Origin: Enterobacteria phage vB_EcoM_IME281
Sequence record: MH051913
DNA length: 64,000 nucleotides
Reading direction: 5' to 3' (one strand)
How positions within the stretch are numbered: position 1 is the first letter of the stretch; each line of letters begins with the position of its first letter. A model generated the notes under the pieces. That model made no database searches. It was not told the origin of the DNA and was given only the letters and a program-made list of their open reading frames with translations. Below, piece after piece: positions 1 through 64,000 of this stretch. The translations under genes and the position numbers were made by a program.

Positions 1-642
1 CGAGTTACTAAAGAAGATGGCTCAGAATCTGTTCTAACCGATACATTGATGGAAGCCTTCTGTATTATCCATAAGTTTAAGGTAGCTCCATGTCTGGCCA
101 CCGGTAGCTTTGAAGACCTTATTAAACTTCCTAATGATTTTGATTCAGTTGTTCCTGATTATAATTTTGCAGTGGATAACGCTGGCTTAACTATTGCAAA
201 CTCGACAGACTTTATTCCTAAGGTAGAAGGTAAAGTATTCACGGCTGAAGGCTTTGTACTGAAACCTGATGTTCCTACCTGGCTTCCTAATGGAAATCGT
301 GTAGCGATTAAATGTAAGAACTCTAAATTCAGCGAGAAGAAAAAGTCTGATAAGCCTATTAAAGTTGCAGTGGTTTTGTCCCAAGATGATATGGATTTGA
401 TGTGGCAATTCACCGATTATGTGACTGTTAACCGCATTAACAATGTCATCAGTAAGATTGGTGAAGTATCGCCGAAGGATTTCGGAAAGGTAATGGGCTT
501 GACTGTCCAGGATATCCTTGAAGAAGCCGCCCGTGAAGAATTGGAATTAACTGATGCGGAAAATCCTGTTGAAGTTAAAAAGCAACTTGTTGAGTGCGTA
601 AAAGATACCCTACGAGCAGTATGGATTGAATTAGTGTCGTAA
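1..642 (+). CDS. rnlB: RNA ligase 2 (Rnl2), C-terminal portion; reading frame is open to the window edge (5' truncated)
   Basis: Frame 1 has no stop from nt 1; protein (…[23 protein letters not shown]…[24 protein letters not shown]…WIELVS) matches recalled T4 Rnl2 C-terminus. Confidence 0.8.
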
Positions 643-650
643 AGACGACA

Positions 651-675
651 AAGGGACCGTAAGGTCCCTTTTTAG
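651..675. terminator. Bidirectional hairpin (aagggacc-gtaa-ggtccctt + T-run) between convergent rnlB and gp24 paralog
   Basis: Perfect 8-bp inverted repeat with tetraloop followed by TTTT. Confidence 0.6.
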
Positions 676-1955
676 TTTTTATCCAATGGAGGAAGTTTTA
701 CACCAAGATAAGAACTCAATTGACTTTGATTAGCCATTTTGTCCATATCCGCACCATCAATAATACGAGCTTCTTTGTCGTCTTTAGCGACGGTATAAGG
801 ATTCGCAGTCAATGCATACCGAGCCAATAAAGATATGGTAGGTTGCAATGAATCCGGGTCTACAATAACCTTGAATTCACCTACTGAAGTATCACCTTCA
901 TCATCAACCTCTTCGAGCCCTTCCGTATAAGGCGCATAATACAAAGATGCGACCGTCTGCCCTTCACCCATCTGAGCATTTACACCGACAATAACATAAT
1001 CACACGGGCTATTCATATCGGCATAAAGTGGTAGACCGTTCTTTAATACGCCATAAGCTAATTCGTCTTGGTCTTCTTTTTTCTCAACCCAACCAGATGC
1101 AGCTAAAATAGCAGCGCAGCGAGAAGAAGCTACTGCATAAGTACCTGCAAACGAAGTCTGGCGTTGAACAGCAGAATTCATTTCACACATATAGTAATAC
1201 AAGGTACGTGCTCGGTCTTGGGCGTTATCGTATTGTGGGTCTGTTAAGTTCAAGACACCTTTCTCAGAAACTCCTTGGACTTTAAAACGAGAACTTACTG
1301 TAATTAAGGACTGTAATACGTCTTTATTAATTTCTTCAGCCATTTGAATAGCCAAAATATTGTCTATAAAGTCCGGTGCATTAAACCCGTTGGATTCTAA
1401 ATCCTGGGCCAGTTCCACAGTCAAAGAAGTTTTAAGTTTACGCGATTTAACTTCAGTCTGCCACTTATCAATACGGAACCCTGCTTCAGCAATCTCAGGA
1501 TGGCCTTTTTCAAATTTATTGGTAAAGGCTGCATCAGACATCATACGAATATGGCCCGCGGCAATAGCTTCTGAAATAACTTCACTCAAATCGGTTTCAG
1601 TTGTTCCTGCAAACGGAGAAGCTTCTAATACCTTGAAAACCACACTTTCGAATTGGAACATATCGCCAACAGCATATGCTTCGTCTTTATCGGTGAACTC
1701 AGGAATGTTTTTACGTTCGAACATACCAATTTCACCCGCAAAAGTGGCTCCACCGAGATAAGTCATTTTATCGTCTGGGTTTAAAACACGGACACCATAT
1801 AATGCTGCAACAGGTTGAGTAGTTTTTTGTTCAGCAACAAGGGCTTTAAAAATTCTTTTATTAGTTGCCTGGGTATATGAAAGAAGATTAGGACGGGCGA
1901 CCTGGTTGGCCGCCGTCAAAGTTGATTCTTGTATTAATGCATTAATCTTTTTCAT
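672..1955 (-). CDS. Second, divergent copy of gp24-like head vertex protein (major-capsid fold)
   Basis: 427 aa; clearly related to the adjacent gp24 and to gp23 (…SRKLKTSLTVELAQDLESNGF…YYAPYTEGL…ANPYTVAKDDKEARIID…). Confidence 0.75.
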   Translation of the reverse strand: MKKINALIQESTLTAANQVARPNLLSYTQATNKRIFKALVAEQKTTQPVAALYGVRVLNPDDKMTYLGGATFAGEIGMFERKNIPEFTDKDEAYAVGDMFQFESVVFKVLEASPFAGTTETDLSEVISEAIAAGHIRMMSDAAFTNKFEKGHPEIAEAGFRIDKWQTEVKSRKLKTSLTVELAQDLESNGFNAPDFIDNILAIQMAEEINKDVLQSLITVSSRFKVQGVSEKGVLNLTDPQYDNAQDRARTLYYYMCEMNSAVQRQTSFAGTYAVASSRCAAILAASGWVEKKEDQDELAYGVLKNGLPLYADMNSPCDYVIVGVNAQMGEGQTVASLYYAPYTEGLEEVDDEGDTSVGEFKVIVDPDSLQPTISLLARYALTANPYTVAKDDKEARIIDGADMDKMANQSQLSSYLGVKLPPLDKN

Positions 1956-3236
1956 TTATGCCTCGTAAATAATTGGAGGAAGTTTAACACCAAGCAGATA
2001 AGACATGTTACTCTGGCCTGCCATTAAATCCATATTAGTTGCGTCTATAACACGAGCTTCTTTATCATCTTTAGCAACGGTATACGGGTTTGCTGAAAGT
2101 GCATAACGAACCATCAGAGAAATAGCCGGTTGCAAACTATCAGGGTCTACAATAACTTTATAGGCGCCAACATGTTCTTGGTCGTCTAAATCCAGACCTT
2201 CGGTATACGGAGCATAGAAAATAGAACCAACTACTTCATTACCACCGTAATCTTCTTTAACGCCTACGATAACATAATCTAAAGGACTATTAACATCACA
2301 GAATACAGGCAATCCGTTAATCAAATAACCATAAGCAGTTTCTGGGAGCCAAGCTTCATCTTCAGGTTTGTGTTTCAACCAACCTGAACCAGCGAGCATC
2401 GCAGCAACACGACTAGATGCGACAACAAACGTACCTGAATAAGAAGTGGTTTTCTGAATTTCAGAATTCATCTCACAAACCATTTCGTATAATTTACGTG
2501 CAGATTCTGGAGCACTGTCATAAGACAAATCGACAATACCGTTATCAGACACACCAGTAACTTTATAGCGTTTAGATACAGTTATTAGAGACTGCAGAAC
2601 GTCTTTATTAATTTCATCAGCCATTACAGTGGCTAAAAGGTCTTCTAAGAACGCAGGGGCGTCGAAGCCATTAGATTCCATGTCTTGGGCTAGTTCTACA
2701 GTCAAAGCGGTTTTAAGCTTACGGGACTTAACAGGGGCGTTCCATTTATTAACCTGGAATACTGCATTGCTAATTTCAACATCACCTGCTTCGAATTTTT
2801 CTGTGTGAGCCGCATCAGGAACCAGACGACATGTTAATGACACTAAACCTTCTTGAAGAGCATCAGCCAATTCTGTGGCGCTAGTGGACGCGAGTGGGCT
2901 TGCTTTAAGAGCCTTATAAACCACATTCTGGTACTTGAAATATCCACCCTGAGCAATCGCCTGGGCCTTATCTGTGAGTTCTGGGATAGTTTCACGGTCT
3001 TTAGAACCAACTTCACCACCATAAGAGGCACCTGTCTGGAAACTAAATTCATTATCAGGGGTAAGATATTTGACACCATACAGTGCAGCAATAGGCTGGC
3101 TAGTACGTTGTTCGGCGATAATATCACGGTAAATCAATTTGGTTGTAGCACGGGTCAAAGCAACAAGATTAGGGCGACCCAATGAGTTGCTGGAAGTAGT
3201 TGTTGACTCGCGCAGTAATTCGTTAATCTTTGCCAT
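1956..3236 (-). CDS. 24: gp24 head vertex protein
   Basis: 426 aa; strong match to recalled T4 gp24 (MAKINELLRESTTT…VKSRKLKT…VELAQD…NGFDAP.FLEDLLAT.MADEINKD). Confidence 0.88.
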   Translation of the reverse strand: MAKINELLRESTTTSSNSLGRPNLVALTRATTKLIYRDIIAEQRTSQPIAALYGVKYLTPDNEFSFQTGASYGGEVGSKDRETIPELTDKAQAIAQGGYFKYQNVVYKALKASPLASTSATELADALQEGLVSLTCRLVPDAAHTEKFEAGDVEISNAVFQVNKWNAPVKSRKLKTALTVELAQDMESNGFDAPAFLEDLLATVMADEINKDVLQSLITVSKRYKVTGVSDNGIVDLSYDSAPESARKLYEMVCEMNSEIQKTTSYSGTFVVASSRVAAMLAGSGWLKHKPEDEAWLPETAYGYLINGLPVFCDVNSPLDYVIVGVKEDYGGNEVVGSIFYAPYTEGLDLDDQEHVGAYKVIVDPDSLQPAISLMVRYALSANPYTVAKDDKEARVIDATNMDLMAGQSNMSYLLGVKLPPIIYEA

Positions 3237-3263
3237 TGCGCTTTCCTTATTGAGGGTATATGT

Positions 3264-3271
3264 TTATTTAT
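3264..3271 (-). promoter_or_regulatory. T4-type late promoter box TATAAATA upstream of gp24
   Basis: Plus-strand TATTTATA about 28 nt upstream of the gp24 start. Confidence 0.55.
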
Positions 3272-3278
3272 AAAAGTT

Positions 3279-3322
3279 GTTTACAGCAAGATTCTCACAT
3301 GTTACTATAGACCTATCAAAAC
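3279..3322 (+). promoter_or_regulatory. Early promoter/stem-loop cassette (PeSL-like): GTTTAC -35, TACTATAG -10, ACCTATCAA, flanking inverted repeat
   Basis: tgtttaca…catgttactatagacctatcaaaacatg; IR catgtt/aacatg around the -10. Confidence 0.6.
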
Positions 3323-3337
3323 ATGAGGAGATTAAAA

Positions 3338-3604
3338 ATGAACAAGTTAAACTTTATTCGTACTACTCTTTCCGCTCTTGATAAAGACATCAAAGCTCTG
3401 GTAGAAAAATTCGGTACCAATCCTAACGGTAATGCAGTTAATGCATTGGTTAAGAAATACGAAGCCCTGGCTTATGAAACTGATTTCTGGTGGAACGGTG
3501 AATATTCTACCCATACCAAAGACAAATCCGGTAACTGGCTGAAAATCCAAGAAAATCGTATTGACTTCCGTGATATCATAAACCGTCGAGTTAAGATTGC
3601 ATAG
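3338..3604 (+). CDS. Small hypothetical early protein inserted between gp24 and gp23 on the opposite strand
   Basis: ORF with GAGGAG SD 7 nt upstream of the ATG at 3338; preceded by PeSL-like promoter, followed by hairpin. Confidence 0.5.
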   Translation: MNKLNFIRTTLSALDKDIKALVEKFGTNPNGNAVNALVKKYEALAYETDFWWNGEYSTHTKDKSGNWLKIQENRIDFRDIINRRVKIA

Positions 3605-3618
3605 TATAGAAACAAGAA

Positions 3619-3640
3619 TGGGAGACCGAAGTCTCCCATA
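3619..3640. terminator. Hairpin gggagac-cgaa-gtctccc; probable terminator for gp23 (minus) and the small plus ORF
   Basis: 7-bp perfect stem with tetraloop; same stem sequence recurs at 40225 and 41740. Confidence 0.6.
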
Positions 3641-3653
3641 ATAAGGTTATATC

Positions 3654-5213
3654 TTAGATACCTTTAACATATACGCGACGGAAGTAACCATTCAGACCGA
3701 GGCTGTTAACGATGTCAGGCATACCGCTCTGAATACGTTTGGTAGGAGCCTGTGCAGACGGGTCAGCGAACGGGTTGATACCGATACCGTAACGAGTTTT
3801 GAAGCCCATTACCGGTTGGAAGTTCTTCGGATCGGAACCACGCAGCGGGGTCAGTGCAACGTACGGAGCATAGTAGATACCTGCGTCCATTTCGTTAGCG
3901 CCTTTATAACCGATGGTGAAGTAATCGGAACGTGCATACTGGTCGATGTAAACGCGATATTTACCACCAAGAACACCGGCAAATACTGCTTTGGTTGTGT
4001 CAACGTTGAAACCTTGACCCAGACCTTGAGCTGCATAACTTACAGAAGTATCAACTGCAGCCAGTACGTTAACTACGTTACGGGAAGCGATGATGAAGTT
4101 ACCAGCACCACGACCGGTCTGACGAGCGATTTCGGCTGCTTCTTTATCAATCTGGAACAGAAGGGCTTTAAAGCTCTCACCGGCCCAACGAGCACCACGG
4201 ATATCAATCGGGTCCTGGAAGTCAAACACACCAGCTTTAGCGCCAACGGTGTTGGTCATACCAGATTTACCAACCTGTGCAGAGTAGTTAATCCAATCGA
4301 TAACTTCACGGTTGATTTCGAGCATAATTTCGGTAGCAAGGATACCGGACAGTTCAGCATCTGCATCCATACCGTGTACTGCACGAAGGTCCTGTGCCAG
4401 TTCGATAGAGTAGCTTGCTTTCAGCTGACGGGATTTAGCTTCGATAACTTGTTTGTCGATGCGGAAGCCCATTTCGTTCCACGGGTTATCGGTAGAACCG
4501 TTAAAGCCTTCCTGAAGTTCAGCGATAGAAGTAGCCATACCTTCAGCCAATTCAGCCAACTTACCAGCTTCAATCAAAGCGGTAACAGCAGCATCCAGTT
4601 TAGCGGCATCAGTAGCAGCAGCATCAACGGTTACGGCTTCAACAGCCTGGAAGTGTGCAGCACCGGTAGCTTCGAAGAAGTGAGAATAAATTTTACCAAC
4701 TTCCAGAACTTTGCTTGCAGCCAGTGCTTCGAAAGATTCAGCAGCACCCTGACCAGAGAACATAGAGTCTGGAGAATACATCGGATGGAAAGCTTCTTTA
4801 GCGCCAGAAGCGATAGGGTCTTTACCATAAACTGCACGAAGGGCAAATACCTGGCCGGTAGGGTTATTCAGAGGCTGAACACCACAAATATCAAAAGCAA
4901 TCAGATGAGGAATAGCACGACGAACCATACCCATTACTGCCGGCCCAATCTGAGTTACAGCACCAGAAGTCTGGCCAGCTGCGATATTGGTAGCATCATA
5001 ACCGTGGTCACCACCAATTTCAGCTTCGGTCAGGAAAGAACCAAATGCTTCAGAGATTTTTTCATCACGATATTCCGGAGCAGTCAGGATGTCTTGTTCC
5101 TGGTTTTCGAAAATTTTAGCGATGATAGCTTGTTTAGAAGCACCCACGATTTCAGGAAGGGCTTCGTTTTCCAGCAGAGCGGACCATTTTTGAACTAATG
5201 CATTCTTTTTCAT
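3654..5213 (-). CDS. 23: gp23 major capsid protein
   Basis: 519 aa; long near-identical stretches to recalled T4 gp23 (…NPWNEMGFRIDKQVIEAKSRQLKA.YSIELAQDLRAVHGMDADAELSGILATEIMLEINREV…). Confidence 0.95.
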   Translation of the reverse strand: MKKNALVQKWSALLENEALPEIVGASKQAIIAKIFENQEQDILTAPEYRDEKISEAFGSFLTEAEIGGDHGYDATNIAAGQTSGAVTQIGPAVMGMVRRAIPHLIAFDICGVQPLNNPTGQVFALRAVYGKDPIASGAKEAFHPMYSPDSMFSGQGAAESFEALAASKVLEVGKIYSHFFEATGAAHFQAVEAVTVDAAATDAAKLDAAVTALIEAGKLAELAEGMATSIAELQEGFNGSTDNPWNEMGFRIDKQVIEAKSRQLKASYSIELAQDLRAVHGMDADAELSGILATEIMLEINREVIDWINYSAQVGKSGMTNTVGAKAGVFDFQDPIDIRGARWAGESFKALLFQIDKEAAEIARQTGRGAGNFIIASRNVVNVLAAVDTSVSYAAQGLGQGFNVDTTKAVFAGVLGGKYRVYIDQYARSDYFTIGYKGANEMDAGIYYAPYVALTPLRGSDPKNFQPVMGFKTRYGIGINPFADPSAQAPTKRIQSGMPDIVNSLGLNGYFRRVYVKGI

Positions 5214-5234
5214 GTGTTGTATAACCTTATTAAA

Positions 5235-6050
5235 TTAAGAAATTCGTGATGCTGCGATTGCAGACAGGTCCGCGAAGGACAGGGTAGGCTTAGCGCCTTT
5301 TTCTTCAACTGCTTCTGAAATGTAATTCAGTGCCGCAGCATCGTCTACATTTTTATTTATAGCGGCTTCGGTGATTGGGTTTCCAACGTCAGACTGACCT
5401 TTAACCATTTCAACAATAGCGCCAATTTTTTTACCGAATGCATCGGAATAATCCATGCCTTCTACCAGAGAACTGACTTTTTCTTTTTGAGATTCGGTCA
5501 GGTCTTTAGTTGCTTCCGTAACAGCAACTTCACGCTGTACGTAATTAATATACGCATCGCGCATACCAACTTCTTCGAACAGACGAGCGGTTTCATCTTT
5601 CTGCTCTTGGAGCTCTTCTTCCATTTCAGCAACAACATCTACTGCTTCTTCTGGAACAACCACATTGTGTTCAACAAACAGTTCTTTCATACCCATCAAC
5701 ATGGATTCGAACAGTTCGGCTTTAATACCTTTATCAACAGCCAGCTGGTTTTCAGCCATCCATTCTTTAGCAACGTGGTCAAGGAAACGACCGGCAGCTT
5801 CTTGGATTTTCTTATCGGCTTTTTCTTCAGCTTCTTCTTTATTTTTCTCGACTTCTTCTTCCGCTTTTTCAGCGATTTTAGCGATGTGAGATTCAGCCAG
5901 TTTCACGGCGTGTTGCTTGACGGTAGCTTCGAATACAGTGCCGAAAGTTTCTTTTGCTTCCGGAGAAATATTAACTGATTCGAAAATACTGTCAAGAGCA
6001 ACGGAAGCATCAATATTCTGTGCTTCGGCGATCAGTTGTTCTTTAAGCAT
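5235..6050 (-). CDS. 22: gp22 prohead core scaffold protein
   Basis: 271 aa, acidic/coiled-coil, position between gp21 and gp23. Confidence 0.85.
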   Translation of the reverse strand: MLKEQLIAEAQNIDASVALDSIFESVNISPEAKETFGTVFEATVKQHAVKLAESHIAKIAEKAEEEVEKNKEEAEEKADKKIQEAAGRFLDHVAKEWMAENQLAVDKGIKAELFESMLMGMKELFVEHNVVVPEEAVDVVAEMEEELQEQKDETARLFEEVGMRDAYINYVQREVAVTEATKDLTESQKEKVSSLVEGMDYSDAFGKKIGAIVEMVKGQSDVGNPITEAAINKNVDDAAALNYISEAVEEKGAKPTLSFADLSAIAASRIS

Positions 6051-6077
6051 TTTGTAGTCCTGTTGTTTAGATAATAA

Positions 6078-6085
6078 TATTTATA
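6078..6085 (-). promoter_or_regulatory. Late promoter box TATAAATA upstream of gp22 (overlaps gp21 stop)
   Basis: Plus-strand TATTTATA about 28 nt upstream of the gp22 start. Confidence 0.55.
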
Positions 6086-6716
6086 ACGCTTTTTTCATGG
6101 CCTCTGCGAGAGCCATAAAGGCGTCATCGGCACTGGTATCGGTTTCTACCGTTTGTGATTCTGTAATTTGCTTCGGAGTTACATAAGCATCAGGAGCAGA
6201 TGGTCCCCATACTGCATCAACACCGACGGTTAATTTATAACCTTCGTTTACACGCTTATATCCTTTATTGGTTTCAGTTAAAGAACCAAGACCGCGAGAA
6301 CTAACACCAGGAACCCAGCCAGCTCGGATATTTGCAGCTAGTTTATCACCCGGGCCATGGTCACCTTCGATGATACGTGCACGTCCATAAACATCATTAC
6401 CTTTCCACCACATATCTTCAATAATGATAGCAGCTTGCATAGGGTCAACGTTAGCACGAGGTGGGTGGTTTAATTCTCCTAAAGCTTGTTTAGTAGCAAC
6501 CTGTTCTGCCATATAATCGGCAACGGCTTTTTCCAAAATAGGTTTTGGGTAAAGGCGTTTATTACGGTTAACTACCTCTGCTTGCATGAAAATGCCTTCT
6601 ATATAAAGGCCGGGAGCAAGCCCAGAATTTTTTCCATCATGAGATTCCAACATAGGAACCCCATCGATAATTTCACCTGGTTGTCCCCAATGTTCGATGA
6701 GCAATTCAGGTTTCAT
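6081..6716 (-). CDS. 21: gp21 prohead core scaffold protein and protease
   Basis: 211 aa; conserved position and size versus T4 gp21. Confidence 0.88.
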   Translation of the reverse strand: MKPELLIEHWGQPGEIIDGVPMLESHDGKNSGLAPGLYIEGIFMQAEVVNRNKRLYPKPILEKAVADYMAEQVATKQALGELNHPPRANVDPMQAAIIIEDMWWKGNDVYGRARIIEGDHGPGDKLAANIRAGWVPGVSSRGLGSLTETNKGYKRVNEGYKLTVGVDAVWGPSAPDAYVTPKQITESQTVETDTSADDAFMALAEAMKKAL

Positions 6717-7144
6717 TAGTTAAGTCCAAAAGCTTTACGTTTAGAACGGGCTTTCTTACGCTTACGTTCGGCACGTACTTGAGTAGACGGATTAGCACGT
6801 TTGGTTTTAGATGCTTTACGAGCAATCTGACGGCGTTTTGCTTTAGATAAACCTGTCGTTTGGAACGCATTACGTTGACGGGTTTTAATATCTTTAGTAC
6901 GAGTAAGCTCACCTTTAGAGGAAACGTGTTTAACGATAAATTCGTTAAGAGCCATTGATTCATTTAAAGAACCAAGAGCGATAGCACATTCGATATCGCC
7001 TTCAGCAATCATGTTCTCTACAAGATTATTTATATCGCTTTTCTCGAGCGCTTCAGAAAGAGCAGCAAAACGTCCCTGTGCTTCTGGAATTTTGGCCTCT
7101 ACGCTTTCTAGAGTTAATTCGTAATCATCAGGGATAAGGAACAT
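6716..7144 (-). CDS. 68: gp68 prohead core protein
   Basis: 142 aa, basic C-terminus; synteny 20-67-68-21. Confidence 0.7.
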
Positions 7145-7389
7145 TATTCATCGTCCTCGTCATCATCCGCATCGTCAGATTCTTTTTTGTCTTTCTTATC
7201 TGCTTTATCGGATTTTTCGTCGTCTTCGTCATCTTCGTCAGCTTCTTCGCCTTCAATCATAACGGAGCGAGCAATTTCTGCTTTACGGGCTTCAATCAAA
7301 GCGGTTACTCGAGATTCGATAAGCGGGGCTGCTGCTTTACGAACTGCTACGAGGTCGTTTGATTTAATAGCTTCGATTAAATCTTCCAT
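7144..7389 (-). CDS. 67: gp67 prohead core protein
   Basis: 81 aa with poly-acidic C-terminus (…[34 protein letters not shown]); synteny. Confidence 0.75.
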
Positions 7390-8963
7390 TAGAAATCCTC
7401 TTCTTCTTCATCTGGGTTTTGGAAACGAGCCTCTTTAGACTCTTCTTCAATTTGCTTAGCTTCTTGATTAATTTCTTCGTCGGTCATTTGGAGGAAATCT
7501 TTCATAGCCGTTTGATGTGAAATATACTTACCAATAAATGGTTCAGCCATCGTTAGCATATTGATTCTGCGTTCCATGATTTCAGCATCTTTCATTTCAC
7601 TGAAATAGCTATCACGGTTAAACGTAACTTTAATATTATTTATTTCCTTTTCCCACTCATCTTCTGTAATAATCTTTTTAAGAATGAGGTTTGTTTTTAA
7701 CGGGTCTAGGAAAATTTCTTCAAATTTGTTTTGTAGTTGACGAATCCATTTAGAGAATTTTAATTCGTCACGAGTGATTGCTGTACCGGCATCAAACATA
7801 ACACCAGAATTAGACTCGCTAGGGATACGTGATTCAGGAACACGCAACGCACGGTAAAGTGCTGTGCGGAAATAAAGAACGTCATCCATATCACTCATAC
7901 CAGTAGCACCTGGCATTGTATCAACTTCTGTTACCGCTTTACCATCACGACGTTGCAACCAATAGTCTTCAGTCATGGACATATTGTGTTGTTGGTTTTT
8001 AATTTTACCTGTCGAAGCATCATACACCACACGGTTTTTCATCGTGTTCATGATATGTTGCATTTGTGCTGCAGCCTTACGTGAAGGCATATTACCTGTA
8101 TCGATATAAAACACACGACGGTCAGGAGCACGTGTAATACGGTAGATGACCATTGCGTCTTCCATCAATTTAAGCTGGTTTGCAGGCTTAATAGCACGTT
8201 GCAAATAGCCAATGATGTTTTTACCACAACAATCTAATAATCCAGAATGAGCATAAACCACTGCAGCACGAGGAATTTTAACTTTAGTCCCGGCTGAATA
8301 AATGCGTCCGTCAGCGCAATAACTTTCATGGCCTGTATCATAAACGAAAAACTCGCGATATCCGTCTACAACTTTAACGCCATCTTCCATACGTGTAACG
8401 ATTTCACGAATATATTGGACTTGGCGTGGGTCTAAGCGACGAAGCTCTTGTACGCCATCTTTCATTTTTTTAGGGTTTATAATTTTATGAAAGAAAATTC
8501 TTGAGTCTACATACCAGCGTTGGAAATGGTCAGTACCTTTACGTTGGAAATTTAAAAGGTTTAAAACTTCACTGAATTCGGCCAAGATTTTATCTTTAAT
8601 TGCTTGACTAAATTCTGTCCCGTCTAAATTCAATGCAACTACTTCTTTATCATCCTCATAGACAATAGCGTCAGACACAATTTCCTGTACGGCGTTGTCG
8701 ACTTCATAGTTGTTCATTAAATTACGGTAGGTATCAATAAGTTCCCTGGTATTTTTAACTTCAGGCTCATTACTACCAAACATCTGTTGCATAAGAGCAT
8801 TATAAGGAATATTTTGCTCTTGTGTCTCAATTTCGCGAGCGCCATCATCAAGCTTAGGTGCGGTGACAGACTCTAAATTGTTATTAATTTGTTGTTTATA
8901 TTCTTTTTCGTCTTCATTAGCCCATGGCTTAAGAAAACTTAATATTGTATTAAAGTTTGCCAT
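7389..8963 (-). CDS. 20: gp20 portal vertex protein
   Basis: 524 aa; synteny and size match T4 gp20. Confidence 0.9.
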
Positions 8964-8986
8964 TAGAGTCTCCGATGAATGGGATA

Positions 8987-9003
8987 AGGAGCCGAAGCTC
9001 CTT
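8987..9003 (-). promoter_or_regulatory. UUCG-type hairpin (aggagc-uucg-gcuccu on the minus strand) in the gp20 leader
   Basis: 6-bp stem around a CTTCGG loop, between a late promoter box and the gp20 start. Confidence 0.45.
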
Positions 9004-9011
9004 GATAATTC

Positions 9012-9019
9012 TATTTATA
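9012..9019 (-). promoter_or_regulatory. Late promoter box TATAAATA upstream of gp20
   Basis: Plus-strand TATTTATA. Confidence 0.5.
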
Positions 9020-9020
9020 C

Positions 9021-9512
9021 TCATTCCCACCAATCGATAGCGAACGTAGATTCGAAAGTTTCTACCTCGTTGTTGCTGTCCCAATCCATCTGGACTTCAC
9101 CAACGTTAGTAGGCCATAAGCCGTAAATTGTAACTTCTTTGGTCACAGTCTTGCCGTCACGATGGAACTGGCGAACTACTGCTTGTTTCTTATATTCTGC
9201 AGGTGCTGCACCGGTAATTTCATTGGTCATACCGTGACAGAGATTCTGCCAATCGACAATTGCTTGACGGGTGTCATGTGCATCATCGTTATAAATGGTA
9301 ATGGTCCAATCATCAAACGTACGGTCACCGGCTACGTTAATTTTACGGTTCATGTAGCCAACCGGTACTTTTTCTACAATGCCTGCCGGCATAGGTGCTG
9401 CTTTACATTTAAAGCTAAAGTTTTTACCTAGAAATGGAATTTCCACTTCGAAAAGGTTAGGGCGTGCAAAGTCACCTGACTCAAACGCACGAGTGATATC
9501 TGTCAACTCCAT
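9021..9512 (-). CDS. 19: gp19 tail tube protein
   Basis: 163 aa (same as T4 gp19); synteny after gp18. Confidence 0.9.
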   Translation of the reverse strand: MELTDITRAFESGDFARPNLFEVEIPFLGKNFSFKCKAAPMPAGIVEKVPVGYMNRKINVAGDRTFDDWTITIYNDDAHDTRQAIVDWQNLCHGMTNEITGAAPAEYKKQAVVRQFHRDGKTVTKEVTIYGLWPTNVGEVQMDWDSNNEVETFESTFAIDWWE

Positions 9513-9530
9513 GGGATGCCTCTTAAGTCA

Positions 9531-9551
9531 GTTCCTGGACACACCAGGAAC
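9531..9551 (-). promoter_or_regulatory. 8-bp hairpin (gttcctgg…ccaggaac) in the gp19 leader
   Basis: Perfect inverted repeat between the late promoter box and the gp19 start. Confidence 0.4.
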
Positions 9552-9564
9552 GTTCTGATTAATT

Positions 9565-9572
9565 TATTTATA
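9565..9572 (-). promoter_or_regulatory. Late promoter box TATAAATA upstream of gp19
   Basis: Plus-strand TATTTATA. Confidence 0.5.
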
Positions 9573-9697
9573 ACAGTTGATAAATCATATTCCTAAAGAA
9601 TAATCAATCCCAGGCGCAATTCTACGTGATGTACGCTGTAACCAAACTCATGGTATAATGGTTTTAGGTTCTTTATATTACAGCCTGGGATAATAGA

Positions 9698-11680
9698 TTA
9701 TACTAAAGGTCCAATCAATTCATCAAAATCAGCACCAGTGCTCGTTGCAACGAAGTTCAACGTGATGTAGTTAATAGAACGGGCCGGTTTAACGTAGATA
9801 TTAGCAATAAACTCATTACGGTCGATAACCGCAGGGGTGTTCACTGTAGTATCACAAACCACACGTCCTTCATAAATCCCACCAAGTGCCTTAATACCAT
9901 CTAAGTACTGAGAAACTTCCATACGGAAGCTTGAACGAGTGAAGTTGTCGTTCAATTCAAACAGTTTATATTTAGAGGCATCACCGATATTTTTCTTAAG
10001 CATGTTGAACAGACGGCGAACGTTAATGTGGTCCATCGGAGATGGAACTTTGGTTGCAGTCTTATCACCAAACAATACGAAACCATCGCCACCAGCAAAA
10101 CCAACAACTGGGTTAATAGCTTCTTGGTACATGCGGTCACGTTGAGCTTGGCGCGGTTCAATTGCCAATTTCAGAACGTTAAGAATCTGGCCACGGTTAT
10201 AACCTGCCGGAGACATCCAAGGCTGAGAAACATCATCAGTACGTGCACACAAACCAGCCATATCAGCGGCCAGAGGCACCCAACGGTTTACGTCATTATA
10301 TTTGTCATACTGATATTTATAGTTACCATCAATAGCAGCATAAGTGGTGCTAATGTTCATGTTGTTGGTATCGAAAGTACCTGCACCGGTACGCCAGTCG
10401 ATAAGATTATCTACTGCACGAGTCAATGGAACGTTAACCAACAGTCCTTTAGGAGGAGAAATAAATGCCAAGCAATCCTGACGTTCATCAGCAATACTAA
10501 CAACGTGTTTCTGGACGGTAGAAGCAACTTCATCACCTTCACCGGCAACGGCACCAGCAATCAAAAGGTTAATATGGAGTGCTTCACGGTCGGCAAACAA
10601 ATCCCAACCCTGCATCAAATCACTCGCAGTAACCTGATCGTTAGCAGATACACCACCCATAAGATTGATGATACCACTAAAACCGGCCGGCCAGTTCAGA
10701 GAGGTAGCGAAGATATAGTTCGAAGTGCCTTTAGCGAAATAATCATCCAGATAGATGTTATTACCGTAAACGTCTTTTTCGCCTTCTTTGGTAGAAAGTA
10801 CGACGGATTCTACGATTGCACCATCACGACGAACAATAATAGCATACTGGTTATCGGACTGAGGGCCGTAGTTGAATACCGCTTTAGCTACAGAAGCACG
10901 AGTACCACCGTTTGGATAAATATCCAACATTTTAGTAGAACCAGCATCATAAGCCGCTTTAGAAACAATTTCAACTTCCAGAGTACTACCAATTTCACCA
11001 GGATAAAGGGCGACCACACCAGGCATACCAAACTGTTTAAGAGATGCTTGGAACTCCAGGGAAGTAATAGCTTCTTCACTGTTCTCTGCTTCAGTCAACA
11101 GAATACCGGAATCGGTTACAATTTTACCGACAGTAATAGTACCAGAAACACCGGAAGAGGCAGAAGTAACTTCAGCAGTCCACGCAGGGCCTAGGTTCGG
11201 ATACTGGTTAACAGAACGAGCATAAGAAATAATCTTGCCGGTAGGAATAAACACTGATAGAATTTTACCGTCTGTATCGACCGAAGTTACACGACCTTCA
11301 GATTCAACAACAGTCTGGTTATATTTGATATTAATTTTATCGCCTACCGCATAGTTAGAACCTGCAGTAGTAATAGTGGTTTGGACGTTACCCGCTACCG
11401 GAGACGCGTTTTTAGCGAATTCACGGTTAACAACACGAACAGTACGAAGGTCGTTACCATACTGGAGGAAGTTCATACCCGACATGAAGTAATCAGCAAC
11501 TTCGTTATTAGGACCTCCAAATAAGTCGACCAGTTCAACTTCATTAGTAATCTGAGTTACCTGGAAAGCAGGGCCCCACTGGAATTTACCAACCAGCGCT
11601 GCACGACCCGTTGCGTTACGAACGACAGTACTCTGTACGGACGTTTCTTTGAGCTCAATGCCCGGTGATAATAAAGACAT
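9698..11680 (-). CDS. 18: gp18 contractile tail sheath protein
   Basis: 660 aa; N-terminus MSLLSPGIELKETSVQSTVV… and long blocks match recalled T4 gp18. Confidence 0.95.
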   Translation of the reverse strand: MSLLSPGIELKETSVQSTVVRNATGRAALVGKFQWGPAFQVTQITNEVELVDLFGGPNNEVADYFMSGMNFLQYGNDLRTVRVVNREFAKNASPVAGNVQTTITTAGSNYAVGDKINIKYNQTVVESEGRVTSVDTDGKILSVFIPTGKIISYARSVNQYPNLGPAWTAEVTSASSGVSGTITVGKIVTDSGILLTEAENSEEAITSLEFQASLKQFGMPGVVALYPGEIGSTLEVEIVSKAAYDAGSTKMLDIYPNGGTRASVAKAVFNYGPQSDNQYAIIVRRDGAIVESVVLSTKEGEKDVYGNNIYLDDYFAKGTSNYIFATSLNWPAGFSGIINLMGGVSANDQVTASDLMQGWDLFADREALHINLLIAGAVAGEGDEVASTVQKHVVSIADERQDCLAFISPPKGLLVNVPLTRAVDNLIDWRTGAGTFDTNNMNISTTYAAIDGNYKYQYDKYNDVNRWVPLAADMAGLCARTDDVSQPWMSPAGYNRGQILNVLKLAIEPRQAQRDRMYQEAINPVVGFAGGDGFVLFGDKTATKVPSPMDHINVRRLFNMLKKNIGDASKYKLFELNDNFTRSSFRMEVSQYLDGIKALGGIYEGRVVCDTTVNTPAVIDRNEFIANIYVKPARSINYITLNFVATSTGADFDELIGPLV

Positions 11681-11709
11681 TTTGAATCCTCTTGGTTATG
11701 CTTTATTGT

Positions 11710-14019
<2,310 letters not shown>

Positions 14020-14023
<4 letters not shown>

Positions 14024-14889
14024 GGGTTTCTCCTTGGTGCTGGAGGCGCTGGCTCGACAGGCACTGGAATATCTTGTGAATATGTTTGAATGGACTTACC
14101 GTCCCATTCTTTTTCTTCTACATCTCTAGGAACCACTTCGCTATCAACCGATTCGAAATTACCTTCAGGAGCGAGTTCCTTTGAGTTGGCAAAGAAATCA
14201 AGATAAATGGTTTTAATTTCGCCTTCCATTTCTTTAACTGGAGGATATAACCACCCGTTAACCTCAAACATCATGGACCATTCTAAACGACGACGTGAAG
14301 TGGTATCGCCTTCTAATTGTTCGTCCATTGCAATAGACTGGAACACAATACGAATATCACGGTCAAATTTAATCTCGTTTGTATAGAGTTCAGTGATTGT
14401 TGTATTAAAGTGAGGTTGGAAATAAGGCATAATCTGTTCCACAATTTGGAACATATCATCTTGGGTTCTAGTGTAAATACCCAGTTCGAAAATCATTTTT
14501 ACTGGAGTAGGAGAATATTGGCTAACTCGTTTTCTCGGGTCACCATTCTCAAATTGGATTTGTGTTCTGTTCTGAAGAGCTGTTTTGTATTGTGAGTTAT
14601 AAAGCATATCAACCATTTGAAGGTTCATACGTGGAAGAACCGTTTCCACTTTAGCCTTTTGTTCAGCTCGTTCTTTAGGAGACATATTAGGATTTGGAAT
14701 ATTCTGTACTGCCGTCCATTTACCCAAATTTGCCATAAATCTTTCTTTAGAAGCATACGTAATAGGAACCTTAATAAATTTAAGTCCTGTATCTTCTCTT
14801 TGACGTGCTACTTGAACATGGGAAAATAAATCACCCATCAAAACAATATAGCGACGTAGCGAACTATTATACCAATGTCCAAACATCAA
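14020..14889 (-). CDS. 15: gp15 tail sheath stabiliser/terminator
   Basis: 289 aa; synteny 13-14-15-16. Confidence 0.8.
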
Positions 14890-14899
14890 ACCTCCTAAA

Positions 14900-14918
14900 A
14901 TGGCGCACCATGCGCCAT
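14900..14918 (-). promoter_or_regulatory. Hairpin (atggcgca…tgcgccat) between gp14 and gp15, immediately 5' of the gp15 SD
   Basis: 8-bp perfect inverted repeat; AGGAGG SD follows on the minus strand. Confidence 0.4.
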
Positions 14919-14925
14919 GTATTAT

Positions 14926-15699
14926 TTAATCATCTAAAAAAGCATCATCAAATGCTGTAGGAGGAGCATCCTCTCCTCGTCCATTAATTACAACATAAGG
15001 ATGTACGAATTCCGCCGCTTCAGCATTAATCTCATTGACCTCTTCATATTGAATGTCGGAGATATCAGCCAATCCGTCGATATTCTTAACAGGCATTAAA
15101 TCAAGCTCACTAAACTCAGGGATATTAATACCTTCATTTCTCTGTAATTCAGGGCGAAGTTCTTCACCATTGTAAATGAACTTGGTAGCGGTGATGCGCC
15201 GCTGGACGTTAGCTCCTACTTGATAGAATGGGTCGTAAGGTTGTACCCAGTTAATTTCGAATAGGCTGTTGTCCATTGGGAAATAAATCAAATCACCTGA
15301 AACAGGTTCAGTGCCATTGCATTGATGTTTAAAAAGGTTAGGGTTAATTGTGATTGTTACTTCATCATTAACCATCATACCGAACTTACTGAAATAAGTA
15401 TTGTCACCGGAATAACCTTCAAAGGAATCCAAATAACCTGCAAATTTCCAGGCTTTAGTAAATTTGTTCTGAAGGTCTTCGCCAAATAGCTGGTCTGGAT
15501 TAACGTATTCACGTGGTATATAATAAAGCTCAATACCACGCATTTGAATAGACTCAGCAACTAAAGCATCAGCCAATGTTTGGGTATTCTCATGCTTGTA
15601 GAAGTTGACGAACGGATTCATTATTTCAGTTTCGTTCGTGTTAGCATAGCCAGTATTATTTTCCAGCTTGGCAAATAAACTCGAATCGAAAGTAGCCAT
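14926..15699 (-). CDS. 14: gp14 neck protein
   Basis: 257 aa; synteny. Confidence 0.8.
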
Positions 15700-15701
15700 A
15701 A

Positions 15702-16637
15702 TTATCCAATTAAAATAGGTGTTGGTGGGTCGAGTAAATCTAATTCTTCGCGAAGGCGTTCTTTTTCTAAACGAGCTTCTTCAATCAATCGAATACCATC
15801 TACAGTGGTTCCACCCGCAAGTTGCATGCCTTGGTGTTTGGCCAAAATATTACCATTGACTTCTTTAACCAATGCCGTCGCATAATCTTTGACCCAACGG
15901 TTATTATATGAACCATCTTGCAAACCAAGGTCTTCACCTGCCCTCATACCTGAAATACGACGAGCCGGGTTATCCCAAATAGCTCCAGGGCTCCATTCAT
16001 TTTCGTCGCACCCACCAGAGGCATATCCATATCCTGCAGTATTTCCTACCATAGAATCAACCCCATTAAAAGAGCGAGTATAAACTTCAATTACAATAAA
16101 ATCGCCTTTAACAAAGTTACCCATTACCTTCAACTGTTCAGTGGCATCGTTATACCAATAATCAGGCAATGGAACCAAAAGGTCCTGCATCATAGAACGA
16201 TATTGCATTAATTGTGTAAAATACCCGAGGTCAGCACCAAAGGCATTAGGCCCAAAGCTGTTACAAGAAGTTCCAAGACCGCCGTTAATACCAGCTAGGC
16301 CTAATACAAAATCAGTAAACCATGGATAAGTCGCTTGGCCATCCATAGATGTTAAAGAACCTACATTAGTTCTTAAAATTTGTGTTACTGCAAATATATT
16401 ACGGCCTTTAAGGTCAAATACGCCGTTACGGAATTTTTCTTCGTCATCATGGCCTATATAAAAAGCCTGATAACCTTTGTTATAGCCGTTATAATGATAC
16501 TCACCGTAGAGCTCCAGGGCGCGCTGGATGCAATCGTATACTTGGTCTGTAGTTACTTCAATATTCGTAATCGGTGCACCCAGGCGGCGCAGGATTGCGT
16601 CCTTGAGTTGCTTAGGGTTATATGATTCACTTGCCAT
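15702..16637 (-). CDS. 13: gp13 neck protein
   Basis: 311 aa; synteny. Confidence 0.8.
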
Positions 16638-16658
16638 GGTTTATTCCTCTAATAACCG

Positions 16659-16666
16659 TATTTATA
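16659..16666 (-). promoter_or_regulatory. Late promoter box TATAAATA upstream of gp13
   Basis: Plus-strand TATTTATA about 22 nt upstream of the start. Confidence 0.5.
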
Positions 16667-16671
16667 GCAAA

Positions 16672-16689
16672 AAAGGGCCGAAGCCCTTT
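16672..16689 (-). terminator. UUCG hairpin + T-run terminator after wac
   Basis: aaagggc-cgaa-gcccttt on plus strand (agggc-uucg-gcccu on the transcript). Confidence 0.55.
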
Positions 16690-16691
16690 TA

Positions 16692-18281
16692 TTATGGTGC
16701 TGGGTTTAAAGTCACAAAATCTGACAATAGCACCCACGCATTATCAACAAGAACATATGGAAGTCCATCAGCAACTGGAGCCACTGGTGGACGTTTAGCA
16801 AGTTCAGTTTCTAATGCAGTGATTTTATCTTCTGCTGTAGTAACTCTAGAAGTTAAAGCTGCCACATTACCATCGGTAACAACTAAATCAGCTTTAACGG
16901 TCCCTATTTCAGTAGAAACGTTAGGAACTTCGGTCCACGTAGCATTACGACGAGCATAAAGCTTACCATCGGAAGGGGCATCATTCAACTTACCTAACAT
17001 CTGGGTTTCTAAAGAAGTAACCGCGTTAATAAGACCACGTTCTTCTACAGTAGTACCGTTAGGGTTTGTCCCGTCAACCTTATTGGTGAGTTTAAGTAAA
17101 GTACCCTTAATACCGGATTGGTTATTTCCAATTTCTACTTGAATATCCTGGATAGATGAAGTAGATTGGTTTGCTTGGATAATAACGTCATTTAAACGCT
17201 TATTAATGGTCCCAGCTGCCGGAGATACTTCACTACCTAAACGGCGGTTGATATCAGTAACTTGGAAACGTAAGCCATCACTTGAACTAACACCCACTAT
17301 GGTTTTAAGGTCATTTACATCAGTACGAAGACCGCTTAAACGTCCATTAATAGAAGTAGGAGTTGATTCAGAACCTATTTGGGTTTCAATTGATGTTACA
17401 CGAGGTTTTAAATCAACGTTGACTGAATTTTCTAGGGTAAGAGTTTTGCTTTCTAAAGTAGTTACTCGGTCCTTTATAGGCATACCGGAGAAATCAATAT
17501 TAGTCTTAATTTCGTCGATAGATGTATTGAAATTAATTGCAGCCGTTTCTAATACAGAAATTCGGGTATAAGCCTGTTGTTTACCTACCGTATCGGAATG
17601 GGGCCCGAGTTCAGCACGAATTTCATTTAATTTAATACCTAGTTGCCCGACGTCAGAATCTTCATAATTCCTTTCAAGGGTATCAATGCGAAGACGATGG
17701 TCGACCAATTGAGTGGTATTATCAATGATGCGACGTTTCATACCGGTGGCTTCGCTGGTTTCACCAGGAGGCAACGGATTACCATTTATATCCTGGTTTT
17801 CATAATGACCTATTTCGGTTTTAAGAAGAACAATATTTTCACGTACAGTTAAATATGGGCCATCTTGTAAAGGGTCATGGTAACCAACGTCTTCTTTTAG
17901 GTGGTCTAAATTTATGGTTAAATTGTTTAGCCCAGTAGTGGTTTCGCCTTCTACTCTCTTAAGCTCTACGATATCAACACGGTTTTTCTCAATTTGTTGG
18001 ATGACGGAAATATCCGTAGCCATTTCTAAGGCATCATTGATATTATTAACGTTTTCTACCAGTTCGTTAACTTTATCTGCGGTTTTCAAATCATTCGCAT
18101 CAAGAGCTTCAACGTTTTTCTGAACTCCTAAAGCAGCAGCGTTCAAATTACCTTCATTGCCGTATTTTGTTTTTGCTGCAGACATACAATCACCCTCGCG
18201 TATCCATTGGATACGCTTTTGAGGAGCATCAGGTACGCCGTCAACAAATGGTAACTCACTAAGTTCCAATTTGTTAATCAT
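16692..18281 (-). CDS. wac: Fibritin (whisker/neck antigen), coiled-coil with foldon-like C-terminus
   Basis: 529 aa; heptad-rich; C-terminal …LPYVLVDNAWVLLSDFV resembles the T4 foldon. Confidence 0.8.
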   Translation of the reverse strand: MINKLELSELPFVDGVPDAPQKRIQWIREGDCMSAAKTKYGNEGNLNAAALGVQKNVEALDANDLKTADKVNELVENVNNINDALEMATDISVIQQIEKNRVDIVELKRVEGETTTGLNNLTINLDHLKEDVGYHDPLQDGPYLTVRENIVLLKTEIGHYENQDINGNPLPPGETSEATGMKRRIIDNTTQLVDHRLRIDTLERNYEDSDVGQLGIKLNEIRAELGPHSDTVGKQQAYTRISVLETAAINFNTSIDEIKTNIDFSGMPIKDRVTTLESKTLTLENSVNVDLKPRVTSIETQIGSESTPTSINGRLSGLRTDVNDLKTIVGVSSSDGLRFQVTDINRRLGSEVSPAAGTINKRLNDVIIQANQSTSSIQDIQVEIGNNQSGIKGTLLKLTNKVDGTNPNGTTVEERGLINAVTSLETQMLGKLNDAPSDGKLYARRNATWTEVPNVSTEIGTVKADLVVTDGNVAALTSRVTTAEDKITALETELAKRPPVAPVADGLPYVLVDNAWVLLSDFVTLNPAP

Positions 18282-18290
18282 TTTTTACCC

Positions 18291-19817
18291 TTATTCTACT
18301 TTAATAATAAAAAGAACGGACATTGTCCATGGACGTGTTTCGTTGGCAATAAGACCTTCACTATTCAATGTGGTATGTCCATCACGGTTCCAAGGATCGG
18401 TGGTCTCAAAACCTTCGTTGGTATAATAACTACGGTTATCCCAGTCAAGGCCTTTACGAGTACCAACATATCCGGAGTTAGCGGTGTTACCAAAAGCGCC
18501 ATAGTTATCATGTTCACCAAAACCACCAGCATGTTTATGATAACGTAATGCTTGGGCTTGAACGGAAGATTGCGGGAAAGAACCAACACCATTACCTAAA
18601 CGGGCTTTACCTTTACCGTCTTCTCCTCGGTTACCGGCAATATGCGGGTTAACTTCGCCTTCAGAATATCCACCGACCATGTTAGCGCCACGAGGATATA
18701 ATCCACGGAAATCTGGAATAGCACCCCACCATCCCCAACGCCCACCAACAGCATTTAAATATGCACCACCAGTGTAAGTCCCACCTACACAAGCACGCCA
18801 TTTACCAGGTATATTACCTTCATTGCCACCCCACATGCAAATAGTACCCACCGGAACGCTATCTGATAATTGGTCATGGGTAACAACATCAACACCATTA
18901 CGACGTAATGCTCCATTAACGTTTAAAGTACCCCATATTTCGCCGCCTGAAGTAGAAATAACGTTAGCATTATAAGCCAGCGCCGTATTACCATCGCCTT
19001 GGCCTACAGTAGTAGATAAACGAACCAACCCAATACGTCCAGTATTACCTGTACGAGCTAACAAAGAAGCCGGTGTAACTGCGGCGGTATGGTCGGTACC
19101 ATTAGATACCATATCCCAACCTGCGAGTTTAATAATACCGCTTCGTTCTTCGGTGGAAGTTAATGTGGCTAATCCTGCCGGAGAAATAGCGATACCTACC
19201 GAAAGACTTCCATTACCAACCTCTGCATTGGTCGCTAAACGAACTAAACCTTCATTTGTAGTCGTTGCTGTAGAATAAACCGGTAACGCGGCCGTCGCTG
19301 CACCAATTGCCTGAGATACTTTAAGTGGGGTCATTGCTGTGGTATCATCGGTACCAGCTAATGCGGCAGGTGTAGTTGAAATCTTGATAACGCCTGTGGC
19401 GTTCTCTGTTGATAAACGGTTCTCAAATGTATAATCCATTACCGCTTTCAAAGAAGTTGCTACGATTGCAGCCTGGGGCTCTGTGCCTGCTATAGCTTCA
19501 GCGTTAGTAGCATAACGGGTGATACCTACATAAGTTTCTGTTGCCTGAGTAGGAATATCTAAACGGGCTTTTAAAGTTGCCGGTGTCACTGCACTATAAG
19601 CATCCAGACCATCCATTACTTCTTGTGTTGTGGCAAGACGAATAATGCCTTGGGACGTTTCTGTAGCTGAAGGAACATTACCTGTGACGCCGATTAATGA
19701 AATAGTTGCCAATGCTTCTTGAACATTAGTAATATCAGGCGGGAAATTCGACCCAGTAGGGTCGAATGATTTGAATTCCGATTTATCACTAATGTGTTTT
19801 AGTGTGTTTGTTGACAT
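18291..19817 (-). CDS. 12: gp12 short tail fibre
   Basis: 508 aa; Thr/Ala-rich repeats; synteny 11-12-wac. Confidence 0.8.
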   Translation of the reverse strand: MSTNTLKHISDKSEFKSFDPTGSNFPPDITNVQEALATISLIGVTGNVPSATETSQGIIRLATTQEVMDGLDAYSAVTPATLKARLDIPTQATETYVGITRYATNAEAIAGTEPQAAIVATSLKAVMDYTFENRLSTENATGVIKISTTPAALAGTDDTTAMTPLKVSQAIGAATAALPVYSTATTTNEGLVRLATNAEVGNGSLSVGIAISPAGLATLTSTEERSGIIKLAGWDMVSNGTDHTAAVTPASLLARTGNTGRIGLVRLSTTVGQGDGNTALAYNANVISTSGGEIWGTLNVNGALRRNGVDVVTHDQLSDSVPVGTICMWGGNEGNIPGKWRACVGGTYTGGAYLNAVGGRWGWWGAIPDFRGLYPRGANMVGGYSEGEVNPHIAGNRGEDGKGKARLGNGVGSFPQSSVQAQALRYHKHAGGFGEHDNYGAFGNTANSGYVGTRKGLDWDNRSYYTNEGFETTDPWNRDGHTTLNSEGLIANETRPWTMSVLFIIKVE

Positions 19818-20482
19818 TAATATAATCTCTTATAGTAATATAAAGGAATCGTGCCGTTAACTGTACCACCTGCTAACGATTGGGTAGAGTTACCTAAGTA
19901 TTCCCACTTACCGTATCCAGCCCTTGGCTGTTGGACTATAGTATGGGAAATTGTACAACCCGATTGTTTATATGGTGAAAAAATATGATTCTGATAGTCA
20001 TTGTATTTAATATTCAAGGTAGATTGGTCTAAGGCATCAATAGCAGTTTCGGCCAAAATATAGCTATTAGCAATAGCGTCTAAAAACACATCATTTACTT
20101 TAGATGCAACCAATACAGATGAATCGCCAACTAAGACCTCTACAGGAAGCCCAAACACTTTAATAATAACCGGGTCGCCAAGTTCACCGCCTGAAGAAAT
20201 AGAACCGGTAAATGTAATTTTATCAGATTGCTGGATAAATCCAGGTGCTCTGTTTTCTGTGGTAATAATAACAGAGTTCACAGGAAGCTCTGTTCTAAAT
20301 GCAATATCATCTATTGCACTTTGGACCGTAGGAAAATAAACACCCTTCTGGGTTTGGTTTGCAGAAGGACCACCAATAGGACGTTGGTCAGCGACAGCAG
20401 TAGGCTTGTCACTAGTGTAAGATAATTCCAAATAATCGGCTAAGCGGGATTTTAACCCGCTTTTCATTTCAGTTAAAGTCAT
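19817..20482 (-). CDS. 11: gp11 baseplate wedge / short tail fibre attachment
   Basis: 221 aa; synteny. Confidence 0.8.
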   Translation of the reverse strand: MTLTEMKSGLKSRLADYLELSYTSDKPTAVADQRPIGGPSANQTQKGVYFPTVQSAIDDIAFRTELPVNSVIITTENRAPGFIQQSDKITFTGSISSGGELGDPVIIKVFGLPVEVLVGDSSVLVASKVNDVFLDAIANSYILAETAIDALDQSTLNIKYNDYQNHIFSPYKQSGCTISHTIVQQPRAGYGKWEYLGNSTQSLAGGTVNGTIPLYYYKRLY

Positions 20483-22293
20483 TATGCAATCCTCATCCAG
20501 CGATGAACAGTTAAGTATGGTGGTAGAGTATTAACCGGGATAGGAGTGGTTCCTTGAGCCTTATTAATACTGGCTTTATCTTCACGATATTTTGTATAAG
20601 CCGGTCCTTGTGAATCAGGGTCAACTAAACATCCACCTACAAAAATAGGGCCATCGTTATCAGCAATAAGGACTTTATCATCGGTATTAAGTTCAGGGAT
20701 ATTCTCATATTTCAAATTAGCCACATGAGCGCCACCAGTACCGCCAGCAGTTGACTGTGGAATACCAGCAGAATCCAGATCGTTGTTATTTGCATTAAAC
20801 AAAGAACTAGCGTCAGGAGACCAACCTACCAAGAACACATCAGATAAACGCTTCCATGAACCAAAGCCCATATAAGTTTTAGGGTTATTAGGATTCACCG
20901 TGTTCTCATAGATGGTTCCTATAGGGTAAATTAAATCAAAAAATGTCGATGCCGTATCTATTGTAATATTAGATGGGGCGACAGGTTCAACGTTAGGTGC
21001 AAAAGGATTATCTACATCAGTGATACGAACTTGACCTGTTATATCGATAGAAGGCCCTTTAGAAATATAGATGTTGTTGGTATAATCCAAAATCTCATCA
21101 ATTTCCATGGTGGTACCGATATCATTATTGTACCAAATTACTGTAAGAATATCGCCGTGTTCAAAGTTACGTCCAAATTCAATAGATTCAATCTTGTCTT
21201 CAGGAGTCAAATTAAAAATATAATCTGATTTAGATTGGGTCCATTGACCACCAGCATTAAAACACTCGGTAGCAGTACGACCATCAGCACCTTCACAATA
21301 AAACGAAGGAAGTCCTGCTGTACCCGCTTGATGAAGTAATGTGCTATTAAGCATGACTTGACAAGCATTTGGGTTGATAGGGCTGTTAACAGAAATATTC
21401 AAATCAGCGGCTGATATAACATGCGAAGTATTCAAATCTCCGACGAAAGAAGAACCAGGAACAGAAACGTTTTTAGTCAATTCTGAACTTTGGATTGTTA
21501 TATCACGGCGGTTATAAGAACTACGCCATTGGGCAAGTCCGTCATTATATGATTTGATAATAACAGTATCACCCGCTTCACAAGGATATTTTAAACGGAT
21601 GTCCTTACCATTCAAAGCTACCAATTCGCCTGGTTGAGCACCCGGAGAACCGAACTCTGCGGTAGCGGCGTCAAAAATATCATCAACACCGTAGAACAAA
21701 TTGTTACCGCGTTGTGAAACGCTTAAACTCGCTACGTTATAAGAAAGCCCTGGGAAAATGTCTAGAAAATCTGTTTGGCCTTCAGTGGCAATAAACTGCT
21801 TAGTTGCTACAGTAGCGAGGTCGTTATTTGGAATACGGTTTACTTGCTTATTTTCAACGTATTCCCATCGTCCTGGGGCACAATAAACTAATTCAAGGTC
21901 CGAGAAGTTGCGAGCAATTTCTACTTGAGTAGCTGAACCCTTAATGGTATCACCTGTAGCAGGGATTAGGGTTACTGGGTTAGCTTGCCATGAAGAATAC
22001 ACGTCACGTACACGGATAACAAAGTTATATTCTTCAGGAGAGCCTTTAGGAAGCTGAACGTTAATACGCCCACCTTGGGTATTAAGTGTATAGCTATGAC
22101 CCATTACAGCGTTCAACAAAGCACCGTCTGCAGTAGAATGTTGTTTCCAAGCGCCTGCTGCATGTGGGTTGTTGCCATCACCTAATTGGTAATAAAGCTC
22201 ATTGAAGTTGTTATTAATTTTAAGACCACCTGCGCGCAGGTAATCACCGGACCCGTCATCAACAGCGGAACCTACTTTTAAGTCTTGTTTCAT
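20482..22293 (-). CDS. 10: gp10 baseplate wedge subunit
   Basis: 603 aa; synteny. Confidence 0.85.
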   Translation of the reverse strand: MKQDLKVGSAVDDGSGDYLRAGGLKINNNFNELYYQLGDGNNPHAAGAWKQHSTADGALLNAVMGHSYTLNTQGGRINVQLPKGSPEEYNFVIRVRDVYSSWQANPVTLIPATGDTIKGSATQVEIARNFSDLELVYCAPGRWEYVENKQVNRIPNNDLATVATKQFIATEGQTDFLDIFPGLSYNVASLSVSQRGNNLFYGVDDIFDAATAEFGSPGAQPGELVALNGKDIRLKYPCEAGDTVIIKSYNDGLAQWRSSYNRRDITIQSSELTKNVSVPGSSFVGDLNTSHVISAADLNISVNSPINPNACQVMLNSTLLHQAGTAGLPSFYCEGADGRTATECFNAGGQWTQSKSDYIFNLTPEDKIESIEFGRNFEHGDILTVIWYNNDIGTTMEIDEILDYTNNIYISKGPSIDITGQVRITDVDNPFAPNVEPVAPSNITIDTASTFFDLIYPIGTIYENTVNPNNPKTYMGFGSWKRLSDVFLVGWSPDASSLFNANNNDLDSAGIPQSTAGGTGGAHVANLKYENIPELNTDDKVLIADNDGPIFVGGCLVDPDSQGPAYTKYREDKASINKAQGTTPIPVNTLPPYLTVHRWMRIA

Positions 22294-23153
22294 TATACTG
22301 GAACTCCAATAGTTTGGGTTTCTACGACCTTAATTGCAAGCCTCATAGGATTGACAGAAGAAGCAGTCGCGATAATATAGTTTGATGTATCGAATTTAAA
22401 ATCTAGAGAATAAATTTCGTCATCATCTGAAGTTTGTCCACGTTTAATAACTGCGTATTCAGTGGAATAAATCTTTTTAGCTTGGTTGTCAATAAACACA
22501 AGATATTCCGAAGCTTTGTAAATGGTTTCGTTGGCATTCACTGCAGTAACTAAAAGTTTGACCAATGAATACTGACCTGAATAAACCAGTGGGATATCAC
22601 GAGCGACAGAAGATATATTATATGTCTTATTTAATGGAACTCGTTTATCACCAAACATGCTTTCAATTGAATAATCCCATACCGCAACACCGTTTGTATC
22701 TGATACACACCATAAAAGAACTCGGGTATAAGGTGTTACAATACGCAGGGTTGAAGTAGGGTGACTTGCAAAAGTATCTAATATACGGATTTCAAGATAG
22801 TTGGTAGATGAAATACTTCCATTAGAGTTGATAATCTCAATTCCTTCACCAACTGCACCCTTTACGGTGGTTAATACGATAGAACCGCTAGAAGCATCAA
22901 TATCCACCAAAGAGCCTAAATCAACCGAGCTTGCTTGGTCCATATCACCAAATTTTTGATAATAACCTGTAGCGTGTAATTTCTGGCCGGTCAATTCGCC
23001 GGTTAAAGCAGTTTTACGTTGGTCGCCGAAAGTATTATAGATGTTGTTTAAGTCAGTGTTCAGTTTAACACCGCCGTCATAAAGAATGTCGCCGGTGCTG
23101 GCATTACCAATTTCACCGACGTCAATTAGTTCTTTACCAGTTTGCTTAATCAT
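22293..23153 (-). CDS. 9: gp9 baseplate wedge / long tail fibre connector
   Basis: 286 aa; synteny. Confidence 0.8.
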   Translation of the reverse strand: MIKQTGKELIDVGEIGNASTGDILYDGGVKLNTDLNNIYNTFGDQRKTALTGELTGQKLHATGYYQKFGDMDQASSVDLGSLVDIDASSGSIVLTTVKGAVGEGIEIINSNGSISSTNYLEIRILDTFASHPTSTLRIVTPYTRVLLWCVSDTNGVAVWDYSIESMFGDKRVPLNKTYNISSVARDIPLVYSGQYSLVKLLVTAVNANETIYKASEYLVFIDNQAKKIYSTEYAVIKRGQTSDDDEIYSLDFKFDTSNYIIATASSVNPMRLAIKVVETQTIGVPV

Positions 23154-23195
23154 AGGTATGCCTCATTATTGATATACTGTATTTATTAAACCCGA

Positions 23196-23213
23196 AAGGG
23201 CCTTGCGGCCCTT
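23196..23213 (-). terminator. Hairpin agggcc-ttgc-ggccct between gp8 and gp9
   Basis: 6-bp GC-rich stem; adjacent late-promoter-like TAATAAATA on the minus strand. Confidence 0.45.
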
Positions 23214-23214
23214 A

Positions 23215-24219
23215 TTAGAATTCGAAGACAATGTTAATTTCTTCTGTTTGGTCCATGGAACGAATAACCGGAGGACGGTTTTCCATATAAATCATTTCAC
23301 CGGAGTGGCGGGAGAGGTCTATAACATCATAATACTCTTTTTCGGCTTTAATGATCGGATCGGATGGGTGAGCTTTAGCTTCCAATGGATTAGAAATTAT
23401 CGAAAGCTGTCTAAAACCTTTGTTGCCTGGCAAACTAAATTCAGGGAAATAAACCGAATCTAAGAATGCTTTAAAGCGAATAGTATTGGCTTTAATACGG
23501 TAAATTAACCCATAATCGTCTTGTTGCCAAGTGAGATTATTCTCGTATCCCCAACGTTCCGGGTCCTCAGCAATTTCTTCTGGCCATGGAACTACAATAT
23601 ATTCATTAGTGCATCGGTTAATACTTACATCAGGTGGAATCTCATACAAATATTCCCAGAGATATCCGTCACCAGTATCCACAATACCTTCCGTATCACC
23701 TTGTCCTGCCGGGGCTTTAACTGATTGCACATTTGAAGTCCATTTGCCACCAAGTTTAATACACTCGGTTTTATTATCAAGGGACAAAATAGAACATGTA
23801 CCTGATTCAGGAATATCTACACAACGATAAACCATCCATCCAGCACCTACATCAGTACGGTTTTGTGGCTGGCTATTCGCTACCACAATTTCACCTATCT
23901 GGAAAGTAAATGGGTTAGGATAAGTTGTGTCGCCCCAGTCTTTGCGTGGGACAACACAATCCAGCATACTCTTATAAACCTTAACACAACCCATCATGTT
24001 GGTCCAGACGTCTTCTACGCCTTCAGAATCATCTACAGGATAGGGTGGTGCAAAACCAGGGTCATTTTCGTTATCGGCCCATGGTCGGGCCCTTCCGAAA
24101 GATACATACATAGTGTTCTGGTCTTCGCCATCACCTATTGTTCTGTAAAAGTTGTACATTTTTTCCGTTCTAAATTTTGAAGTAACAATAGAACGATAAA
24201 CTACTGTAGAATTAATCAT
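23215..24219 (-). CDS. 8: gp8 baseplate wedge subunit
   Basis: 334 aa (same as T4 gp8); synteny. Confidence 0.8.
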   Translation of the reverse strand: MINSTVVYRSIVTSKFRTEKMYNFYRTIGDGEDQNTMYVSFGRARPWADNENDPGFAPPYPVDDSEGVEDVWTNMMGCVKVYKSMLDCVVPRKDWGDTTYPNPFTFQIGEIVVANSQPQNRTDVGAGWMVYRCVDIPESGTCSILSLDNKTECIKLGGKWTSNVQSVKAPAGQGDTEGIVDTGDGYLWEYLYEIPPDVSINRCTNEYIVVPWPEEIAEDPERWGYENNLTWQQDDYGLIYRIKANTIRFKAFLDSVYFPEFSLPGNKGFRQLSIISNPLEAKAHPSDPIIKAEKEYYDVIDLSRHSGEMIYMENRPPVIRSMDQTEEINIVFEF

Positions 24220-27200
24220 TAATTTTTACCTGAGTTGGAACTTTAGGGTCTCTAGGATTTCCAATATCGTCTTTAAGACGCTTATCAACCAGTGCACGCC
24301 AATTGGCAAAAGTCACAGCACTTTGGTCAAACAATGGACTATGCTTTTTAATACGTTCGTGTGGTAATTGACCTTGGAATACAGAGAAATCATTTTCTGC
24401 ATCATAATCGGCAGGAATATCAAACGGTTCACCTGCTTTAGGTCCAACGTTGTACATCGGAGCACCTGTACGAGGGTCTCGTTCTATATTACCATCAAAA
24501 CCTATTACAGCAACTCTATCATACCATTCAGATGGCAAACCTGAGTCCCATTTATAGTTCTTAAGGATATTAATAATGGTTTCTGTATGTTTTAGTGTTA
24601 AACCAACGTTAACAAACATAGAAAGCAAAGTTATACCTATAAAGCCGAAACCCACCGGGTGAACAAATCTCAAAACGTCGTTGCGATAACGAGAGGTTGG
24701 GAGATTAGACTTAATAGTCATCACATAGTAAGAACGGTTACGGTTGATATAATCGATATTGTTACTCAAAAGCTCTTTGCCGCGAACACCTTGAACAATC
24801 ATACCCTTAAATGAAGTACGTTCAGATTTGATTTCCTGACCGACTATAAAACGACCTAAAAGATTATGAATGGTTAAACGCCATTGCAATTTGCCATCTT
24901 TGTAATTTCGTTCTATATAAGTAACATTACTTCTTCCTGTAGGAGTATAAATCGTTTGGCCTACGATATCTTCACTGATATTGTCGGATTCTACGATGAT
25001 ATCATATTCGATAGAGTTCTTGGACTCGATATCAATTTCGACATCTTCATTATAAAGCAATTTAAACAGGAATTTATATGAAGCTTCAGTACCTTTAGTT
25101 GACCAAAAATCAGACTGACGAGCTTGGAAAAATCTAACAACTTCGTCGCGTTTTTCTTTTGACAAATAGATATTACGTTTATAAATTTCAGACCATAGGT
25201 ATTCCCATGAGTCTTCTTCACGAGGATACTGATTACGAATAAGGTTTAACAAATTATTATAATGAGTGCCAGAACCATCACTAATAAACTGTAGATAATA
25301 TTCGCAGAATTTTTCAAAATTGGAATCTTGGAGTAAATAACTATCCGGAACCATTTTGACCAATAACGGTTTCAAATCAGGGTCTTGTTCGCCAGTCTCT
25401 TCTTTAGGGGCCCATGGAATTTCATGCTCTTGGTTTTGGAGCTCTGCCGTAAACATAATTTCTTTAGGCTTCCAAATAACACGGACTTCATCACGCACAC
25501 GATAGTCGAATTCAAAATAACCAACTAATTCACCTGTAGATTTGTGAATCATCATACCTGAGGAATATTTTTTAAAGCCATTAAATTCGATATTAGGGGA
25601 CGTAACTTTGCAAAATCCTTTATTCCAAATCTCATGAACAATACGTTCTGGCGATGAACCACTATTAAGGTCGATTATTTTCTGATACAAAGCATCGTTA
25701 TAAACAACCATCGCATGGTCACCTGTAGTAATCCAAGAACGGGTTCCATCACGACGTGACCAACTGAAGAATGGTTCAGCATAATAAGCCATACGACCCG
25801 GTTTAAATTCTTTAAAATCTGATTTAGAGTTAGACCTAAAGCTCATCATCAAATAATGCTTATTATGAATCCACTGTTCGTCTTTAACGTATTTAACGGC
25901 GGAAGTAACAATTTCAGGATATTTCCAAGGAAGTTCAGAATCAACCTCTACTTCATATCTAAAGTTGCTTGAACTGAAAAATAATTCTTCACCATCTGTA
26001 GACATGCTAGTATATCCATGCTCTATACGACGACGTTCTTCTTCAGTATTTCCGAATACACGAGTCCAAGTATCTGTTTCTACATCCAACCAATAGACAC
26101 CTTTAGATTCAGAATCAATTACGTTAGCCTCTACTGTAGGGTCCATTTTTTCTTCTTTAACTTCGCCTGTAATTAAAGCAAACGTATGTCCTTGGATAGA
26201 ATCTAATTTATAACAAACAGCTTTAGGGTTCCCTGTGATAGTTGAATATCCGCTTTCAAATATCTTCTCGCCGTAAGTTGGTGAGCTAGGGTCAGTGTCT
26301 ATAGGGGCCTCGGATGTTTTTGCTTTATAAACTCTGTCTCTACCCGCAACATAAATGAAATCGTCAGAAGCACACATAGCTTCGGCAATAGTGGAAATAG
26401 GCAATGGGAGTTTTGCGTATGACCCAAATATTTCTATTTCAAACGGAAGGTCGATATCACTACCGATTTTAGCAAAAGTTACATCCTGAGAACTAAAGCG
26501 AACGTCATCAGCAGACCATCTAATATCACTTGATTTACGCCCGTAAAATATTTGGTCATAACCTAGTACGTATGTAGTAGTTTCTGTTTGGTAATGAGCC
26601 GTTCTAGATACCGGATTACCCACTCTATCGTTAAACAATCTAATATAGTGCCAGTTTTGTCCTTTATCATTAGAAACTTTAGCTGTGCTTTGGAATCTTT
26701 CTAAAAGATACAGAACTCCACCAAGTTCCATTAAAATAGAACGTCTAGGGTCTTTACAAACTGCTTGAATGCTTCCTTGGATTTCATGGAATCGGTCGGC
26801 TTTTAAAACATAATTTGATATAGATGACAAATGTGAATACGCCGGCGTAAAGTTAAAATCTTCCGTCATTAAGGAAGCCATAATGGCATCAGTATTAAAG
26901 TTCACATAATTCTGATTATTTTTTGTGAATTTTTCTTCAATAAATTTATTAGACAATGTGAATTCACGCATATGCTCAAATGTATATGCGTTGGTAGAGA
27001 AAGTTTCAAATTCTTCAGTGTAAACCCACTCAGACTGCTCAAACCCCTGAGCAGCGACCGCAACTCGCATTTTATAAAATGAATTAGGAGAAATGAATGC
27101 CTCTTCAAACCATTCGTTATTAGGGGTGTAACCTAAATTTCTCCAAAATAATCTATCGTCGGGAATTTCTACACCCGCATCCTTCGTTTGGGCCAGTTCT

Positions 27201-27307
27201 ACGAAATAATAGAAGTTGGCGCCTACGTCATCCCAAAGAATGCTCACATGGTTAGCCGAGAGCTTATCAATTCTCAGACTAGTAACATAAGGCGCTTGTA
27301 CAGACAT
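24212..27307 (-). CDS. 7: gp7 baseplate wedge initiator
   Basis: 1031 aa; synteny and size. Confidence 0.85.
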   Translation of the reverse strand: MSVQAPYVTSLRIDKLSANHVSILWDDVGANFYYFVELAQTKDAGVEIPDDRLFWRNLGYTPNNEWFEEAFISPNSFYKMRVAVAAQGFEQSEWVYTEEFETFSTNAYTFEHMREFTLSNKFIEEKFTKNNQNYVNFNTDAIMASLMTEDFNFTPAYSHLSSISNYVLKADRFHEIQGSIQAVCKDPRRSILMELGGVLYLLERFQSTAKVSNDKGQNWHYIRLFNDRVGNPVSRTAHYQTETTTYVLGYDQIFYGRKSSDIRWSADDVRFSSQDVTFAKIGSDIDLPFEIEIFGSYAKLPLPISTIAEAMCASDDFIYVAGRDRVYKAKTSEAPIDTDPSSPTYGEKIFESGYSTITGNPKAVCYKLDSIQGHTFALITGEVKEEKMDPTVEANVIDSESKGVYWLDVETDTWTRVFGNTEEERRRIEHGYTSMSTDGEELFFSSSNFRYEVEVDSELPWKYPEIVTSAVKYVKDEQWIHNKHYLMMSFRSNSKSDFKEFKPGRMAYYAEPFFSWSRRDGTRSWITTGDHAMVVYNDALYQKIIDLNSGSSPERIVHEIWNKGFCKVTSPNIEFNGFKKYSSGMMIHKSTGELVGYFEFDYRVRDEVRVIWKPKEIMFTAELQNQEHEIPWAPKEETGEQDPDLKPLLVKMVPDSYLLQDSNFEKFCEYYLQFISDGSGTHYNNLLNLIRNQYPREEDSWEYLWSEIYKRNIYLSKEKRDEVVRFFQARQSDFWSTKGTEASYKFLFKLLYNEDVEIDIESKNSIEYDIIVESDNISEDIVGQTIYTPTGRSNVTYIERNYKDGKLQWRLTIHNLLGRFIVGQEIKSERTSFKGMIVQGVRGKELLSNNIDYINRNRSYYVMTIKSNLPTSRYRNDVLRFVHPVGFGFIGITLLSMFVNVGLTLKHTETIINILKNYKWDSGLPSEWYDRVAVIGFDGNIERDPRTGAPMYNVGPKAGEPFDIPADYDAENDFSVFQGQLPHERIKKHSPLFDQSAVTFANWRALVDKRLKDDIGNPRDPKVPTQVKIND

Positions 27308-27321
27308 TAAATCTCCTTAAA

Positions 27322-27333
27322 CCTCCGAAGAGG
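27322..27333 (-). promoter_or_regulatory. UUCG tetraloop hairpin (ccuc-uucg-gagg on the transcript) between gp6 and gp7, just 5' of the gp7 SD
   Basis: Seen in sequence; AAGGAG SD follows on the minus strand. Confidence 0.4.
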
Positions 27334-27334
27334 C

Positions 27335-29293
27335 TTATATTGTAATTGGTTCCAACTCTATAGTTGTGTACTGAGGACGAAGGTCATCTTCAAATACAAT
27401 TAAAGAGCCGTCTTTGGTAAAGATGTTGTCTTGGTCTGGTCCTGCATAAAGTTCAATAGACTGGACTTCAAAACGGTCGGAAGTAAGGCCTATTGCGGCG
27501 ATATCCCAGAAAATAAAGTCTGAGTAATAATCAATTTCGCCAATAACATAGTAGACCGATTGGTCTGCAGGAGCTGTCATTTTATCGAAGTCATCTCCGG
27601 TATAAGGTTGGATGTATTGGTTTTCAATTACATCACCTGGTCGGAAAGGACCTATAACCATTTTACCATCGCCTCGTTCGTCTTTATCTGTAGCAACAAT
27701 ACGTACGTTATAAGATTTAATATCGTCCGATACGTTTGTTGGGACGAACTCAAATTCACTAGAAGTTACAGAACGGTTGGTGTATTGATTATAGTATTTA
27801 ATACCCGCTTCAGGTGTTTTGAAGAAGTTTAATACCTCGCGAACCATTGTTACCGTAGCCGAAGAGCCAAGGATACTGTGGTCTGCATTATCAATATAAG
27901 TCAGCATTTTAGACTTGGCAAATCCATGGTTGAATATTTCAACTTCGTTAATATAATAACGGTCTATTTGGGAAAGGATTTGAGCCGTTAGCCATTGTTC
28001 GGATTCCTGTAATTTGTTCAGTGCATATGAAACCTTAATTTTATGCTTTAAGAACAAGTAGTCCGGAGAAATAACCGAAGGAGTAATAGGCGCCAAGTTA
28101 AATTCTGAAAGATAATTTTGGATATCTTCACGTTGAACCGCTGTCAAATACAATCCTGATTTAGGTTTAATAGTAACAAAGGCGTAACCCGGTTTATTTG
28201 GGTCTGTAAAGGTTTGTACTGCTTGTACAATAGAACCAAATCGTTCTGAAACGAATGTATCATAATCTGTACCGGTTACAGCACGCATCTGGGCTTCACG
28301 TTTAACTACAGCCAGTTCACGAATACGTTCGATATCTTCAGGGTCACCGCCGCCATCAGCACCTACATAATCAGGGTTCCCATCATAGTTTTCTGTAATT
28401 TTTTCAACCGTAATATATGCCAAAGAATCCGCATAACTAAAGTCCACGGCTCCGTTAGCAACTTCACCATCGGTACGAAGATATTCTATAACAATGGTAG
28501 CATCTTTAACAGGTTTTAAACCACCAATATAGTTAGCTTCTAATACACCGCCCGCAACTGATTTTTCGGCAACGCCTTCACCAAAGAAGAATTCAGTATT
28601 ACCATCTACGGTTTCACGCATATAGTAAATGGTTGATGTACTACCAGCATGAACCATGGATTTATTAGTCCAGTTAGTCCATTCTGCACCATCGACATAA
28701 AGTTTAACTTCTTGTCTATCAATATCCGGGTCACGAATAAGAATAGGGGTTTTAGGGTCATACTTAAGTTCGGTACGAATAATACGACCTTGTGCTAAAG
28801 ATACAATAGGGAGATATTGGTTATTAACATCACGTACGGCAATAACGTTTTCCGTGGTAACAAAAGCATACGGGTCTGCCGAAGTATCACGAGCATAGGC
28901 CAAGAATTTAGTACCACGTGGGATACGAATATTCTTTTCATTCAGGGCCTGAGTACAGGTCAACATAATACTTGTTTTTGCCGCCGATTTAGAACTAGGA
29001 AGATATCCGTTATCTTGTGCAGCCTGGACAACCGAAGAACGAAGGTTTGCCGTTCCTATAAAAGACTCGTATAAAGCTGTGTTAGCAAATTGCTGTATAT
29101 AAAGAGTATTATAAGCAAGCATATCAATAAGGATATTCATTCGAGAACCAACGAAATCATAATCCTTAAATTCTTCCTGGCTGGAAAGCCAATCGATAAT
29201 ATTCTTTTTAATTTCTTCAAACGTAGCTCCCACAAATACTTTTGGGATAGCGTTAACGGTTCTTGTTAATTGGTAATTCGTAGGAGTAGCCAT
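27335..29293 (-). CDS. 6: gp6 baseplate wedge subunit
   Basis: 652 aa; synteny. Confidence 0.85.
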   Translation of the reverse strand: MATPTNYQLTRTVNAIPKVFVGATFEEIKKNIIDWLSSQEEFKDYDFVGSRMNILIDMLAYNTLYIQQFANTALYESFIGTANLRSSVVQAAQDNGYLPSSKSAAKTSIMLTCTQALNEKNIRIPRGTKFLAYARDTSADPYAFVTTENVIAVRDVNNQYLPIVSLAQGRIIRTELKYDPKTPILIRDPDIDRQEVKLYVDGAEWTNWTNKSMVHAGSTSTIYYMRETVDGNTEFFFGEGVAEKSVAGGVLEANYIGGLKPVKDATIVIEYLRTDGEVANGAVDFSYADSLAYITVEKITENYDGNPDYVGADGGGDPEDIERIRELAVVKREAQMRAVTGTDYDTFVSERFGSIVQAVQTFTDPNKPGYAFVTIKPKSGLYLTAVQREDIQNYLSEFNLAPITPSVISPDYLFLKHKIKVSYALNKLQESEQWLTAQILSQIDRYYINEVEIFNHGFAKSKMLTYIDNADHSILGSSATVTMVREVLNFFKTPEAGIKYYNQYTNRSVTSSEFEFVPTNVSDDIKSYNVRIVATDKDERGDGKMVIGPFRPGDVIENQYIQPYTGDDFDKMTAPADQSVYYVIGEIDYYSDFIFWDIAAIGLTSDRFEVQSIELYAGPDQDNIFTKDGSLIVFEDDLRPQYTTIELEPITI

Positions 29294-29301
29294 TTTAATT
29301 C

Positions 29302-29595
29302 CTATTTTATGAATACTTTAGATGAGGCTTGTGCGACTGTATCTCCGCACGAAATAGGGTCTGCCATTTGGACAGCCTTTTTGCCTGTAACATATACCTT
29401 TGATGTTCTAGGTTGGGTTACCCCACCGTGGGTTTCATATGGTTTTTTAATTTCTGTATGAGGAGTTATTGGGTCCCCATCGACTAATACAGGAATGCCG
29501 CCTGTAAATACTTTACCCTGGGTGGCATTTATTACTGTAGGAGGCCATGCTTCATGACCTGCTGTTACGCATTGGTTATAACTTAAGCCCGACAT
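29302..29595 (-). CDS. 5.4: gp5.4 PAAR-repeat tail-spike tip protein
   Basis: 97 aa; size, position and PAAR-like composition. Confidence 0.75.
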
Positions 29596-30116
29596 TATGG
29601 CCTCGCATATACATATTCTCTAAGTTGATTAGCCCATTTGCTCCAATTACCCACTATAACCTTGGTATAAACCTTAGTAAGAGTTTTTCTTACCGGTGCT
29701 GGAGGAGGGTCTGTTTCGTTACCGGCTCTAGAATTACTTCCTCCTGAGCTCCCTGTATCACCTCCTGATGACTCTTCCTGAAAGTCATAGATTAATGTGA
29801 CGGTATAGGAAAAAGTCTTCTTAAGATTACCAGGGGCTTTCCAGAGGTATAATTGAGTGCTCTTGTCCTCTGGTAAATCTTTCCACGAACCTGCTGTTTT
29901 AAATTCATCACCTAATCGATATTTTAACGCATCTTCAGAAAATCCGAATACCGATTCATAGGTTCCGTATAAACGAGCCCCATCGACAATAATGCCTTCT
30001 GTTGGCTCATATTCTGTTATATTTATTTCAACTAATGTTTCGTTTGTTTCTAATTGAGCGGTAAACGTAACATCGATTGAGGCTCCTTCCATGGAGTCTC
30101 CTAAATCTGTGCTCAT
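29595..30116 (-). CDS. Hypothetical baseplate-region protein (5.1-like position); start ambiguous (30116, 30152 or 30176)
   Basis: ORF between gp5 and gp5.4; the longest form overlaps gp5 by 50 nt, so a downstream ATG is preferred. Confidence 0.5.
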
Positions 30117-30126
30117 AGGTAAAATA

Positions 30127-31869
30127 TTAGCCAATGTCAATCCTCGAACCATCAATAGTATATTGACCGGACGCAATAGAACTCATAGTCGACATAGTTT
30201 CAGACCAATTACCGGCAACAGTCATATCGACGTTTCCGTTTACCGACCACTTAACATTTCCATTTACTGTATAATCGTGGTTGCCTTCGACTAAGGTTTT
30301 TGCATCACCTTTAACAGTTATATCAGCATTGCCTTCAACAATAACCGTAACATTTCCTTTAACAATAAGGGTTCCGTCACCTTCTACCGTTTTGGTTTCA
30401 TTACCACGAATATGAATGCTTTCAGAACCGTCAGTTTGACGTCGAACGTTTGCCATATTATAATAGGTTTCATCACCACCTATATTGACTTTATTATTAC
30501 CGCCAACATAAGTATTAGAATCGCCTTGGGTCATATAATACCCGTCGGCTACGGTCTTAGAAGTTTTACGTCCGTCAGGAGCGACTTCTTCATAACTACC
30601 TGTAGGGTGGATTAATCGGTAACGTTCTTGCCCTGGGGTGTTATCGAATTCTTGGATATGCCCACCTTCAGTTTGCATGGTTTGGACATACGGGTATTCG
30701 CCTTTATAACTAGAATCAGGCTCTTTAAAAAGAATCCTTGTATCTTCCGGAGTCCATGGGTCGGCTGGGTCGGAATTTTTAGGGGCCGCAAAGGTTTGAA
30801 TCATTCTATAAGAACGACCTTTAAATTTCCTTTCTTTAGGTGCCATAATACCATATGATTCCATATTACCTGTAAGGATAATCATTGACACCCTTGAGGC
30901 GCGACCTTTAGTTTGGTTAAACCATACAGAATCACGAGCGGCATCAAATGCTTTCTTATAATCTCCAGCTAACATTGCAGAGAGCATCGTTTTAAATTTA
31001 GCAAGCCCACCTAAACCCATTTGGAAAGCCATGTTTTCAAGAGCCATTTGTCTTGAACGGTTTTCTTTATTGTAAACTGGACCCACAACACTGTGCCGGC
31101 CTATATCACTCTGGACTTTTTTAAGGTCTTCTTGGAATAATTTAGAAGCCTCGTCCATTGATATTGCACCCGGGTTTCCTTTAACTTCACGACCTATTTG
31201 ATTAGATAATATTTTGTTTATTTGATTCATATCTCTAATAGGTTGTGGAGTAATAAGGTGACCTATACCTATGGTAGGATATCCTTCAGTGTCCCAATAT
31301 ACCTTAAGACGAAGACCCTCATCACGATGAAGCATGTTTTCTATTGTGAAATTAGGATTATCATCAGGCTTAACCTGGCTTAAATCTAATCCATCAGGAT
31401 TAATACCTACGTCAGTGTTTGCATCTTGTATTACGTTAGAAGTGGCGTCATATCCAACTTCACCACCTCGGTTTAGTGCAGCAGCGTCATTACCTAAATA
31501 AAGTGGGTATTGTCCTGTAGGGTCACTAAAACCTTCGTTTGGATTGGCCTTTTGTTTTGAAGCCGAACCGTATGTACCAAGGACAAGACCGTTTAATTTC
31601 CACTTATCAAGAAAGTGCCCGTAAACTTGTGTACCCGGGACCATACCTGTCATGGCGGTTTGGATACCGGAAACAGAGGCAGAAGATGTGGGCATTAATA
31701 CCGACATCCATGGTAAATCTTCTGTACGAAGGCCTTTTACAGGACCCTGTACTTTTTCATACGGATGCATACCCCATACGCGTACGCGTACTCGGCCTTG
31801 TTTGAGTGGGTCCATTCGGTCTTCAACTACGCCGACGAACCAACTTAAATTATCAGACATGTTAATCAT
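30127..31869 (-). CDS. 5: gp5 baseplate hub + tail lysozyme with C-terminal beta-helix
   Basis: 580 aa; lysozyme block YWDTEGYPTIGIGHLI; C-terminal VxGN repeat. Confidence 0.9.
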   Translation of the reverse strand: MINMSDNLSWFVGVVEDRMDPLKQGRVRVRVWGMHPYEKVQGPVKGLRTEDLPWMSVLMPTSSASVSGIQTAMTGMVPGTQVYGHFLDKWKLNGLVLGTYGSASKQKANPNEGFSDPTGQYPLYLGNDAAALNRGGEVGYDATSNVIQDANTDVGINPDGLDLSQVKPDDNPNFTIENMLHRDEGLRLKVYWDTEGYPTIGIGHLITPQPIRDMNQINKILSNQIGREVKGNPGAISMDEASKLFQEDLKKVQSDIGRHSVVGPVYNKENRSRQMALENMAFQMGLGGLAKFKTMLSAMLAGDYKKAFDAARDSVWFNQTKGRASRVSMIILTGNMESYGIMAPKERKFKGRSYRMIQTFAAPKNSDPADPWTPEDTRILFKEPDSSYKGEYPYVQTMQTEGGHIQEFDNTPGQERYRLIHPTGSYEEVAPDGRKTSKTVADGYYMTQGDSNTYVGGNNKVNIGGDETYYNMANVRRQTDGSESIHIRGNETKTVEGDGTLIVKGNVTVIVEGNADITVKGDAKTLVEGNHDYTVNGNVKWSVNGNVDMTVAGNWSETMSTMSSIASGQYTIDGSRIDIG

Positions 31870-32471
31870 TAGAGGGCTTTCTCCATTTCACGAATAAGAG
31901 CAGAAATAAAAGACTCAATATCATTAGGGTCTATAATTTTTATTTCACGCTTATATTCATTTTTGCGAATAGCATCCTCGTAAATATCTACTGCGGCCAA
32001 TGGGCCTTCGTATTGAGGATAACGTTTTTCTGTATCGCCTTTATCATACCAAGTATACGGATTTTCCGGTGTGTTGACAAGATTCCAGAATTTCTCGCCT
32101 TTTTCGTTTACATGGTAAAGGACCTGGTTTCCACCAGCAGTAGAATATCTTTGGATGGCTGCTTGGTAGGCGGCTTCTTGGCCGGTAATCCATCCATAAT
32201 ACGGGTCGTATATATTATTACACATCAGTAGAACCCAATATAATTGGACATTGCCATAAAGAAGATGGGCTAATTCTTCCGGACGCGGGGCTCCATTGAT
32301 ATAATAAGTTTTTAGTGTATAATTTTTAGCCACTCTATCAAAATATTCTTTATAATTTCTAAATATATCAGTCATCGGCACGCTCAATACATCGGCATTT
32401 GTTAATGAGCCAGATTCTGGCTTGACTGTTTTTGATTCGTAATCGATAGGATCGAAAAATGAGAAGAGCAT
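31869..32471 (-). CDS. 53: gp53 baseplate wedge subunit
   Basis: 200 aa; synteny, divergent from gp4. Confidence 0.8.
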   Translation of the reverse strand: MLFSFFDPIDYESKTVKPESGSLTNADVLSVPMTDIFRNYKEYFDRVAKNYTLKTYYINGAPRPEELAHLLYGNVQLYWVLLMCNNIYDPYYGWITGQEAAYQAAIQRYSTAGGNQVLYHVNEKGEKFWNLVNTPENPYTWYDKGDTEKRYPQYEGPLAAVDIYEDAIRKNEYKREIKIIDPNDIESFISALIREMEKAL

Positions 32472-32483
32472 AGGGCCTCCGAG

Positions 32484-32491
32484 TATAAATA
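32484..32491 (+). promoter_or_regulatory. Late promoter box TATAAATA for gp4 (plus strand)
   Basis: 26 nt upstream of the gp4 ATG. Confidence 0.55.
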
Positions 32492-32498
32492 ATATTAA

Positions 32499-32506
32499 TA
32501 TTTATA
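32499..32506 (-). promoter_or_regulatory. Late promoter box TATAAATA for gp53 (minus strand)
   Basis: Plus-strand TATTTATA 28 nt upstream of the gp53 start; interleaved with the gp4 promoter. Confidence 0.55.
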
Positions 32507-32517
32507 AGGAGGCAACT

Positions 32518-32967
32518 ATGGCTTACTCAGGGAAATTTAAACCTACCAACTTACAAAAATATAAAGGTGACTGGAAGAAAATCCAATATCGTTCCTCATG
32601 GGAAGCATGGCTCATGCGTTGGCTTGACAATCATCCTAACGTAGTCCAATGGAACTCTGAAGAGGTAGTTATTCCGTATTTTAGTAATGCTGATGGAAAG
32701 AAACGTCGATATTTTATGGACTTCTGGGTTAAGTTTGATAATGGCCAACAATTCTTTTTTGAAGTCAAACCTTTTAAAGAAACCCATCCTCCAGCGGCTC
32801 CTGCTAAAATGACTACAGCCGCTAAAAAGAGATATATCAACGAACATTATACATGGAGTGTAAATAAAGATAAATGGAAAGCTGCTAAAGCTACAGCAGA
32901 TAAAATGGGAATCAATTTTAGATTGATAACTGAAAACTCACTGAAAAAATTAGGATGGAAAGGATGA
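32518..32967 (+). CDS. 4: gp4 head completion protein
   Basis: 149 aa; synteny 53|4-2-3-1-57A-57B. Confidence 0.8.
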
Positions 32968-33791
32968 GTATATTTTCCTACATCAATGAGGCCACTGAAA
33001 CCACAAAAGGTTCCAAGCCTACTCGTTCAGAGCAACAATGGATAGCTTTAGGTGTTGAATATGCCAAAGCTAAGGCCAAAGGTGTCTCGGCTAAGAAATT
33101 CGCTGAAGATAAAGGCATTAAGTATTCTAGCTTTACATCTGCGATGTCTCGATACTCGAGTCGAATTAAAACTGCTGTACAGGTCGAAAAACTCCAGAAG
33201 AAACCTGGCAATAAATTAACCAAAGCTGAACGTCAATTAATTTTGGTTAATAGTTTTAGAAAGAGTATTCGTGATAAGATTGCTAACGAAGGCGCTGCTG
33301 TAAACAATAAATCAGCTAAATGGTTTACAGAAACATTAAAGAAAGGAATTCGTGGACACCAGGTATCTAAACCATCTCCTGGTAAGCTTTATGCTTATAT
33401 CTATGACGCCAAACATAAGGATACCCTACCATACTGGGACAAATATCCATTAATCATTTATCTTGGGTTAGGTAAGCATAATCTGATGTACGGGTTGAAC
33501 TTACACTATATTCCACCTAAAGCACGTCAACAATTTCTAGAAGAATTGCTGAAGCAATACGCGAGTACGCCTACCATTACGAACTCGACTAAATTAAAAA
33601 TCGATTGGAGTAAGGTAAAAGGATTCGCTGGCACTGACGTGATGATTAAAGCTTATATCCCTGGAAATATCAAAGGACCTTTAGTAGAGATAAAACCTTC
33701 TGATTGGGCTAATGTCGTAATGATGCCTCTCCAGCAGTTCATGTCTAAAGGTAAGCGTTACTCAGCTCAGACAGTATGGAAGAACGCATAA
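32955..33791 (+). CDS. 2: gp2 DNA end protector protein
   Basis: 278 aa; synteny. Confidence 0.75.
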
Positions 33792-33876
33792 TAATCTATT
33801 ATCCCAGCCAGTTATTGAATGGAACAGACCTAGGACCATTATACACTGGCTAGGACTTAAGCAATATAGGAATCCT

Positions 33877-34467
33877 ATGAACGGTTTATTTAACCAAACT
33901 AACACTACCAACTTTATCTTAGAGGTTAGTGACTCAGGAATGACGCAGGCATTCAAATTGAACGTACAAGATGTAACACTACCGGGCATCCATATTCCGG
34001 TCTCAGACGTCCCAGGATCGACCCAAGGTATAAACCGTGCTAAACTGCCAGGTTCTACTGTAGAATTCGACCCTTTGATTGTGAACTTTCTTGTAGACCG
34101 CGAGTTGAAATCATGGCTGGACGTTTATAAATGGATGCTATCATTAAACAACTATGTAACACATGAATCTGAAGCCTGGCATCCTAAAGGTCAGCCTGAG
34201 GCTATCACCCTCCACATTCTTGATAACAACAAACAGAAAATCGTAATGAGCATTCATTACTACGGTGGTTGGCCATCCGACCTTTCCGAGATTCAGTACT
34301 CTTATAAAGAAGATTCCGACCCTGCGATAATCGCTACAGCAACATTCAACTTCAAATCGTTTGCTGTAGAAATAGATGGTACAATAGTTACAGGTCGTCC
34401 ACAAATTGATTCGTATGCCGAACAACGTGTGGCTCGTATGTCTATGCATCCATCTATGAGAAAATAA
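33877..34467 (+). CDS. 3: gp3 tail completion / tube terminator protein
   Basis: 196 aa; synteny. Confidence 0.7.
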   Translation: MNGLFNQTNTTNFILEVSDSGMTQAFKLNVQDVTLPGIHIPVSDVPGSTQGINRAKLPGSTVEFDPLIVNFLVDRELKSWLDVYKWMLSLNNYVTHESEAWHPKGQPEAITLHILDNNKQKIVMSIHYYGGWPSDLSEIQYSYKEDSDPAIIATATFNFKSFAVEIDGTIVTGRPQIDSYAEQRVARMSMHPSMRK

Positions 34468-35220
34468 TGAAACTAATATCAATTGTAGGAATCAAACGTA
34501 GCGGTAAGGATACCGTTGCTAACTATGTAATTGAGAATATGGATTCCGTAAAATTCCAACTCGCTGGTCCTATTAAAAAGTATCTGGCTGAAGCTTATGA
34601 ATACATATCTGATGACCCTGTATTCGACCGTAGCTATATGCCTAAACTTGATTTTAACTGTTTTGAAGGTATCGGTTACGACCGTGAAGAAATCATTCCT
34701 TTAAAACCATATGATGTGGTTGATATTTTTGAAAATGCTATTGTTAAGCTGAATAATATCCTTCCTATTCCCGGAATTGATGTTCGTACCGCATATCATT
34801 ATGGTCTTACCCCGGTCCAATATCTGTCTGAAGAAACAAAAGACCAGCTATTTGAAGTAATAAATAAAAATAACAATTGGTCAGTACGTCGTCTCATGCA
34901 GACCCTTGGGACTGATATTATTGTTAACCAATTTGATAAGATGTATTGGGTTAAGTTGTTCGCTTTAGACTATTTTGATAAAATATACTCTGATGCGAAA
35001 TACTATGTCGTACCTGATGTTCGTCAAACACATGAAATTGATTCGCTCAGAGCGATGGGTGCTACGATTATTCATGTAGTTCGCGCTGAAACCGGTCAAG
35101 TACAAGACTCGCACATCACTGAAGCGGGTCTACCAATTTTACCTGGTGACGTTGTTGTTGAAAATAACGGCACTCTTTCTGAACTATACACTACTATTGA
35201 TAAATTATTAGGAAATAAAA

Positions 35221-35228
<8 letters not shown>
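34467..35228 (+). CDS. 1: gp1 deoxynucleoside monophosphate kinase
   Basis: 253 aa; P-loop-like N-terminus GIKRSGKDT; synteny. Confidence 0.85.
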
Positions 35229-36112
<884 letters not shown>

Positions 36113-36124
36113 TTTAAAAAAGGT

Positions 36125-36166
36125 GTTTACAAGGTCTATAGACATGATACTATAGGCCTATCAAAC
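36125..36166 (+). promoter_or_regulatory. PeSL-like early promoter cassette
   Basis: gtttacaaggtctatagacatgatactataggcctatcaa. Confidence 0.6.
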
Positions 36167-36190
36167 CAAACCAACCACATGGAAATCAAA

Positions 36191-36415
36191 ATGAAAACTT
36201 ATCAAGAATTTATTACAGAAGCTAAAAAACACGAAGACCAACTGCCGGTTGTTACAAAAACCTTTGACGGTACATTGGCCGATTTTAAAAAAGTCCCTAG
36301 TGATAGGCTCGCTAAATTGACCGGGAGTATCGGTGAAAAAGATGGCAAGGTCACGTTTTCTGCTCAAGGTACAGCCAATCTTAAAAAACTTTTGAAAGCC
36401 GCTGGCGCAGAATAA
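36191..36415 (+). CDS. CTS-bearing small protein (MKTYQEFITEAKK…)
   Basis: Start chosen at the MKTY methionine (alternative ATG at 36179). Confidence 0.55.
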   Translation: MKTYQEFITEAKKHEDQLPVVTKTFDGTLADFKKVPSDRLAKLTGSIGEKDGKVTFSAQGTANLKKLLKAAGAE

Positions 36416-36416
36416 A

Positions 36417-36689
36417 ATGAAAACTTATCAAGAATTTATCGCTGAATCTATTCTTAATGAGGAAGTAAAAATTAACAAATCTGTTAAGACTATGATTGAT
36501 GATATAAATCATCTCTATAACATTGATTTGACTAATCATGTAACTTTAGGCAATAAGCGAAACTTTTTTGTATTTGATACTTCAGAACTTGACCAGAATC
36601 AAATTAACAATATTGAACGTTTTGCTAATGAAAAAGGGTTGCGCCACGAGACGGCTGGTTATAAAAAGTATGCAATTTATTTAAAATAA
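36417..36689 (+). CDS. CTS-bearing small protein (MKTYQEFIAESIL…)
   Basis: 90 aa; conserved N-terminus. Confidence 0.55.
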   Translation: MKTYQEFIAESILNEEVKINKSVKTMIDDINHLYNIDLTNHVTLGNKRNFFVFDTSELDQNQINNIERFANEKGLRHETAGYKKYAIYLK

Positions 36690-36691
36690 TT

Positions 36692-36733
36692 GTTTACAAT
36701 GGGCTTTAGTGATGATACTATAGCCCTATCAAA
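36692..36733 (+). promoter_or_regulatory. PeSL-like early promoter cassette
   Basis: gtttacaatgggctttagtgatgatactatagccctatcaa. Confidence 0.6.
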
Positions 36734-36757
36734 ACAAATGAGTGATTGGAGAATAAA

Positions 36758-36943
36758 ATGAAACGTTGTGAATTAATTAGAAATGTTACTGCACTGACCG
36801 CCGTTACTGCTTTTGGCTTTAGTATGTTTGCAGGATTCATGTTGGATTTGCTTACAACTTCCGAGAATACAATCTCTTTAGTAGTGGCATTCTTAATTGG
36901 TTCAATCTCTTTCGTTATGGATAAAATCTCTAAAGGTGAATAA
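36758..36943 (+). CDS. Small hydrophobic (membrane) protein
   Basis: 61 aa; GGAG SD 6 nt upstream; two hydrophobic segments. Confidence 0.5.
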   Translation: MKRCELIRNVTALTAVTAFGFSMFAGFMLDLLTTSENTISLVVAFLIGSISFVMDKISKGE

Positions 36944-37344
36944 TGAACGTTGAATATTATGTATATGCGGATTACGAAAATAATCCGTCTAAAGATGAAG
37001 ATAACCGTTTAGGTGTAGATGCTTTTGAATCCCCTGCAGCGGCATGGCAATGGGTTGAAAGAACTGATATTCCTTACCGTTATATTGAAGTTGTCGACCA
37101 CGCAGGAAACAAGTATCCTAAGGAAGCATATGTTCCTTCCGGAAAGGTAAATTTCCTTTTGTTTGCGGGTGATAATTATTATCCACGCGGCGGGTATACT
37201 GATTTAATCGCTAAAGCCTTCTCTGAAGATGAACTGCGCGATATCATTAAAGAAAACGAGAATAAGCCTCTTTACGGTTCTAATCGTTTTGGCTGGTGGC
37301 AGATTGTTAATGCCAATACCCACACTATTGTAGACGAGGGTTAA
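36943..37344 (+). CDS. Hypothetical protein
   Basis: 133 aa ORF, translationally coupled. Confidence 0.5.
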   Translation: MNVEYYVYADYENNPSKDEDNRLGVDAFESPAAAWQWVERTDIPYRYIEVVDHAGNKYPKEAYVPSGKVNFLLFAGDNYYPRGGYTDLIAKAFSEDELRDIIKENENKPLYGSNRFGWWQIVNANTHTIVDEG

Positions 37345-37635
37345 ATGTTATACGTTAAGGTTACTAATCCAGAGAATGGCTATAAATCCGATCAGGTTGC
37401 AGCTGAGTTGTTGATTCGAAATTACGGCAAAGATGCTGTGCTTGATGTTCAACAGGTTAATATTGGCCGTAGTTCAAGCGATGTTAAACTCAAAGTTAAC
37501 AGCCAACGCTATAATTCTGTTAACTTTACTTTTTATACGGCAAATGAAAATGGGTTGGTCGAATATGACATCTTTAAAAATCCTTTGAAAATTGCTTCTA
37601 TTAAACTTGATTATATTAATATGTGGCCACAATGA
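37345..37635 (+). CDS. Hypothetical protein
   Basis: 96 aa ORF. Confidence 0.5.
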   Translation: MLYVKVTNPENGYKSDQVAAELLIRNYGKDAVLDVQQVNIGRSSSDVKLKVNSQRYNSVNFTFYTANENGLVEYDIFKNPLKIASIKLDYINMWPQ

Positions 37636-38108
37636 ATATTAAATTCGGACAAATTATCCCTAAAGGTTATGCAATTGAAATTGAAACCTGGGAAAATGAT
37701 GGCGATAACTATAAAACCCAGACTGTATTTGGCGTAGAAGAACATGAAATCCAACAGTACAAATATATCCTAGAACTTTTCCATGGTTCTCATTGCAACA
37801 ACCCGGATAAATGTGGTAATTCGGAATGGGACGTAGTTAAGCATCTGGTTATTGCCCACATTGAATCGGGTGTAAAATCAGGCCAGTTGACCCCTGAATT
37901 TTTAGATAAGGCCCTCGGTATCCAAGACTTAGAAGCCTTGCTGAATGACGACGAGGAAGAATACTACTTGAATGAAGCCCTTACTGAGCTCCTTGGTATG
38001 GCTTGTGAATATGATGGTGATTTCATCCGTGTAATTTCTTACGTTAAGCTGTATATTATTGAAGAAGAAATTAAAATCCCTGATGTGAAAGCACTTGATA
38101 TGCTTTAA
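37632..38108 (+). CDS. Hypothetical acidic protein
   Basis: ATGA overlap with upstream stop; 158 aa. Confidence 0.5.
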   Translation: MNIKFGQIIPKGYAIEIETWENDGDNYKTQTVFGVEEHEIQQYKYILELFHGSHCNNPDKCGNSEWDVVKHLVIAHIESGVKSGQLTPEFLDKALGIQDLEALLNDDEEEYYLNEALTELLGMACEYDGDFIRVISYVKLYIIEEEIKIPDVKALDML

Positions 38109-38237
38109 GAATTATGTGATATTATTACTCTATCATTAATACCCTCTATTACCAAAGGTTCTTCCCTCAAAGAGCCTTTCATAATAGACAAGGTCTATTA
38201 ATCAAACTTACTTTACTTAATTTTATTTGAGGTGTTT

Positions 38238-38504
38238 ATGTTAGTATTAAAATTAGCTTTTTATGACCCAGAAACCAAGACAACAACTACTAAACGTTGT
38301 TCTATTTCATATGAATGCCAATTTGGCGAAGTTGAGACCGACGGCGAGCCCTTTATGGCAATTGCCGATAGCACATTCGCTAAACCAAAAATAATTCCAC
38401 TAGTTAATGCTGCGGCTTATCTGGTTGCTCCTGAAGAAATGACTTATCATACAATTCAGCACATGGCTAAAGATGATAATGCTCCTGCTGGATTTGTAAT
38501 TTAA
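38238..38504 (+). CDS. Hypothetical protein immediately upstream of the tRNA cluster
   Basis: ATG with GAGGTG SD; 88 aa. Confidence 0.45.
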   Translation: MLVLKLAFYDPETKTTTTKRCSISYECQFGEVETDGEPFMAIADSTFAKPKIIPLVNAAAYLVAPEEMTYHTIQHMAKDDNAPAGFVI

Positions 38505-38509
38505 ATTAA

Positions 38510-38583
38510 GGCCCTGTAGCTGGACGGTCAAGCGAGCGACTCATAATCGCTGGATGGTGGTTCGATTCCACCCAGGGCCACCA
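38510..38583 (+). tRNA. tRNA with CAT anticodon (Met or Ile2-type), CCA encoded
   Basis: Hand-folded cloverleaf: acceptor GGCCCTG/CAGGGCC, anticodon stem AGCGA/TCGCT, loop CTCATAA, T-arm GGTGG-TTCGATT-CCACC. Confidence 0.7.
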
Positions 38584-38587
38584 ATTT

Positions 38588-38662
38588 GGATGTGTAGCTC
38601 AGCGGTAGAGCAGTTGACTGTTAATCAATTGGTCCATGGTTCGAATCCATGCATGTCCGCCA
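38588..38662 (+). tRNA. tRNA-Asn (GTT anticodon), CCA encoded
   Basis: D-stem GCTC/GAGC, anticodon loop CTGTTAA, T-arm CATGG-TTCGAAT-CCATG, acceptor with two G-U pairs. Confidence 0.7.
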
Positions 38663-38666
38663 AATA

Positions 38667-38742
38667 CGAGGCATAGCTCAGAAGGAAGAGCAACGGTCTT
38701 CTAAACCGTAGGTCGTAGGTTCGATCCCTACTGTCTCGACCA
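38667..38742 (+). tRNA. tRNA-Arg (TCT anticodon), CCA encoded
   Basis: D-stem GCTC/GAGC, anticodon stem ACGGT/ACCGT, loop CTTCTAA, T-arm GTAGG-TTCGATC-CCTAC. Confidence 0.75.
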
Positions 38743-38910
38743 AACAAGAAACCGGGTCGCTACCGGTAAGTCGTCGGACTGAAGCTCCCTGAATAAGACC
38801 CGACTTTAAGGCGTACATGAGTTGACCTCTTAAAGTCCCTTATCTCACAGCTGAAACGGCGCACCGAACACTTGCCTAGCAGGTGGAACCCCGACAAGGT
38901 TACCCTAGGT
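38743..38910 (+). ncRNA. Candidate small stable RNA downstream of the tRNAs (analogous in position to T4 RNA C/D)
   Basis: About 170 nt non-coding, GC-richer, several internal inverted repeats, ends at a strong terminator. Confidence 0.3.
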
Positions 38911-38913
38911 GAA

Positions 38914-38943
38914 AGGCCCTTCCGAAAGGTTGGGCCTTTTTTT
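38914..38943 (+). terminator. Intrinsic terminator (aggccc…gggcct + TTTTTTT); copy 1 of a duplicated module
   Basis: Stem followed by T-run; near-identical copy at 39538. Confidence 0.7.
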
Positions 38944-38944
38944 G

Positions 38945-38952
38945 TATAAATA
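38945..38952 (+). promoter_or_regulatory. Late promoter box TATAAATA
   Basis: 27 nt upstream of the ATG at 38979. Confidence 0.55.
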
Positions 38953-38978
38953 TACAGTAAACTAACTTAGGAAATAAT

Positions 38979-39533
38979 ATGAAACTTTTAAAATATTTGA
39001 GTTGGATTCTGTTGGTCCCACTAGATTTTATCTCTATGGTTCTAGCCGTTATCCTTGCGCCTTTTGTGGTTCCTTTTCATAATAAAAAGACTGGTAAATT
39101 GCCATACGGTTTTGATTGGATGATGACATACGATAATCCAATTGACGGCGATAAAGGTCATATTAAACGTTGGGCTAAAATCAGGAAAATGCCTGGTGGT
39201 GTTTATCTCCAGAGAGTAGCTTGGCTATGGCGAAATAAAGCTTATAACTTTGCTTATCATAAACTAGGCCGTGATTGTAGCTCGGAATTCCATTATCGTG
39301 GTAATCCTGACGTAGAATCAGGTTCTCCTGATAAAGCTCACCATGGTTGGTTGTGGATGTGGAATGATGACGCCTGGGGTGTATTTGCTTCAGTTCCTTA
39401 TCTTAAGGTCGGCGGAATCACATTTTACCTTCGCGTGTACTGTGGCTGGAAGCTTAAGAGTCTTTTGTCTCGTAAAATCCCTAAAGCTATGTTGGCCTTC
39501 CACGTGAACCCGTTCCGGTTCTACAAGAACTGA
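38979..39533 (+). CDS. Late-promoter-driven protein with N-terminal transmembrane anchor, Trp-rich C-terminal domain
   Basis: 184 aa; N-terminal hydrophobic helix LSWILLVPLDFISMVLAVILAPFVVPF. Confidence 0.5.
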   Translation: MKLLKYLSWILLVPLDFISMVLAVILAPFVVPFHNKKTGKLPYGFDWMMTYDNPIDGDKGHIKRWAKIRKMPGGVYLQRVAWLWRNKAYNFAYHKLGRDCSSEFHYRGNPDVESGSPDKAHHGWLWMWNDDAWGVFASVPYLKVGGITFYLRVYCGWKLKSLLSRKIPKAMLAFHVNPFRFYKN

Positions 39534-39537
39534 TTTA

Positions 39538-39565
39538 CGGCCCTTCCGAAAGGTTGGGCCTTTTT
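39538..39565 (+). terminator. Intrinsic terminator, copy 2 (ggccc-ttccgaaaggtt-gggcc + TTTTT)
   Basis: Same sequence as the 38914 terminator. Confidence 0.7.
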
Positions 39566-39566
39566 G

Positions 39567-39574
39567 TATAAATA
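39567..39574 (+). promoter_or_regulatory. Late promoter box TATAAATA
   Basis: 29 nt upstream of the ATG at 39603. Confidence 0.55.
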
Positions 39575-39602
39575 GATAAGTTAATTAACACAGGAAACAA
39601 TA

Positions 39603-40220
39603 ATGAAAACTTACAATGAATTTTTGAACGAAAGCGTTCTGAATGAAGCCGGCGTGCGCATGACTAAAGATATGTGGCAAGCTGCTTATGATAAAATTTC
39701 CGGGACTAAAACCACTACCGAGTTCTTTAAAAACGTTTATGATATGTATGGTTTTGATACTAGTAGCCAGAAAGAATATTACAAAGCTTCCAAAGCTTTT
39801 AAAGATATCGTAGCCGGTGGCTCTACTAAGCCTGCTAAACCTGCTAAAGCTCCTGTTGCTAAACCTGCGGCTCAGCCCAAAGTTGCAGCACCGAAACCTA
39901 CACCTAAACCAGAACCTGTAAAAGAAGCTCCTAAATCTAAAATCAAGTTTGACACCAGCACTATAGTTAAAAAATATAACCAACTGGCTTCTTTAGTTTC
40001 TGAAATCGAATCTGAAACTAAACACCTTGTTCGTGAATTCAACGCTCTTCGTAACGGTCAACACATTAACAACCTGGATACCCCAGACCTGTATCGTCTC
40101 TATCTGACGGTTGAAGGCCTTAAGTATACCCAGCCTATGCGCGAAGAAATCAATAACAAACTTCGCCAAGCGGGCCGCATTGCTGGTGACGCAGCACAGT
40201 TCGAAAAGACTCGTAAATAA
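39603..40220 (+). CDS. CTS-bearing lysine-rich protein with Pro/Ala/Lys linker (IPIII-like candidate internal protein)
   Basis: 205 aa; N-terminal MKTYNEFLNESVL; KPAKPAKAPVAKPAAQPKVAAPKPTPKPEP linker; late promoter upstream. Confidence 0.55.
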   Translation: MKTYNEFLNESVLNEAGVRMTKDMWQAAYDKISGTKTTTEFFKNVYDMYGFDTSSQKEYYKASKAFKDIVAGGSTKPAKPAKAPVAKPAAQPKVAAPKPTPKPEPVKEAPKSKIKFDTSTIVKKYNQLASLVSEIESETKHLVREFNALRNGQHINNLDTPDLYRLYLTVEGLKYTQPMREEINNKLRQAGRIAGDAAQFEKTRK

Positions 40221-40224
40221 TGAA

Positions 40225-40245
40225 AGGAGACTTCGGTCTCCTTTT
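40225..40245 (+). terminator. UUCG hairpin terminator (aggagac-ttcg-gtctcct + TTT)
   Basis: 7-bp stem with CTTCGG loop. Confidence 0.6.
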
Positions 40246-40279
40246 AGGGGGTTTAATCTAAAAATAATTTCACAAAGTT

Positions 40280-40322
40280 GTTTACACCTCCTTTAAACAT
40301 GATACTATAGACCTATCAAAAC
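40280..40322 (+). promoter_or_regulatory. PeSL-like early promoter cassette
   Basis: gtttacacctcctttaaacatgatactatagacctatcaaaac. Confidence 0.6.
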
Positions 40323-40343
40323 AACAGAGTGAAGGAGAGTAAA

Positions 40344-40607
40344 ATGGATAATTATGGTGAATTGTTTAATTTCTTTATGAAATGCGTTCCTGAAGAATTT
40401 GGTGCTACTGTTAACGATATTAAAGTTATCGGTCCTGAACACCCAGTGTATGAAACCTATGCAGTAATGGGTAATGAAGATGGACAGTGGTATACAATTA
40501 AAGTTGTGATTAGTATGTTCTCAGCTGAAGGCTACGCCAAATCGTCTACCAAAGTTTATCATGATAACGATTTTGATGCGGAAGAGTATTTCAATAATAT
40601 GAAATAA
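40344..40607 (+). CDS. Hypothetical protein
   Basis: AAGGAGAG SD upstream of ATG; 87 aa. Confidence 0.5.
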   Translation: MDNYGELFNFFMKCVPEEFGATVNDIKVIGPEHPVYETYAVMGNEDGQWYTIKVVISMFSAEGYAKSSTKVYHDNDFDAEEYFNNMK

Positions 40608-40609
40608 TT

Positions 40610-40650
40610 GTTTACATGGGCTCATGATTAAGATATTATGAGCCCATAAT
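40610..40650 (+). promoter_or_regulatory. PeSL-like early promoter (variant stem tgggctcat…atgagccca)
   Basis: gtttacatgggctcatgattaagatattatgagccca. Confidence 0.55.
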
Positions 40651-40664
40651 TTGAGGAGAACATA

Positions 40665-41063
40665 ATGAATATCGAAGATAAAGAAATGCAAGAGTTGTAT
40701 AATTCATTAACGCCTGAACAACAAAAAGCTGCCAAAGAATTAGAGAAAGCTCTTGCTTTCAACTTGGCAAAAACTGATTGGGCTGCCATGTATGAAGAAA
40801 AAACTAGATTAGAACTTGAAGCTGCTGAGAGAAATGAATGGATTGTCGAAACCAAGATTTCTGATGGTGGTTGCTCTGTTGAGGTGTCAGCTGTAGTTAA
40901 AGGCACTCATGGCGAAAAATCATGGGGTTGGCATAATGAAGCAAACAAACATATTGTTCTCTCAACGTCAAAAACTTATGGCCAAAGGGCTCCTGTATCC
41001 AAAGCTATTATTAAGCAAGCTCAATGGGAAGCCAATGAAATCTGCCTCGCAAAAATGAAATAA
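40665..41063 (+). CDS. Hypothetical protein
   Basis: 132 aa; GAGGAG SD. Confidence 0.5.
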   Translation: MNIEDKEMQELYNSLTPEQQKAAKELEKALAFNLAKTDWAAMYEEKTRLELEAAERNEWIVETKISDGGCSVEVSAVVKGTHGEKSWGWHNEANKHIVLSTSKTYGQRAPVSKAIIKQAQWEANEICLAKMK

Positions 41064-41066
41064 AAT

Positions 41067-41103
41067 GTTTACATCCCTCAGAGGACAGGGTATAATGTCC
41101 TCA
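41067..41103 (+). promoter_or_regulatory. PeSL-like early promoter (GTTTAC -35, TATAAT inside gaggaca…tgtcctc stem)
   Basis: gtttacatccctcagaggacagggtataatgtcctc. Confidence 0.55.
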
Positions 41104-41138
41104 TGGATTATAAATCTTAATCAACTGAAGGAAATACT

Positions 41139-41732
41139 ATGAACACTTTAAAGAAAATCGTTGAATTCATCCGTTCTAAACTGGGTACTGCAATGGCTCA
41201 GAACCTGTCAATCGAAGACCAATACACCAAAGCTGCTTCTACCCTGATTGATAAGATTACTGAACTCCAGACTGCTCATGTTAAGTCCGTGAATGAAGAA
41301 AAACGTATTCGTGCGTTGGCTAATGAAAAAGACCAGCTTGCTGCTTCTAAAGAACGTGAAATTCGTAAACTGATTGCCGAAGGCGCTGATGTCCAGGTAC
41401 ATGCTAAACTTGGCCTCCTTTATCGTCGTACAGCTACTCAGCTTCGTAAGAAAGCCGATGATTATATCGAAATGCGTAATGAAATTAAACTGAAGGTCAA
41501 GGAACTTGATGACTCTCGTCAAGAACTGGCTGTTAAGCTCGAGTACATCCGTGAAACTCGTAATATGGCTGCCCTTGGTATTGCTACTGCCGATGATGTT
41601 GTTGAAATCGCTGCACTGACTAAGATTGATATTGAAGATACCCTGCTGCGTGTAGAAACGTTTAAAGGCCCACAAGTTGGAATGGATACGACTTCTGCCG
41701 ATATCGACGACTACATTAATTCACTTAAGTAA
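41139..41732 (+). CDS. Coiled-coil protein (possible PspA/IM30-like fold; weak)
   Basis: 197 aa, almost entirely heptad-like helical sequence. Confidence 0.45.
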
Positions 41733-41739
41733 TGTTACT

Positions 41740-41762
41740 GGGAGACTTCGGTCTCCCTATTT
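41740..41762 (+). terminator. UUCG hairpin terminator (gggagac-ttcg-gtctccc)
   Basis: Same stem as at 3619 and 40225. Confidence 0.6.
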
Positions 41763-41780
41763 GGAGGAGAGGAGAATATT

Positions 41781-42323
41781 ATGAGTTTATATGACGACCT
41801 GATATCAAATATTGATTGGTTTAAGCATAGTGGTCTTTCACATGAAACTAATTCAGTTCTTTATAGAATTCGCCAAGACTTAGGTTATTCCAATGATTTC
41901 TTAAGTCGAACAAATAGCCGTGGATACACTAGCAAATTACCTTTTATCTTTGCTTTAGCTGAGGACCTTTCTTTTGCAGAAGCTTTAGAAATTATTGACT
42001 TAAATCTGGGTATTCAACGAGTGGAATTCGCTGGATTATGCTATTCAGTATACGCTTTAAATGAACCGAGTGATTGTAAACAGCTTGTTGATGCTGACGA
42101 TGATTACCATTTAGTATGCTATTTGATGTTAGAAAATGGTGACCACTTTGGTATGGTCGACCGCCGCCCGAGTTATTCGGATATTAAAAATTACGATAAA
42201 GATGAGCTTATTATTTTGGCTAATGAGTATACATCAGAGATTCGAAAACAACAACGGAAGCTTAATCGTTTTATTGCTGAATGTCGCGAATACGCTAAAG
42301 AGGTTCAAAATGGAGCGGCCTAG
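41781..42323 (+). CDS. Hypothetical protein (C-terminal …NRFIAECRE motif)
   Basis: 180 aa ORF. Confidence 0.5.
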   Translation: MSLYDDLISNIDWFKHSGLSHETNSVLYRIRQDLGYSNDFLSRTNSRGYTSKLPFIFALAEDLSFAEALEIIDLNLGIQRVEFAGLCYSVYALNEPSDCKQLVDADDDYHLVCYLMLENGDHFGMVDRRPSYSDIKNYDKDELIILANEYTSEIRKQQRKLNRFIAECREYAKEVQNGAA

Positions 42324-42663
42324 TCTTTCATCACATGTTTATCAATTGACTGAATATGATATTGGTGCCAATTTATTATTAGGGATTGTTACAGCCATGC
42401 TTGGTGGCTTAATTGGCCTGGTAATGACCGTGGTTATGGCTGTAATCGAAGGAGTCACACCTATTGAGATGGGGTTCTATATGATAATCGCTCCGGCAGT
42501 TGTGGCCTATTTTATCCCTGTTGTGTATGATATTTGCCATACAAACGCTTTGAATGCTCCAATCCGTAAGAGATATGCTTTAGAGATGGCTAATTATAAT
42601 GAGTATGTAAATCAAACTAAACGTAATGACCTTGAAATCTTTATTAAGGAATGTAAATCATGA
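42310..42663 (+). CDS. Membrane protein with C-terminal …FIKECKS motif
   Basis: Start at MERPSLSS with AAAGAGG SD; two hydrophobic helices. Confidence 0.45.
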   Translation: MERPSLSSHVYQLTEYDIGANLLLGIVTAMLGGLIGLVMTVVMAVIEGVTPIEMGFYMIIAPAVVAYFIPVVYDICHTNALNAPIRKRYALEMANYNEYVNQTKRNDLEIFIKECKS

Positions 42664-42950
42664 ATAAAATTGAAATTGAAATCCCAGAACACAACGACGA
42701 GAAATCTGCAGAAAAGGCTATCTATGCTCTTCTGAATAAAGTGAATACCATCGAACATGAATGTGAAGCTATTGCCGATAAGTATGGTATCCAATTCGGT
42801 ACCGGTGATTATGGTTCAGGCCGTACATATTATCCTGTCGGTTATGAATGCTCCCAGTGGTTTAAAGATGAAATTGAAAACAACGGCGGTGAAGTTGAAA
42901 ATGGTGTCGTTACAGTTGGTGCTTGGGTCTCCTCTTCGGCAATGTGCTAA
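42660..42950 (+). CDS. Array member 1: small acidic protein ending …AWVSSSAMC
   Basis: ATGA-coupled start; 96 aa. Confidence 0.55.
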   Translation: MNKIEIEIPEHNDEKSAEKAIYALLNKVNTIEHECEAIADKYGIQFGTGDYGSGRTYYPVGYECSQWFKDEIENNGGEVENGVVTVGAWVSSSAMC

Positions 42951-42959
42951 GGAAACGCT

Positions 42960-43241
42960 ATGATGAATGATTACCGTAAAAATAAAGAGCTGGCTGAAGC
43001 AGTAAATGATATTCATAAAGCTATTCGTCGTGCTGAGGAAATTGCAGACAAATATGAGACTCATTTTAATATATACCCTGCTCGCGGTATGGGCGGTGAC
43101 TATTATTCTCCTGGCGCCCTGAAAGCCGACCTTGCTCACTGGGAAGAATACGGTGAAGCTCAGTACGCTATTGTAAACCAACATGATTACACTACCAGCC
43201 TAGAAAATGGTGGATGGGTATCCTCTTCTTCTGAATGTTAA
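42960..43241 (+). CDS. Array member 2: small acidic protein ending …GWVSSSSEC
   Basis: 93 aa; TAAGGA SD overlapping upstream stop. Confidence 0.55.
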   Translation: MMNDYRKNKELAEAVNDIHKAIRRAEEIADKYETHFNIYPARGMGGDYYSPGALKADLAHWEEYGEAQYAIVNQHDYTTSLENGGWVSSSSEC

Positions 43242-43250
43242 GGAATTATT

Positions 43251-43448
43251 ATGTCTCGTGAACTAGATTGTGCAATCCGTACTGCCGCGGCGGCTATTGA
43301 AAACGTTATCCAGATTTGCAAAGAAGAACGTGAAGAAGCTGATATCTATATCGATGGTCAACGTGACCTGGAACGTCATATCACGCTTTATAACGGTTGT
43401 ATTACTATTAGTGGTACCTCTTGGGTGTCCTCCTCTTACGAATGCTAA
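43251..43448 (+). CDS. Array member 3: small acidic protein ending …SWVSSSYEC
   Basis: 65 aa. Confidence 0.55.
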   Translation: MSRELDCAIRTAAAAIENVIQICKEEREEADIYIDGQRDLERHITLYNGCITISGTSWVSSSYEC

Positions 43449-43457
43449 GGAAATAAA

Positions 43458-43667
43458 ATGACTATTGATGAAATTGAAAAACAAATCCGTGAATTAGTAC
43501 GTAAAGGTCAGTCCGTGGCTGACGAAACAGGTCAGCACTTCCACGCCGGCGGCGAAGAATATATTCCAGCTTCTAGTCCGGAATATGGCGATTACGAATG
43601 GGCCCGTGATGATTACGGTATTCCTGAAGGTGAAGGTTTCTGGTTTAGCTCCTCTATGTCTTGCTAA
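43458..43667 (+). CDS. Array member 4: small acidic protein ending …FWFSSSMSC
   Basis: 69 aa. Confidence 0.55.
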   Translation: MTIDEIEKQIRELVRKGQSVADETGQHFHAGGEEYIPASSPEYGDYEWARDDYGIPEGEGFWFSSSMSC

Positions 43668-43677
43668 GGTGATAAAA

Positions 43678-43902
43678 ATGACTGATATTAATGAATTAGA
43701 AAAAGCGGCACTTGAACTGGCTGCACTGTATAAGAAAGTAAAAGATATGGCTTCTGCTCAGGATTTTGGTGTTGAGCTCGACGATTATGACGGTGAAGTT
43801 CGTCTCGAAGATTGGCTGAATAGTTCTTGTTATGGTGAAGAAGCTGGTCGTACCTTCGTTGCTCGTGCCGATGGTAAAATCTGGTACCCAAGCTCATGCT
43901 AA
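43678..43902 (+). CDS. Array member 5: small acidic protein ending …IWYPSSC
   Basis: Start at MTDINEL (the ORF-track upstream start lies in another gene); 74 aa. Confidence 0.5.
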   Translation: MTDINELEKAALELAALYKKVKDMASAQDFGVELDDYDGEVRLEDWLNSSCYGEEAGRTFVARADGKIWYPSSC

Positions 43903-44123
43903 AATTGAAAAAACGATACATTCGTAAAATAAATGGTCTTCGCGATTATGCCAAAGGTTGGCCACTAAGTATTATTATGGCTGATAGACACCCACGTTAT
44001 AATACTGAGATGACTTATTACAAAAAGTACGATTCATATTGTCGGTCTAAAGCGGGTCGTTTAGATGGTTCTTATGAGGACTATTTTGGTAAAAAACCTA
44101 CTCGTGTTTCGTTAGGAAAATAA
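43896..44123 (+). CDS. Small basic hypothetical protein
   Basis: 75 aa ORF. Confidence 0.4.
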   Translation: MLKLKKRYIRKINGLRDYAKGWPLSIIMADRHPRYNTEMTYYKKYDSYCRSKAGRLDGSYEDYFGKKPTRVSLGK

Positions 44124-44153
44124 TTTAACCACATGGATGTGATAGGAGGACTT

Positions 44154-44483
44154 ATGCATAAAGATTCAGTATTCAAATATCTTTTGAAAACAGATAAAGA
44201 ATTCTATATGAATGGGCAAGCTTTCTTGTTCGTTCGTGGTAAACGTGAGATGTTTTACAAATGCGACCTCTCAATGCACCATCATATGTATCACACCCAT
44301 GGCGAGCCTATACTGGGGTTCTCTGGTGACGAAACTAGACGTATAGCTATGTACTACGACCATTTTAAGCTCAATGATTGTGGTGACAACGCTTTGGTCT
44401 GGAATCCATCTTGGCGTCGTTGGGATACGGTAGACAACGATAAATTATTTTTAGAATATTGCAGAAGTGATGTACAGCTCTAA
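44154..44483 (+). CDS. Hypothetical His-rich protein
   Basis: AGGAGG SD; 109 aa. Confidence 0.45.
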   Translation: MHKDSVFKYLLKTDKEFYMNGQAFLFVRGKREMFYKCDLSMHHHMYHTHGEPILGFSGDETRRIAMYYDHFKLNDCGDNALVWNPSWRRWDTVDNDKLFLEYCRSDVQL

Positions 44484-44526
44484 AAATACGTGTTACTATT
44501 ACCCTACACAAACATGAGGAGAACAT

Positions 44527-44766
44527 ATGTGGTATTACGCTCCGATGTCCGATAAGTCTAATGAACCGGTACGCATTACTCGTGCCAAGTTTAAAAAGAT
44601 TTATGGCTTTGCTTATAAGAAGTCTGATTACGGTGTTCGTTTTGAAGATGCTCACTGTATCAATGATCCTTATGCAGAAGAAATCTCTAATGAGATAATT
44701 CCTATCGTTGAGAGTAATTCCAATGATATGTGGGAATTACATAATACTTACGTTGCCGAAATTTAA
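44527..44766 (+). CDS. Hypothetical protein
   Basis: 79 aa; GAGGAG SD. Confidence 0.45.
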   Translation: MWYYAPMSDKSNEPVRITRAKFKKIYGFAYKKSDYGVRFEDAHCINDPYAEEISNEIIPIVESNSNDMWELHNTYVAEI

Positions 44767-44785
44767 GTTTACTGAGGAAAATATT

Positions 44786-45745
44786 ATGATGCTAGTTATT
44801 GGTTCTCGTGCACTGCACCACGCAGGTCTGATTGAAAATAAGTATATCGAAAATTCTGATTGGGATTTCATTGCCGACCAAGGCTCATGGAACCACTTTA
44901 AAGCTCGGATGTTCGGCGCCCATGTACACGTTGACAATCCTGATGTTCAGGCTTTCAAATGTATGCATAATGGTAAAGAAACCTATTTCGAAGCTTATAT
45001 CGTCCGTGCCCTGACTAATGTACGAGAAATTACCGGTGAGCTCCAAGATGAAGACTACACCTCAAGCTATCGTCTCCTGAAATATGCTGAAAATCATATT
45101 AAAAAGGACCGTCTTACAGGTTTCTATTGGGCGACGCCTGATATCTGTCTGGCTATCAAAACCTCTCATCGTTTCCTGAAGAATAATCCGTTCTTCTTGA
45201 AAACTATGTCCCACATCAAATACCTTCGTAATAAAGGTATCACCCTGAATGAAGAACTCCGGGAAATTATGCTGCAACGTCAAAAAGAAACGTTGAGCTA
45301 TTCCCATCCTAAATTGGATGTAAACAAATCATCGTTCTTTAATGATACCATTTATACGCTAGACCATGACTCCATCCATGAAGCAGTAGCATTGGCAGGG
45401 CGTCCTGCATATACCTTTTATATGAAGGAAGGTTCTGAAGTCATGACCTCTCGTGAGAAGTTCGAGGCTTTGCCTGAAGCTATTAAATTGGCTGGTGTGT
45501 ATGAAGAAACTTGTGTCCTGGCACTAGAACGTTCACAGGTTCCTAATGACTTCAATATTTCACCATCATTAAGTTTCTATATGGCTCTTGAGAAAGTGTG
45601 TACCTCAATCACTTCAGGTTGGTTCCGTGAGTACGCCTGGGAAAACTACCAAGCTGTGGTTAATATGTACAAGACTTTAGGTGAAAACGACTACATCAAA
45701 CGATTCCAAGACAACCATCATTTAATTCGTCCTTTCGAAAAATAA
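44786..45745 (+). CDS. Hypothetical protein, possible nucleotidyltransferase fold
   Basis: 319 aa; N-terminal LVIGSRALHHAG…SDWDF resembles a G[SG]…D-x-D motif with a long spacer. Confidence 0.4.
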   Translation: MMLVIGSRALHHAGLIENKYIENSDWDFIADQGSWNHFKARMFGAHVHVDNPDVQAFKCMHNGKETYFEAYIVRALTNVREITGELQDEDYTSSYRLLKYAENHIKKDRLTGFYWATPDICLAIKTSHRFLKNNPFFLKTMSHIKYLRNKGITLNEELREIMLQRQKETLSYSHPKLDVNKSSFFNDTIYTLDHDSIHEAVALAGRPAYTFYMKEGSEVMTSREKFEALPEAIKLAGVYEETCVLALERSQVPNDFNISPSLSFYMALEKVCTSITSGWFREYAWENYQAVVNMYKTLGENDYIKRFQDNHHLIRPFEK

Positions 45746-45757
45746 TTGCACAAAACA

Positions 45758-45799
45758 GTGTACAAGGTCTATAGGTGTGATACTATAGACCTATCAAAA
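45758..45799 (+). promoter_or_regulatory. PeSL-like early promoter cassette (GTGTAC -35 variant)
   Basis: gtgtacaaggtctataggtgtgatactatagacctatcaa; stem ggtctatag/ctatagacc. Confidence 0.55.
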
Positions 45800-45823
45800 C
45801 AACAGAGTGAAATGGAGAATAAA

Positions 45824-46039
45824 ATGAAACTTTCTAACCAAGCAATCAACATGTTAAACGAAGTTCGTGCAGCTGGTGCTAAATGCCTGATGGTTAACAC
45901 TCGTGACGGTGACCTTCGTCAAGCATTTGGTGAATTGAAATCTGCTGACCTGGTTAAATGTTCAGTTGGTATTGGTAACGCACTTCGTGTATCCTTATCC
46001 CCTAAAGGTAAAATGTACTTTTCAACAAAAAGTAAGTGA
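45824..46039 (+). CDS. Small hypothetical protein
   Basis: GGAG SD; 71 aa. Confidence 0.45.
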   Translation: MKLSNQAINMLNEVRAAGAKCLMVNTRDGDLRQAFGELKSADLVKCSVGIGNALRVSLSPKGKMYFSTKSK

Positions 46040-46049
46040 GGAAAATATT

Positions 46050-46739
46050 ATGAACGGCCCGAAAACTTTTAATTCTCAAGCTCGTGCAGTCGGTGGTTTT
46101 GCTCAAGATATCAGTAATGATATGATTAAAAATGAGCCTATGTTCTTTAATTGTGATGCTTATTTTGCTCATAAACACGGCGGTCCTATTACTCGTAGCT
46201 TTATTGAAAACCTGCCTGAAGATTGGCAATGTGGCCCTGATATTGTATTTGATTCCCGTGTACACATGTTAATGCCTGGCTGGTACCCTGCAATTCCAGG
46301 CTTCCACCATGATGATGTACCACGCCCGGATATTCCGGTCGGTCAACACTTTATTACCGCAGGGCAACCTGATTATGATAATCCTCGTTACCATTCTGAA
46401 CATATTCTTGGTCTTGTTAACGCTGATGTGTGTCCTACCCATTTTGCAACCGGAACTGCACAGTTCAGTCGGATTCCTGAAGGCGAACTTATCTATCGCC
46501 AGTGGCATAAAGAAGTTCTGGAAAAAATTGAGTCCAATGAATTAACCAAGTGGGATGCTCCTGACCGCACGTTACTCCAGTTTGATTGGCAGACATGGCA
46601 TACAGGTTCTCGTGCAGTAAGTAATGGGTGGCGCTGGTTTGGTCGTGTGTCTCGTAATACAGACCGTGTTAAAAAGATTACAAATGAAATCCGCGTTAAT
46701 GCTCAAGTATATCTGGAATTCCCTATGGAGGGCTGGTAA
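46050..46739 (+). CDS. Hypothetical protein with His/Asp clusters (possible metal-dependent enzyme)
   Basis: 229 aa; FHHDD…HSEH. Confidence 0.45.
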   Translation: MNGPKTFNSQARAVGGFAQDISNDMIKNEPMFFNCDAYFAHKHGGPITRSFIENLPEDWQCGPDIVFDSRVHMLMPGWYPAIPGFHHDDVPRPDIPVGQHFITAGQPDYDNPRYHSEHILGLVNADVCPTHFATGTAQFSRIPEGELIYRQWHKEVLEKIESNELTKWDAPDRTLLQFDWQTWHTGSRAVSNGWRWFGRVSRNTDRVKKITNEIRVNAQVYLEFPMEGW

Positions 46740-47326
46740 TGGCCCTTTATGAACCTGGTTGTATGGGTATTGATACAAACTTCATCCGTCGGTCGGAAAA
46801 TGCTGGAATTATTATCCCAAGTGGTGAGACTATGATTATTAAAAAGTCCTGGCGAAATATAGATGACGGTGATGAAGGAATTTCAGCCAGTACAATAGAT
46901 TGGTCAGGTTGTACTGCCGAAATGAAACAGCTTTTAATTGAGGAATATAAAATGGGCTATATCGTAAACGGCTGGCAAGCGGAACCACATAAAGAACAGA
47001 CTCCAGACCCATTGATTTGTTATAGCAAAAAATACGGCTTCCGTGCATGGAGTGATGAATACGACAAATTGGTGAGTTCTAGATTCTATGTTTGGATGGG
47101 TATATTATTTTTCCCACTCCTAGGGTTTTTCCTGACAACAGATAATGACCTGCCTATTTGTGTATTCGCTTCAGCGATGTCTGCTGCTATCTTAGGTCTT
47201 ATCGCATCATTTTTATGGACATCGGTTATCGAAGTACCTTTTCGTATTTCTAAAGTTAAAAAGGTATATGATGATATCACTAAGAAAAATACATTAAACT
47301 CTTTTATTAAGGAATGTCGTAAATGA
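46739..47326 (+). CDS. Membrane protein with C-terminal …FIKECRK motif
   Basis: 195 aa; two C-terminal hydrophobic helices. Confidence 0.5.
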   Translation: MALYEPGCMGIDTNFIRRSENAGIIIPSGETMIIKKSWRNIDDGDEGISASTIDWSGCTAEMKQLLIEEYKMGYIVNGWQAEPHKEQTPDPLICYSKKYGFRAWSDEYDKLVSSRFYVWMGILFFPLLGFFLTTDNDLPICVFASAMSAAILGLIASFLWTSVIEVPFRISKVKKVYDDITKKNTLNSFIKECRK

Positions 47327-47559
47327 GCATTGCAATTTATATTAAATCTGAGTCATGTGATTCATATCTATATTCCTATGATACCGGAACATCAGAAGAG
47401 AAAATTAAAGAAGACTTAGAAAGCGATATGGATATGTTCTGTCCTATTGGTGACTATATGCTTCAAGTGTCTGATAGTGAAAGTCCATCATCAGAAAATA
47501 GACTTCAAATTATTATGCAAGATATTTTTAAACAATCATGGGAACGAGACGATGGGTAA
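47323..47559 (+). CDS. Small acidic hypothetical protein
   Basis: 78 aa; ATGA coupling. Confidence 0.45.
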   Translation: MSIAIYIKSESCDSYLYSYDTGTSEEKIKEDLESDMDMFCPIGDYMLQVSDSESPSSENRLQIIMQDIFKQSWERDDG

Positions 47560-48001
47560 GAAAGCTAAGGAATTATCGGCAGGTATTTTATTCATGACCG
47601 TTGATAAAGAACTGGTCATGGGCCGTGTAACAGGCTCTCGTAATCCAGAGAACATGCGTCATAAATGGGACATTCCTAAAGGTCATGTCGAACCAGGCGA
47701 AGAGCCTATTCAAGCGGCAATGCGTGAAACCGAAGAAGAGATTGGATTCACAGCATACGATCCTGCATTCCTGAAAGACCTAGGTGAGTTCAAATATTCA
47801 AGCAATAAGAATCTACATCTGTTCTTATATACAGTGCCTGTGGAACACGAGCAGTTCAAGGATTGCAAATGTACGGCTTACCATACGTTCCCTGATGGTC
47901 GTACTATTCCTGAATTCGATGCGTTCGCCTTGATTAAACGTCCGCAATGGGAATATGTCATGGGTAAGTCGATGTTTAAGGTTTTAGATTCGCTCTTTTG
48001 A
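47552..48001 (+). CDS. nudE: Nudix hydrolase
   Basis: Nudix box GHVEPGEEPIQAAMRETEEEIG; adjacent to e as in T4. Confidence 0.85.
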   Translation: MGKKAKELSAGILFMTVDKELVMGRVTGSRNPENMRHKWDIPKGHVEPGEEPIQAAMRETEEEIGFTAYDPAFLKDLGEFKYSSNKNLHLFLYTVPVEHEQFKDCKCTAYHTFPDGRTIPEFDAFALIKRPQWEYVMGKSMFKVLDSLF

Positions 48002-48031
48002 TATAAATACCTCCTATACTCAGGAGGTATT

Positions 48032-48526
48032 ATGGATATTTTTGATATGTTACGTCAAGACGAAGGTCTTGATTTAAATCTTTATAAAGACACTGAAGGT
48101 TATTGGACTATTGGTATTGGCCAGTTAGTTACCAAGAACCCATCTAAAGATGTTGCTCGTGCTGAACTTGATAAGCTTATGGGCCGAGTTTGTAATGGTC
48201 GTATTACTATGGCTGAAGCCGAACAACTCTTTAACCGATCGGTTGAAAATGCTCGTAGAGCTATTCTGCGTAATCCTAAATTGAAACCTGTTTACGATGT
48301 ATTGGACGAAGTTCGTCGTTGTGCTTTAATTAACATGGTCTTCCAAATGGGTGAAGCAGGTGTAGCAGGGTTCACTAACTCTTTACGTATGCTCCAACAG
48401 AAACGTTGGAACGATGCGGCAGTTAACCTGGCTCAATCCCGTTGGTATAAACAAACCCCTAATCGTGCTAAGCGCGTGATTTCAACATTTAAAACAGGTA
48501 CTTGGAAAGCATATGAAAACTTATAA
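48032..48526 (+). CDS. e: Endolysin (T4 lysozyme family)
   Basis: 164 aa; about 75% identical to recalled T4 lysozyme; Glu11, Asp20, Thr26 present. Confidence 0.95.
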
Positions 48527-48911
48527 TGAATTTATCGCAGAGAATGTAGTTCCTGCATCTAAAGAACTTCTGGCGATGTTTGAATCAGAAGAATTCACCG
48601 AAGAACTGAACGAGAACCTGACCCAGGCCACTCCTCAGGTTATTCGCGTTCGTAATGCCCTTCAGACTGGCATGCAGGCTCGTGTATCTAAGACTATGAA
48701 GCTGGCATTCACTACTTCTAAGAACGAAGACTATGGCGATGGTATCGCTATGAACACCGGACAGTATTATGTTGAGTGGAATGGCGAAACCGGTACTGCT
48801 AAGATTCGTCAGACACGTGCCGCTGGTGGCAAAATGCTGGACGTTAAATTGAACGTTAAAGAGAAAGACGTCGCAGCTTTGTTTAAGAATTGGATGAAAA
48901 CTTACAAATAA
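48513..48911 (+). CDS. CTS-bearing protein ([13 protein letters not shown]…), candidate internal protein
   Basis: 132 aa; adjacent to e as T4 ip genes are. Confidence 0.6.
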
Positions 48912-48960
48912 GTTTACTTCTCCTGTAGGCATGATACTATAGACCTATCAACTACAGGAG
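48912..48960 (+). promoter_or_regulatory. PeSL-like early promoter cassette with 9-bp stem ctcctgtag/ctacaggag
   Basis: gtttacttctcctgtaggcatgatactatagacctatcaactacaggag. Confidence 0.65.
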
Positions 48961-48969
48961 ATTAAAAAA

Positions 48970-49386
48970 ATGACTCGTATCAACCTTACCTTAGTATCTG
49001 AATTGGCTGACCAACACTTAATGGCTGAATATCGTGAATTACCACGTGTTTTCGGTGCAGTTCGTAAGCATGTTGCTAACGGTAAACGTGTTCGTGATTT
49101 TAAAATCAGTCCTACTTTTATCCTTGGCACAGGCCATGTTACATTCTTTTACGATAAGCTCGAATTTTTACGTAAGCGACAAATTGAGCTTATAGCCGAA
49201 TGTTTAAAACGTGGTTTTAATATCAAGGATACTACGGTCCAGGACATTAGTGATATTCCTCAGGAATTCCGTGGTGATTATGTTCCTCACGAAGCTTCTA
49301 TCGCTATTTCACAAGCCCGTTTAGACGAAAAAATTGCACAGCGCCCTACCTGGTACAAACATTATGGTAAGGCTATTTACGCTTAA
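48970..49386 (+). CDS. denV: Endonuclease V (pyrimidine-dimer DNA glycosylase)
   Basis: 138 aa; N-terminus [28 protein letters not shown]… matches recalled T4 DenV. Confidence 0.9.
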
Positions 49387-49428
49387 TTAAATCCGTGATA
49401 GAATACTTCTATCAACTTAAGGAATAAT

Positions 49429-49728
49429 ATGAAAACTTATCAAGAATTTATTACAGAAGCCAAAGCCCCTAAAGCATTTCAAATTGGAGTCCAAGGCACT
49501 TTAGACCAAGAATATGTTGACGCTATTGTAGCAAGCCTCGGTAAACAAGGTGTACAAGTGGATTTGGTTGATTTTACTAAAGGCAACACTTTTAATATTG
49601 TTACATCTAAAGGCTCTTTAGCTAAAGTTAAAAAGGCCTTTGGTGTAGCCCAAGCATACGAAATCGACCACTCTGAATTAGAAAATAAAGGTCGCCAGAA
49701 TACAATTAAAGGTTCTGGTTCTTTCTAA
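49429..49728 (+). CDS. CTS-bearing protein (MKTYQEFITEAKAP…), candidate internal protein
   Basis: 99 aa. Confidence 0.6.
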   Translation: MKTYQEFITEAKAPKAFQIGVQGTLDQEYVDAIVASLGKQGVQVDLVDFTKGNTFNIVTSKGSLAKVKKAFGVAQAYEIDHSELENKGRQNTIKGSGSF

Positions 49729-49887
49729 TAAAGGCAAGCCGACCCTCTCCTCATGAACGTCGCGTCCTCTGAGTGATGGACCTTTCCCTACCTGTAATAA
49801 GGTCGAGCCCAAGTGCGGTAAAGGGTTTACATACGGATACATGGATGAATTATGTGCCAAGGAACGGCCCCTCTACTGGAAACCACT

Positions 49888-50415
49888 ATGAAATTTTTAA
49901 CTCCCATTTATCTAACCTTAATGCACGCCTTCGCTGAACGCGCCATTGAACGTTTAGACTCGGACCAATATACCTGGTACGAACCCACTTCAAGAATGCA
50001 AGAGTTTGGTACTCTTCGACTTGACGGCGGGCGTCAAACAGGTAAAACAAGTGCCCTTGCCCAGTTCGCAGCTGATTGGGTTTCCAAGGGTAATGATGTG
50101 ATTGTTATGTCAAGTTCTTCGCATCGCTCACGAGAAATCTGTAATATAATAAAAAGGGTTTCTAAGGCCCAACCGCACCTTCAAGTAGAAGGTCCTGGGT
50201 TTGTTGTATATGATACCGTGCGTTCATTTTTAGACGAAGACAACTTCCATAAGTATCGTGGTCTATCAGTTACTCGATTATTGATTATTATCGAAGAGCC
50301 AATGCGCCTTCCATCGATGGATAAGTTCTATGAAGCTTACCAGGTAATGATTAACAAATTTATGTGCCAGGGTTCTAAACCTCTGCCACTGTTCTTTGTG
50401 ATAGGAATGCAATGA
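49888..50415 (+). CDS. Small P-loop NTPase (Walker A GGRQTGKTS, Walker B LLIIIEEP); alternative start 49852
   Basis: Motifs seen in translation. Confidence 0.5.
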   Translation: MKFLTPIYLTLMHAFAERAIERLDSDQYTWYEPTSRMQEFGTLRLDGGRQTGKTSALAQFAADWVSKGNDVIVMSSSSHRSREICNIIKRVSKAQPHLQVEGPGFVVYDTVRSFLDEDNFHKYRGLSVTRLLIIIEEPMRLPSMDKFYEAYQVMINKFMCQGSKPLPLFFVIGMQ

Positions 50416-50708
50416 TGACTGATGAAGAGCTTTTTGAGTTCTGCTATTTCTCACGTAAGGTTCGAAGAGAGGACCTTACTGCAAATTTCGAATATGCTTA
50501 TTTCTATCCATTAGAGTATGTATTCATGTCAGGGCCCTTTAAGGGCTCTCGTTTTAGATGTCATGCCCCAAGCATCCGATTAATGAAACAGGTTCCTTAC
50601 TTCACTCTCGAGTTCATCTCTGGGCCGTGTAAGGGTATTATTACTCGCAGTCTCTTGACGTATGACCAAGAGATTCATATGATTTCTGACTGGAAAAAAT
50701 ATGTCTAA
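50412..50708 (+). CDS. Hypothetical protein
   Basis: 98 aa. Confidence 0.45.
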   Translation: MMTDEELFEFCYFSRKVRREDLTANFEYAYFYPLEYVFMSGPFKGSRFRCHAPSIRLMKQVPYFTLEFISGPCKGIITRSLLTYDQEIHMISDWKKYV

Positions 50709-50919
50709 ATTGACTATTGAAGGTTCTGAAGAAGTTCTGAAGATGTTTGTTGACTGGTTCCACGAGCAAGGCGAACAAGGCTTTATGGAATGTTGGGGCG
50801 GCGGCCAATGGAATGGTAAAGAAATTGTTTACCCGACCACGTATATCTCTGTTAGTGGTGGATATGATGGCCTTCGTTTTGTAGAATATGATATTGCATC
50901 TGATGAGGAAGTAAAATGA
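50701..50919 (+). CDS. Hypothetical acidic protein
   Basis: 72 aa. Confidence 0.45.
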   Translation: MSKLTIEGSEEVLKMFVDWFHEQGEQGFMECWGGGQWNGKEIVYPTTYISVSGGYDGLRFVEYDIASDEEVK

Positions 50920-51194
50920 TTGAAGATATCAAAGGTTACAAGCCGCATACCGACGATAAAATCGGTAAAGTGAATGCCATTAAAGATGCTGAAGTTCGAT
51001 TAGGCTTAATCTTTAAAGCATTAGAAGAAGAATACGTTGAAGCCTTTACATGCTCAGGTGTCGATAAAATGAGTGATGAAGAATTCGACCTCACTCATGA
51101 ACGTCTCGCCCAGATTCGTACGGCAATCGAACGCTTGAAAGAAGCATCCATGTGGGCCTGTCGTTCCGTTTTCCAACCTGAAGAAAAATACTAA
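50916..51194 (+). CDS. Hypothetical protein
   Basis: 92 aa. Confidence 0.45.
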   Translation: MIEDIKGYKPHTDDKIGKVNAIKDAEVRLGLIFKALEEEYVEAFTCSGVDKMSDEEFDLTHERLAQIRTAIERLKEASMWACRSVFQPEEKY

Positions 51195-51199
51195 AAGCA

Positions 51200-51247
51200 G
51201 TTTACATCTCCTGTAGACGTGGTACTATAGACCTATCAACTACAGGA
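51200..51247 (+). promoter_or_regulatory. PeSL-like early promoter cassette (stem ctcctgtag/ctacaggag)
   Basis: gtttacatctcctgtagacgtggtactatagacctatcaactacaggag. Confidence 0.65.
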
Positions 51248-51256
51248 GATTACAAA

Positions 51257-51715
51257 ATGTCAGAAATTAATTCAGAAGTATTCATCCGCCGCAACAAATT
51301 ACGTCGTCAGTTCGAAACCGAATTTCGTGAACTTAACGCGTCCATCAAAAAAGCCGCCATTAAGAGCGGTGTCCCAGCTTTCTTTATTAAGTACTCTAAT
51401 CACTTGTTGGACCGTGCTATCCAACGTGAAATTGACGAAAAATATGTTTTCTCTTTGTTCAAGAAGCTCCATAACCATGTTAAAGAAATCCATGAATTTT
51501 TAATCCAGGAGCCTCTTCCTGACATAGAATCTGAAATTGTCCCAGGTAAAGTGTATCGTCCACTGCGTCTCGAGATTACTGATAAAACCTTATGGTTGGG
51601 TATGACCGTAGATCGTAAACATCCTGATAAAGGATATTCATTAAAATGTCGTATGGCATTTGTTAACTCTAAACGTTTAGAAGGTAAAACCAGCACGAAA
51701 GTAATCTATCTTTAA
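51257..51715 (+). CDS. regB: RegB-like endoribonuclease
   Basis: 152 aa; EVFIRRNKLRR.FE.EFR…LLDRAIQREIDE.YVF…RLEITD…LWLG…CRMA matches recalled T4 RegB. Confidence 0.75.
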   Translation: MSEINSEVFIRRNKLRRQFETEFRELNASIKKAAIKSGVPAFFIKYSNHLLDRAIQREIDEKYVFSLFKKLHNHVKEIHEFLIQEPLPDIESEIVPGKVYRPLRLEITDKTLWLGMTVDRKHPDKGYSLKCRMAFVNSKRLEGKTSTKVIYL

Positions 51716-51727
51716 TAATGAGGTCTC

Positions 51728-52267
51728 ATGAAAAAAGTATTAGCCACTTTACTATTGACAGTTAGTATGTCTGCCTATAGCGTAGAGCCTACTTTCAGTA
51801 ATGAACAACTCGATAATTTACATTATGCGTATGCTTTCGGTGAACAATACCAAAAGTCGGGAAAGTTCAAAGAAAACCCTAATCAAAAAGGATTAGGATA
51901 TATAATGGCCGGATTATTATGGCAGGAATCATCTGCTGGAATTAATCAAGGTTTAAATAAAGATAAGCACCATGCTTATGGCATGTTCCAAAATTACTTG
52001 CCTACGTTAAGAAGTCGTGTTAAACAGGTAGGTTGGAAGATGTCAGACAAAGAAATAATCCGTATGGTCCAAAAACGACAGAACAGTGCCTCTTGGGCCT
52101 ACATTGAGCTGTCTTATTGGATTGATGTTCACAAAGGTGACCTGAGAAAAGCGATTGCTTCTTATAATGCGGGCTGGAATGTCAAAGCAGGCAGTAAATA
52201 TGCTTCCGAAGTTCTAGAAAAGGCCAATTACCTAAAATCTAAAAAGATGTTTGAGGCGGTGTATTAA
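51728..52267 (+). CDS. Secreted protein with lytic-transglycosylase-like motifs
   Basis: Signal peptide MKKVLATLLLTVSMSAYS; ES…GMFQ…AYNAG motif order. Confidence 0.5.
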   Translation: MKKVLATLLLTVSMSAYSVEPTFSNEQLDNLHYAYAFGEQYQKSGKFKENPNQKGLGYIMAGLLWQESSAGINQGLNKDKHHAYGMFQNYLPTLRSRVKQVGWKMSDKEIIRMVQKRQNSASWAYIELSYWIDVHKGDLRKAIASYNAGWNVKAGSKYASEVLEKANYLKSKKMFEAVY

Positions 52268-52624
52268 ATGATTAAGCAGATGACTATAGCGCTTATGTTG
52301 ATTGCTCCGGGAGTATTAGCGTCACAAGTTGATGATAGTAATAATTCAATTGTCGAGTATGCTACCCGTACAGCAAAAGATTATTGTCATCCGAGTAATA
52401 CTGAATGCATTATCGAATTCAGTTCAAAAATCACAGCTGCTTTTAAAGATGGCCAGAATGACGTAGAGCATCGCCGAATGAAAGAGAAAACTCTTTCTAA
52501 AAGATACGAGCAACGTCTAAACGTTACTGAATGTATTCCATCTGATAAAAAGTACAAAGAAATGTGCGCGTCTATGGTAGACAGACTCGTTGATTCATAC
52601 AATCGAGGATTAAATTCTAAATGA
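52268..52624 (+). CDS. Secreted Cys-containing small protein
   Basis: Signal-peptide-like MIKQMTIALMLIAPGVLAS; four Cys. Confidence 0.45.
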   Translation: MIKQMTIALMLIAPGVLASQVDDSNNSIVEYATRTAKDYCHPSNTECIIEFSSKITAAFKDGQNDVEHRRMKEKTLSKRYEQRLNVTECIPSDKKYKEMCASMVDRLVDSYNRGLNSK

Positions 52625-53100
52625 TTATTGATTATATTAAGGGCGATATTGTCGCCCTATTTCTCCAAGGTAATATTATTGCACACGGGTGCAACTGTTT
52701 CCACACAATGGGTTCTGGCGTAGCCGGACAGTTGGCAAAGGCTTATCCAAAAGTTTTAGAAATAGATAAAACCTCTACTGAATATGGTTCTCGTGATAAA
52801 TTAGGCAATATGTCTATTGTTTTTAAACATAAGCCTACAGGTTTTGGCATGTGCTATAACTTGTATACGCAATACGAACCAGGCCCTAATCTTGATTATG
52901 GCGCTTTAGTAAATTGTATGATAGAATTAAATCTACAAGCAGAAACCCTTTTGTTTAAACCAAGAATTTATATCCCTCGCATTGGTTGTGGTATTGCAGG
53001 TGGAGATTGGGAAAAGGTTTCTAAATTAATCAACATGTTTACTCCTGACATTGATCTGATAGTGGTGGATTATGAAAGCCCATTACCCGCATCCGTTTGA
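52621..53100 (+). CDS. Macro-domain protein, Poa1p-like (candidate ADP-ribose / ADP-ribose-1''-phosphate processing enzyme)
   Basis: 159 aa; IIAHGCNCFHTMGSGVAGQLAKAYPK resembles the Poa1p signature [21 protein letters not shown]..YPKA (from memory). Confidence 0.55.
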   Translation: MIIDYIKGDIVALFLQGNIIAHGCNCFHTMGSGVAGQLAKAYPKVLEIDKTSTEYGSRDKLGNMSIVFKHKPTGFGMCYNLYTQYEPGPNLDYGALVNCMIELNLQAETLLFKPRIYIPRIGCGIAGGDWEKVSKLINMFTPDIDLIVVDYESPLPASV

Positions 53101-53284
53101 CCCTAAAAACAAAGCGGAAATTATTCGACGCTGGACCGAAACTCGAGTAACTAAATGTCCTATAAAAAGTCAACACAACACCGATAAATGGTATATTGGC
53201 GAATATGTTGAATATACTTTTATAGATAAAAATAAACGTAAACAGCACGTAGAAGAATATTGCTTAAAGGTACAATGGTTATGA
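53072..53284 (+). CDS. Hypothetical protein (overlaps 3' end of the macro-domain gene)
   Basis: 70 aa. Confidence 0.35.
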   Translation: MKAHYPHPFDPKNKAEIIRRWTETRVTKCPIKSQHNTDKWYIGEYVEYTFIDKNKRKQHVEEYCLKVQWL

Positions 53285-53487
53285 GCCAAGCCCGAATTCT
53301 TAAAACGGCTAAATGTGAAAAATGCGAATGGCCAGTAATCGCAGCTTTATGCAACGATGAAATGGAATGTGAATTTGATTACTGGTGGTACTGTTCTAAT
53401 AAAGGATGTTCTAATCATAAGGGTGAAGGTTTTCATTCTGGTTATTGTGAACATCCTAAATTTGTGCGATATGGTGAACCTAAATGA
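53275..53487 (+). CDS. Cys-rich (zinc-finger-like) small protein
   Basis: CEKCEW…CNDEMEC…CSNKGC…CEH. Confidence 0.45.
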   Translation: MVMSQARILKTAKCEKCEWPVIAALCNDEMECEFDYWWYCSNKGCSNHKGEGFHSGYCEHPKFVRYGEPK

Positions 53488-53657
53488 GTTTGAGTAAAGA
53501 ACAAAAAGATAAATTGTTTGAGCTTATCCATGAGCTCATGGAACTTAATACAGAATGTGAATTTGATAACTCTCTAGACTGGGATTGGCATGCTGGTGAA
53601 GAAGATGAGTTTTCTAAAAAGGAAAATGAATTAATTGCTTATGTAAATAGTCTTTAA
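53484..53657 (+). CDS. Small acidic hypothetical protein (57 aa, below ORF-track cutoff)
   Basis: ATGA-coupled ORF filling the gap before tk. Confidence 0.35.
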   Translation: MSLSKEQKDKLFELIHELMELNTECEFDNSLDWDWHAGEEDEFSKKENELIAYVNSL

Positions 53658-53666
53658 GAAGGTAAT

Positions 53667-54239
53667 ATGGCTCAACTTTATTTTCACTATGCTGCAATGA
53701 ATTCTGGGAAAACTGCTTCATTGCTAACAGCCGCTCATAACTACAAAGAACGCGGTATGGGCGTACTCCTTTTAAAGCCTGCGATAGACAATAGAGAATC
53801 AAGCCATAGCATTTCATCTCGTATAGGGATTAGCCAGGAGGCTAATGCAGTGACTCCGGATATGGACCTATACGAGTTCTATCGTTGGGCTGAATCTCAA
53901 AAAGATATCCACTGTGTATTTGTGGATGAAGCACAGTTCTTAGAACCGGCACAGATAAAACAACTGGCGAAGATAGTAGACAATTATAATGTTCCAGTTA
54001 TGTGCTATGGGCTAAGAACTGATTTTCAGGGTAAACTGTTTCCTGGCTCTGCTGAATTACTCGCTACAGCAGATAAACTCGTTGAGTACAAAGGTGTGTG
54101 CCACTGTGGCCGTAAAGCTACTATGACTGCTAGGGTCCAAGATGGTATCGCAATTAAGGACGGCGCCCAAGTTTCTATAGGTGGCAACGATTCTTACGTG
54201 TCATTGTGCAGGAAGCACTGGATAGAAATAACGAGTTGA
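53667..54239 (+). CDS. tk: Thymidine kinase
   Basis: 190 aa; P-loop AAMNSGKTASLL; VDEAQF; C-terminal CHCGRKA…SLCRKHW zinc site; matches recalled T4 Tk. Confidence 0.92.
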   Translation: MAQLYFHYAAMNSGKTASLLTAAHNYKERGMGVLLLKPAIDNRESSHSISSRIGISQEANAVTPDMDLYEFYRWAESQKDIHCVFVDEAQFLEPAQIKQLAKIVDNYNVPVMCYGLRTDFQGKLFPGSAELLATADKLVEYKGVCHCGRKATMTARVQDGIAIKDGAQVSIGGNDSYVSLCRKHWIEITS

Positions 54240-54246
54240 GGGTACT

Positions 54247-54525
54247 ATGGACCTAAATTCAAAGATTTTAATTCTAGCGTTCGCTGTGGCTATTTCTTAC
54301 ATTGTTCTTTCGCCTATCATGGATGATGCGGCTTACAAAAGAGAGATAGAAGTTGTAGCAGCGACGTATAATGCTAATAATAAAGAATGCCCTAATAAAA
54401 ATGGAATGGATTTAATTAAAGCACATTATATGCTTTCCATTACCTCGCCTATACAGAGGAATTGGGTTGAATATAATTTTAACGACGTGTTCTATTCTTA
54501 TTGTCGTAAGCTTAAAAAGCTATAA
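54247..54525 (+). CDS. Small protein with N-terminal transmembrane segment
   Basis: 92 aa; ILILAFAVAISYIVLSPI. Confidence 0.45.
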   Translation: MDLNSKILILAFAVAISYIVLSPIMDDAAYKREIEVVAATYNANNKECPNKNGMDLIKAHYMLSITSPIQRNWVEYNFNDVFYSYCRKLKKL

Positions 54526-54618
54526 ATAGTAATACTAACCGTAGAGCTTTAGCTTTTGGTAATCGCTATCGGTTAAGGCCGAAAGGCAAATTCGTATAAA
54601 ATAACAAAGGACTTTTGT

Positions 54619-54912
54619 ATGGGTATTTTCCGTACAGTGGCTTGTATCCTTATGATTGGATGTTTAAGCCCAACATCTTCACTAGCAAACAAATCCGACC
54701 CTAAATTGATGGACGCCTTTGCTAGTAGTGCGATGCCAGTTTATGCGCAAATGAGTAAACCTAGTGTAAAGGCCTCCGAAGACTACTGGGCTTATGTAAC
54801 TGCTTCTTGGAAAATTTCAAATTGCAATACAATAGAGTCTTGCTCGATTGAAGGTCGGGCTATCGGAGAACGATACGCTAAACTAATGAAGGTAGATGAT
54901 GAAATTCAATGA
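54619..54912 (+). CDS. Secreted protein or lipoprotein
   Basis: 97 aa; N-terminal MGIFRTVACILMIGC|LSPTSS signal/lipobox-like. Confidence 0.45.
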   Translation: MGIFRTVACILMIGCLSPTSSLANKSDPKLMDAFASSAMPVYAQMSKPSVKASEDYWAYVTASWKISNCNTIESCSIEGRAIGERYAKLMKVDDEIQ

Positions 54913-55282
54913 TTTCGTACTTAGTCGAGGGACTGAAGTAGATTCTTATATTGGTTGGCTGTTGGTTTCTTTAGCCTATTTTAAGTCAGCCCATTTGGAA
55001 ACCAAAAGCTATGCAAGACACAAAGCATATGACTTCTATTATACAGAAGTTCAAGGACCACTAGACCAGTTCAGTGAACAGTATTTAGGATTTAGTGGCA
55101 AAGAATATAAAGCATCACTACCATCTGCTTCAGAACTGCCTAAAGACCCCATAGATTTTCTTGATGAACTTATTAAAGCGTCTGATAAAATCTACAAAAA
55201 TCTTCCTAAGGCCATCCAATCGACTTTGGACGACATCACTGGTGTCTTTTACCAGACTAAGTATTTGTTAACGTTAGAATAA
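54896..55282 (+). CDS. Hypothetical protein
   Basis: 128 aa. Confidence 0.45.
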   Translation: MMKFNDFVLSRGTEVDSYIGWLLVSLAYFKSAHLETKSYARHKAYDFYYTEVQGPLDQFSEQYLGFSGKEYKASLPSASELPKDPIDFLDELIKASDKIYKNLPKAIQSTLDDITGVFYQTKYLLTLE

Positions 55283-55286
55283 TCAA

Positions 55287-55314
55287 AGGTCTCACTTCGG
55301 TGGGACCTTTTTTC
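55287..55314 (+). terminator. UUCG hairpin terminator (aggtctcac-ttcg-gtgggacct + TTTTTT)
   Basis: 9-bp stem, T-run. Confidence 0.7.
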
Positions 55315-55322
55315 GTTTAGGT

Positions 55323-55362
55323 GTTTACTTCCTCTAGGAACGTGATACTATAGACCTATCAA
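55323..55362 (+). promoter_or_regulatory. PeSL-like early promoter cassette
   Basis: gtttacttcctctaggaacgtgatactatagacctatcaac. Confidence 0.6.
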
Positions 55363-55379
55363 CTAATGAGGAGAACAGT

Positions 55380-55616
55380 ATGAAACTTACAAGTACTACG
55401 GTTTCATTGGAATATGAAATCAATAACCGCCTCCTTGAGATTAAGATATTCGACGACCGAAGTATCTTTGCTGACTACCGAGGGTACAGAATTCGCCTAG
55501 AAAAGGACGAGCTCAAGGAACCACGGCTCCTTAAAGACACATTAAAGGGATGTGGGTGTAAGCTGAAGACCACTCAAGCCCAAGAATTAATTTCTACTAT
55601 CAACAAATACTGGTGA
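55380..55616 (+). CDS. Small hypothetical protein
   Basis: 78 aa; GAGGAG SD. Confidence 0.45.
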   Translation: MKLTSTTVSLEYEINNRLLEIKIFDDRSIFADYRGYRIRLEKDELKEPRLLKDTLKGCGCKLKTTQAQELISTINKYW

Positions 55617-55620
55617 TATT

Positions 55621-55803
55621 ATGTTAACTACTGAACAGATTGAGAAAATTATTAAACTCGCCCAGCATATTGAAAACGCATCCAATGACCTAGCTGTTGA
55701 ATATTGCGAAGGTTATTCATATTCTGGAATAGAGCAGTGTAAACGAGATTTGGCTAATTCTAAAGCGGCCTTGGTTGAGTATCTTAATGAGTTGAAAGCA
55801 TAA
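55621..55803 (+). CDS. Small hypothetical protein
   Basis: 60 aa. Confidence 0.4.
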   Translation: MLTTEQIEKIIKLAQHIENASNDLAVEYCEGYSYSGIEQCKRDLANSKAALVEYLNELKA

Positions 55804-55828
55804 TGGCTGATGGCACAGGAGCCTGAAG

Positions 55829-55924
55829 ATGATTTACTATCTTGAACCTTGGGCTTGGTCAACAATGATTATAGGCCCTATTTTAATCGGTTTATTCTTT
55901 TCATGGTTAGTGAGGAAATTGTAA
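55829..55924 (+). CDS. Candidate 31-aa hydrophobic micro-protein (MIYYLEPWAWSTMIIGPILIGLFFSWLVRKL)
   Basis: AGGAG SD 7 nt upstream; stop overlaps next ATG (TAAATG). Confidence 0.35.
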   Translation: MIYYLEPWAWSTMIIGPILIGLFFSWLVRKL

Positions 55925-56122
55925 ATGTTATACGATCCAAATGGTTGTTCTGAAGATGGTGTGATTGCCCTTTTAGCAGATGTTGAAGAATCTGACGATG
56001 ACGTCTTTGTTAAAGATTGGGAAGAAAAAGGTGGAATCACGCTCCAACAAGAAAATGATATGATTTGTCTGAATGCAGACCAAGTCGAAGAGCTTTATAG
56101 TATTTTAAAACATAACCGTTGA
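55925..56122 (+). CDS. Small acidic hypothetical protein
   Basis: 65 aa. Confidence 0.45.
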   Translation: MLYDPNGCSEDGVIALLADVEESDDDVFVKDWEEKGGITLQQENDMICLNADQVEELYSILKHNR

Positions 56123-56132
56123 GGAATAGAAA

Positions 56133-56693
56133 ATGATTATTGAAACAACTGAATTGTTTGGCGAACTGTCCGCTGAAGTAGTTAATAACGCAATTGAGCT
56201 TTCACAAGAAGACGATAAAATCGTACTGACTATCGCTGATATTAAACCGCTTTATGATTTAATGGTTTTAGATAGACACGATTATCTTAACGGTCGGGCT
56301 AGTGCTCCTATCGATATCAATGATGATATGTTTGCCTATATCTATAAAAATGAAACCGGGTTTAATCTGGAAAATGGTATTGAATGTCTGAGCATCAGCG
56401 ATTCTGATAAATTCTTTGATTGTATTTTCAAACTGTTCCAGGAAGAATGCAAGCCGGAAGTTGAATGGAAAGTCCCTGGCCAAGATGCCGTGATTCGTTC
56501 TAGTGAAACCTTTGAAGGTGATGAAGAAGAACTGAATTATGATACTGAATTAACCGTGTATCAACATCAGGGCCGTGATTTGTTATCCTTGACCCAAAGA
56601 CACGATGGTGAAAGTGAAGTGGTATTTACTAAAGACGAACTAAAAGTTTTAGTCTCTTATCTGAACTCTGTTATCCCAACTATGAACTCTTAA
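56133..56693 (+). CDS. Highly acidic hypothetical protein
   Basis: 186 aa; high Asp/Glu content. Confidence 0.5.
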   Translation: MIIETTELFGELSAEVVNNAIELSQEDDKIVLTIADIKPLYDLMVLDRHDYLNGRASAPIDINDDMFAYIYKNETGFNLENGIECLSISDSDKFFDCIFKLFQEECKPEVEWKVPGQDAVIRSSETFEGDEEELNYDTELTVYQHQGRDLLSLTQRHDGESEVVFTKDELKVLVSYLNSVIPTMNS

Positions 56694-56703
56694 GGAAAAT
56701 ATT

Positions 56704-57162
56704 ATGATTATGATTATCAATGCAAACTCTTGGCACGCTAAACTTCATGACCGTTTTTATGACAGTCATTCTCGACCGCACTCTTTATGTGCTTACTTCT
56801 GGAAAATGGTTTGGGCTTGTTTTGCTTGTGCTGTTGTTGCAGGTAGTACGCTTTTTGGATTAACTGTTGCAGGTGTTGGTGTATTAGAGCATTTCTTTGT
56901 ATTAAGTACCCCTGTTCTGTTGAGTCTAGGGTTTGTTTTAGGATTGGTTGCAATAGCTCTTATTATTGCGCTATCCATTGGTTTGGCATTCGGTGCGATG
57001 AATTTACACGCATGGTATGATGCCCGTAGAGAAGAAAAGGAATGGCAACGTATTCAAGCTGAGCGTGAAGGCCGAGAAACTAAAGAAAACATCGTTATTC
57101 AATACATTAAAGCTCGTAAATCTAAGGTCTGTCCGGTAATCCACTTCGAGGACAAAGAATGA
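56704..57162 (+). CDS. Membrane protein (about three TM helices)
   Basis: 152 aa; ATGA-coupled to the downstream NTase gene. Confidence 0.5.
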   Translation: MIMIINANSWHAKLHDRFYDSHSRPHSLCAYFWKMVWACFACAVVAGSTLFGLTVAGVGVLEHFFVLSTPVLLSLGFVLGLVAIALIIALSIGLAFGAMNLHAWYDARREEKEWQRIQAEREGRETKENIVIQYIKARKSKVCPVIHFEDKE

Positions 57163-58169
57163 GAACAGTTATGAAAGGCTACTTCGGTAGTCACCTTTAT
57201 GGAACAAGTACTCCAGAATCTGATGTTGATTTTAAAGAAATCTTTGTTCCACATCCGCGTGATATTCTGTTAGGTACGGCTATGAACCATACCAACCTGA
57301 ATACGAATAACACTGCTTCCAAAAACACTAAAGATGATGTTGACCACGAGCTTTACAGCCTGAAATATTTCTTTAAACTGGCGGCAGATGGCGAAACCGT
57401 TGCTCTGGATATGCTCCACACTCCACCTGAAATGGTGGTTAAATCTGATTTACCTGGTGTATGGAAATTTATCCAAGACAATCGTTCTCGGTTCTATACG
57501 ACTAACATGAAAGCCTATTTAGGGTACGTCCGTAAGCAAGCTTCTAAATATGGTGTTAAGGGTTCTCGACTAGCTGCACTGCGTGGTGTACTGGCTATTG
57601 TTAACCAGATTCCTGAACAGTGGGTCGATTATCAAGAAGGAATCCCTGATAGACTTCGTCGTACTAAGGTAGAAGATATCAAACACAGACTCCCTGAAAA
57701 TGAGTTCTGTGAATGGGTATTCCATAACCATGAGAAAACAGGTCCGCAAACGTTCTATACTGTTCTAGGACGTAAGTACCAAACTACTTTGTCTTTAATC
57801 GAGCTCAAGCAATCTCTGAATAAGCTCGATGCTGAATATGGTGAACGTGCCCGTAAAGCTGAAGCTAACGAAGGTATTGACTGGAAAGCTCTGAGCCATG
57901 CTTATCGGGCTGGGTATCAATTGTTGGAAATCTACCAAACAGGCGACCTGGTATTCCCATTGCGCGAAGCCTCTATCATTAAGCTGATTAAGGCCGGTGA
58001 ACTTCCATTTAAAGAGGTCCAAGAACTTCTTGAAGACACTGTTGATTTAGTCGAAGTACTGGCTATCCAGGCTCATAAGAACGGTATGCCTGCTAAGGTA
58101 GATATGAAGTTCTGGGACAAGTTTGTTGAAGAGGTATACCTTGACAACCACAACTCTTATTATCGATAA
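57159..58169 (+). CDS. Polymerase-beta-superfamily nucleotidyltransferase-fold protein
   Basis: 336 aa; N-terminal GSHLYGTSTPESDVDF. Confidence 0.55.
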   Translation: MRTVMKGYFGSHLYGTSTPESDVDFKEIFVPHPRDILLGTAMNHTNLNTNNTASKNTKDDVDHELYSLKYFFKLAADGETVALDMLHTPPEMVVKSDLPGVWKFIQDNRSRFYTTNMKAYLGYVRKQASKYGVKGSRLAALRGVLAIVNQIPEQWVDYQEGIPDRLRRTKVEDIKHRLPENEFCEWVFHNHEKTGPQTFYTVLGRKYQTTLSLIELKQSLNKLDAEYGERARKAEANEGIDWKALSHAYRAGYQLLEIYQTGDLVFPLREASIIKLIKAGELPFKEVQELLEDTVDLVEVLAIQAHKNGMPAKVDMKFWDKFVEEVYLDNHNSYYR

Positions 58170-58176
58170 CGAAGAA

Positions 58177-58365
58177 ATGAAGGTCTTTTTATCATATGGA
58201 AGACCCCATAAAACCCGACGTTGGTATCTTGAAGCTGTCTGTAAAGAAACCGGACGTCGAGTCAATATCAAGTACGTGTGCAAACCTACGCCTAAACAGA
58301 CAAGACAATTTGTTAACTGGGCTATAAATGATATACGCTTCCATAATTTTTGGAGCGCAATTTAG
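58177..58365 (+). CDS. Small basic hypothetical protein (start ambiguous; alternative 58123)
   Basis: ORF between the NTase gene and a terminator. Confidence 0.4.
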   Translation: MKVFLSYGRPHKTRRWYLEAVCKETGRRVNIKYVCKPTPKQTRQFVNWAINDIRFHNFWSAI

Positions 58366-58386
58366 GAACCTTCGGGTTCCTTTTTT
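58365..58386 (+). terminator. UUCG hairpin terminator (ggaacc-ttcg-ggttcc + TTTTTT)
   Basis: 6-bp stem, T-run. Confidence 0.7.
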
Positions 58387-58405
58387 GGGTTTAGTGCAAA
58401 AAAGA

Positions 58406-58448
58406 GTTTACACCCTCGTAGAGCATGTTATTATGGACCTATCAAATC
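58406..58448 (+). promoter_or_regulatory. PeSL-like early promoter cassette (TATTATGG -10 variant)
   Basis: gtttacaccctcgtagagcatgttattatggacctatcaaatc. Confidence 0.55.
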
Positions 58449-58471
58449 TACTGAGTGAAATGGAGAATATA

Positions 58472-59452
58472 ATGTTAACTATCAAAATCAACAAAGGTAT
58501 CTATCGCGGTAATGTAATCTCCGGTACGTTCATGAGTTCAGGTAAAACCTGGTTCCCTAATAAAATTCATGAATCCGAAGCTCACCTCGGTGATGGTAAG
58601 GTATTTGTACAGATTGATGGTGTTGAACGTGGTGTATGGGTGTTCAAATGTGACGTTGAAATGGAAGGTGCTGAAGCTCCTGCAATGGTTACTGAATCCG
58701 CTGAAGAAATGAAACATCGCATCAACAAACGTTTTAAAGTAATGAACATGATGACTAACGGAATCATCGATGGTAAAATTCGTTCCCTTATCATCTCTGG
58801 TGCCGCAGGTATTGGTAAAACTTATTCTTTGGATAAAGCATTACAGAATGCCCACGAAAATGAAACTATCGAATATAAATCAATCAACGGAAAGATTAGT
58901 GGAATCGGTCTTTACGAGCAGCTTTGGAATAACCGCGGCCCTAATAGTGTTCTTCTTATCGATGATGTTGATGTATTCTCTGATATGGATATCCTGAACC
59001 TGTTAAAAGCAGCATTGGATACCGGTGAAAAACGTAAGGTGTGCTGGAGCACTTCAAGTTCTTATCTCGATGATAAAAATATCGATAAAGAATTCGAATA
59101 CGAAGGCACCATCGTGTTCATCACCAACGTTGATATTGACCGTGAATTAGAGCGTGGAACTAAACTTGCTCCGCACCTCCAGGCTTTAGTATCTCGTTCA
59201 GTTTACTTAGACCTCGGAGTTCACTCTAACGAAGAGATTATGGTTCGTGTTGAAGACGTTATCCTGTCCACTGATATGATGCAAAATCGAGGTCTGACCG
59301 ATGCTGAGACTTATCAAGCACTGGCATGGATGAAGGCTAATGTATCTCGTCTTCGTAACGTATCATTACGTACAGCTCTTTATCTGGCGGACTTCATTGC
59401 CACCGATAAAAATGACTGGAACGAAATTGCTGAAGTTACACTTCTGAAATAA
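58472..59452 (+). CDS. P-loop ATPase with about 80-aa N-terminal domain
   Basis: Start at ATG after GGAG SD; Walker A GAAGIGKTY, Walker B VLLIDDVD. Confidence 0.55.
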   Translation: MLTIKINKGIYRGNVISGTFMSSGKTWFPNKIHESEAHLGDGKVFVQIDGVERGVWVFKCDVEMEGAEAPAMVTESAEEMKHRINKRFKVMNMMTNGIIDGKIRSLIISGAAGIGKTYSLDKALQNAHENETIEYKSINGKISGIGLYEQLWNNRGPNSVLLIDDVDVFSDMDILNLLKAALDTGEKRKVCWSTSSSYLDDKNIDKEFEYEGTIVFITNVDIDRELERGTKLAPHLQALVSRSVYLDLGVHSNEEIMVRVEDVILSTDMMQNRGLTDAETYQALAWMKANVSRLRNVSLRTALYLADFIATDKNDWNEIAEVTLLK

Positions 59453-59461
59453 AGGTGAATT

Positions 59462-59803
59462 ATGTTTGAACAATTTATTTACAATCTTTATAAAGCAGGT
59501 TTGGCCCATCGTGATGCCATGAAACAGTCCGTCGAGGACTATGATAAAGAAGTTATCGACGGATATACTAATAGAGTTTATAAAACAGATTGTGAAGAAG
59601 GAGATTACAAGAGACTGCTCTTGGCTGCGAAGACCCAGGCCTTAATAAATCTAGACCGTAAGCAGGTAAAGTTGGCAGGCGACTTCCGAGGTGAACTCTG
59701 CGCCATCAGGAATGAATATCGCATTCGTATTGAACATCAACGGAAACCTAATACCCAATCAGCGTGGTTTAGTGGACATGCCGGTGAAAAAAGTTTCTAT
59801 TAG
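59462..59803 (+). CDS. Hypothetical protein
   Basis: 113 aa. Confidence 0.45.
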   Translation: MFEQFIYNLYKAGLAHRDAMKQSVEDYDKEVIDGYTNRVYKTDCEEGDYKRLLLAAKTQALINLDRKQVKLAGDFRGELCAIRNEYRIRIEHQRKPNTQSAWFSGHAGEKSFY

Positions 59804-59805
59804 TT

Positions 59806-59853
59806 GTTTACATCTCCAGTAGAAATGATACTATAGACCTATCAACTACTGGA
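59806..59853 (+). promoter_or_regulatory. PeSL-like early promoter cassette (stem ctccagtag/ctactggag)
   Basis: gtttacatctccagtagaaatgatactatagacctatcaactactggag. Confidence 0.65.
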
Positions 59854-59860
59854 GGTTATC

Positions 59861-60385
59861 ATGAACGCTAAAGATATTTTTTCACTGATTAATTTTAACA
59901 ATGGTAATTTCAAATCTGAAAAACAAAGCAAGTTCTTTAACGACGTTGCTTGTGGTAATGAGATTACCGTATCTGGAGGAGAGATTTACAAAAGCCGTTG
60001 GAACTGGATTGTTGTCATTGATTCAGTTGGTATTGTAGAGCTCTATAAAAACACTAACAAAAAACGTACTCTTCACTGGAGTCGTGAAACCAATCAAGCT
60101 TATCAAGCTGAACGTAACAAACGTTTAATGCCTACCGAATCTGACCTGGCAAACGTTAAATCTGATATCGCTTATTTCGATAATCTGATTGCCGAGGAAC
60201 AAGCGGTTATTGATAAGTTTGATGAAATCAAAGCTTGTAAAGAGATTCCTGAATTCATGCGGGAATCAGTAAATGAACAGTACGCCCTCACTTCAGGTCG
60301 TATCGAGCAGTACAAATCACAACGAGCTGAACGCCAAGCTCTGCTTCAGAAATTTGAAGAGCGTTTAAAGACGGTTCTCGCATAA
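59861..60385 (+). CDS. Hypothetical protein
   Basis: 174 aa. Confidence 0.45.
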   Translation: MNAKDIFSLINFNNGNFKSEKQSKFFNDVACGNEITVSGGEIYKSRWNWIVVIDSVGIVELYKNTNKKRTLHWSRETNQAYQAERNKRLMPTESDLANVKSDIAYFDNLIAEEQAVIDKFDEIKACKEIPEFMRESVNEQYALTSGRIEQYKSQRAERQALLQKFEERLKTVLA

Positions 60386-60448
60386 ACGCTTTATACCAAG
60401 GATGGTATAATGGTTCTAGGTTCTTAATTACTTACTGAGGAAATTATT

Positions 60449-61294
60449 ATGTCACAGGCAATTAATCAAATTCGTTCTGAAGTTAAAAAAGTTGTTAAAT
60501 TTGGTCGTATTCCTAGTTCTAAAGAAGTGGTTGAAAAGGTCCTATATATGATGTGGGACAAGTTCAATGTTTGTACTGTTAAAGATGACTTCACTAAAAT
60601 CTTTGACAAGACTAAAGGTTCGTTTACGTTAGAAGACCGAGTCATGAAAACCCTTCGTAAAACGGGTATGTTGTCTCGTGCTAATGCCAAAATTATTCTT
60701 AAAAATTATAACAAAGGCTACGACCTCTATGGTCGTTTAATCCCGGCGATGTCATTTGATGAAGTTGTTCAAGACCTTCATGCCAACCAACGACGTCTAC
60801 TGGCGCTTGGCGCTCGACTTGCAAAAGGTCAAGATAAGCAAATGCCATTTAAGACTAATGGTTCGGGTGATTGGATTATCTTTAATATTGTTAACCACCC
60901 TGGAAATGAAAATGAGTACACCATTTCAACTTTTAGTGGTTGCCAATATGACAACTGGAAGTTCCATCTGCGCTTGGCCCTATCTGAATTAGAACAACAC
61001 AGTGTTCTTAGTTTTGGTGATGCTGAAACTGGAGTAGGTCAACGTATTAAACTTTATAAAATTAAAGACCTGGCTGAAGAGCATTCAGAACAAGCTCCTA
61101 AAATGGAACCTGTACCAGTGCGAAGCAATGAGAAACATCAAGCCCAGATTGAGTATTTTAGCAATTTGCTTACTTGCTTGAATGTTACAATCCAACAACA
61201 AGATGATGAGATTTTCCGACTCTCTGGTCTGAATGCCAAAGCTAAGGCTGAACGCCAGAAATATATCGATATCCTAAATCTTCTTAAGGATTAA
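60449..61294 (+). CDS. Hypothetical protein
   Basis: 281 aa; GAGGA SD. Confidence 0.5.
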   Translation: MSQAINQIRSEVKKVVKFGRIPSSKEVVEKVLYMMWDKFNVCTVKDDFTKIFDKTKGSFTLEDRVMKTLRKTGMLSRANAKIILKNYNKGYDLYGRLIPAMSFDEVVQDLHANQRRLLALGARLAKGQDKQMPFKTNGSGDWIIFNIVNHPGNENEYTISTFSGCQYDNWKFHLRLALSELEQHSVLSFGDAETGVGQRIKLYKIKDLAEEHSEQAPKMEPVPVRSNEKHQAQIEYFSNLLTCLNVTIQQQDDEIFRLSGLNAKAKAERQKYIDILNLLKD

Positions 61295-61296
61295 TT

Positions 61297-61377
61297 ATGG
61301 AATGGCTCGCTGTTCTTGGATATGTAATCGTAGCCACGGGTGTTCTGAGGCTAATTTTCTCAAACATTGTAGGTTAA
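61297..61377 (+). CDS. Candidate 26-aa hydrophobic micro-protein (MEWLAVLGYVIVATGVLRLIFSNIVG)
   Basis: AAGGA SD 6 nt upstream; tightly packed between neighbouring genes. Confidence 0.3.
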   Translation: MEWLAVLGYVIVATGVLRLIFSNIVG

Positions 61378-61378
61378 T

Positions 61379-61594
61379 ATGGAAATCTTAGGTTTTATTC
61401 TCCTTTACTTTGTGCTAGGATTTATGACGACCTTTATCATTCATAAATCAGGTGATTGGAATCCAATCGAAATTGAATCAAGCTATGATGCAGTATTCAT
61501 TACACTAGTATGGCCCCTACTTTGGGTTGTTTTGGTCATTATGATGGTGTTTTGGCCTATTGCTAAATTCTATGAAAAATTATTTGGACTTTAA
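61379..61594 (+). CDS. Small membrane protein (two TM helices)
   Basis: 71 aa. Confidence 0.45.
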   Translation: MEILGFILLYFVLGFMTTFIIHKSGDWNPIEIESSYDAVFITLVWPLLWVVLVIMMVFWPIAKFYEKLFGL

Positions 61595-61595
61595 T

Positions 61596-62477
61596 ATGAA
61601 CATTAAAACACGTAAAGAATACTCTATATACGACCATGACACTACTCGTCGTATCGCTATTGACCGGTTAGCAGACTTTGGTTATATTTGTAATGGTAAT
61701 TATACTTATGGCGTAGGACGTAAAGGAACTTATATCGGTTCTTTGAACGATTATTGCCGTTGCCCAGCCCACCTGTTTGGTGCAACATTGCGGGCTAATA
61801 TCAAAGACCTCTTGGCTACCGCAGGACGTATTTCTACGGTTCCTGTTAATATCAAAAGTATTAATTTTACGGCTCGTAACCTAGTCATTAATATTCTGCC
61901 TGATGGTATTCAAGTTCGTTTCCGTCCCACCTCAAAAGGCAATAAAGCCCTTCGTGAAGCATTCGAAACCTTATTCAGGGAAGCAATGACTCGTATTAAG
62001 GCAGTAGAATCATATAAAGTTACAACCGATGAATATGCCGATTGTTCTGGGCGAGCAGATGCAGTTTATTTTAATGTTAAACTAGCTCGCGAATATCTTT
62101 TATCTTATGCCCCTTATCAACCCCAACAAAAGGACCCACAAATGGAACGTCGTATATCTATCGCTACCTCTACAGTATCATGTGACAGTGTAGGCCAGTA
62201 TGCAGCCTATGACAAATTCAAAACCACTGCTGTGCCTAGTCCATTCAATTCCGAACCATATCATTGGAAAATTAAACCTGATAATTCTTTGGTTGTTACT
62301 AACCCTACGATGAAACCTATTGAGACCTATTATGCAGATAGCATTCAGGAATCAATCCACCGTTTAAATGGTCAGATTGAAGATGAGAAAAAGAGCATTC
62401 AAGACGTATTGACCCGCATCAAGAATATGGAAAACCAGCGTGACAAGCTCAGCGCGGCACTATTAGCTCTAAAATAG
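61596..62477 (+). CDS. Hypothetical protein with C-terminal coiled coil
   Basis: Start at MNIKTRKEY; 293 aa. Confidence 0.5.
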   Translation: MNIKTRKEYSIYDHDTTRRIAIDRLADFGYICNGNYTYGVGRKGTYIGSLNDYCRCPAHLFGATLRANIKDLLATAGRISTVPVNIKSINFTARNLVINILPDGIQVRFRPTSKGNKALREAFETLFREAMTRIKAVESYKVTTDEYADCSGRADAVYFNVKLAREYLLSYAPYQPQQKDPQMERRISIATSTVSCDSVGQYAAYDKFKTTAVPSPFNSEPYHWKIKPDNSLVVTNPTMKPIETYYADSIQESIHRLNGQIEDEKKSIQDVLTRIKNMENQRDKLSAALLALK

Positions 62478-62478
62478 T

Positions 62479-62520
62479 GTTTACATCCAAGGACGGATGG
62501 AGTATAATCCTTTTATCAAC
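62479..62520 (+). promoter_or_regulatory. Early promoter (GTTTAC -35, TATAAT -10 in aagga…tcctt stem)
   Basis: gtttacatccaaggacggatggagtataatcctt. Confidence 0.55.
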
Positions 62521-62536
62521 TACTGAGGAGAATATC

Positions 62537-63547
62537 ATGACCCGTACTGAATACATCAATGCCTTTACTAAGTATATCACTGACAATACCCCTCCATTAA
62601 CACCGTATGAGGTGATAGTTTCTAATATCAATAAATGGGTAGACCAAATTGATAAAGCATTATCCAATTGTTTCAAAGATGAAATCGAAAAGATTGCAGG
62701 CCGTTTGTTTATTTCTGATATCGTAGATACATTTAAAGGTTCTCGACTGCTTTCACGGTTGGTCAATAAGGATATCCTTTCAGAGTTTGGCAAAGAGAAA
62801 CACCCAGGTTCCAGCCACGTTGTTAGCTACCAATGGTTTGGTGATGTTTTAAAAAGCTATATCAAAATGAAAGGTACCGACCCTAAGGGCTTATTTCCTT
62901 TACGTTGGGCCGGTGAATTTAAGGCTAACTCCGCATTAATTCTAAAAGCAGCAACCAAAACCTTTGTAAAGGGTGATTGTCGTACTATCCACCCTATGGC
63001 TGATGGCATGATTAAAACAAACAACTATAAAGGGAAGGTGCTTATTTCTATTATTTGGTCGCCTAGTTGGAAACCTAAAGAAGTTGAAGTTTCGAAATAC
63101 CAAGATATTTCCTACAATACCCTGAATATTGTAGAACAAGCTTTAGCTTTGATGGATACAGTAGAGAAATATGAGATTCAAGAAATCAACCACCACTTAG
63201 GCTGGAAAGGATATGAAGTTTTAGTAACAGTTCGCGAAATCAAATGCCCTGTTCCAAAAACCGACGCTGAAATTTACCAAGAAAAATGTGAGGAAATTGT
63301 GAACACTGATAAAGAGCCTGCAACCTTAGAAGACTTGATTGATGAGCTGAATGGCCCAAGGCTACTGGCCTGTGCACCAATTACTAAATCCAAGCCGCCA
63401 GAAGTAGTTGCTCTGGAAAAAGCATATAAAGATGCCCTTGCTATCAACAAAAAACTGACCGGACAATATACTGCTGCCAAGAAACTTTGGGAAGAGTCTA
63501 CCAATCGTCTGGATAAACTGGAACAAGCCCTGGAGCTGTTGAAATGA
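62537..63547 (+). CDS. Hypothetical protein
   Basis: 336 aa; GAGGAG SD. Confidence 0.5.
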   Translation: MTRTEYINAFTKYITDNTPPLTPYEVIVSNINKWVDQIDKALSNCFKDEIEKIAGRLFISDIVDTFKGSRLLSRLVNKDILSEFGKEKHPGSSHVVSYQWFGDVLKSYIKMKGTDPKGLFPLRWAGEFKANSALILKAATKTFVKGDCRTIHPMADGMIKTNNYKGKVLISIIWSPSWKPKEVEVSKYQDISYNTLNIVEQALALMDTVEKYEIQEINHHLGWKGYEVLVTVREIKCPVPKTDAEIYQEKCEEIVNTDKEPATLEDLIDELNGPRLLACAPITKSKPPEVVALEKAYKDALAINKKLTGQYTAAKKLWEESTNRLDKLEQALELLK

Positions 63548-63765
63548 AATACCAATTAGCTGACGATATTGACCAAACTATTCCTGATTGGAATGCTGTT
63601 ATTAAAATTGTCGAACGTCGTGAAAAAGCTTCTAAGAATGTTCCAAACTGTCCTATGTGTGGAACTGAACAGGTCCAGTTGGTTCAATGGCGCCATAATC
63701 CGCTTCAGTATAAATGCCGCCATTGTAAACACCGATTTGAGCGAGACGAAAATGGCAAAGCGTAA
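63544..63765 (+). CDS. Small zinc-ribbon protein
   Basis: CPMCG…x…CRHC. Confidence 0.45.
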
Positions 63766-63988
63766 AGAATATGTAGAGGCCGCCGATAAGGCGGTTCGTG
63801 AACTTACTCTGGCTTATTATAAAGAGCATGGTAAATTCCCGGACAGTTATTCAGTATTGAAATCTGCTTTAACTCGTTCATATAATAATATGCGTTCAGA
63901 AGTTTATGATATTATGGACAAACATAAAGAACAAACCGGTCAATACCCGGATTATACTGAGACCTTCAAACAAGTATTAGGAATTTAA
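63752..63988 (+). CDS. Small hypothetical protein
   Basis: 78 aa. Confidence 0.4.
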
Positions 63989-64000
63989 AATGTTTAAAAT

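What the first reader, a model, noticed from the sequence alone, without database searches (positions are those of the whole stretch)
51257..51715. RegB-like endoribonuclease in a genome whose early cassettes carry GGAG Shine-Dalgarno sequences
The 152-aa ORF matches T4 RegB, which cleaves GGAG in early mRNA Shine-Dalgarno regions. Many PeSL-associated leaders here have GGAG or GAGGAG as SD, and the conserved stem arm ctacaGGAGatt itself contains GGAG. The cassettes may therefore be built-in RegB targets that coordinate shut-off of early genes.
Basis: partly seen in the sequence, partly recalled or inferred. Interest (0 to 1): 0.4.

Follow-up and report, generated by a model that had tools for sequence, protein, structure and literature searches.

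The report
Ordinary regB gene with GGAG leaders
The ORF is the already annotated regB endoribonuclease of a JS10-like T4-type coliphage, and its early-gene leaders carry RegB-type GGAG sites just as in T4, so the finding is ordinary, apart from a conserved hairpin that hides the regB ribosome-binding site on read-through transcripts.

Summary
ORF 51257-51715 (+) is regB. It scores Pfam PF10715 E 2e-69 and matches the T4 RegB structure 2HX6 at E 8e-51. It is 100% identical to the annotated protein of phage dhaeg and sits in vs.4-regB-vs.1-vs synteny.

The window is a Dhakavirus (JS10-like). I found 15 T4-type early promoters on the + strand. The first gene behind 12 of them uses GGAG as its Shine-Dalgarno sequence, against 5/51 internal early-region genes and 8/26 late genes. 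The 7 nt after these GGAGs fit the published RegB/S1 consensus GGAGRAYARAA far better than other GGAGs do. So "early leaders are probable RegB targets" is supported, but this is the established T4 paradigm.

The stem-arm part of the idea is weaker:
- The 5' arm lies between -35 and -10, so transcripts from the cassette's own promoter lack it.
- Only read-through RNA can form the stem, and published work shows structure blocks RegB.
- T4 has the same CTACAGGAG cassette at denV, and that site is RegB-resistant in vivo.
- The regB site here has a C at position 9, never seen in cleaved T4 sites.

The stem is better explained as masking of the Shine-Dalgarno sequence. It is conserved with covariation at regB across T4-like genera.

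The parts
51257..51715 (+). regB coding sequence (152 aa plus stop)
   Evidence: PF10715 E 2e-69; 2HX6 E 8e-51; 99.3% identity to JS10 regB. Equivalents of T4 H48, D51 and R52 are present (H49, D52, R53).
51200..51228 (+). T4-type early promoter of regB: -35 GTTTAC 51200-51205, 17-nt spacer, TGn 51220-51222, -10 TACTAT 51223-51228; inferred start near 51235
   Evidence: Same architecture as 9 other cassettes sharing TATAGACCTATCAA and as T4 early promoters (PMC2988021). The start site is inferred, not mapped.
51206..51216 (+). 5' arm ATCTCCTGTAG (anti-Shine-Dalgarno sequence inside the promoter spacer)
   Evidence: Spacer-leader duplex is -17.7 kcal/mol against a mean of -5.6 for shuffled spacers, p 0.001.
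51240..51250 (+). 3' arm CTACAGGAGAT containing the regB Shine-Dalgarno sequence
51245..51255 (+). Candidate RegB/S1 site GGAGATTACAA (autoregulatory site by analogy with T4); 5/7 match to RAYARAA, with C at position 9
   Evidence: consensus from PMC1702504. regB Shine-Dalgarno sequences of 35 T4-related phages are GGAG (GGAU in RB49) and were cleaved whenever tested (PMC3014915).
48912..48969 (+). denV cassette: GTTTAC 48912-48917, -10 48935-48940, arms 48919-48928 / 48952-48961, site GGAGATTAAAA 48957-48967, ATG 48970
   Evidence: The orthologous T4 cassette is nearly identical.
59806..59860 (+). nrdC.8 cassette: GTTTAC 59806-59811, -10 59829-59834, arms 59812-59822 / 59846-59856 (CTCCAGTAG / CTACTGGAG, a compensatory T:A to A:T change relative to regB and denV), site GGAGGTTATCA 59851-59861
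36748..36758 (+). Early-leader site GGAGAATAAAA, a perfect match to the consensus (promoter at 36693)
45814..45824 (+). Early-leader site GGAGAATAAAA, a perfect match to the consensus (promoter at 45759)
40334..40344 (+). Early-leader site GGAGAGTAAAA (promoter at 40281; spacer CCTCCTT pairs with AAGGAGA)
40655..40665 (+). Early-leader site GGAGAACATAA (promoter at 40611)
3327..3337 (+). Early-leader site GGAGATTAAAA (promoter at 3280; small + strand ORF inside the late-gene cluster)
55370..55380 (+). Early-leader site GGAGAACAGTA (promoter at 55324)
58462..58472 (+). Early-leader site GGAGAATATAA, nrdC.10 (promoter at 58407)
44518..44528 (+). Early-leader site GGAGAACATAT (promoter at 44471)
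62527..62537 (+). Early-leader site GGAGAATATCA, nrdC.4 (promoter at 62480)

Best explanation
The ORF is the regB gene of a Dhakavirus (JS10-like T4-type coliphage). By homology, RegB is the S1-dependent endoribonuclease that cuts GG^AG in single-stranded, A-rich translation-initiation regions of early mRNAs.

As in T4, regB is transcribed from a strong UP/-35/TGn/-10 early promoter and has GGAG as its own Shine-Dalgarno sequence, which in T4 is the autoregulatory cut site. Most early promoters in the window (12 of 15) come with a short leader of about 20-30 nt. Its Shine-Dalgarno sequence is GGAG followed by a RAYARAA-like tract, so these leaders are probable RegB substrates. Internal genes of the same operons mostly use GGAA or other motifs, which are poor substrates in T4. 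Late genes that use GGAG have C-rich, non-consensus contexts.

The stems at denV, regB and nrdC.8 are a separate layer. An anti-Shine-Dalgarno sequence sits inside the promoter spacer. Transcripts started at that promoter lack it and expose GGAG to both ribosomes and RegB. Read-through transcripts from upstream carry both arms and bury the Shine-Dalgarno sequence, so they should be untranslated and protected from RegB.

Shown here: identity, synteny, promoter and leader architecture, GGAG enrichment and context, predicted pairing, covariation. Inferred: transcription start sites, actual cleavage, translational masking.
For: Identity. H48, D51 and R52 equivalents are invariant in 36 unique RegB proteins.

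Promoters: ten + strand copies of TATAGACCTATCAA (at most 1 mismatch), each preceded by an AT-rich tract, GTTTAC, 17 nt and TGnTACTAT; 15 promoters in all.

GGAG counts and context.

Folding: GGAG is paired with P about 1.0 in read-through RNA at denV, regB, nrdC.8 and orf40344. Own-promoter leaders fold at 0 to -3.7 kcal/mol.

Spacer-leader duplexes of -15 to -22 kcal/mol (p <= 0.002 against shuffled spacers) occur at denV, regB and nrdC.8 in both the window and T4, with different arm sequences.

Across 33 unique regB upstream regions from IMG/VR, 29 have a GGAG Shine-Dalgarno sequence, and 21 of the 31 with a promoter show significant spacer-leader pairing. The six positions flanking the TCC/GGA core pair at 4.64/6 with their own partner and 3.06/6 with partners from other lineages (permutation p = 5e-5).

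Literature: RegB consensus, protection by structure and autoregulation (PMC1702504, PMC3014915).
Against: - No cleavage data exist for this phage.
- Position 6 is U rather than the well-conserved A in four leaders. The regB site has C at position 9, and the nrdC.8 site matches only 4/7. By T4 rules the three stem-arm cassettes may be weak substrates.
- T4 denV and mobD.5 leaders with GGAG are RegB-resistant (PMC1702504).
- This RegB has K where T4 has H68, one of two histidines needed for full activity in T4.
- Cassettes are paralogous, so GGAG could be inherited with the cassette rather than selected separately.
- There is no overall GGAG depletion or enrichment on the early sense strand.
Confidence: 0.8

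Rival explanations
1. GGAG in the leaders is only a strong ribosome-binding site that travels with duplicated or mobile promoter cassettes. RegB plays no special part, and the A-rich tract is the usual unstructured spacer of good initiation regions.
For: Cassettes are clearly paralogous. A-rich spacers also follow GGAA Shine-Dalgarno sequences of internal genes, for example GGAAAATATTA three times. T4 denV and mobD.5 GGAG leaders resist RegB. There is no strand-wide GGAG bias.
Against: The GGAG:GGAA ratio is 12:3 in promoter-proximal genes and 5:19 in internal genes (Fisher p = 6e-4). Context scores are significantly higher than for internal GGAA and for late GGAG sites. In T4, 24 of 68 tested intergenic GGAG sites with this context are efficiently cut.
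Confidence: 0.2
2. The stems are PeSL terminators/attenuators or recombination substrates that act at the DNA or transcription level, as proposed for RB49 and phi1. Their overlap with the Shine-Dalgarno sequence is incidental.
For: The PeSL papers show that stems can reduce downstream lacZ expression and mediate mini-circle formation (PMC2839356). The window differs from JS10 by gene insertions and deletions next to cassettes (39603-40607; ipIII).
Against: The stems have 23-nt loops and no U tract, and the terminator scan does not flag them. Genuine UUCG-tetraloop terminators exist separately at 55285 and 58364. The 3' arm always covers the Shine-Dalgarno sequence, and pairing is kept by compensatory change across genera. 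None of the five PeSL stem classes in PMC2839356 has an arm on the Shine-Dalgarno sequence.
Confidence: 0.25
3. This RegB is catalytically impaired or has a changed specificity, because the T4 H68 equivalent is lysine (K69).
For: T4 RegB is reported to need H48 and H68 for full activity (cited in PMC3014915). The window has K at that column.
Against: The column is variable among 36 unique RegB proteins (H 14, K 11, N 4, R 3, G 2, S 1, Y 1), while H48, D51 and R52 are invariant. The protein is 97-100% conserved within Dhakavirus. Divergent RegBs of RB49, RB69, TuIa and M1 still cut GGAG/U plus an A-rich tract.
Confidence: 0.07

Closest known systems
Bacteriophage T4 RegB endoribonuclease (Pfam PF10715, PDB 2HX6)
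   Same: 58% identity over the full length. Same size, same neighbours (vs.4 / vs.1 / vs), an early promoter, a GGAG Shine-Dalgarno sequence on its own mRNA, and H48, D51 and R52 equivalents.
   Different: K replaces T4 H68. Its own site is GGAGATTACAA (U at position 6, C at position 9) rather than T4's GGAGAATAACA. No biochemical data exist for the Dhakavirus enzyme.
T4 early promoter/leader units and the RegB/S1 target GG*AGRAYARAA (Durand et al. 2006, PMC1702504)
   Same: UP/-35 GTTTAC/TGn/-10 promoters, short leaders, and GGAG plus an A-rich tract abutting the ATG. Orthologous units occur at denV, regB, nrdC.10, nrdC.8 and nrdC.4 in T4.
   Different: The 3' contexts differ gene by gene. 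For example, denV is GGAGATTAAAA here but the RegB-resistant GGAGAACACTA in T4.
PeSL promoter-stem-loop cassettes (Arbiol et al. 2010, PMC2839356; Comeau et al. 2014, PMC4122927)
   Same: An AT-rich tract, a sigma-70-type early promoter, a stem-loop, and a Shine-Dalgarno sequence plus ATG at the 3' end. Intergenic, repeated, and next to gene-content differences.
   Different: Here the 3' arm is the Shine-Dalgarno sequence itself and the 5' arm lies in the -35/-10 spacer. That arrangement is not among the five stem positions listed there, and those papers never mention RegB or GGAG.
T4 translational hairpins at genes e, soc, 49 and I-TevI
   Same: The Shine-Dalgarno sequence is buried in a helix on long read-through transcripts. 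A promoter inside the helix gives a short transcript with a free Shine-Dalgarno sequence (PMC3014915). Gene e in this window shows the same arrangement at 48032.
   Different: Those cases use late (or middle) promoters to delay expression. Here the internal promoter is an early one, which would restrict expression to the early period.

Membership tests
RegB endoribonuclease (PF10715) | Full-length match to the family profile above the curated threshold | tested here: met
   232.6 bits against a cut-off of 27, profile positions 1-147 of 148.
RegB endoribonuclease (PF10715) | Sequence similarity to the solved T4 RegB structure | tested here: met
   2HX6_A E 7.7e-51, residues 4-150 aligned to 3-150.
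RegB endoribonuclease (PF10715) | Catalytic His48 and Arg52 of T4 (R52L is the null allele used in PMC1702504) | tested here: met
   H49 and R53 are present. H48, D51 and R52 are invariant in 36 unique homologues.
RegB endoribonuclease (PF10715) | Second histidine (T4 His68) | tested here: not met
   K69 here. The column is variable across the family (H 14, K 11, others 11 of 36), so it does not define the family.
RegB endoribonuclease (PF10715) | Conserved genomic position (vs.4 - regB - vs.1 - vs) | tested here: met
   JS10 and T4 maps.
RegB endoribonuclease (PF10715) | GG^AG-specific, S1-stimulated cleavage that leaves 5'-OH ends | not testable with these tools
   Requires biochemistry or end mapping.
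RegB/S1 target site | GGA invariant with G (rarely U) at position 4, located in an intergenic initiation region | tested here: met
   12 of 15 promoter-proximal leaders.
RegB/S1 target site | A-rich RAYARAA at positions 5-11; C rare; no C at position 9 | tested here: inconclusive
   Nine leaders score 6-7 of 7 or have no C at position 9. The regB site has C at position 9 and the nrdC.8 site scores 4/7.
RegB/S1 target site | Single-stranded GGAG | tested here: inconclusive
   Predicted unpaired in own-promoter transcripts, but paired (P about 1.0) in read-through RNA at denV, regB, nrdC.8 and orf40344. Start sites are not mapped.
PeSL cassette | Sigma-70-type early promoter with an AT-rich upstream tract, and a Shine-Dalgarno sequence plus ATG at the 3' end | tested here: met
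PeSL cassette | Associated stable stem-loop | tested here: met
   Perfect stems of 9-11 bp in 3 cassettes. Spacer-leader pairing reaches p < 0.05 in 7 of 15. Two further cassettes have stems over the -10.
PeSL cassette | Terminator/attenuator activity of the stem | not testable with these tools
   No U tract after the stem, and the consensus scan does not flag them.
PeSL cassette | Flanks gene insertions/deletions between close relatives | tested here: inconclusive
   orf40344 is bracketed by cassettes and absent from JS10. Only one comparison was made.

The most novel reading that the evidence does not exclude
At regB (and at denV and nrdC.8), an anti-Shine-Dalgarno sequence built into the spacer of the early promoter would make the promoter of origin decide the fate of the mRNA. 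Short transcripts from the gene's own promoter would be translatable and open to RegB. Read-through transcripts would be silent and RegB-protected. Together with RegB autocleavage, this would confine RegB synthesis to the first minutes of infection. The pairing is kept by compensatory changes in at least ten different arm sequences across T4-like genera. I did not find it described in the papers I could read.
Probability: 0.4. Interest if true: 0.45.

Novelty: already known. Interest (0 to 1): 0.22.

Why it matters
The finding as given adds little. regB is annotated in JS10-like phages, and the role of RegB at GGAG Shine-Dalgarno sequences of early mRNAs is a classic T4 result.

Two points are useful:
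- The window gives a clean internal contrast. Promoter-proximal genes use GGAG with the consensus context, internal genes use GGAA, and late genes use GGAG with C-rich contexts. This contrast predicts which Dhakavirus mRNAs RegB should cut.
- The promoter-embedded hairpin over the Shine-Dalgarno sequence at regB is widely conserved and shows covariation. It is cheap to test and would tie promoter choice to translation and decay in T4-like phages.

Tried and rejected
- Strand-wide GGAG avoidance in early genes: none found (1.47 per kb early sense versus 1.39 per kb late sense; observed/expected 0.93 versus 1.06).
- Generic sigma-70 and terminator scans: totals no higher than in shuffled sequence. 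These were used only to locate two real terminators and to show that the cassette stems are not terminator-like.
- MAFFT alignment of regB promoter-leaders (A3): it did not keep the Shine-Dalgarno sequences in register, so I did not run RNAalifold or the count of structure pairs on it. I used a partner-permutation test anchored on the TCC/GGA core instead.
- The 12-mer CTACAGGAGATT with at most 2 mismatches gives 19 hits against 4.9 expected. Most - strand hits lie in late coding sequence and are unrelated to the cassettes.
- Piesiniene 2004, Saida 2003 and Miller 2003 are not held. What I say about them comes from the reviews that cite them.
- JS10 locus L002 could not be read by my scripts, so late-gene start codons come from my own ORF and Shine-Dalgarno heuristic.
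- No global RegB cleavage map turned up in the library.

Full report
**What is at the coordinates.** The + strand ORF runs from ATG 51257 to TAA 51713-51715 and encodes 152 aa.
- It matches Pfam REGB_T4 (PF10715) over 147 of 148 profile positions at 232.6 bits, E 2.2e-69.
- It matches the T4 RegB NMR structure 2HX6 at E 7.7e-51.
- A tblastn against 50,697 phage records finds homologues in 1136 of them. It is 100% identical to the annotated 'site-specific RNA endonuclease' of Escherichia phage dhaeg, 97% to IME08 and 99.3% to JS10 regB.

The surrounding DNA is 93-95% identical to Dhakavirus genomes such as JS10, dhaeg and C6. Gene order is vs.8-vs.7-vs.4-regB-vs.1-vs-tk.4, as in JS10 and T4. 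Window positions 1 to about 32.5 kb hold late structural genes on the - strand. Positions 32.5-64 kb hold early-type genes on the + strand.

**Active-site residues.** In an 11-genus alignment, and in 36 unique RegB proteins from IMG/VR, the equivalents of T4 H48, D51 and R52 are invariant. Here they are H49, D52 and R53. The equivalent of T4 H68 is K69 here. That column is variable (H 14, K 11, N 4, R 3, G 2, S 1, Y 1). I therefore do not read K69 as a sign of inactivity, though T4 work reports that both histidines are needed for full activity (cited in PMC3014915).

**The cassettes.** TATAGACCTATCAA occurs ten times with at most 1 mismatch, always on the + strand and always intergenic. Aligned, each copy shows:
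- an AT-rich tract;
- GTTTAC, a 17-nt spacer and TGnTACTAT;
- AGACCTATCAA;
- a leader of 18-36 nt, a Shine-Dalgarno sequence and an ATG.

This is the 'UP/-35/TGn/-10' architecture of T4 early promoters (PMC2988021). A relaxed scan gives 15 such promoters, with TTTAC beginning at 3280, 36126, 36693, 40281, 40611, 41068, 44471, 45759, 48913, 49376, 51201, 55324, 58407, 59807 and 62480. T4 has orthologous units at denV, regB, nrdC.10, nrdC.8 and nrdC.4.

**GGAG enrichment.** Shine-Dalgarno motifs by gene class:

| Gene class | n | GGAG | GGAA |
|---|---|---|---|
| First gene behind an early promoter | 15 | 12 | 3 |
| Internal + strand genes | 51 | 5 | 19 |
| Late - strand genes | 26 | 8 | 3 |

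- Fisher tests give p = 4e-7 against internal genes, 0.004 against late genes and 4e-6 against both. For GGAG versus GGAA in promoter-proximal against internal genes, p = 6e-4.
- The published strong-site consensus is GG*AGRAYARAA. It must be single-stranded, C is nearly excluded, and GGAA is poorly cut (PMC1702504, PMC3014915).
- The 7 nt after the promoter-proximal GGAGs match RAYARAA at a mean of 5.75/7. Other GGAG Shine-Dalgarno sequences score 3.1/7 (Mann-Whitney p = 3e-5) and internal GGAA ones 3.6/7 (p = 2e-5).
- Of 15 window matches to the 11-mer with at most 1 mismatch, 8 abut the ATG of an early leader. Only one other match (6469, in a late gene) carries GGAG on a sense strand.
- Late GGAG Shine-Dalgarno sequences have C-rich contexts such as GGAGGCCCTAT and GGAGACTCCAT.

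So most early leaders look like RegB substrates. This is what is known for T4, where 24 of 68 tested intergenic GGAG sites are efficiently cut. Two caveats apply: the cassettes are paralogous, and class assignments depend on my gene calls.

**The stem arm.** Perfect inverted repeats with a 23-nt loop occur in three cassettes:

| Gene | 5' arm | 3' arm |
|---|---|---|
| denV | TCTCCTGTAG, 48919-48928 | CTACAGGAGA, 48952-48961 |
| regB | ATCTCCTGTAG, 51206-51216 | CTACAGGAGAT, 51240-51250 |
| nrdC.8 | CTCCAGTAG, 59814-59822 | CTACTGGAG, 59846-59854 |

- The nrdC.8 copy differs from the other two by a compensatory T:A to A:T change.
- In every case the 5' arm lies between -35 and -10. It is therefore upstream of any plausible start site, so transcripts from the cassette's own promoter cannot form the stem.
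- Folding predicts GGAG paired with P about 1.0 in read-through RNA at denV, regB, nrdC.8 and orf40344, and largely paired at orf3338, orf55380 and nrdC.4. Own-promoter leaders fold at only 0 to -3.7 kcal/mol.
- Structure protects RNA from RegB (PMC3014915), so the stem is the opposite of a built-in target.
- The stems have no U tract and are not flagged as terminators. Genuine UUCG-tetraloop terminators sit separately at 55285-55310 and 58364-58381.

**Experimental counter-example from T4.** T4 denV has almost the same cassette (gtttacATCTCCTGTAGgtatgatactatagacctatcaaCTACAGGAGAacactaaaATG).
- Its GGAG is resistant to RegB in vivo. The C at position 9 is held responsible.
- Replacing the 7 nt after GGAG with AAUAAAA makes it a good substrate in vivo (PMC1702504).
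- The same paper uses the mobD.5 transcript as a RegB-insensitive control and reports T4 nrdC.8 as only moderately cut.

By these rules the window's denV site (GGAGATTAAAA) may be a better substrate than T4's. The regB site (GGAGATTACAA, C at position 9) and the nrdC.8 site (GGAGGTTATCA) are not ideal. Against that, regB Shine-Dalgarno sequences of 35 T4-related phages are GGAG (GGAU in RB49), and they were cleaved whenever tested (PMC3014915).

**A conserved hairpin at regB.** This went beyond the original finding.
- Spacer-leader duplexes of -15 to -22 kcal/mol (p <= 0.002 against 1000 spacer shuffles) occur at denV, regB and nrdC.8 in both the window and T4, with different arm sequences at regB and nrdC.8. 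They also occur at regB of Serratia phage X20, EcS1 and STML-198.
- In 43 IMG/VR loci (33 unique upstream regions), 29 have a GGAG Shine-Dalgarno sequence. Of the 31 with a recognisable promoter, 21 show significant spacer-leader pairing.
- At least ten distinct arm pairs are seen. Examples are TGTAG/CTACA, TTTTAG/CTAAAA, TGTAAG/CTTACA, TCTAGT/ACTAGA, TCTTTA/TAAAGA, TCTTGA/TTAAGA and TCATTT/AAATGA.
- With the arms anchored only on the TCC/GGA core, the six flanking positions pair at 4.64/6 with their own partner and 3.06/6 with partners from other lineages (permutation p = 5e-5).

This resembles the known T4 hairpins at e, soc, 49 and I-TevI, but with an early promoter inside the helix. The PeSL papers list five stem positions, none with an arm on the Shine-Dalgarno sequence. 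They never mention RegB or GGAG.

**Verdict.**
GGAG early leaders as RegB targets are probable, but that is the known T4 paradigm.
- The stem arm is better explained as masking of the Shine-Dalgarno sequence on read-through RNA, which would protect the site rather than expose it.
- The gene itself is already known.
- The only mildly new element is the covarying, promoter-embedded anti-Shine-Dalgarno hairpin at regB. Its function is inferred, not shown.

Noticed in passing
window 39603-40607: Two ORFs (205 aa and 87 aa) lie between the orthologues of JS10 0132 and 0131 and have no JS10 counterpart. The 87-aa ORF is bracketed by early-promoter cassettes at 40281 and 40611, as expected for cassette-mediated gene shuffling. 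Conversely, JS10 ipIII (between e and 0112) is missing from the window.
   Followed up: partly
window 55285-55310 and 58364-58381: Strong intrinsic terminators with UUCG tetraloops and T tails lie immediately upstream of the early promoters at 55324 and 58407, forming composite terminator-promoter units.
   Followed up: partly
window 48003-48034: Upstream of the lysozyme gene e: a late-promoter TATAAATA is followed by CCTCC...GGAGG pairing over the Shine-Dalgarno sequence, the same arrangement as the classic T4 gene e translational hairpin.
   Followed up: no
window 36126-36230 and 49376-49460: Two early promoters drive paralogous genes that both begin MKTYQEFITEA (internal-head-protein-like). 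Both use GGAA rather than GGAG, which would make them poor RegB substrates by T4 rules.
   Followed up: no
window 36133-36158 and 45765-45792: A different stem class: the promoter spacer AGGTCTATAG pairs with CTATAG(A/G)CCT over the -10 and start region and does not include the Shine-Dalgarno sequence.
   Followed up: partly
window 3280-3604: An 88-aa + strand ORF with a complete early cassette and GGAGATTAAAA leader sits inside the - strand late-gene cluster. It is probably the counterpart of JS10 EpJS10_0170, judged by position only.
   Followed up: no
window 21948, 22961, 25528, 31509 (- strand): CTACAGGTGA-like 12-mers recur within late-gene coding sequence. They inflate the hit count for the stem-arm motif but are not cassettes.
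   Followed up: no
window 51461-51463 (RegB K69): The residue aligned with T4 RegB His68 is lysine in Dhakavirus and varies across the family, while a histidine is common three residues later (T4 K71 column: H in 18 of 36).
   Followed up: partly
L017/L021 (Marfavirus-like) and L034 (X20-like), regB upstream: A few regB genes have GGAA or GGAU rather than GGAG as their Shine-Dalgarno sequence. In the Marfavirus type, a GGAG sits in the promoter spacer and the stem surrounds the -10 instead.
   Followed up: no

What the first reader, a model, noticed from the sequence alone, without database searches (positions are those of the whole stretch)
51728..52624. Two consecutive signal-peptide proteins after regB, one with lytic-transglycosylase-like motifs
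The 179-aa protein has a cleavable-looking signal peptide and the motif order ES…GMFQ…AYNAG typical of soluble lytic transglycosylase domains. The next gene encodes a 118-aa Cys-containing secreted protein. Periplasm-targeted early phage proteins are candidates for superinfection exclusion, cell-wall remodelling or lysis timing.
Basis: partly seen in the sequence, partly recalled or inferred. Interest (0 to 1): 0.45.

Follow-up and report, generated by a model that had tools for sequence, protein, structure and literature searches.

The report
T4-type vs.1–vs exported gene pair
These two genes are the already catalogued T4-family genes vs.1 (a secreted look-alike of bacterial cell-wall-cutting enzymes) and vs (listed everywhere as a modifier of the host's valyl-tRNA synthetase); the odd part is that vs carries every sequence mark of a secreted, disulfide-bonded protein and travels with vs.1, which does not fit a job inside the cell.

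Summary
Window 51728-52267 and 52268-52624 are back-to-back ORFs (TAAATG junction), both with Sec-type signal peptides. The window is a JS98-like T4-type phage (95.8% DNA identity), and the ORFs are the annotated genes vs.1 and vs.

**Vs.1** belongs to the SLT/GH23 lysozyme-like fold. E67-S, G85-M-F-Q88 and Y146-N-A-G149 are invariant in 36 relatives, 31 of 36 hit Pfam SLT, and the top structural matches are MltD and Slt.

**Vs** is labelled "valyl-tRNA synthetase modifier" (Pfam PF26829).
- 57 of 60 full-length family members have an export signal, and two lineages have a lipoprotein box.
- The four mature-region cysteines are almost the only conserved residues.
- A Vs gene sits within 8 nt of the Vs.1 stop in 52 of 69 loci, and nearby in 8 more.

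My best reading is an early, translationally coupled periplasmic module: a lytic transglycosylase plus a small disulfide-stapled partner. The cytoplasmic ValRS role of Vs remains unreconciled.

The genes are ordinary. The localisation paradox is a testable lead.

The parts
51201..51228 (+). Promoter-like site upstream of regB (TTTACA, 16 nt, TG-TACTAT). It is the likely early promoter of a regB-vs.1-vs-tk.4 transcript.
   Evidence: Consensus scan. The number of such sites in the region is not above the shuffle expectation, so this is weak evidence. No terminator-like site lies on the + strand between regB and tk.4.
51257..51715 (+). regB endoribonuclease gene (context; the upstream neighbour named in the finding).
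   Evidence: Pfam REGB_T4 E 2.2e-69 and PHROG 1323 E 2.6e-72.
51728..52267 (+). vs.1: 179-aa precursor of an exported SLT/GH23-type (lytic transglycosylase-like) protein.
   Evidence: PHROG 600 E 2.1e-67. 99% identical to JS10 Vs.1. Pfam SLT 17.0 bits for this protein, below the 21.3-bit cutoff, but 31 of 36 relatives hit at E<=0.01. AF2 model pLDDT 88.6. Top Foldseek hits are MltD, a GH23 chitinase and Slt.
51728..51781 (+). Predicted Sec signal peptide of Vs.1 (residues 1-18, cleavage AYS|VE).
   Evidence: Heuristic and conservation of signal features across 36 relatives. pLDDT is about 60 for residues 1-20 against above 90 for the body.
51926..51928 (+). Codon of Glu67, the predicted catalytic acid (W-Q-E-S-S-A-G).
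   Evidence: Invariant in A1. It aligns to the RES motif of g-type lysozyme in the profile-versus-PDB alignment and to QES of E. coli Slt70 in a short, non-significant hhalign match. It is kept in the Vi01, HY02 and Aeromonas phage 65 homologues.
52268..52624 (+). vs: 118-aa precursor of a small four-helix, four-Cys protein of the PF26829 'ValRS_modifier' family.
   Evidence: PHROG 1256 E 3.2e-34. 99% identical to the Bp7 protein named 'valyl-tRNA synthetase modifier'. 45.8% identical to T4 Vs. AF2 model pLDDT 78.7 with helices 23-39, 45-67, 73-89 and 94-115.
52268..52321 (+). Predicted Sec signal peptide of Vs (residues 1-18, cleavage VLA|SQ).
   Evidence: Heuristic. Residues 1-21 have pLDDT below 50. 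57 of 60 full-length family members pass the filter, and two lineages have a lipobox instead.
52385..52567 (+). Span holding the four conserved Cys codons: C40 at 52385-87, C47 at 52406-08, C89 at 52532-34, C100 at 52565-67. I predict two helix-hairpin disulfides.
   Evidence: Invariant in A2. C47 and C100 are invariant and C40 nearly invariant in the divergent alignment A3; C89 is kept by every sequence, though A3 does not list its column. 58 of 60 members have exactly 4 mature-region Cys. Each pair flanks an inter-helix loop in the model. The disulfide bonding itself is inferred.
52621..53100 (+). tk.4 homologue (macro domain). Context only: it overlaps the vs stop and probably belongs to the same transcript.
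   Evidence: Pfam Macro E 1.2e-7. T4 Tk.4 was described as the anti-DarT2 factor AdfM in preprint 10.1101/2025.11.20.689424.

Best explanation
The two ORFs are the JS98-type orthologues of T4 vs.1 and vs. They form one conserved, translationally coupled early module whose products are both exported through Sec.

Vs.1 (mature about 18.6 kDa, pI about 9.5) is a soluble periplasmic GH23/SLT-type enzyme. It most likely cleaves the glycan strands of the host sacculus with Glu67 as the single acid catalyst, that is, as a lytic transglycosylase.

Vs (mature about 11.6 kDa) is a four-helix protein stapled by two disulfides. It reaches the periplasm, or the outer membrane as a lipoprotein in some lineages. 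There it most likely binds or tunes Vs.1 or its substrate, in the way T4 Spackle tunes the gp5 lysozyme.

The module is dispensable in rich medium but pays off under slow growth.

Shown: gene identity, motifs, fold class, signal-peptide features, Cys conservation, gene linkage. Inferred: actual export and cleavage, disulfides, enzymatic activity, any Vs-Vs.1 contact, and the physiological role.
For: Identity. 95.8% DNA identity to phage dhaeg and 95.5% to JS98, whose records annotate regB, vs.1, vs and tk.4. PHROG 600 and PHROG 1256 hits.

Vs.1 fold and motifs.
- E67, S69, G85, Q88, Y146, N147 and G149 are invariant in 36 relatives down to 42% identity.
- 31 of 36 relatives hit Pfam SLT, best E 1.3e-7.
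- The profile aligns WQESSAG and SYNAG onto the RES and AYNAG motifs of g-type lysozyme.
- Foldseek's top 16 hits are MltD, a GH23 chitinase and Slt, with probability 0.87-1.0 and TM about 0.41-0.53.
- Homologues in Ackermannviridae and Felixounavirus keep both the signal peptide and the motifs.

Export.
- Signal features are conserved while the signal sequence drifts.
- Only 6 of 135 window ORFs pass the same filter.
- 57 of 60 Vs family members pass, and two lineages carry LSGC/VSC lipoboxes.
- The Vs leader is unstructured in the AF2 model.
- Independent annotators flagged secretion signals on the Acinetobacter phage Lazarus Vs.1 and on the next ORF, which I show is a Vs homologue.

Disulfides. 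Four Cys are almost the only conserved mature residues across the family. Their spacing varies (Cx5-11C and Cx8-10C).

Coupling.
- A Vs homologue starts -8 to +7 nt from the Vs.1 stop in 52 of 69 loci.
- It lies 471-1216 nt downstream in 8 more.
- Three further loci have an unrecognised ORF with a signal peptide and 4-5 Cys at that position.
- SLT followed by ValRS_modifier persists in lineages that lack regB.

Fitness (T4 HIDEN-SEQ). vs log2FC -2.19 (adjusted p 0) and vs.1 -0.87 (p 0.0055, adjusted 0.155) in M9 glucose versus LB. In the LB control of that comparison (Data S8), both already have about 10-fold fewer insertions than their neighbours.
Against: - Classical T4 work (my own knowledge; the originals are not held) says the vs product binds cytoplasmic ValRS and changes it in infected cells. 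A periplasmic protein cannot do that.
- Signal peptides were judged by my own heuristic, not by SignalP, and no cleavage data exist.
- The window's Vs.1 scores below Pfam's SLT cutoff (17.0 versus 21.3 bits). Foldseek E-values are only about 1e-2. The PDB sequence profile hit has E 0.22.
- Nothing tests a Vs-Vs.1 contact. Gene order in T4-type genomes is broadly conserved, so adjacency alone is weak evidence.
- Vs.1 occurs without a neighbouring Vs in some Aeromonas-type, Ackermannviridae and Felixounavirus genomes.
- The HIDEN-SEQ effect on vs.1 can be explained by polarity on vs. The minimal-medium phenotype of vs also fits a role in aminoacylation.
- Vs has no sequence or fold relative of known function.
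Confidence: 0.5

Rival explanations
1. Classical reading. Vs is what its name says: a small phage protein that stays in the cytoplasm, at least in part, binds host valyl-tRNA synthetase and alters its properties. This helps translation when valine or charged tRNA-Val is limiting. Its hydrophobic N-terminus is a weak, slow or unused export signal. Vs.1 is an unrelated neighbour, and the linkage only reflects conserved gene order.
For: - Family name and annotation (PHROG 1256, PF26829 'ValRS_modifier').
- T4 Vs is listed as binding ValRS, with Muller & Marchin 1975/1977 cited in PMC8076793.
- The T4 vs knockout is specifically impaired in minimal medium, where amino acids must be synthesised.
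- Insertions in vs.1 could be polar on vs.
Against: - The export signal is kept in 57 of 60 family members, and lipobox variants have no meaning for a cytoplasmic protein.
- Four invariant Cys with variable spacing are the family's main conserved feature. That fits oxidised disulfides, not a cytoplasmic helical binder.
- The family extends to Acinetobacter phages, whose hosts I would expect (own inference, not checked here) to have a divergent ValRS, yet almost no surface residues are conserved.
- N-terminally His-tagged full-length T4 Vs was insoluble in E. coli.
- From my own memory, the tau factor was about 10-11 kDa. That fits the processed form (11.05 kDa) better than the precursor (13.06 kDa).
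Confidence: 0.3
2. Lysis-clock reading. Vs.1 is a secreted auxiliary muralytic enzyme that would weaken the wall too early. Vs is its stoichiometric periplasmic inhibitor, made by coupled translation. Together they adjust lysis timing or lysis inhibition alongside the nearby rI and rI.1 genes.
For: - Coupled translation of the enzyme and a small exported partner.
- rI.1-like and rI-like genes lie 1.6-2 kb downstream.
- In Acinetobacter phage Lazarus, Vs.1, a Vs-like ORF, two more signal-peptide ORFs and rI are contiguous.
- SLT, ValRS_modifier, TK and Antiholin keep this order in distant contigs.
- Precedent from my own knowledge: T4 Spackle is a periplasmic inhibitor of the gp5 lysozyme. The T4 record annotates it as 'spackle periplasmic'.
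Against: - Vs.1 exists without Vs in several phage families.
- No rapid-lysis phenotype is reported for vs or vs.1.
- T4 already has gp e, t, rI and rIII for lysis control (my own knowledge).
Confidence: 0.15
3. Exclusion reading. The exported pair alters the sacculus or periplasm soon after infection, so that superinfecting phages or exogenous lysozyme-like attack fail.
For: - Early-type promoter context and periplasmic targeting.
- T4 is known to protect itself through periplasmic and membrane proteins (Sp, Imm; my own knowledge and the annotation).
Against: - No data link vs or vs.1 to exclusion.
- A wall-cutting enzyme would be expected to help, not hinder, incoming phage.
- The measured phenotype depends on nutrients in single-phage competition, not on superinfection.
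Confidence: 0.05

Closest known systems
Bacteriophage T4 Vs.1 (NP_049725) and its orthologues (PHROG 600)
   Same: Orthologous. About 67% identity to T4-type Vs.1, with the same position after regB, the same length, signal-like N-terminus and ES / GMFQN / SYN(A/S)G motifs. The SLT similarity is already published.
   Different: Nothing of substance; this is a JS98-lineage copy. No member of the family has been characterised biochemically in anything I could find.
Bacteriophage T4 Vs, 'valyl-tRNA synthetase modifier' (NP_049724; Pfam PF26829 ValRS_modifier)
   Same: Orthologous. 45.8% identity, the same position after vs.1, the same four Cys and the same C-terminal SMVDRLVDSYNRGL block. T4 Vs also starts with a textbook leader, MTKILVLCIGLISFSASASA|D.
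   Different: None structurally. The difference lies between the annotated function (cytoplasmic ValRS binding) and what the sequence predicts (exported, disulfide-bonded). That applies to T4 Vs as much as to this copy.
Family 1 lytic transglycosylases / GH23 (E. coli Slt70, MltD, MltE; Pfam SLT PF01464) and goose-type lysozymes
   Same: Lysozyme-like helical fold, a catalytic Glu in an E-S motif at a helix end, followed by G-x-x-Q and (A/S)-Y-N-x-G. Periplasmic location.
   Different: Very divergent: below the Pfam cutoff for this protein, 13-19% identity to solved structures, TM about 0.5. It is a minimal single domain of about 160 aa with an extra conserved N-terminal helix (F23..Q27..N30..A34-Y35..G38). 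It is phage-encoded, soluble and made early. Whether it yields 1,6-anhydro products (transglycosylase) or hydrolyses (lysozyme) is untested; no conserved second acidic residue follows E67, though E127 is invariant.
T4 Spackle (Sp, gp61.3) with the gp5 tail lysozyme
   Same: A functional analogy only. Spackle is a small, signal-peptide-bearing, helical, Cys-containing periplasmic T4 early protein that acts on a phage muralytic enzyme (my own knowledge; annotated 'spackle periplasmic').
   Different: No detectable sequence or fold relationship to Vs. Spackle's target is on the incoming virion and is not encoded next to it. Inhibition by Vs is not shown.
Exported phage muralytic enzymes (SAR endolysins such as P1 Lyz or phage 21 R; signal-peptide endolysins)
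   Same: Phage-encoded wall-cutting enzymes that cross the inner membrane through Sec without a holin (my own knowledge).
   Different: Those are late lysis genes in lysis cassettes. SAR domains are long, weakly hydrophobic and uncleaved. Vs.1 has a short, typical cleavable leader, sits in an early region, is non-essential, and T4-type phages have a separate endolysin.

Membership tests
Pfam SLT (PF01464) / GH23 family 1 lytic transglycosylases | Sequence match to the SLT profile above the curated cutoff | tested here: inconclusive
   The window protein scores 17.0 bits, E 0.0043, below the 21.3-bit cutoff. However, 31 of 36 aligned relatives match at E<=0.01, best 1.3e-7, and 25 of 100 database relatives carry a precomputed PF01464 hit.
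Pfam SLT (PF01464) / GH23 family 1 lytic transglycosylases | Catalytic Glu in an E-S motif, followed in order by G-(L/M)-(M/F)-Q and (A/S)-Y-N-x-G (motifs as I recall them from the literature on family 1 enzymes) | tested here: met
   E67-S68, G85-M-F-Q88 and S145-Y-N-A-G149 are present. E67, G85, Q88, Y146, N147 and G149 are invariant in 36 sequences. They are kept in the Vi01, HY02 and phage 65 homologues. E67 aligns to the RES motif of g-type lysozyme.
Pfam SLT (PF01464) / GH23 family 1 lytic transglycosylases | Lysozyme-like alpha-helical fold | tested here: met
   AF2 model pLDDT 88.6. Foldseek's best 16 PDB hits are all MltD, Slt or a GH23 chitinase, with probability 0.87-1.00, but E is only 0.015-0.4 and TM 0.41-0.53. 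The fold class is supported; close similarity is not.
Pfam SLT (PF01464) / GH23 family 1 lytic transglycosylases | Non-hydrolytic cleavage of MurNAc-GlcNAc bonds giving 1,6-anhydroMurNAc | not testable with these tools
   Needs purified mature protein, sacculi and LC-MS of the products.
Sec/SPase I secretory proteins | Positively charged n-region, uncharged hydrophobic core of 8-14 residues, small residues at -3/-1 | tested here: met
   My own heuristic passes both proteins. All 36 Vs.1 and all 26 Vs relatives show the same features, as do 57 of 60 full-length PF26829 members. SignalP was not available.
Sec/SPase I secretory proteins | Actual translocation and leader cleavage | not testable with these tools
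   Needs fractionation, N-terminal mass spectrometry or PhoA fusions. Indirect hint only: from my own memory the tau factor is 10-11 kDa, and the mature T4 Vs is 11.05 kDa against a 13.06 kDa precursor.
PF26829 ValRS_modifier (T4 Vs family) | Sequence membership | tested here: met
   PHROG 1256 E 3.2e-34. All close relatives carry PF26829. 45.8% identity to T4 Vs over the full length. The local Pfam copy lacks this newer model.
PF26829 ValRS_modifier (T4 Vs family) | Binding to and modification of host valyl-tRNA synthetase | not testable with these tools
The original papers tying the vs locus to this ORF are not in the library.
Proteinaceous lysozyme / transglycosylase inhibitors (Spackle, Ivy, MliC/PliC, LprI) | Sequence or fold relationship to a known inhibitor family | tested here: not met

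The most novel reading that the evidence does not exclude
The 'valyl-tRNA synthetase modifier' family (T4 Vs, PF26829) acts primarily in the periplasm, not the cytoplasm. It would be a Sec-exported, DsbA-oxidised four-helix protein that is the dedicated partner (inhibitor, activator or targeting factor) of the co-translated lytic transglycosylase Vs.1.

Under this reading, the 50-year-old ValRS-modifier label is one of three things: attached to the wrong ORF of the rI-e interval, a reflection of binding that happens only after cell breakage, or a minor side activity of unexported precursor.
Probability: 0.3. Interest if true: 0.7.

Novelty: already known. Interest (0 to 1): 0.4.

Why it matters
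As genes, these are routine. They are annotated in hundreds of T4-type genomes, and the SLT similarity of vs.1 has been in print since 2003-2006.

What could matter is the mismatch I found for vs. Why T4 modifies host valyl-tRNA synthetase has been open since the 1960s, and a 2025 transposon screen again singled out vs as the strongest minimal-medium fitness gene of T4 "of unknown biological role". If Vs is exported and works with a wall-cutting enzyme, that question needs reframing. The vs.1-vs pair would then be a widespread, uncharacterised early cell-wall module of large virulent phages; Vs.1 homologues occur in 2,075 phage records across three phage groups (Straboviridae, Ackermannviridae and Felixounavirus).

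If Vs is instead shown to be cytoplasmic, its conserved leader and cysteines need another explanation, such as regulated or dual localisation.

Either outcome is reachable with simple experiments.

Tried and rejected
1. **Vs as a known fold or family.**
   - PDB sequence searches with two profiles found nothing below E 0.06.
   - Foldseek against PDB gave nothing below E 2.8.
   - Pfam on 25 diverse members gave only scattered single chance hits.
   - My recollection that Vs might resemble the four-Cys LprI/DUF1311 lysozyme-inhibitor family found no support there.
2. **Vs related to T4 Spackle.** hhalign probability 1.8%. Rejected as homology and kept only as an analogy.
3. **Wider relatives of Vs.** An exhaustive HMMER search of 1.84 billion representatives found only 8 clusters. 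A profile search with the divergent alignment found 61 proteins, all PF26829 and all about 100-124 aa. None carries an informative source name or a second Pfam domain, and in the two contexts I looked up, both genes sit in T4-like gene neighbourhoods.
4. **Vs.1 profile versus the E. coli Slt70 catalytic domain.** hhalign aligned only the QES motif and was not significant. This is uninformative because the template was a single sequence.
5. **AlphaFold-database fold search.** The library was not available.
6. **Literature.**
   - The original vs/tau papers and the 2003 T4 genome review are not held.
   - Several keyword searches returned nothing on Vs localisation.
   - One search on the 'vs.N' gene names returned only clinical papers.
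7. **Zinc site instead of disulfides.** I consider this unlikely because the Cys-Cys spacing varies (Cx5-11C and Cx8-10C) and there are no CxxC knuckles. I could not measure distances because model coordinates are not exposed.
Full report
**What is there**

The window region 51728-52624 holds two + strand ORFs.
- The first runs 51728-52267 (179 aa) and the second 52268-52624 (118 aa).
- Its TAA stop is immediately followed by the ATG of the second.
- The stop of the second overlaps the ATG of a macro-domain gene at 52621.
- Upstream lies regB (Pfam REGB_T4, E 2.2e-69). It is preceded by a T4-early-like promoter match, TTTACA-16-TG-TACTAT, at 51201-51228.
- No terminator-like site lies on the + strand before the macro gene.

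The 2-kb stretch is 95.8% identical to Escherichia phage dhaeg and 95.5% identical to JS98. Those records annotate the same four genes as regB, vs.1, vs and tk.4. The two proteins are 99% identical to JS10 "Vs.1 conserved hypothetical protein" and Bp7 "valyl-tRNA synthetase modifier". They hit PHROG 600 (unknown function, E 2e-67) and PHROG 1256 (valyl tRNA synthetase modifier, E 3e-34). T4 has the same order regB, vs.1, vs, tk.4 ... tk, rI.1, rI. The objects are therefore known genes.

Both N-termini have lysines, an uncharged hydrophobic core and a small-residue -3/-1 site. A crude filter of my own passes only 6 of 135 ORFs of 60 aa or more in the window. Those six include these two neighbours and the rI-like gene at 54619.

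The conservation argument is stronger. The leader sequences drift freely among relatives, yet the leader features are kept in all 36 Vs.1 and all 26 Vs sequences aligned. SignalP was not available, so export is a prediction.

**Vs.1**

These residues are invariant across 36 relatives down to 42% identity.
- The window protein alone is below Pfam's SLT cutoff (17.0 versus 21.3 bits). However, 31 of 36 relatives match SLT at E<=0.01, best 1.3e-7.
- A family profile aligns WQESSAG and SYNAG onto the RES and AYNAG motifs of fish goose-type lysozymes, at a weak E of 0.22.
- The AlphaFold model is confident (pLDDT 88.6). Its best 16 Foldseek hits in the PDB are MltD, a GH23 chitinase and Slt, with probability 0.87-1.0, E 0.015-0.4 and TM 0.41-0.53.
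- No conserved second carboxylate follows E67, although E127 is invariant. I therefore favour a lytic transglycosylase over a hydrolase, but this is inference.
- tblastn finds Vs.1 homologues in 2,075 phage records. These include Ackermannviridae (Vi01_097c) and Felixounavirus (HY02 gp003, directly after rIIA/rIIB). Both keep a leader and the motifs.

None of this is new.
- Nolan et al. 2006 (PMC1524935) reported the marginal but conserved SLT match of vs.1 and cited earlier PSI-BLAST results.
- GenBank records call it "Vs.1 conserved transglycosylase SLT domain protein" (Aeromonas phage 65).
- The Acinetobacter phage Lazarus record calls it [quoted passage not shown].

**Vs**

The model is a four-helix protein (helices 23-39, 45-67, 73-89, 94-115) with an unstructured leader (pLDDT below 50 for residues 1-21). 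C40/C47 and C89/C100 each flank an inter-helix loop.

T4 Vs has the same build, starting MTKILVLCIGLISFSASASA|DTSY.

I widened the family in three ways:
- an exhaustive profile search of 1.84 billion representatives, which found only 8 clusters;
- hmmsearch of ORFs in 69 loci carrying Vs.1;
- a profile search with a divergent alignment, which found 61 proteins, all PF26829.

Across 56 distinct sequences, almost the only conserved mature positions are the four Cys, one Gly and a C-terminal Y..G-L. Of 60 full-length members, 57 pass the leader filter; the three exceptions look like mis-called starts. Of the same 60, 58 have exactly four mature-region Cys. Two lineages replace the signal-peptidase-I site by a lipobox, for example MKKLFVLLIVFALSGC. 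That only makes sense for an exported protein. The Cys spacing varies (Cx5-11C and Cx8-10C), which fits disulfide staples rather than a metal site.

Vs has no detectable relative of known function by sequence or fold. It is not related to T4 Spackle.

**Linkage**

In 69 IMG/VR loci holding a Vs.1 homologue (25-99% identity):

| Situation | Loci |
|---|---|
| Vs homologue starts -8 to +7 nt from the Vs.1 stop | 52 |
| Vs homologue 471-1216 nt downstream | 8 |
| Unrecognised 107-118 aa ORF with leader and 4-5 Cys at that position | 3 |
| Nothing comparable | 6 |

(All.)

The ORF after Vs.1 in Acinetobacter phage Lazarus was annotated only as having a secretion signal. It is a Vs homologue (17.7 bits). 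In distant metagenomic lineages that lack regB, the order SLT, (0-1 gene), ValRS_modifier..., TK, Antiholin is kept.

In every context I examined, Vs travels with Vs.1, whereas Vs.1 can occur alone. Gene order is broadly conserved in T4-type genomes, so this is suggestive rather than proof.

**Functional data from the literature**

- A T4 transposon screen (preprint 10.1101/2025.11.20.689424) classes vs and vs.1 as non-essential in LB.
- In M9 glucose versus LB, vs is the most depleted gene (log2FC -2.19, adjusted p 0), and a clean knockout plaques poorly on M9.
- In the same comparison vs.1 is mildly depleted (-0.87, p 0.0055, adjusted 0.155).
- In the LB control of that comparison (Data S8), both genes already have about 10-fold fewer insertions (26.6 and 22.6) than regB (179), vs.3 (652) or tk.4 (290).
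- This could mean a shared function, or polarity of vs.1 insertions on vs.
- Full-length His-tagged T4 Vs was insoluble in E. coli (PMC8076793). That is expected for a leader-bearing disulfide protein made in the cytoplasm, but it is not specific.

**Interpretation**

My best-supported reading (about 0.5) is that vs.1-vs is an early, translationally coupled module encoding two exported proteins. One is a periplasmic GH23-type wall-cutting enzyme. The other is a small disulfide-stapled partner that probably tunes it. The module gives a conditional fitness benefit.

The main rival (about 0.3) is the classical view that Vs acts in the cytoplasm on ValRS and only happens to sit beside vs.1. The minimal-medium phenotype fits that view equally well.

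The sequence evidence for export of Vs is hard to dismiss, so the two views conflict. From memory, the tau factor purified in the 1970s was about 10-11 kDa. That matches processed T4 Vs (11.05 kDa) better than the precursor (13.06 kDa), which deepens the puzzle rather than solving it. I could not read the papers that tied the vs locus to this ORF. Nothing in the searchable library mentions a leader on Vs.

**Verdict**

Its structural interpretation is supported but already known. It missed that the second gene is vs.

The genes are ordinary members of known families, so I rate novelty as "already known". I give a moderate interest score only for the unreconciled localisation of Vs and its tight coupling to Vs.1, which a few simple experiments could settle.

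Noticed in passing
window 51245-51248 (upstream of regB, 51257-51715): The Shine-Dalgarno region of regB contains GGAG, the motif that RegB itself cleaves according to the T4 record's annotation. It lies 9 nt before the ATG, which is consistent with self-regulation. The vs.1 and vs ribosome sites read GAGG instead.
   Followed up: no
window 52621-53100 (+): A tk.4 homologue with a macro domain (Pfam E 1.2e-7). Its ATG overlaps the vs stop (ATGA). A 2025 preprint names T4 Tk.4 'AdfM', an anti-DarT2 ADP-ribose-removing counter-defence factor.
   Followed up: partly
window 54247-54525 and 54619-54912 (+): An rI.1-like ORF (N-terminal membrane segment, 2 Cys) and an rI-like lysis-inhibition ORF (signal/SAR-like N-terminus) lie 1.6-2 kb downstream of vs. 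The rI.1 and rI names rest on gene order in T4 and N-terminal features, not on a homology search. In Acinetobacter phage Lazarus, Vs.1, the Vs-like ORF, two further signal-peptide ORFs and rI are contiguous. This hints at a cluster of envelope-directed genes.
   Followed up: partly
L002:2956-3573 (Salmonella phage Vi01) and L003:3001-3549 (Escherichia phage HY02): Vs.1-type exported SLT proteins also occur in Ackermannviridae and Felixounavirus. In HY02 the gene lies directly after rIIA/rIIB. No adjacent Vs-like gene is present.
   Followed up: partly
L032-L034 and L052 (IMG/VR T4-like contigs), about 3049-3375 (2495-2821 in L033); also protein P0132: One Vs lineage has a lipoprotein signal (…ALSGC|K…) instead of a signal-peptidase-I site. 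This predicts a lipid-anchored form.
   Followed up: partly
window 38979-39533 (+, 184 aa): Another ORF whose N-terminus passes my crude signal-peptide or membrane-anchor filter (MKLLKYLSWILLVPLDFISMVLA…). I did not identify it.
   Followed up: no
protein P0130 (3694 aa), from the representative search with the Vs profile: A very long protein matched the Vs profile in 17 short stretches (profile positions 15-54, E 8e-10). This is probably a repetitive or low-complexity artefact. I did not inspect it.
   Followed up: no

Follow-up and report, generated by a model that had tools for sequence, protein, structure and literature searches.

A tightly packed run of plus-strand genes in the order regB-vs.1-vs-tk.4-tk.3-tk (Table 1) lies in the window, the whole 64-kb stretch of phage DNA analysed here, and is equivalent to the T4 arrangement vs.4-regB-vs.1-vs-tk.4-tk.3-...-tk. 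The 3.1 kb surrounding tk.4 share 93-96% identity with Dhakavirus genomes such as JS98, JS10, dhaeg and MN04, and the window is a Dhakavirus, a JS98-like relative of T4. The intergenic distance between regB and vs.1 is 12 nt, vs.1 and vs abut, and the vs stop codon overlaps the tk.4 start codon, an arrangement that suggests translational coupling. At its other end, tk.4 overlaps the start of tk.3 by 29 nt, compared with 4 nt in T4. The first-pass annotation had described tk.4 as following regB and two secreted proteins. This order is right, and both Vs.1 and Vs carry N-termini that look like signal peptides when judged by eye (MKKVLATLLLTVSMSAYS and MIKQMTIALMLIAPGVLAS).

Table 1. Features of the regB-tk.4 region, in positions of the window
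Feature	Position	Strand	Basis or remark
T4-type early-promoter-like element before regB, GTTTAC-N17-TGGTACTAT	51200..51228	+	Consensus scan, sequence, conservation
regB, vs.1 and vs, co-oriented genes upstream of tk.4	51257..52624	+	
regB	51257-51715	+	Pfam REGB_T4, E 2.2e-69
vs.1	51728-52267	+	ORF
vs	52268-52624	+	ORF
ATGA, vs stop overlapping tk.4 start	52621..52624	+	Sequence
tk.4 (adfM) CDS, 159 aa, single macrodomain	52621..53100	+	ATG start, TGA at 53098-53100
Macro domain core, residues 22-136	52684..53028	+	
HGCNC motif (H22, G23, C24, N25, C26)	52684..52698	+	H22, G23, N25 and C26 invariant in 119/119 aligned homologues
NLYTQ motif with Q84	52858..52872	+	Q84, N80 and Y82 invariant in 121/121 sequences
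PRIGCGIAGGDW glycine-rich loop, P119-W130	52975..53010	+	P119, G122, G124 and W130 invariant
Overlap of tk.4 3' end and tk.3 (DUF7202) start	53072..53100	+	29 nt

The element upstream of regB aligns with the T4 sequence GTTTAC...TGGTATAAT, and its GTTTAC and TGGTA..AT portions are conserved with both T4 and JS98. Scanning 49.5-55 kb for generic promoters and terminators gave counts at chance level (17 versus 15.3 in shuffles, and 5 versus 3.9); the only site used from the promoter scan was therefore the regB-proximal one, which is conserved with T4. Between this element and tk.4, the scan found no plus-strand terminator-like site. The element is the probable start of a regB-vs.1-vs-tk.4...tk transcript, and early co-transcription of tk.4 is plausible because the promoter-like sequence is conserved with T4 and no such terminator-like site intervenes. 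An Rfam scan of 49-56 kb and an NCBIfam search with the six neighbouring ORFs gave no match.

Several neighbours of tk.4 deserve mention in their own right. A 92-aa ORF at 50916-51194 (+) corresponds to vs.4 and encodes Acb2 (Pfam Acb2_Tad1_hairpin, E 3.5e-16), a cyclic-nucleotide sponge that counters CBASS. Since vs.4 sits directly upstream of the regB promoter-like element, Acb2 and Tk.4/AdfM are two counter-defence genes less than 2 kb apart. Vs bears the textbook label 'valyl-tRNA synthetase modifier', with which the signal-peptide-like start, expected of an exported protein, is hard to square. The N-terminus of T4 Vs (T4 locus L002:5387-5734, -) is likewise signal-peptide-like (MTKILVLCIGLISFSASASA). 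Vs has no Pfam or NCBIfam match, and Vs.1 has only a sub-threshold match to an SLT transglycosylase (E 0.004). The vs gene is required in minimal medium, according to the HIDEN-SEQ preprint (bioRxiv 10.1101/2025.11.20.689424). Downstream, three small ORFs between tk.4 and tk (53072-53657, +) match recent Pfam families without an assigned function, namely DUF7202 (tk.3), Phage_zn_bind (the orf102 equivalent) and DUF7438 (tk.2).

The 159-aa reading frame reported by the first-pass annotation, including the quoted residues 19-44 (IIAHGCNCFHTMGSGVAGQLAKAYPK), agrees exactly with the sequence. The gene is orthologous to T4 tk.4, for which the name adfM has recently been introduced, and represents its Dhakavirus form. 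Its product is 92% identical to JS98 Tk.4 and 55% identical to T4 Tk.4, the latter over the full length without gaps (E 7e-68). In addition to this full-length similarity, the T4 orthologous group is indicated by the shared neighbours vs and tk.3 and by a match to PHROG 335 (E 1.9e-71). The JS98 counterpart is annotated as tk.4, 'phosphatase; contains A1pp phosphatase motif', and GenBank labels for orthologues comprise 'Poa1p-like family protein', 'macro domain protein', 'putative O-acetyl-ADP-ribose deacetylase' and 'phosphatase (A1pp motif)'. When the family hidden Markov model (HMM) was searched against the 64-kb window, tk.4 was the sole match (E 1e-67), and no second macrodomain was found. 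Of 50,697 phage records, 2761 contain a homologue, among them those of T4-like, FelixO1-like, Pseudomonas, Vibrio, Acinetobacter and other phages, and homologues are also present in 752 protein clusters of a large protein collection. Given the Pfam Macro and PHROG 335 matches and these widespread homologues, the ORF is not a chance reading frame.

A Tk.4-type macrodomain with 41% identity to the window protein is also encoded on the chromosome of Pelagimonas phthalicica (L005, 6001-6459). It lies in an ordinary chromosomal setting, next to genes for a peptidase M23, a Trp halogenase and a redoxin, and no ADP-ribosyltransferase (ART), toxin or prophage genes were seen beside it. The Tk.4 family is therefore not confined to phages.

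Both the profile search and the predicted structure confirmed the macro domain proposed in the first-pass annotation. Pfam Macro (PF01661) matched residues 22-136 with 32.1 bits (E 1.2e-7), above its gathering cut-off of 22 bits. An AlphaFold2 model built from an alignment of 59 homologues reached a mean pLDDT of 94.4 and a pTM of 0.89, with lower values, about 70, for the last ~7 residues, and the predicted model displays the three-layer alpha/beta/alpha macro fold. The top Foldseek matches in the PDB were TARG1, BT1257, Poa1p and DarG, and sequence searches of the PDB returned the same set. That the protein is a macrodomain and an orthologue of tk.4 is virtually certain. Sequence and predicted structure together place it in the Poa1p/TARG1/DarG (ALC1-like) macrodomain group, and its conserved glycine-rich loop and H/N pocket point to probable ADP-ribose binding.

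To examine the active site, Tk.4 was aligned with SCO6735, BT1257, TARG1, two DarG macrodomains, PhiKZ gp104 (sequence as printed in PMC13309987) and Poa1p (checked to be 100% identical to PDB 6lfq). Among 121 family members, H22, G23, N25, C26, G33, A35, N80, Y82, Q84, P119, G122, G124 and W130 are invariant wherever the residue is aligned. By homology, the PRIGCGIAGGDW segment probably constitutes the diphosphate-binding loop of macrodomains. The column of Q84 holds the catalytic Lys in TARG1 (K84), DarG (K80) and PhiKZ AdfM (FPTK), Gln in SCO6735 (Q85) and BT1257, and Ser in Poa1p. N25 aligns with Asn27 of SCO6735 and with the conserved Asn of DarG and PhiKZ AdfM, while H22 aligns with H23 of Poa1p. 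A126 stands in place of TARG1 D125 and Poa1p F152, and the region of the mobile loop is short (QYEPGPN) and contains no Lys. In a crude neighbour-joining tree, which is indicative only, the Tk.4 clade groups more closely with SCO6735, BT1257 and Poa1p than with the Lys-type set of DarG, PhiKZ AdfM and TARG1. Judged by these residues, the Tk.4 family forms a Gln-type subgroup of its own among ALC1-like macrodomains, apart from DarG, PhiKZ AdfM and the long-loop SCO6735 subclass, and its mechanism can therefore not be copied from any one of them.

The earlier description of the protein as Poa1p-like needs one correction. Tk.4 shares the ALC1-like group and the H-x-C-N-C motif with Poa1p, but it is probably not specifically a Poa1p-type phosphatase. 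Three Poa1p residues were chosen for comparison because they have been probed in Poa1p structures, as indicated by PDB entry titles: the counterpart of H23 is the invariant H22, that of S30 is the variable T29 (T in 71/121), and F152 is not kept, being replaced by A126; in addition, Gln occupies the catalytic position at which Poa1p has Ser. These residues bear on the proposal that Tk.4 is an enzyme of small-molecule ADP-ribose metabolites, either an ADP-ribose-1''-phosphate phosphatase or an O-acetyl-ADP-ribose deacetylase, acting for example on side products formed in tRNA repair or by sirtuins. Such a role is implied by the older labels 'phosphatase, A1pp motif' and Poa1p; however, these labels are homology transfers, the S30 and F152 positions differ as described, and the only known phenotype of an orthologue concerns DarTG2. 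We consider a metabolite enzyme improbable, and metabolite turnover may be a secondary activity and not the function under selection.

The phenotype in question comes from T4. In the preprint 'Systematic mapping of bacteriophage gene essentiality with HIDEN-SEQ', T4 transposon mutagenesis on a host expressing DarTG2 gave tk.4 as its one significant hit, and a clean T4 tk.4 knockout was sensitive to DarTG2; the authors renamed the gene adfM (anti-DarT factor, macrodomain) and proposed that it enzymatically removes ADP-ribose from DNA (bioRxiv 10.1101/2025.11.20.689424). Previously, T4 lacking both adfA and adfN had been found to remain resistant to DarTG2, which predicted a further factor (PMC11825919). 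PhiKZ gp104, independently named AdfM, neutralises the toxicity of DarT2 and, in vitro, frees an oligonucleotide of the ADP-ribose attached by DarT2; its activity is lowered by N23A, a substitution of the Asn equivalent to N25 of Tk.4 (PMC13309987). Phage T5 was sensitive to DarTG2 in both E. coli studies, and no ALC1-like macrodomain was found in the whole T5 genome by tblastn or by the family HMM without filters. T5 encodes a Sir2-family protein, T5.102, within L008 6548-8195, as well as a second ORF annotated 'Sir2', T5.105. The latter starts with a DxDGV motif, is more reminiscent of HAD-type phosphatases than of sirtuins, and is not a macrodomain by our searches.

Among bacterial enzymes, SCO6735 efficiently cleaves the thymidine-linked ADP-ribose made by DarT on ssDNA; its activity is fully lost in Q85A and nearly so in N27S. 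In the mechanism proposed for it, the Gln positions the distal ribose and a backbone-held water starts catalysis, while the mobile loop has been proposed to bind DNA (PMC9411070). Because Tk.4 has neither the catalytic Lys nor the long Lys-bearing loop, DNA activity is not simply transferable to it from DarG or SCO6735.

The selected function of Tk.4 is likely to be the enzymatic reversal of DNA ADP-ribosylation by DarT2. The first-pass annotation had listed reversal of DarT-like modification first among several roles, and the genetics of the T4 orthologue support it (bioRxiv 10.1101/2025.11.20.689424). The knockout phenotype concerns T4 only, is reported in a preprint, and belongs to a protein 55% identical to that of the window; from it and from the conserved residues we infer the same anti-DarTG2 role in the window phage, enzymatic removal of ADP-ribose from DNA, and a catalytic role of Q84 and N25. 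In the proposed mechanism, Tk.4 would be a small, early-expressed, single-domain macrodomain enzyme. During infection, host DarT2 would ADP-ribosylate thymidines in TNTC motifs of ssDNA. Tk.4 would then bind the ADP-ribose moiety through its glycine-rich loop (P119-W130) and H22/N25 pocket and hydrolyse the ribose-thymine bond, restoring replicable DNA. As has been suggested for SCO6735, Q84, held by N25, would probably orient the distal ribose so that an activated water can attack it.

Not all of the protection need depend on catalysis, since catalytically dead SCO6735 still inhibits DarT by binding: in vitro, DarT is inhibited by each of the inactive variants SCO6735 Q85A, DarG K80A and TARG1 K84A, most strongly by that of SCO6735 (PMC9411070). 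Tk.4 might thus protect mainly by binding and inhibiting DarT2 or by shielding ADP-ribosylated DNA, and the absence of the canonical catalytic Lys would fit such a role. However, Q84, N25, H22 and the glycine loop do not vary across a diverse set of more than 119 homologues, some of them on bacterial chromosomes without a DarT neighbour, which argues for a conserved catalytic pocket. Furthermore, the C-terminal domain through which DarG binds DarT is missing from Tk.4, whose NCBIfam match covers only profile positions 1-138/338. A chiefly non-enzymatic mode of action is accordingly very unlikely.

Enzymatic reversal could also be directed at other targets. Macrodomains of this class typically have several substrates, and TARG1 and SCO6735 also remove Glu/Asp-linked ADP-ribose from proteins. 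Tk.4 might therefore erase ADP-ribose from protein or RNA, whether deposited by the phage enzymes Alt, ModA and ModB or by other host toxins. Arginine-linked ADP-ribose is removed by ARH-type hydrolases and not by macrodomains, which counts against marks left by Alt, ModA or ModB. ADP-ribosyltransferases are encoded by T4-like phages, but the products of Alt, ModA and ModB are arginine-linked (PMC8120803), and no phenotype and no genomic linkage with an ART gene were observed around tk.4. We judge protein or RNA erasure to have a very small chance of being the selected function. The first-pass annotation had additionally suggested servicing of the phage's own ADP-ribosyltransferases and degradation of immune signals; nothing was found in support of either, and degradation or sequestration of ADP-ribose-derived signals, such as those of Thoeris, is extremely unlikely.

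DNA de-ADP-ribosylation thus remains the preferred reading. Both the gene and its macro-domain nature were known before this analysis, and so, since late 2025, was its anti-DarTG2 role in T4. The window tk.4 is one more orthologue of a named, widespread counter-defence factor; what this analysis adds is its finer placement as a Gln-type macrodomain. For annotation, the labels 'phosphatase' and 'hypothetical protein' on tk.4 orthologues of T4-like phages could be replaced by 'AdfM-like macrodomain, probable DNA ADP-ribosylglycohydrolase (anti-DarT2)'.

Compared with its T4 orthologue, the window protein is of the same length class, occupies the same place between vs and tk.3, and has H22, N25, Q84 and W130 in common, whereas 45% of residues differ and its C-terminus is 4 residues longer. 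T4 Tk.4 (T4 locus L002 4926-5390, -) has a deviant glycine loop, IGAGIGKGNW, in contrast to the family consensus IGCGIAGGDW found in the window protein and most of the family; of the two positions varied in T4, one is Ala in 108/121 sequences and the other Gly in 113/121. The experimentally studied T4 Tk.4 is therefore not the most typical member of its family.

SCO6735 of Streptomyces coelicolor and BT1257 of Bacteroides thetaiotaomicron, both Gln-type ALC1-like macrodomains, share 26-31% identity with Tk.4. Their catalytic Gln, Asn27 equivalent and Gly128 loop are matched by Q84, N25 and G127/G128, and the PRIGCGIAGGDW loop is nearly identical to their PRIGCGLAGGxW. Tk.4 differs in having HGCNC and NxYTQ where they have HVCND and NMIGQ, and in lacking the mobile loop of the SCO6735 subclass, which is 5 residues longer than that of DarG/TARG1 and carries Lys89/Lys94. 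A close SCO6735/BT1257-type macrodomain is encoded by Streptomyces phage Annadreamy as gp152 (within L003 2327-3471), which matches PDB 5e3b at E 2.6e-47. The gene directly adjoins the stop of gp151, annotated Sir2, and the pair resembles the bacterial SirTM-macrodomain operons of reversible ADP-ribosylation. Yeast Poa1p, an ADP-ribose-1''-phosphate phosphatase, and human TARG1/OARD1 belong to the same ALC1-like fold group as Tk.4. Poa1p has HSCNC for HGCNC, sharing H-x-C-N-C, and TARG1 shares the PxIGxG...W loop; the position of Q84 is Ser in the former and Lys in the latter. A TARG1/OARD1 orthologue was considered and rejected, as the catalytic Lys84/Asp125 dyad is absent and the aligned residues are Q84 and A126.

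The DarG2 macrodomain and PhiKZ gp104 AdfM are more distant, at about 20-22% identity, with the catalytic Lys in FPTK compared with YTQ in Tk.4. The sole NCBIfam and PADLOC matches were to the macrodomain part of DarG and fell far under the equivalog cut-off, because Tk.4 lacks the DarG C-terminal domain. The protein was likewise rejected as a DarG2 antitoxin proper (NCBIfam NF048014): it scored 28.9 bits against a cut-off of 250 bits, the position of K80 (Thermus aquaticus DarG) is Q84, and its neighbours are vs and tk.3 instead of an adjacent darT. Judged by sequence, the name AdfM appears to span two distant lineages, ~20% identical and with Gln versus Lys at the key catalytic position, so the biochemistry of PhiKZ AdfM or DarG should not be assumed for the T4 type. 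Tentatively, and with not quite even confidence, we propose that the T4-type AdfM is a lineage recruited independently of the PhiKZ/DarG type with its own active-site design, which would combine an invariant Gln for Lys, as in SCO6735, with a mobile loop as short as in DarG/TARG1 and an H-x-C-N-C motif like that of Poa1p. If this is true, macrodomains that erase DarT2 marks have been recruited by phages convergently, on two or more occasions, and the Tk.4 type may differ from the PhiKZ/DarG type in mechanism or substrates, for example by acting on protein- or RNA-linked ADP-ribose besides dT-ADPr.

What the first reader, a model, noticed from the sequence alone, without database searches (positions are those of the whole stretch)
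55829..61594. Unannotated hydrophobic micro-proteins wedged between genes
Two short ORFs with good SDs and start/stop overlaps with their neighbours encode 31-aa and 26-aa single-helix hydrophobic peptides (55829-55924 and 61297-61377). The second is followed by a 71-aa two-helix membrane protein. Such micro-proteins fall below standard ORF cutoffs and may act as membrane regulators, holin/antiholin-like factors or exclusion proteins.
Basis: seen in the sequence. Interest (0 to 1): 0.35.

Follow-up and report, generated by a model that had tools for sequence, protein, structure and literature searches.

The report
Conserved tiny phage membrane-peptide genes
Two very short genes (31 and 26 codons) squeezed between larger early genes of a T4-like coliphage are real genes kept by selection. 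They encode single-helix membrane peptides of unknown role, some related phage records already list them as 'hypothetical protein', and this is ordinary for this kind of phage.

Summary
The window is a Dhakavirus (JS98/QL01-like T4-type coliphage). The finding lies in its early tk–rI–mobD–nrdC region. All three ORFs exist exactly as described, each with a Shine-Dalgarno site.

**m31 (31 aa):** intact in 102 phage records from three genera. It equals VR7ORF105c / PHROG 12165.

**p71 (71 aa):** equals VR7ORF094c / PHROG 7899 and occurs in 85 records. AlphaFold predicts a two-helix hairpin.

**m26 (26 aa):** occurs in only 25 records, always directly upstream of p71. It has no family, is frameshifted in VR25, and carries a private W18R change in this window.

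**Coding evidence:** both micro-ORFs show frame-specific purifying selection. pN/pS is 0.22 for m31 and 0.11 for m26, against 0.13–0.28 for neighbouring genes. The synonymous excess gives p≈1e-5 to 3e-5 in frame and is non-significant in the other frames. There is no RNA-structure signal.

**Architecture:** each micro-ORF sits exactly between two genes. It uses the ribosome site that serves the downstream gene in phages lacking it, and it carries a replacement site in its own last codons.

**Function:** unknown. A holin or antiholin role is unlikely, and an accessory in-membrane modulator is the best guess.

**Verdict:** real but ordinary, and partly already catalogued.

The parts
55285..55310 (+). 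Terminator-like hairpin closing the rI / rI.-1 unit
   Evidence: 11-bp stem followed by a T-run.
55323..55351 (+). Early-promoter-like site (GTTTAC-17 nt-TACTAT) at the head of the unit that contains m31
   Evidence: Sequence read. The likeness to T4 early promoters comes from my own knowledge, so this is an inference.
55621..55803 (+). mobD.3 homologue (DUF7438), the gene upstream of m31 in this window
55803..55826 (+). Seven-codon remnant (MADGTGA*) of a deleted TraR/DksA-type zinc-finger gene. The deletion keeps m31's ribosome site.
   Evidence: JS98 has CTGTTGG at both ends of its intact 258-nt gene, and the window retains only the fused ends.
55817..55821 (+). Shine-Dalgarno site AGGAG of m31. 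The same site serves DUF7189 directly in Kanagawavirus phages, which lack m31.
55829..55924 (+). m31: 31-aa single-helix membrane micro-protein gene (VR7ORF105c family, PHROG 12165)
55912..55916 (+). GAGGA inside m31's last codons (R29-K30), serving as the Shine-Dalgarno site for the downstream DUF7189 gene
55925..56122 (+). DUF7189 gene (RB69ORF107c-like, 65 aa, acidic). It starts immediately after m31's stop.
58364..58381 (+). Terminator-like hairpin ending the unit that contains m31
58407..58434 (+). Promoter-like site (TTTACA-16 nt-TATTAT, with TG) at the head of the unit that contains m26 and p71
60449..61294 (+). nrdC.6 homologue. Its last codons hold the TAAGGA Shine-Dalgarno site (61285-61290) used by m26. 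In phages lacking m26, that site serves p71.
61297..61377 (+). m26: 26-aa single-helix hydrophobic micro-protein gene. The window copy carries a private W18R change (AGG at 61348-61350).
61369..61374 (+). GTAGGT in m26's last two codons, a Shine-Dalgarno-like site for p71
61379..61594 (+). p71: 71-aa membrane protein with two TM helices (VR7ORF094c family, PHROG 7899) and an invariant C-terminal WPIAKFYEKLFGL
61596..62477 (+). nrdC.5-like gene (DUF7235), downstream neighbour of p71. A possible alternative start at 61572 would overlap p71.

Best explanation
m31, m26 and p71 are genuine, translated accessory genes of a JS98/QL01-like T4-type coliphage. They encode small inner-membrane proteins: two single-helix peptides and one two-helix hairpin.

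**Expression (inferred).** They lie inside two early-type polycistronic units. Promoter-like sites sit at 55323-55351 and 58407-58434, each just after a hairpin terminator.

**Gene architecture (shown).** Each micro-ORF is wedged exactly between an upstream stop and a downstream start. It initiates from the ribosome-binding site that serves the downstream gene in phages lacking the micro-ORF. Its own last codons hold a substitute Shine-Dalgarno site, so the downstream gene (DUF7189 or p71) stays tightly coupled.

**Topology (inferred).** For m31, the invariant N-terminal MIYYLEPWAW should face the periplasm or interface and the C-terminal RK(L/M) the cytoplasm. m26 has no charged anchor in its consensus form.

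**Function (inferred, low confidence).** They act as in-membrane binding partners or modulators rather than as enzymes or lysis proteins. m26 most likely works with p71, which it always precedes. m31 most likely works with an unknown host or phage inner-membrane protein. All three are dispensable and strain-variable, as expected for host-adaptation or exclusion-type accessory genes of a hyperplastic region.

**Sub-confidences.** Real coding genes: about 0.9. Membrane-inserted: about 0.8. Modulator or partner-binding role: about 0.35.
For: **Identity and context.**
- The window is 90-94% identical to Dhakavirus genomes across tk-rI-mobD-nrdC.

**ORF integrity in relatives.**
- m31 is full length in 102 records of Dhakavirus, Gaprivervirus and Mosigvirus.
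- m26 occurs in 25 records plus one metagenome contig.
- p71 occurs in 85 records, down to 46% identity.

**Selection.**
- pN/pS is 0.22 for m31 and 0.11 for m26 in frame, against 0.38-3.6 in the other frames.
- Distinct variant alleles are 17 synonymous to 13 non-synonymous for m31 (p=2.9e-5) and 15 to 6 for m26 (p=9.7e-6). The other frames are non-significant.
- Neighbouring accepted genes give pN/pS 0.13-0.28 with similar pS.
- Amino-acid replacements are mostly conservative hydrophobic swaps. The exceptions are S/L at position 11, P17S in Bp7 and W26R in dhabil for m31, and W18R in the window's m26.

**Family and structure.**
- PHROG 12165 and PHROG 7899 match over their full lengths.
- AlphaFold2 predicts p71 as helices 2-23 and 35-69, mean pLDDT 74.
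- Hydrophobicity scans support the TM segments.

**Wedge architecture.**
-.

**No RNA alternative.**
- Fold z-scores are -0.25 and -0.65, and there is no Rfam family.

**Dispensability.**
- m26 is absent from QL01, VR7, Bp7, IME08 and others and frameshifted in VR25.
- m31 is absent from RB69 and Kanagawavirus and deleted in vB_EcoM_005.
Against: - There is no direct evidence of translation or membrane location. No proteomic or ribosome-profiling data exist for these phages.
- No homologue has a known function, so the functional part is pure inference.
- The substitution counts rest on 11-13 haplotypes that are related by descent and recombination.
- m26 always sitting next to p71 could simply reflect where it was inserted.
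- The window's own m26 has an Arg in mid-helix and may be impaired.
- Part of the conservation at the 3' ends is also explained by the embedded Shine-Dalgarno sites.
Confidence: 0.6

Rival explanations
1. The micro-ORFs are cis-acting coupling or leader ORFs. What matters is that ribosomes translate through them to deliver or tune translation of the downstream gene (DUF7189 or p71). The peptides themselves have no role.
For: - Each micro-ORF holds the downstream gene's Shine-Dalgarno site in its last codons and ends 0-1 nt before, or overlapping, the downstream ATG.
- Each takes over the original ribosome site of the downstream gene.
Against: - Purifying selection is at the amino-acid level along the whole ORF, as strong as in neighbouring genes.
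- The N-terminal decapeptide of m31 is invariant while its third codon positions vary.
- Replacements are mostly hydrophobic-for-hydrophobic.
- Phages lacking the micro-ORFs couple the same downstream genes directly to the upstream gene, so no leader is needed.
Confidence: 0.12
2. They are superinfection-exclusion or defence-related membrane proteins. They would act like T4 Imm, altering the inner membrane or a host membrane complex to block incoming phage DNA or a membrane-acting host defence.
For: - Early-type transcription context.
- Location in a strain-variable accessory region beside other membrane-protein genes and rI.
- Patchy presence and absence across closely related phages.
- p71 has the size and two-TM layout of small exclusion proteins.
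Against: - No sequence or profile similarity to any exclusion or defence-related family.
- There is no experimental data.
- This is a special case of the 'modulator' reading rather than a distinct architecture.
Confidence: 0.15
3. They are lysis-timing factors: holin, antiholin or pinholin-like.
For: - Small TM proteins lying 1-6.5 kb downstream of rI.
- p71 has a class-II-holin-like length and two TM segments.
- A weak Pfam hit to Phage_holin_3_6, E=0.33.
Against: - The Pfam hit is far below the family cut-off (11.5 against 28.4 bits).
- The genes are in early-type units, not late ones.
- p71's C-terminus (AKFYEKLFGL) is not strongly basic.
- Sister phages with the same rI context lack m26, m31 or p71.
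- From my own knowledge, T4-type lysis already uses T, RI and RIII.
Confidence: 0.05
4. They are chance or decaying ORFs with no function. The hydrophobicity would be a by-product of the T-rich sequence, and m26 would be a remnant on its way out.
For: - Hydrophobic short ORFs are common in this AT-rich window.
- m26 is missing from most relatives, frameshifted in VR25 and W18R in the window.
- m31 is deleted in vB_EcoM_005.
Against: - Frame-specific synonymous excess and low pN/pS.
- Intact frame, start and stop in 102 records (m31) and 24 of 25 records (m26, with VR20 one residue shorter), spread over two to three genera.
- Synonymous divergence matches that of neighbouring genes.
Confidence: 0.05

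Closest known systems
VR7ORF105c / PHROG 12165 (orphan 31-aa phage protein family)
   Same: m31 matches the whole 31-position profile at E=2e-21. It is 81-100% identical to annotated copies in VR7, VR25, VR26, PhAPEC2, JS09, P8 and UPEC01, at the same position upstream of DUF7189.
   Different: Nothing differs: it is a member. The family has no known function. In a search of 1.84 billion representative proteins it collapses to a single cluster.
VR7ORF094c / PHROG 7899 (71-aa phage membrane protein family)
   Same: p71 matches over its full length at E=2e-31. It has the same position between nrdC.6 and nrdC.5 and the same invariant C-terminus.
   Different: None: it is a member. Function is unknown. 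Foldseek finds no informative structural neighbour.
T4 Imm and other small T-even inner-membrane accessory proteins (Imm, Sp, Ac, RI); described from my own knowledge
   Same: Small size, one or two TM segments, early expression context, dispensable and strain-variable.
   Different: No sequence or profile similarity. The genomic position differs. m31 and m26 are far smaller than any characterised T4 membrane protein. The window has its own rI homologue elsewhere, at 54619-54912.
Bacterial small membrane-protein regulators and subunits (AcrZ, MgtS, MgrB, KdpF, CydX); described from my own knowledge
   Same: Single-TM peptides of 26-50 aa that work by binding a larger membrane protein. KdpF and CydX are often encoded directly beside their partner, as m26 is beside p71.
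   Different: No homology. These ORFs are phage-encoded, and no partner has been shown.
Modular gain and loss of ORFans in T4-type hyperplastic regions (PeSL cassettes; Arbiol et al. 2010, PMC2839356)
   Same: Presence/absence polymorphism of small ORFan genes between close relatives. Terminator-plus-early-promoter pairs are present in the region.
   Different: m31 and m26 are not flanked by PeSLs. They are inserted at the stop/start junction inside an operon and have no promoter of their own.

Membership tests
PHROG 12165 (VR7ORF105c-like) | Full-length profile match | tested here: met
   m31 residues 1-31 against profile positions 1-31 of 31, E=2.1e-21.
PHROG 12165 (VR7ORF105c-like) | Conserved position immediately upstream of the DUF7189 gene | tested here: met
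   Same arrangement in all 19 loci examined.
PHROG 7899 (VR7ORF094c-like) | Full-length profile match | tested here: met
   p71 residues 1-71 against profile positions 1-71 of 71, E=2e-31.
Holins (Pfam holin families; class II two-TM type) | Significant match to a holin family model | tested here: not met
   The best hit is Phage_holin_3_6, E=0.33, 11.5 bits against a cut-off of 28.4. m31 and m26 have no hits.
Holins (Pfam holin families; class II two-TM type) | Late-gene or lysis-cassette context (next to endolysin or spanin) | tested here: not met
   The neighbours are mobD and nrdC early-region genes behind early-promoter-like sites. No lysis enzyme is adjacent.
Holins (Pfam holin families; class II two-TM type) | Strongly charged, basic cytoplasmic C-terminus | tested here: not met
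   p71 ends in AKFYEKLFGL, net charge about +1.
T4 RI antiholin | Homology to RI | tested here: not met
   The rI homologue is a separate gene at 54619-54912. The micro-ORFs have no Pfam, PHROG or NCBIfam hit to it.
Imm-type superinfection exclusion proteins | Sequence or profile similarity to the family | tested here: not met
   No such Pfam or PHROG hit at E<=1.
Imm-type superinfection exclusion proteins | Blocks DNA entry of superinfecting phage | not testable with these tools
   Needs plating or exclusion assays.
Bacterial small membrane-protein regulators (AcrZ/MgtS/KdpF/CydX type) | Fewer than 50 aa with one TM helix | tested here: met
   Hydrophobic 19-residue windows in m31 (10-28) and m26 (3-21).
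Bacterial small membrane-protein regulators (AcrZ/MgtS/KdpF/CydX type) | Homology to a named family | tested here: not met
   No NCBIfam or Pfam hit at E<=10 or E<=1 respectively.
Bacterial small membrane-protein regulators (AcrZ/MgtS/KdpF/CydX type) | Physical binding to a larger membrane protein | not testable with these tools
   Needs two-hybrid or pull-down experiments.
Type I toxin peptides (TisB/Ibs/ShoB/Hok type) | Family match and a dedicated antisense RNA antitoxin | tested here: not met
   No NCBIfam or Pfam hit. There is no Rfam antitoxin RNA in 54000-63000. Minus-strand promoter-like sites are no more frequent than in shuffled sequence.

The most novel reading that the evidence does not exclude
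m26 and m31 are young micro-protein genes caught in the act of spreading. They would be short inserts that hijack the ribosome site of a resident gene, supply a replacement site, and add a new trans-membrane helix to a phage membrane module. In this reading m26 is a detachable third helix of p71 that retunes an interaction with a host inner-membrane machine, for example in exclusion or counter-defence. The presence/absence, frameshift and W18R variants among near-identical phages would then be a natural experiment on micro-protein birth and loss.
Probability: 0.12. Interest if true: 0.5.

Novelty: new member of a known kind. Interest (0 to 1): 0.25.

Why it matters
- **Annotation.** Genes of 26-31 codons in T4-type phages can be validated by comparative genomics alone. 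Annotation of them is inconsistent: m26 is missing from most records, and the UPEC01 record calls it in the wrong frame.
- **Biology.** If the peptides modulate host membrane proteins, they would add to the small set of phage micro-proteins with defined targets.
- **Limits.** At present they are orphan accessory genes of unknown function. Two of the three are already catalogued, so the finding mainly helps annotation and the choice of candidates for experiments.

Tried and rejected
1. **m26 as a tandem duplication of p71's first helix.** Protein alignment against six p71 types gave shuffle p=0.24-0.46. DNA alignment gave a best p of 0.013 before correcting for six tests. Not supported.
2. **Insertion leaving a duplicated Shine-Dalgarno/ATG junction.** Junction similarity lies in the 4.5% tail for m26 and the 38% tail for m31 of all gene-start pairs. 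Not significant.
3. **m26-p71 fusion by frameshift or read-through.** The frame relation differs in VR20, and no fused homologue of about 98 aa exists. Rejected.
4. **Conserved RNA element instead of a gene.** Fold z-scores are -0.25 and -0.65, and there is no Rfam hit. Rejected.
5. **Remote homologues.**
   - The search for homologous proteins refuses queries under 40 aa.
   - HMMER of m31 against 1.84 billion representatives found only its own cluster.
   - Degenerate-pattern scans of viral and metagenome contigs found only the same phages, one further T4-like contig and one chance match.
   - p71 has only 12 clusters, all from the same phage group.
6. **Foldseek of the p71 model against BFVD.** No hit with E<=0.001.
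7. **T4 counterparts.** MobD.2 and MobD.2a occupy a similar position but are unrelated. NrdC.7 is unrelated to p71.
8. **The 2026 'Emp' peptide of Mosigvirus AV110.** It is a 109-aa protein next to motA, not these ORFs.
9. **T4 omics paper.** Its main text does not mention mobD or nrdC small ORFs.

Full report
**What the window is.**
- Bases 55000-62500 match about 850 T4-type phage records.
- The best matches are Dhakavirus genomes (QL01, LQ5, MN04, UP19, JS98) at 92-94.5% identity over the full length.
- Their annotation shows that the + strand here carries the early region in the order tk, rI, rI.-1, mobD.x, nrdC.11, nrdC.10, nrdC.8, nrdC.6, nrdC.5 and so on.
- The finding therefore lies in a classical strain-variable accessory ('hyperplastic') region of a T4-like coliphage.

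**The observation.**
- The three ORFs exist exactly as stated.
  - m31 is 55829-55924, 31 aa.
  - m26 is 61297-61377, 26 aa.
  - p71 is 61379-61594, 71 aa.
- m31 has AGGAG 7 nt upstream, m26 has TAAGGA 6 nt upstream, and p71 has GTAGGT 4 nt upstream.
- In this window the ORFs abut their neighbours rather than overlap them.
  - The m31 stop is followed directly by the ATG of the next gene.
  - The nrdC.6 stop is followed by 2 nt and then the m26 ATG.
  - The m26 stop is followed by 1 nt and then the p71 ATG.
- In many relatives m31 overlaps on both sides, with ATGA upstream and TAATG downstream.
- All three proteins are hydrophobic, with GRAVY values of 1.1, 1.6 and 1.2.
  - m31 and m26 each have one 19-residue hydrophobic window, and p71 has two.
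  - AlphaFold2 on an 11-sequence alignment predicts p71 as two long helices, 2-23 and 35-69, with mean pLDDT 74.
- Hydrophobicity alone proves nothing in this AT-rich genome. Between 1% and 11% of the 279 short ATG-ORFs in all six frames are as hydrophobic.

**Are they genes?**
- tblastn finds m31 as a complete 31-residue match in 102 records at 81-100% identity.
  - Among the loci I fetched, these span Dhakavirus, Gaprivervirus and Mosigvirus.
- m26 is found in only 25 records, from Dhakavirus and Gaprivervirus, plus one T4-like metagenome contig.
- p71 is found in 85 records, down to 46% identity.
- In 19 fetched loci m31 always keeps its ATG, length and stop.
- Nei-Gojobori pN/pS summed over unique haplotypes is shown below.

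| ORF | In frame | Frame +1 | Frame +2 |
|---|---|---|---|
| m31 | 0.22 | 0.38 | 0.75 |
| m26 | 0.11 | 1.0 | 3.6 |

- Counting distinct variant alleles against the consensus:
  - m31 has 17 synonymous and 13 non-synonymous, against 21.5% expected synonymous (p=2.9e-5).
  - m26 has 15 and 6, against 24.9% expected (p=9.7e-6).
  - Neither of the other two frames is significant for either ORF.
- Accepted neighbouring genes in the same genomes give pN/pS 0.13-0.28 and similar synonymous divergence.
  - So the micro-ORFs evolve like ordinary genes and not like constrained non-coding DNA.
- Amino-acid replacements are mostly hydrophobic-for-hydrophobic. The exceptions are S/L at position 11, P17S in Bp7 and W26R in dhabil for m31, and W18R in the window's m26.
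- The N-terminal MIYYLEPWAW of m31 is invariant although its third codon positions vary.
- RNA folding gives z-scores of -0.25 and -0.65, and Rfam gives nothing.
- I conclude that both micro-ORFs are protein-coding genes kept by purifying selection. This is shown at the level of sequence evolution. Translation itself is inferred.

**How known are they?**
- m31 was annotated as VR7ORF105c in phage VR7.
  - It is also annotated in VR25, VR26, PhAPEC2, JS09, ABTNLsp5, P8 and UPEC01.
  - It is PHROG 12165, a 31-position profile of unknown function.
- p71 is VR7ORF094c and PHROG 7899.
- Neither m31 nor m26 is annotated in JS98, dhabil, MN01 or UP19.
  - m31 is also unannotated in QL01, IME08, NC-G and IME540, which lack m26 altogether.
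- m26 is annotated in the right frame in RZ.
  - UPEC01 annotates the overlapping +2 frame instead, the frame with pN/pS 3.6. That call is probably wrong.
- m26 has no PHROG, Pfam or NCBIfam family.
- A HMMER search of m31 against 1.84 billion representative proteins found only its own cluster.
- p71 has 12 clusters, all from this phage group.

**Anatomy: precise wedges.**
- Kanagawavirus phages (PEi26, Q7622) have a TraR/DksA-type zinc-finger gene whose 3' end (...GGCAYAGGAGCATGAG) runs straight into the ATG of the DUF7189 gene.
  - In VR7-type genomes the same 3' end runs into the ATG of m31 instead.
  - DUF7189 follows m31 through CTGTAATG, preceded by GAGGA inside m31's codons for R29-K30.
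- DUF7189 occurs in 254 records but m31 in only 102. RB69 lacks m31.
- Likewise, in phages without m26 the end of nrdC.6 (CTTAAGGATTAAT) leads directly to p71's ATG.
  - In m26-bearing phages it leads to m26's ATG, and m26's own end (GTAGGTTAAT) leads to p71.
- So each micro-ORF uses the ribosome site that otherwise serves the downstream gene and supplies a substitute.
- Whether m26 was gained or lost at these junctions cannot be decided.
  - The idea that it arose by duplicating p71's 5' end, or by duplicating the junction, found no statistical support.

**Dispensability and variants.**
- m26 is absent from QL01, VR5, VR7, Bp7, IME08, NC-G, ABTNLsp5, IME540 and P8.
  - It is frameshifted to 13 aa in VR25 and one residue shorter in VR20.
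- The window's copy is the only one of 25 with Arg instead of Trp at position 18, in mid-helix. Its closest relative, UP19, has Trp.
- m31 together with the 5' part of DUF7189 is deleted in vB_EcoM_005.
- Mosigvirus PhAPEC2 and JS09 have m31 but no p71 or m26.
- MN01 combines m26 with a different p71 type.
- These are independent, exchangeable, non-essential modules.

**Expression context (inferred).**
- A hairpin terminator at 55285-55310 is followed by GTTTAC-17 nt-TACTAT at 55323-55351.
- A second hairpin at 58364-58381 is followed by TTTACA-16 nt-TATTAT at 58407-58434.
- These pairs resemble the terminator-plus-early-promoter cassettes described for T4-type hyperplastic regions (PMC2839356).
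- m31 lies inside the first unit. m26 and p71 lie inside the second.

**Mechanism.**
- Shown: the coding status, the hydrophobic helices and the coupling architecture.
- Inferred:
  - insertion into the inner membrane;
  - m31 oriented N-out, C-in, from the C-terminal RK and the acidic N-terminal segment;
  - action through in-membrane binding to a partner.
- The partner would be p71 for m26, and is unknown for m31. This is by analogy with small bacterial membrane proteins (my own knowledge).
- A pure 'coupling leader' role is unlikely, given the amino-acid-level selection and the fact that sister phages couple the same genes without the micro-ORFs.
- A holin or antiholin role is unlikely:
  - there is no family match;
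  - the context is early;
  - p71's C-terminus is weakly charged;
  - the phage has a separate rI gene;
  - relatives with the same lysis region lack these ORFs.
- An exclusion or counter-defence role is compatible with the data but untested.

**Verdict.**
- The claim of being unannotated is only partly true.
- The functional guesses remain open, with lysis the least likely.
- This is a typical, partly catalogued set of orphan accessory genes. It is useful for annotation and as candidates for micro-protein experiments, but it is not surprising.

Noticed in passing
window 55803-55826: Seven-codon remnant (MADGTGA*) of a TraR/DksA-type C4 zinc-finger gene that is intact (258 nt) in JS98, VR7, UP19 and others. 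JS98 has the 7-nt repeat CTGTTGG at both ends of the gene. The window, QL01, Bp7, IME08, NC-G and IME540 keep only the fused ends, which suggests a microhomology-mediated deletion that spared m31's ribosome site.
   Followed up: partly
window 61348-61350: The window's m26 has AGG (Arg18) where all 24 other copies have TGG (Trp), including UP19, which is 99.4% identical over the 351-nt m26-p71 segment. This puts a charge in mid-helix. It could be a loss-of-function change or a sequencing error.
   Followed up: partly
window 55285-55351 and 58364-58434: Two hairpin terminators, each followed within about 30 nt by an early-promoter-like site (GTTTAC-17-TACTAT and TTTACA-16-TATTAT). They resemble the PeSL cassettes of RB49/phi1.
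   Followed up: partly
window 38510-38742: Cluster of three tRNA genes on the + strand: Met-CAT, Asn-GTT and Arg-TCT.
   Followed up: no
L025 (UPEC01, MW233709.1) 5275-5364: This record annotates a 29-aa ORF in the +2 frame across m26 instead of m26 itself. That frame shows pN/pS 3.6, so the call is probably in the wrong frame.
   Followed up: yes
L038 (vB_EcoM_005, IMG/VR copy) around 1528-1700: A deletion joins m31 codon 12 to the interior of the DUF7189 gene (MIYYLEPWAWLTLF*). Both genes are therefore dispensable in that 155-kb phage.
   Followed up: partly
L015/L010 (VR25) m26 locus: m26 carries an internal deletion that shifts the frame, giving MEWLAVLGYVFCG* (13 aa), while the flanking nrdC.6 and p71 are intact.
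   Followed up: yes
window 61553-61594: The last 13 residues of p71 (WPIAKFYEKLFGL) are invariant across the family, even at about 55% overall identity. The last 23 nt also overlap a possible upstream ATG (61572) of the nrdC.5-like gene, which several records use as its start.
   Followed up: partly
window 58328-58471: The mechanical ORF for nrdC.10 (58328-59452, 374 aa) runs upstream across the terminator hairpin and the promoter-like site. Relatives annotate a 981-nt gene, so the real start is probably further downstream.
   Followed up: no
window 56704-57162: A 152-aa membrane protein (RB69ORF104c-like, PHROG 944 'membrane protein, host takeover') lies in the same early unit as m31. The 10-kb stretch therefore encodes at least four membrane proteins besides RI.
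   Followed up: no
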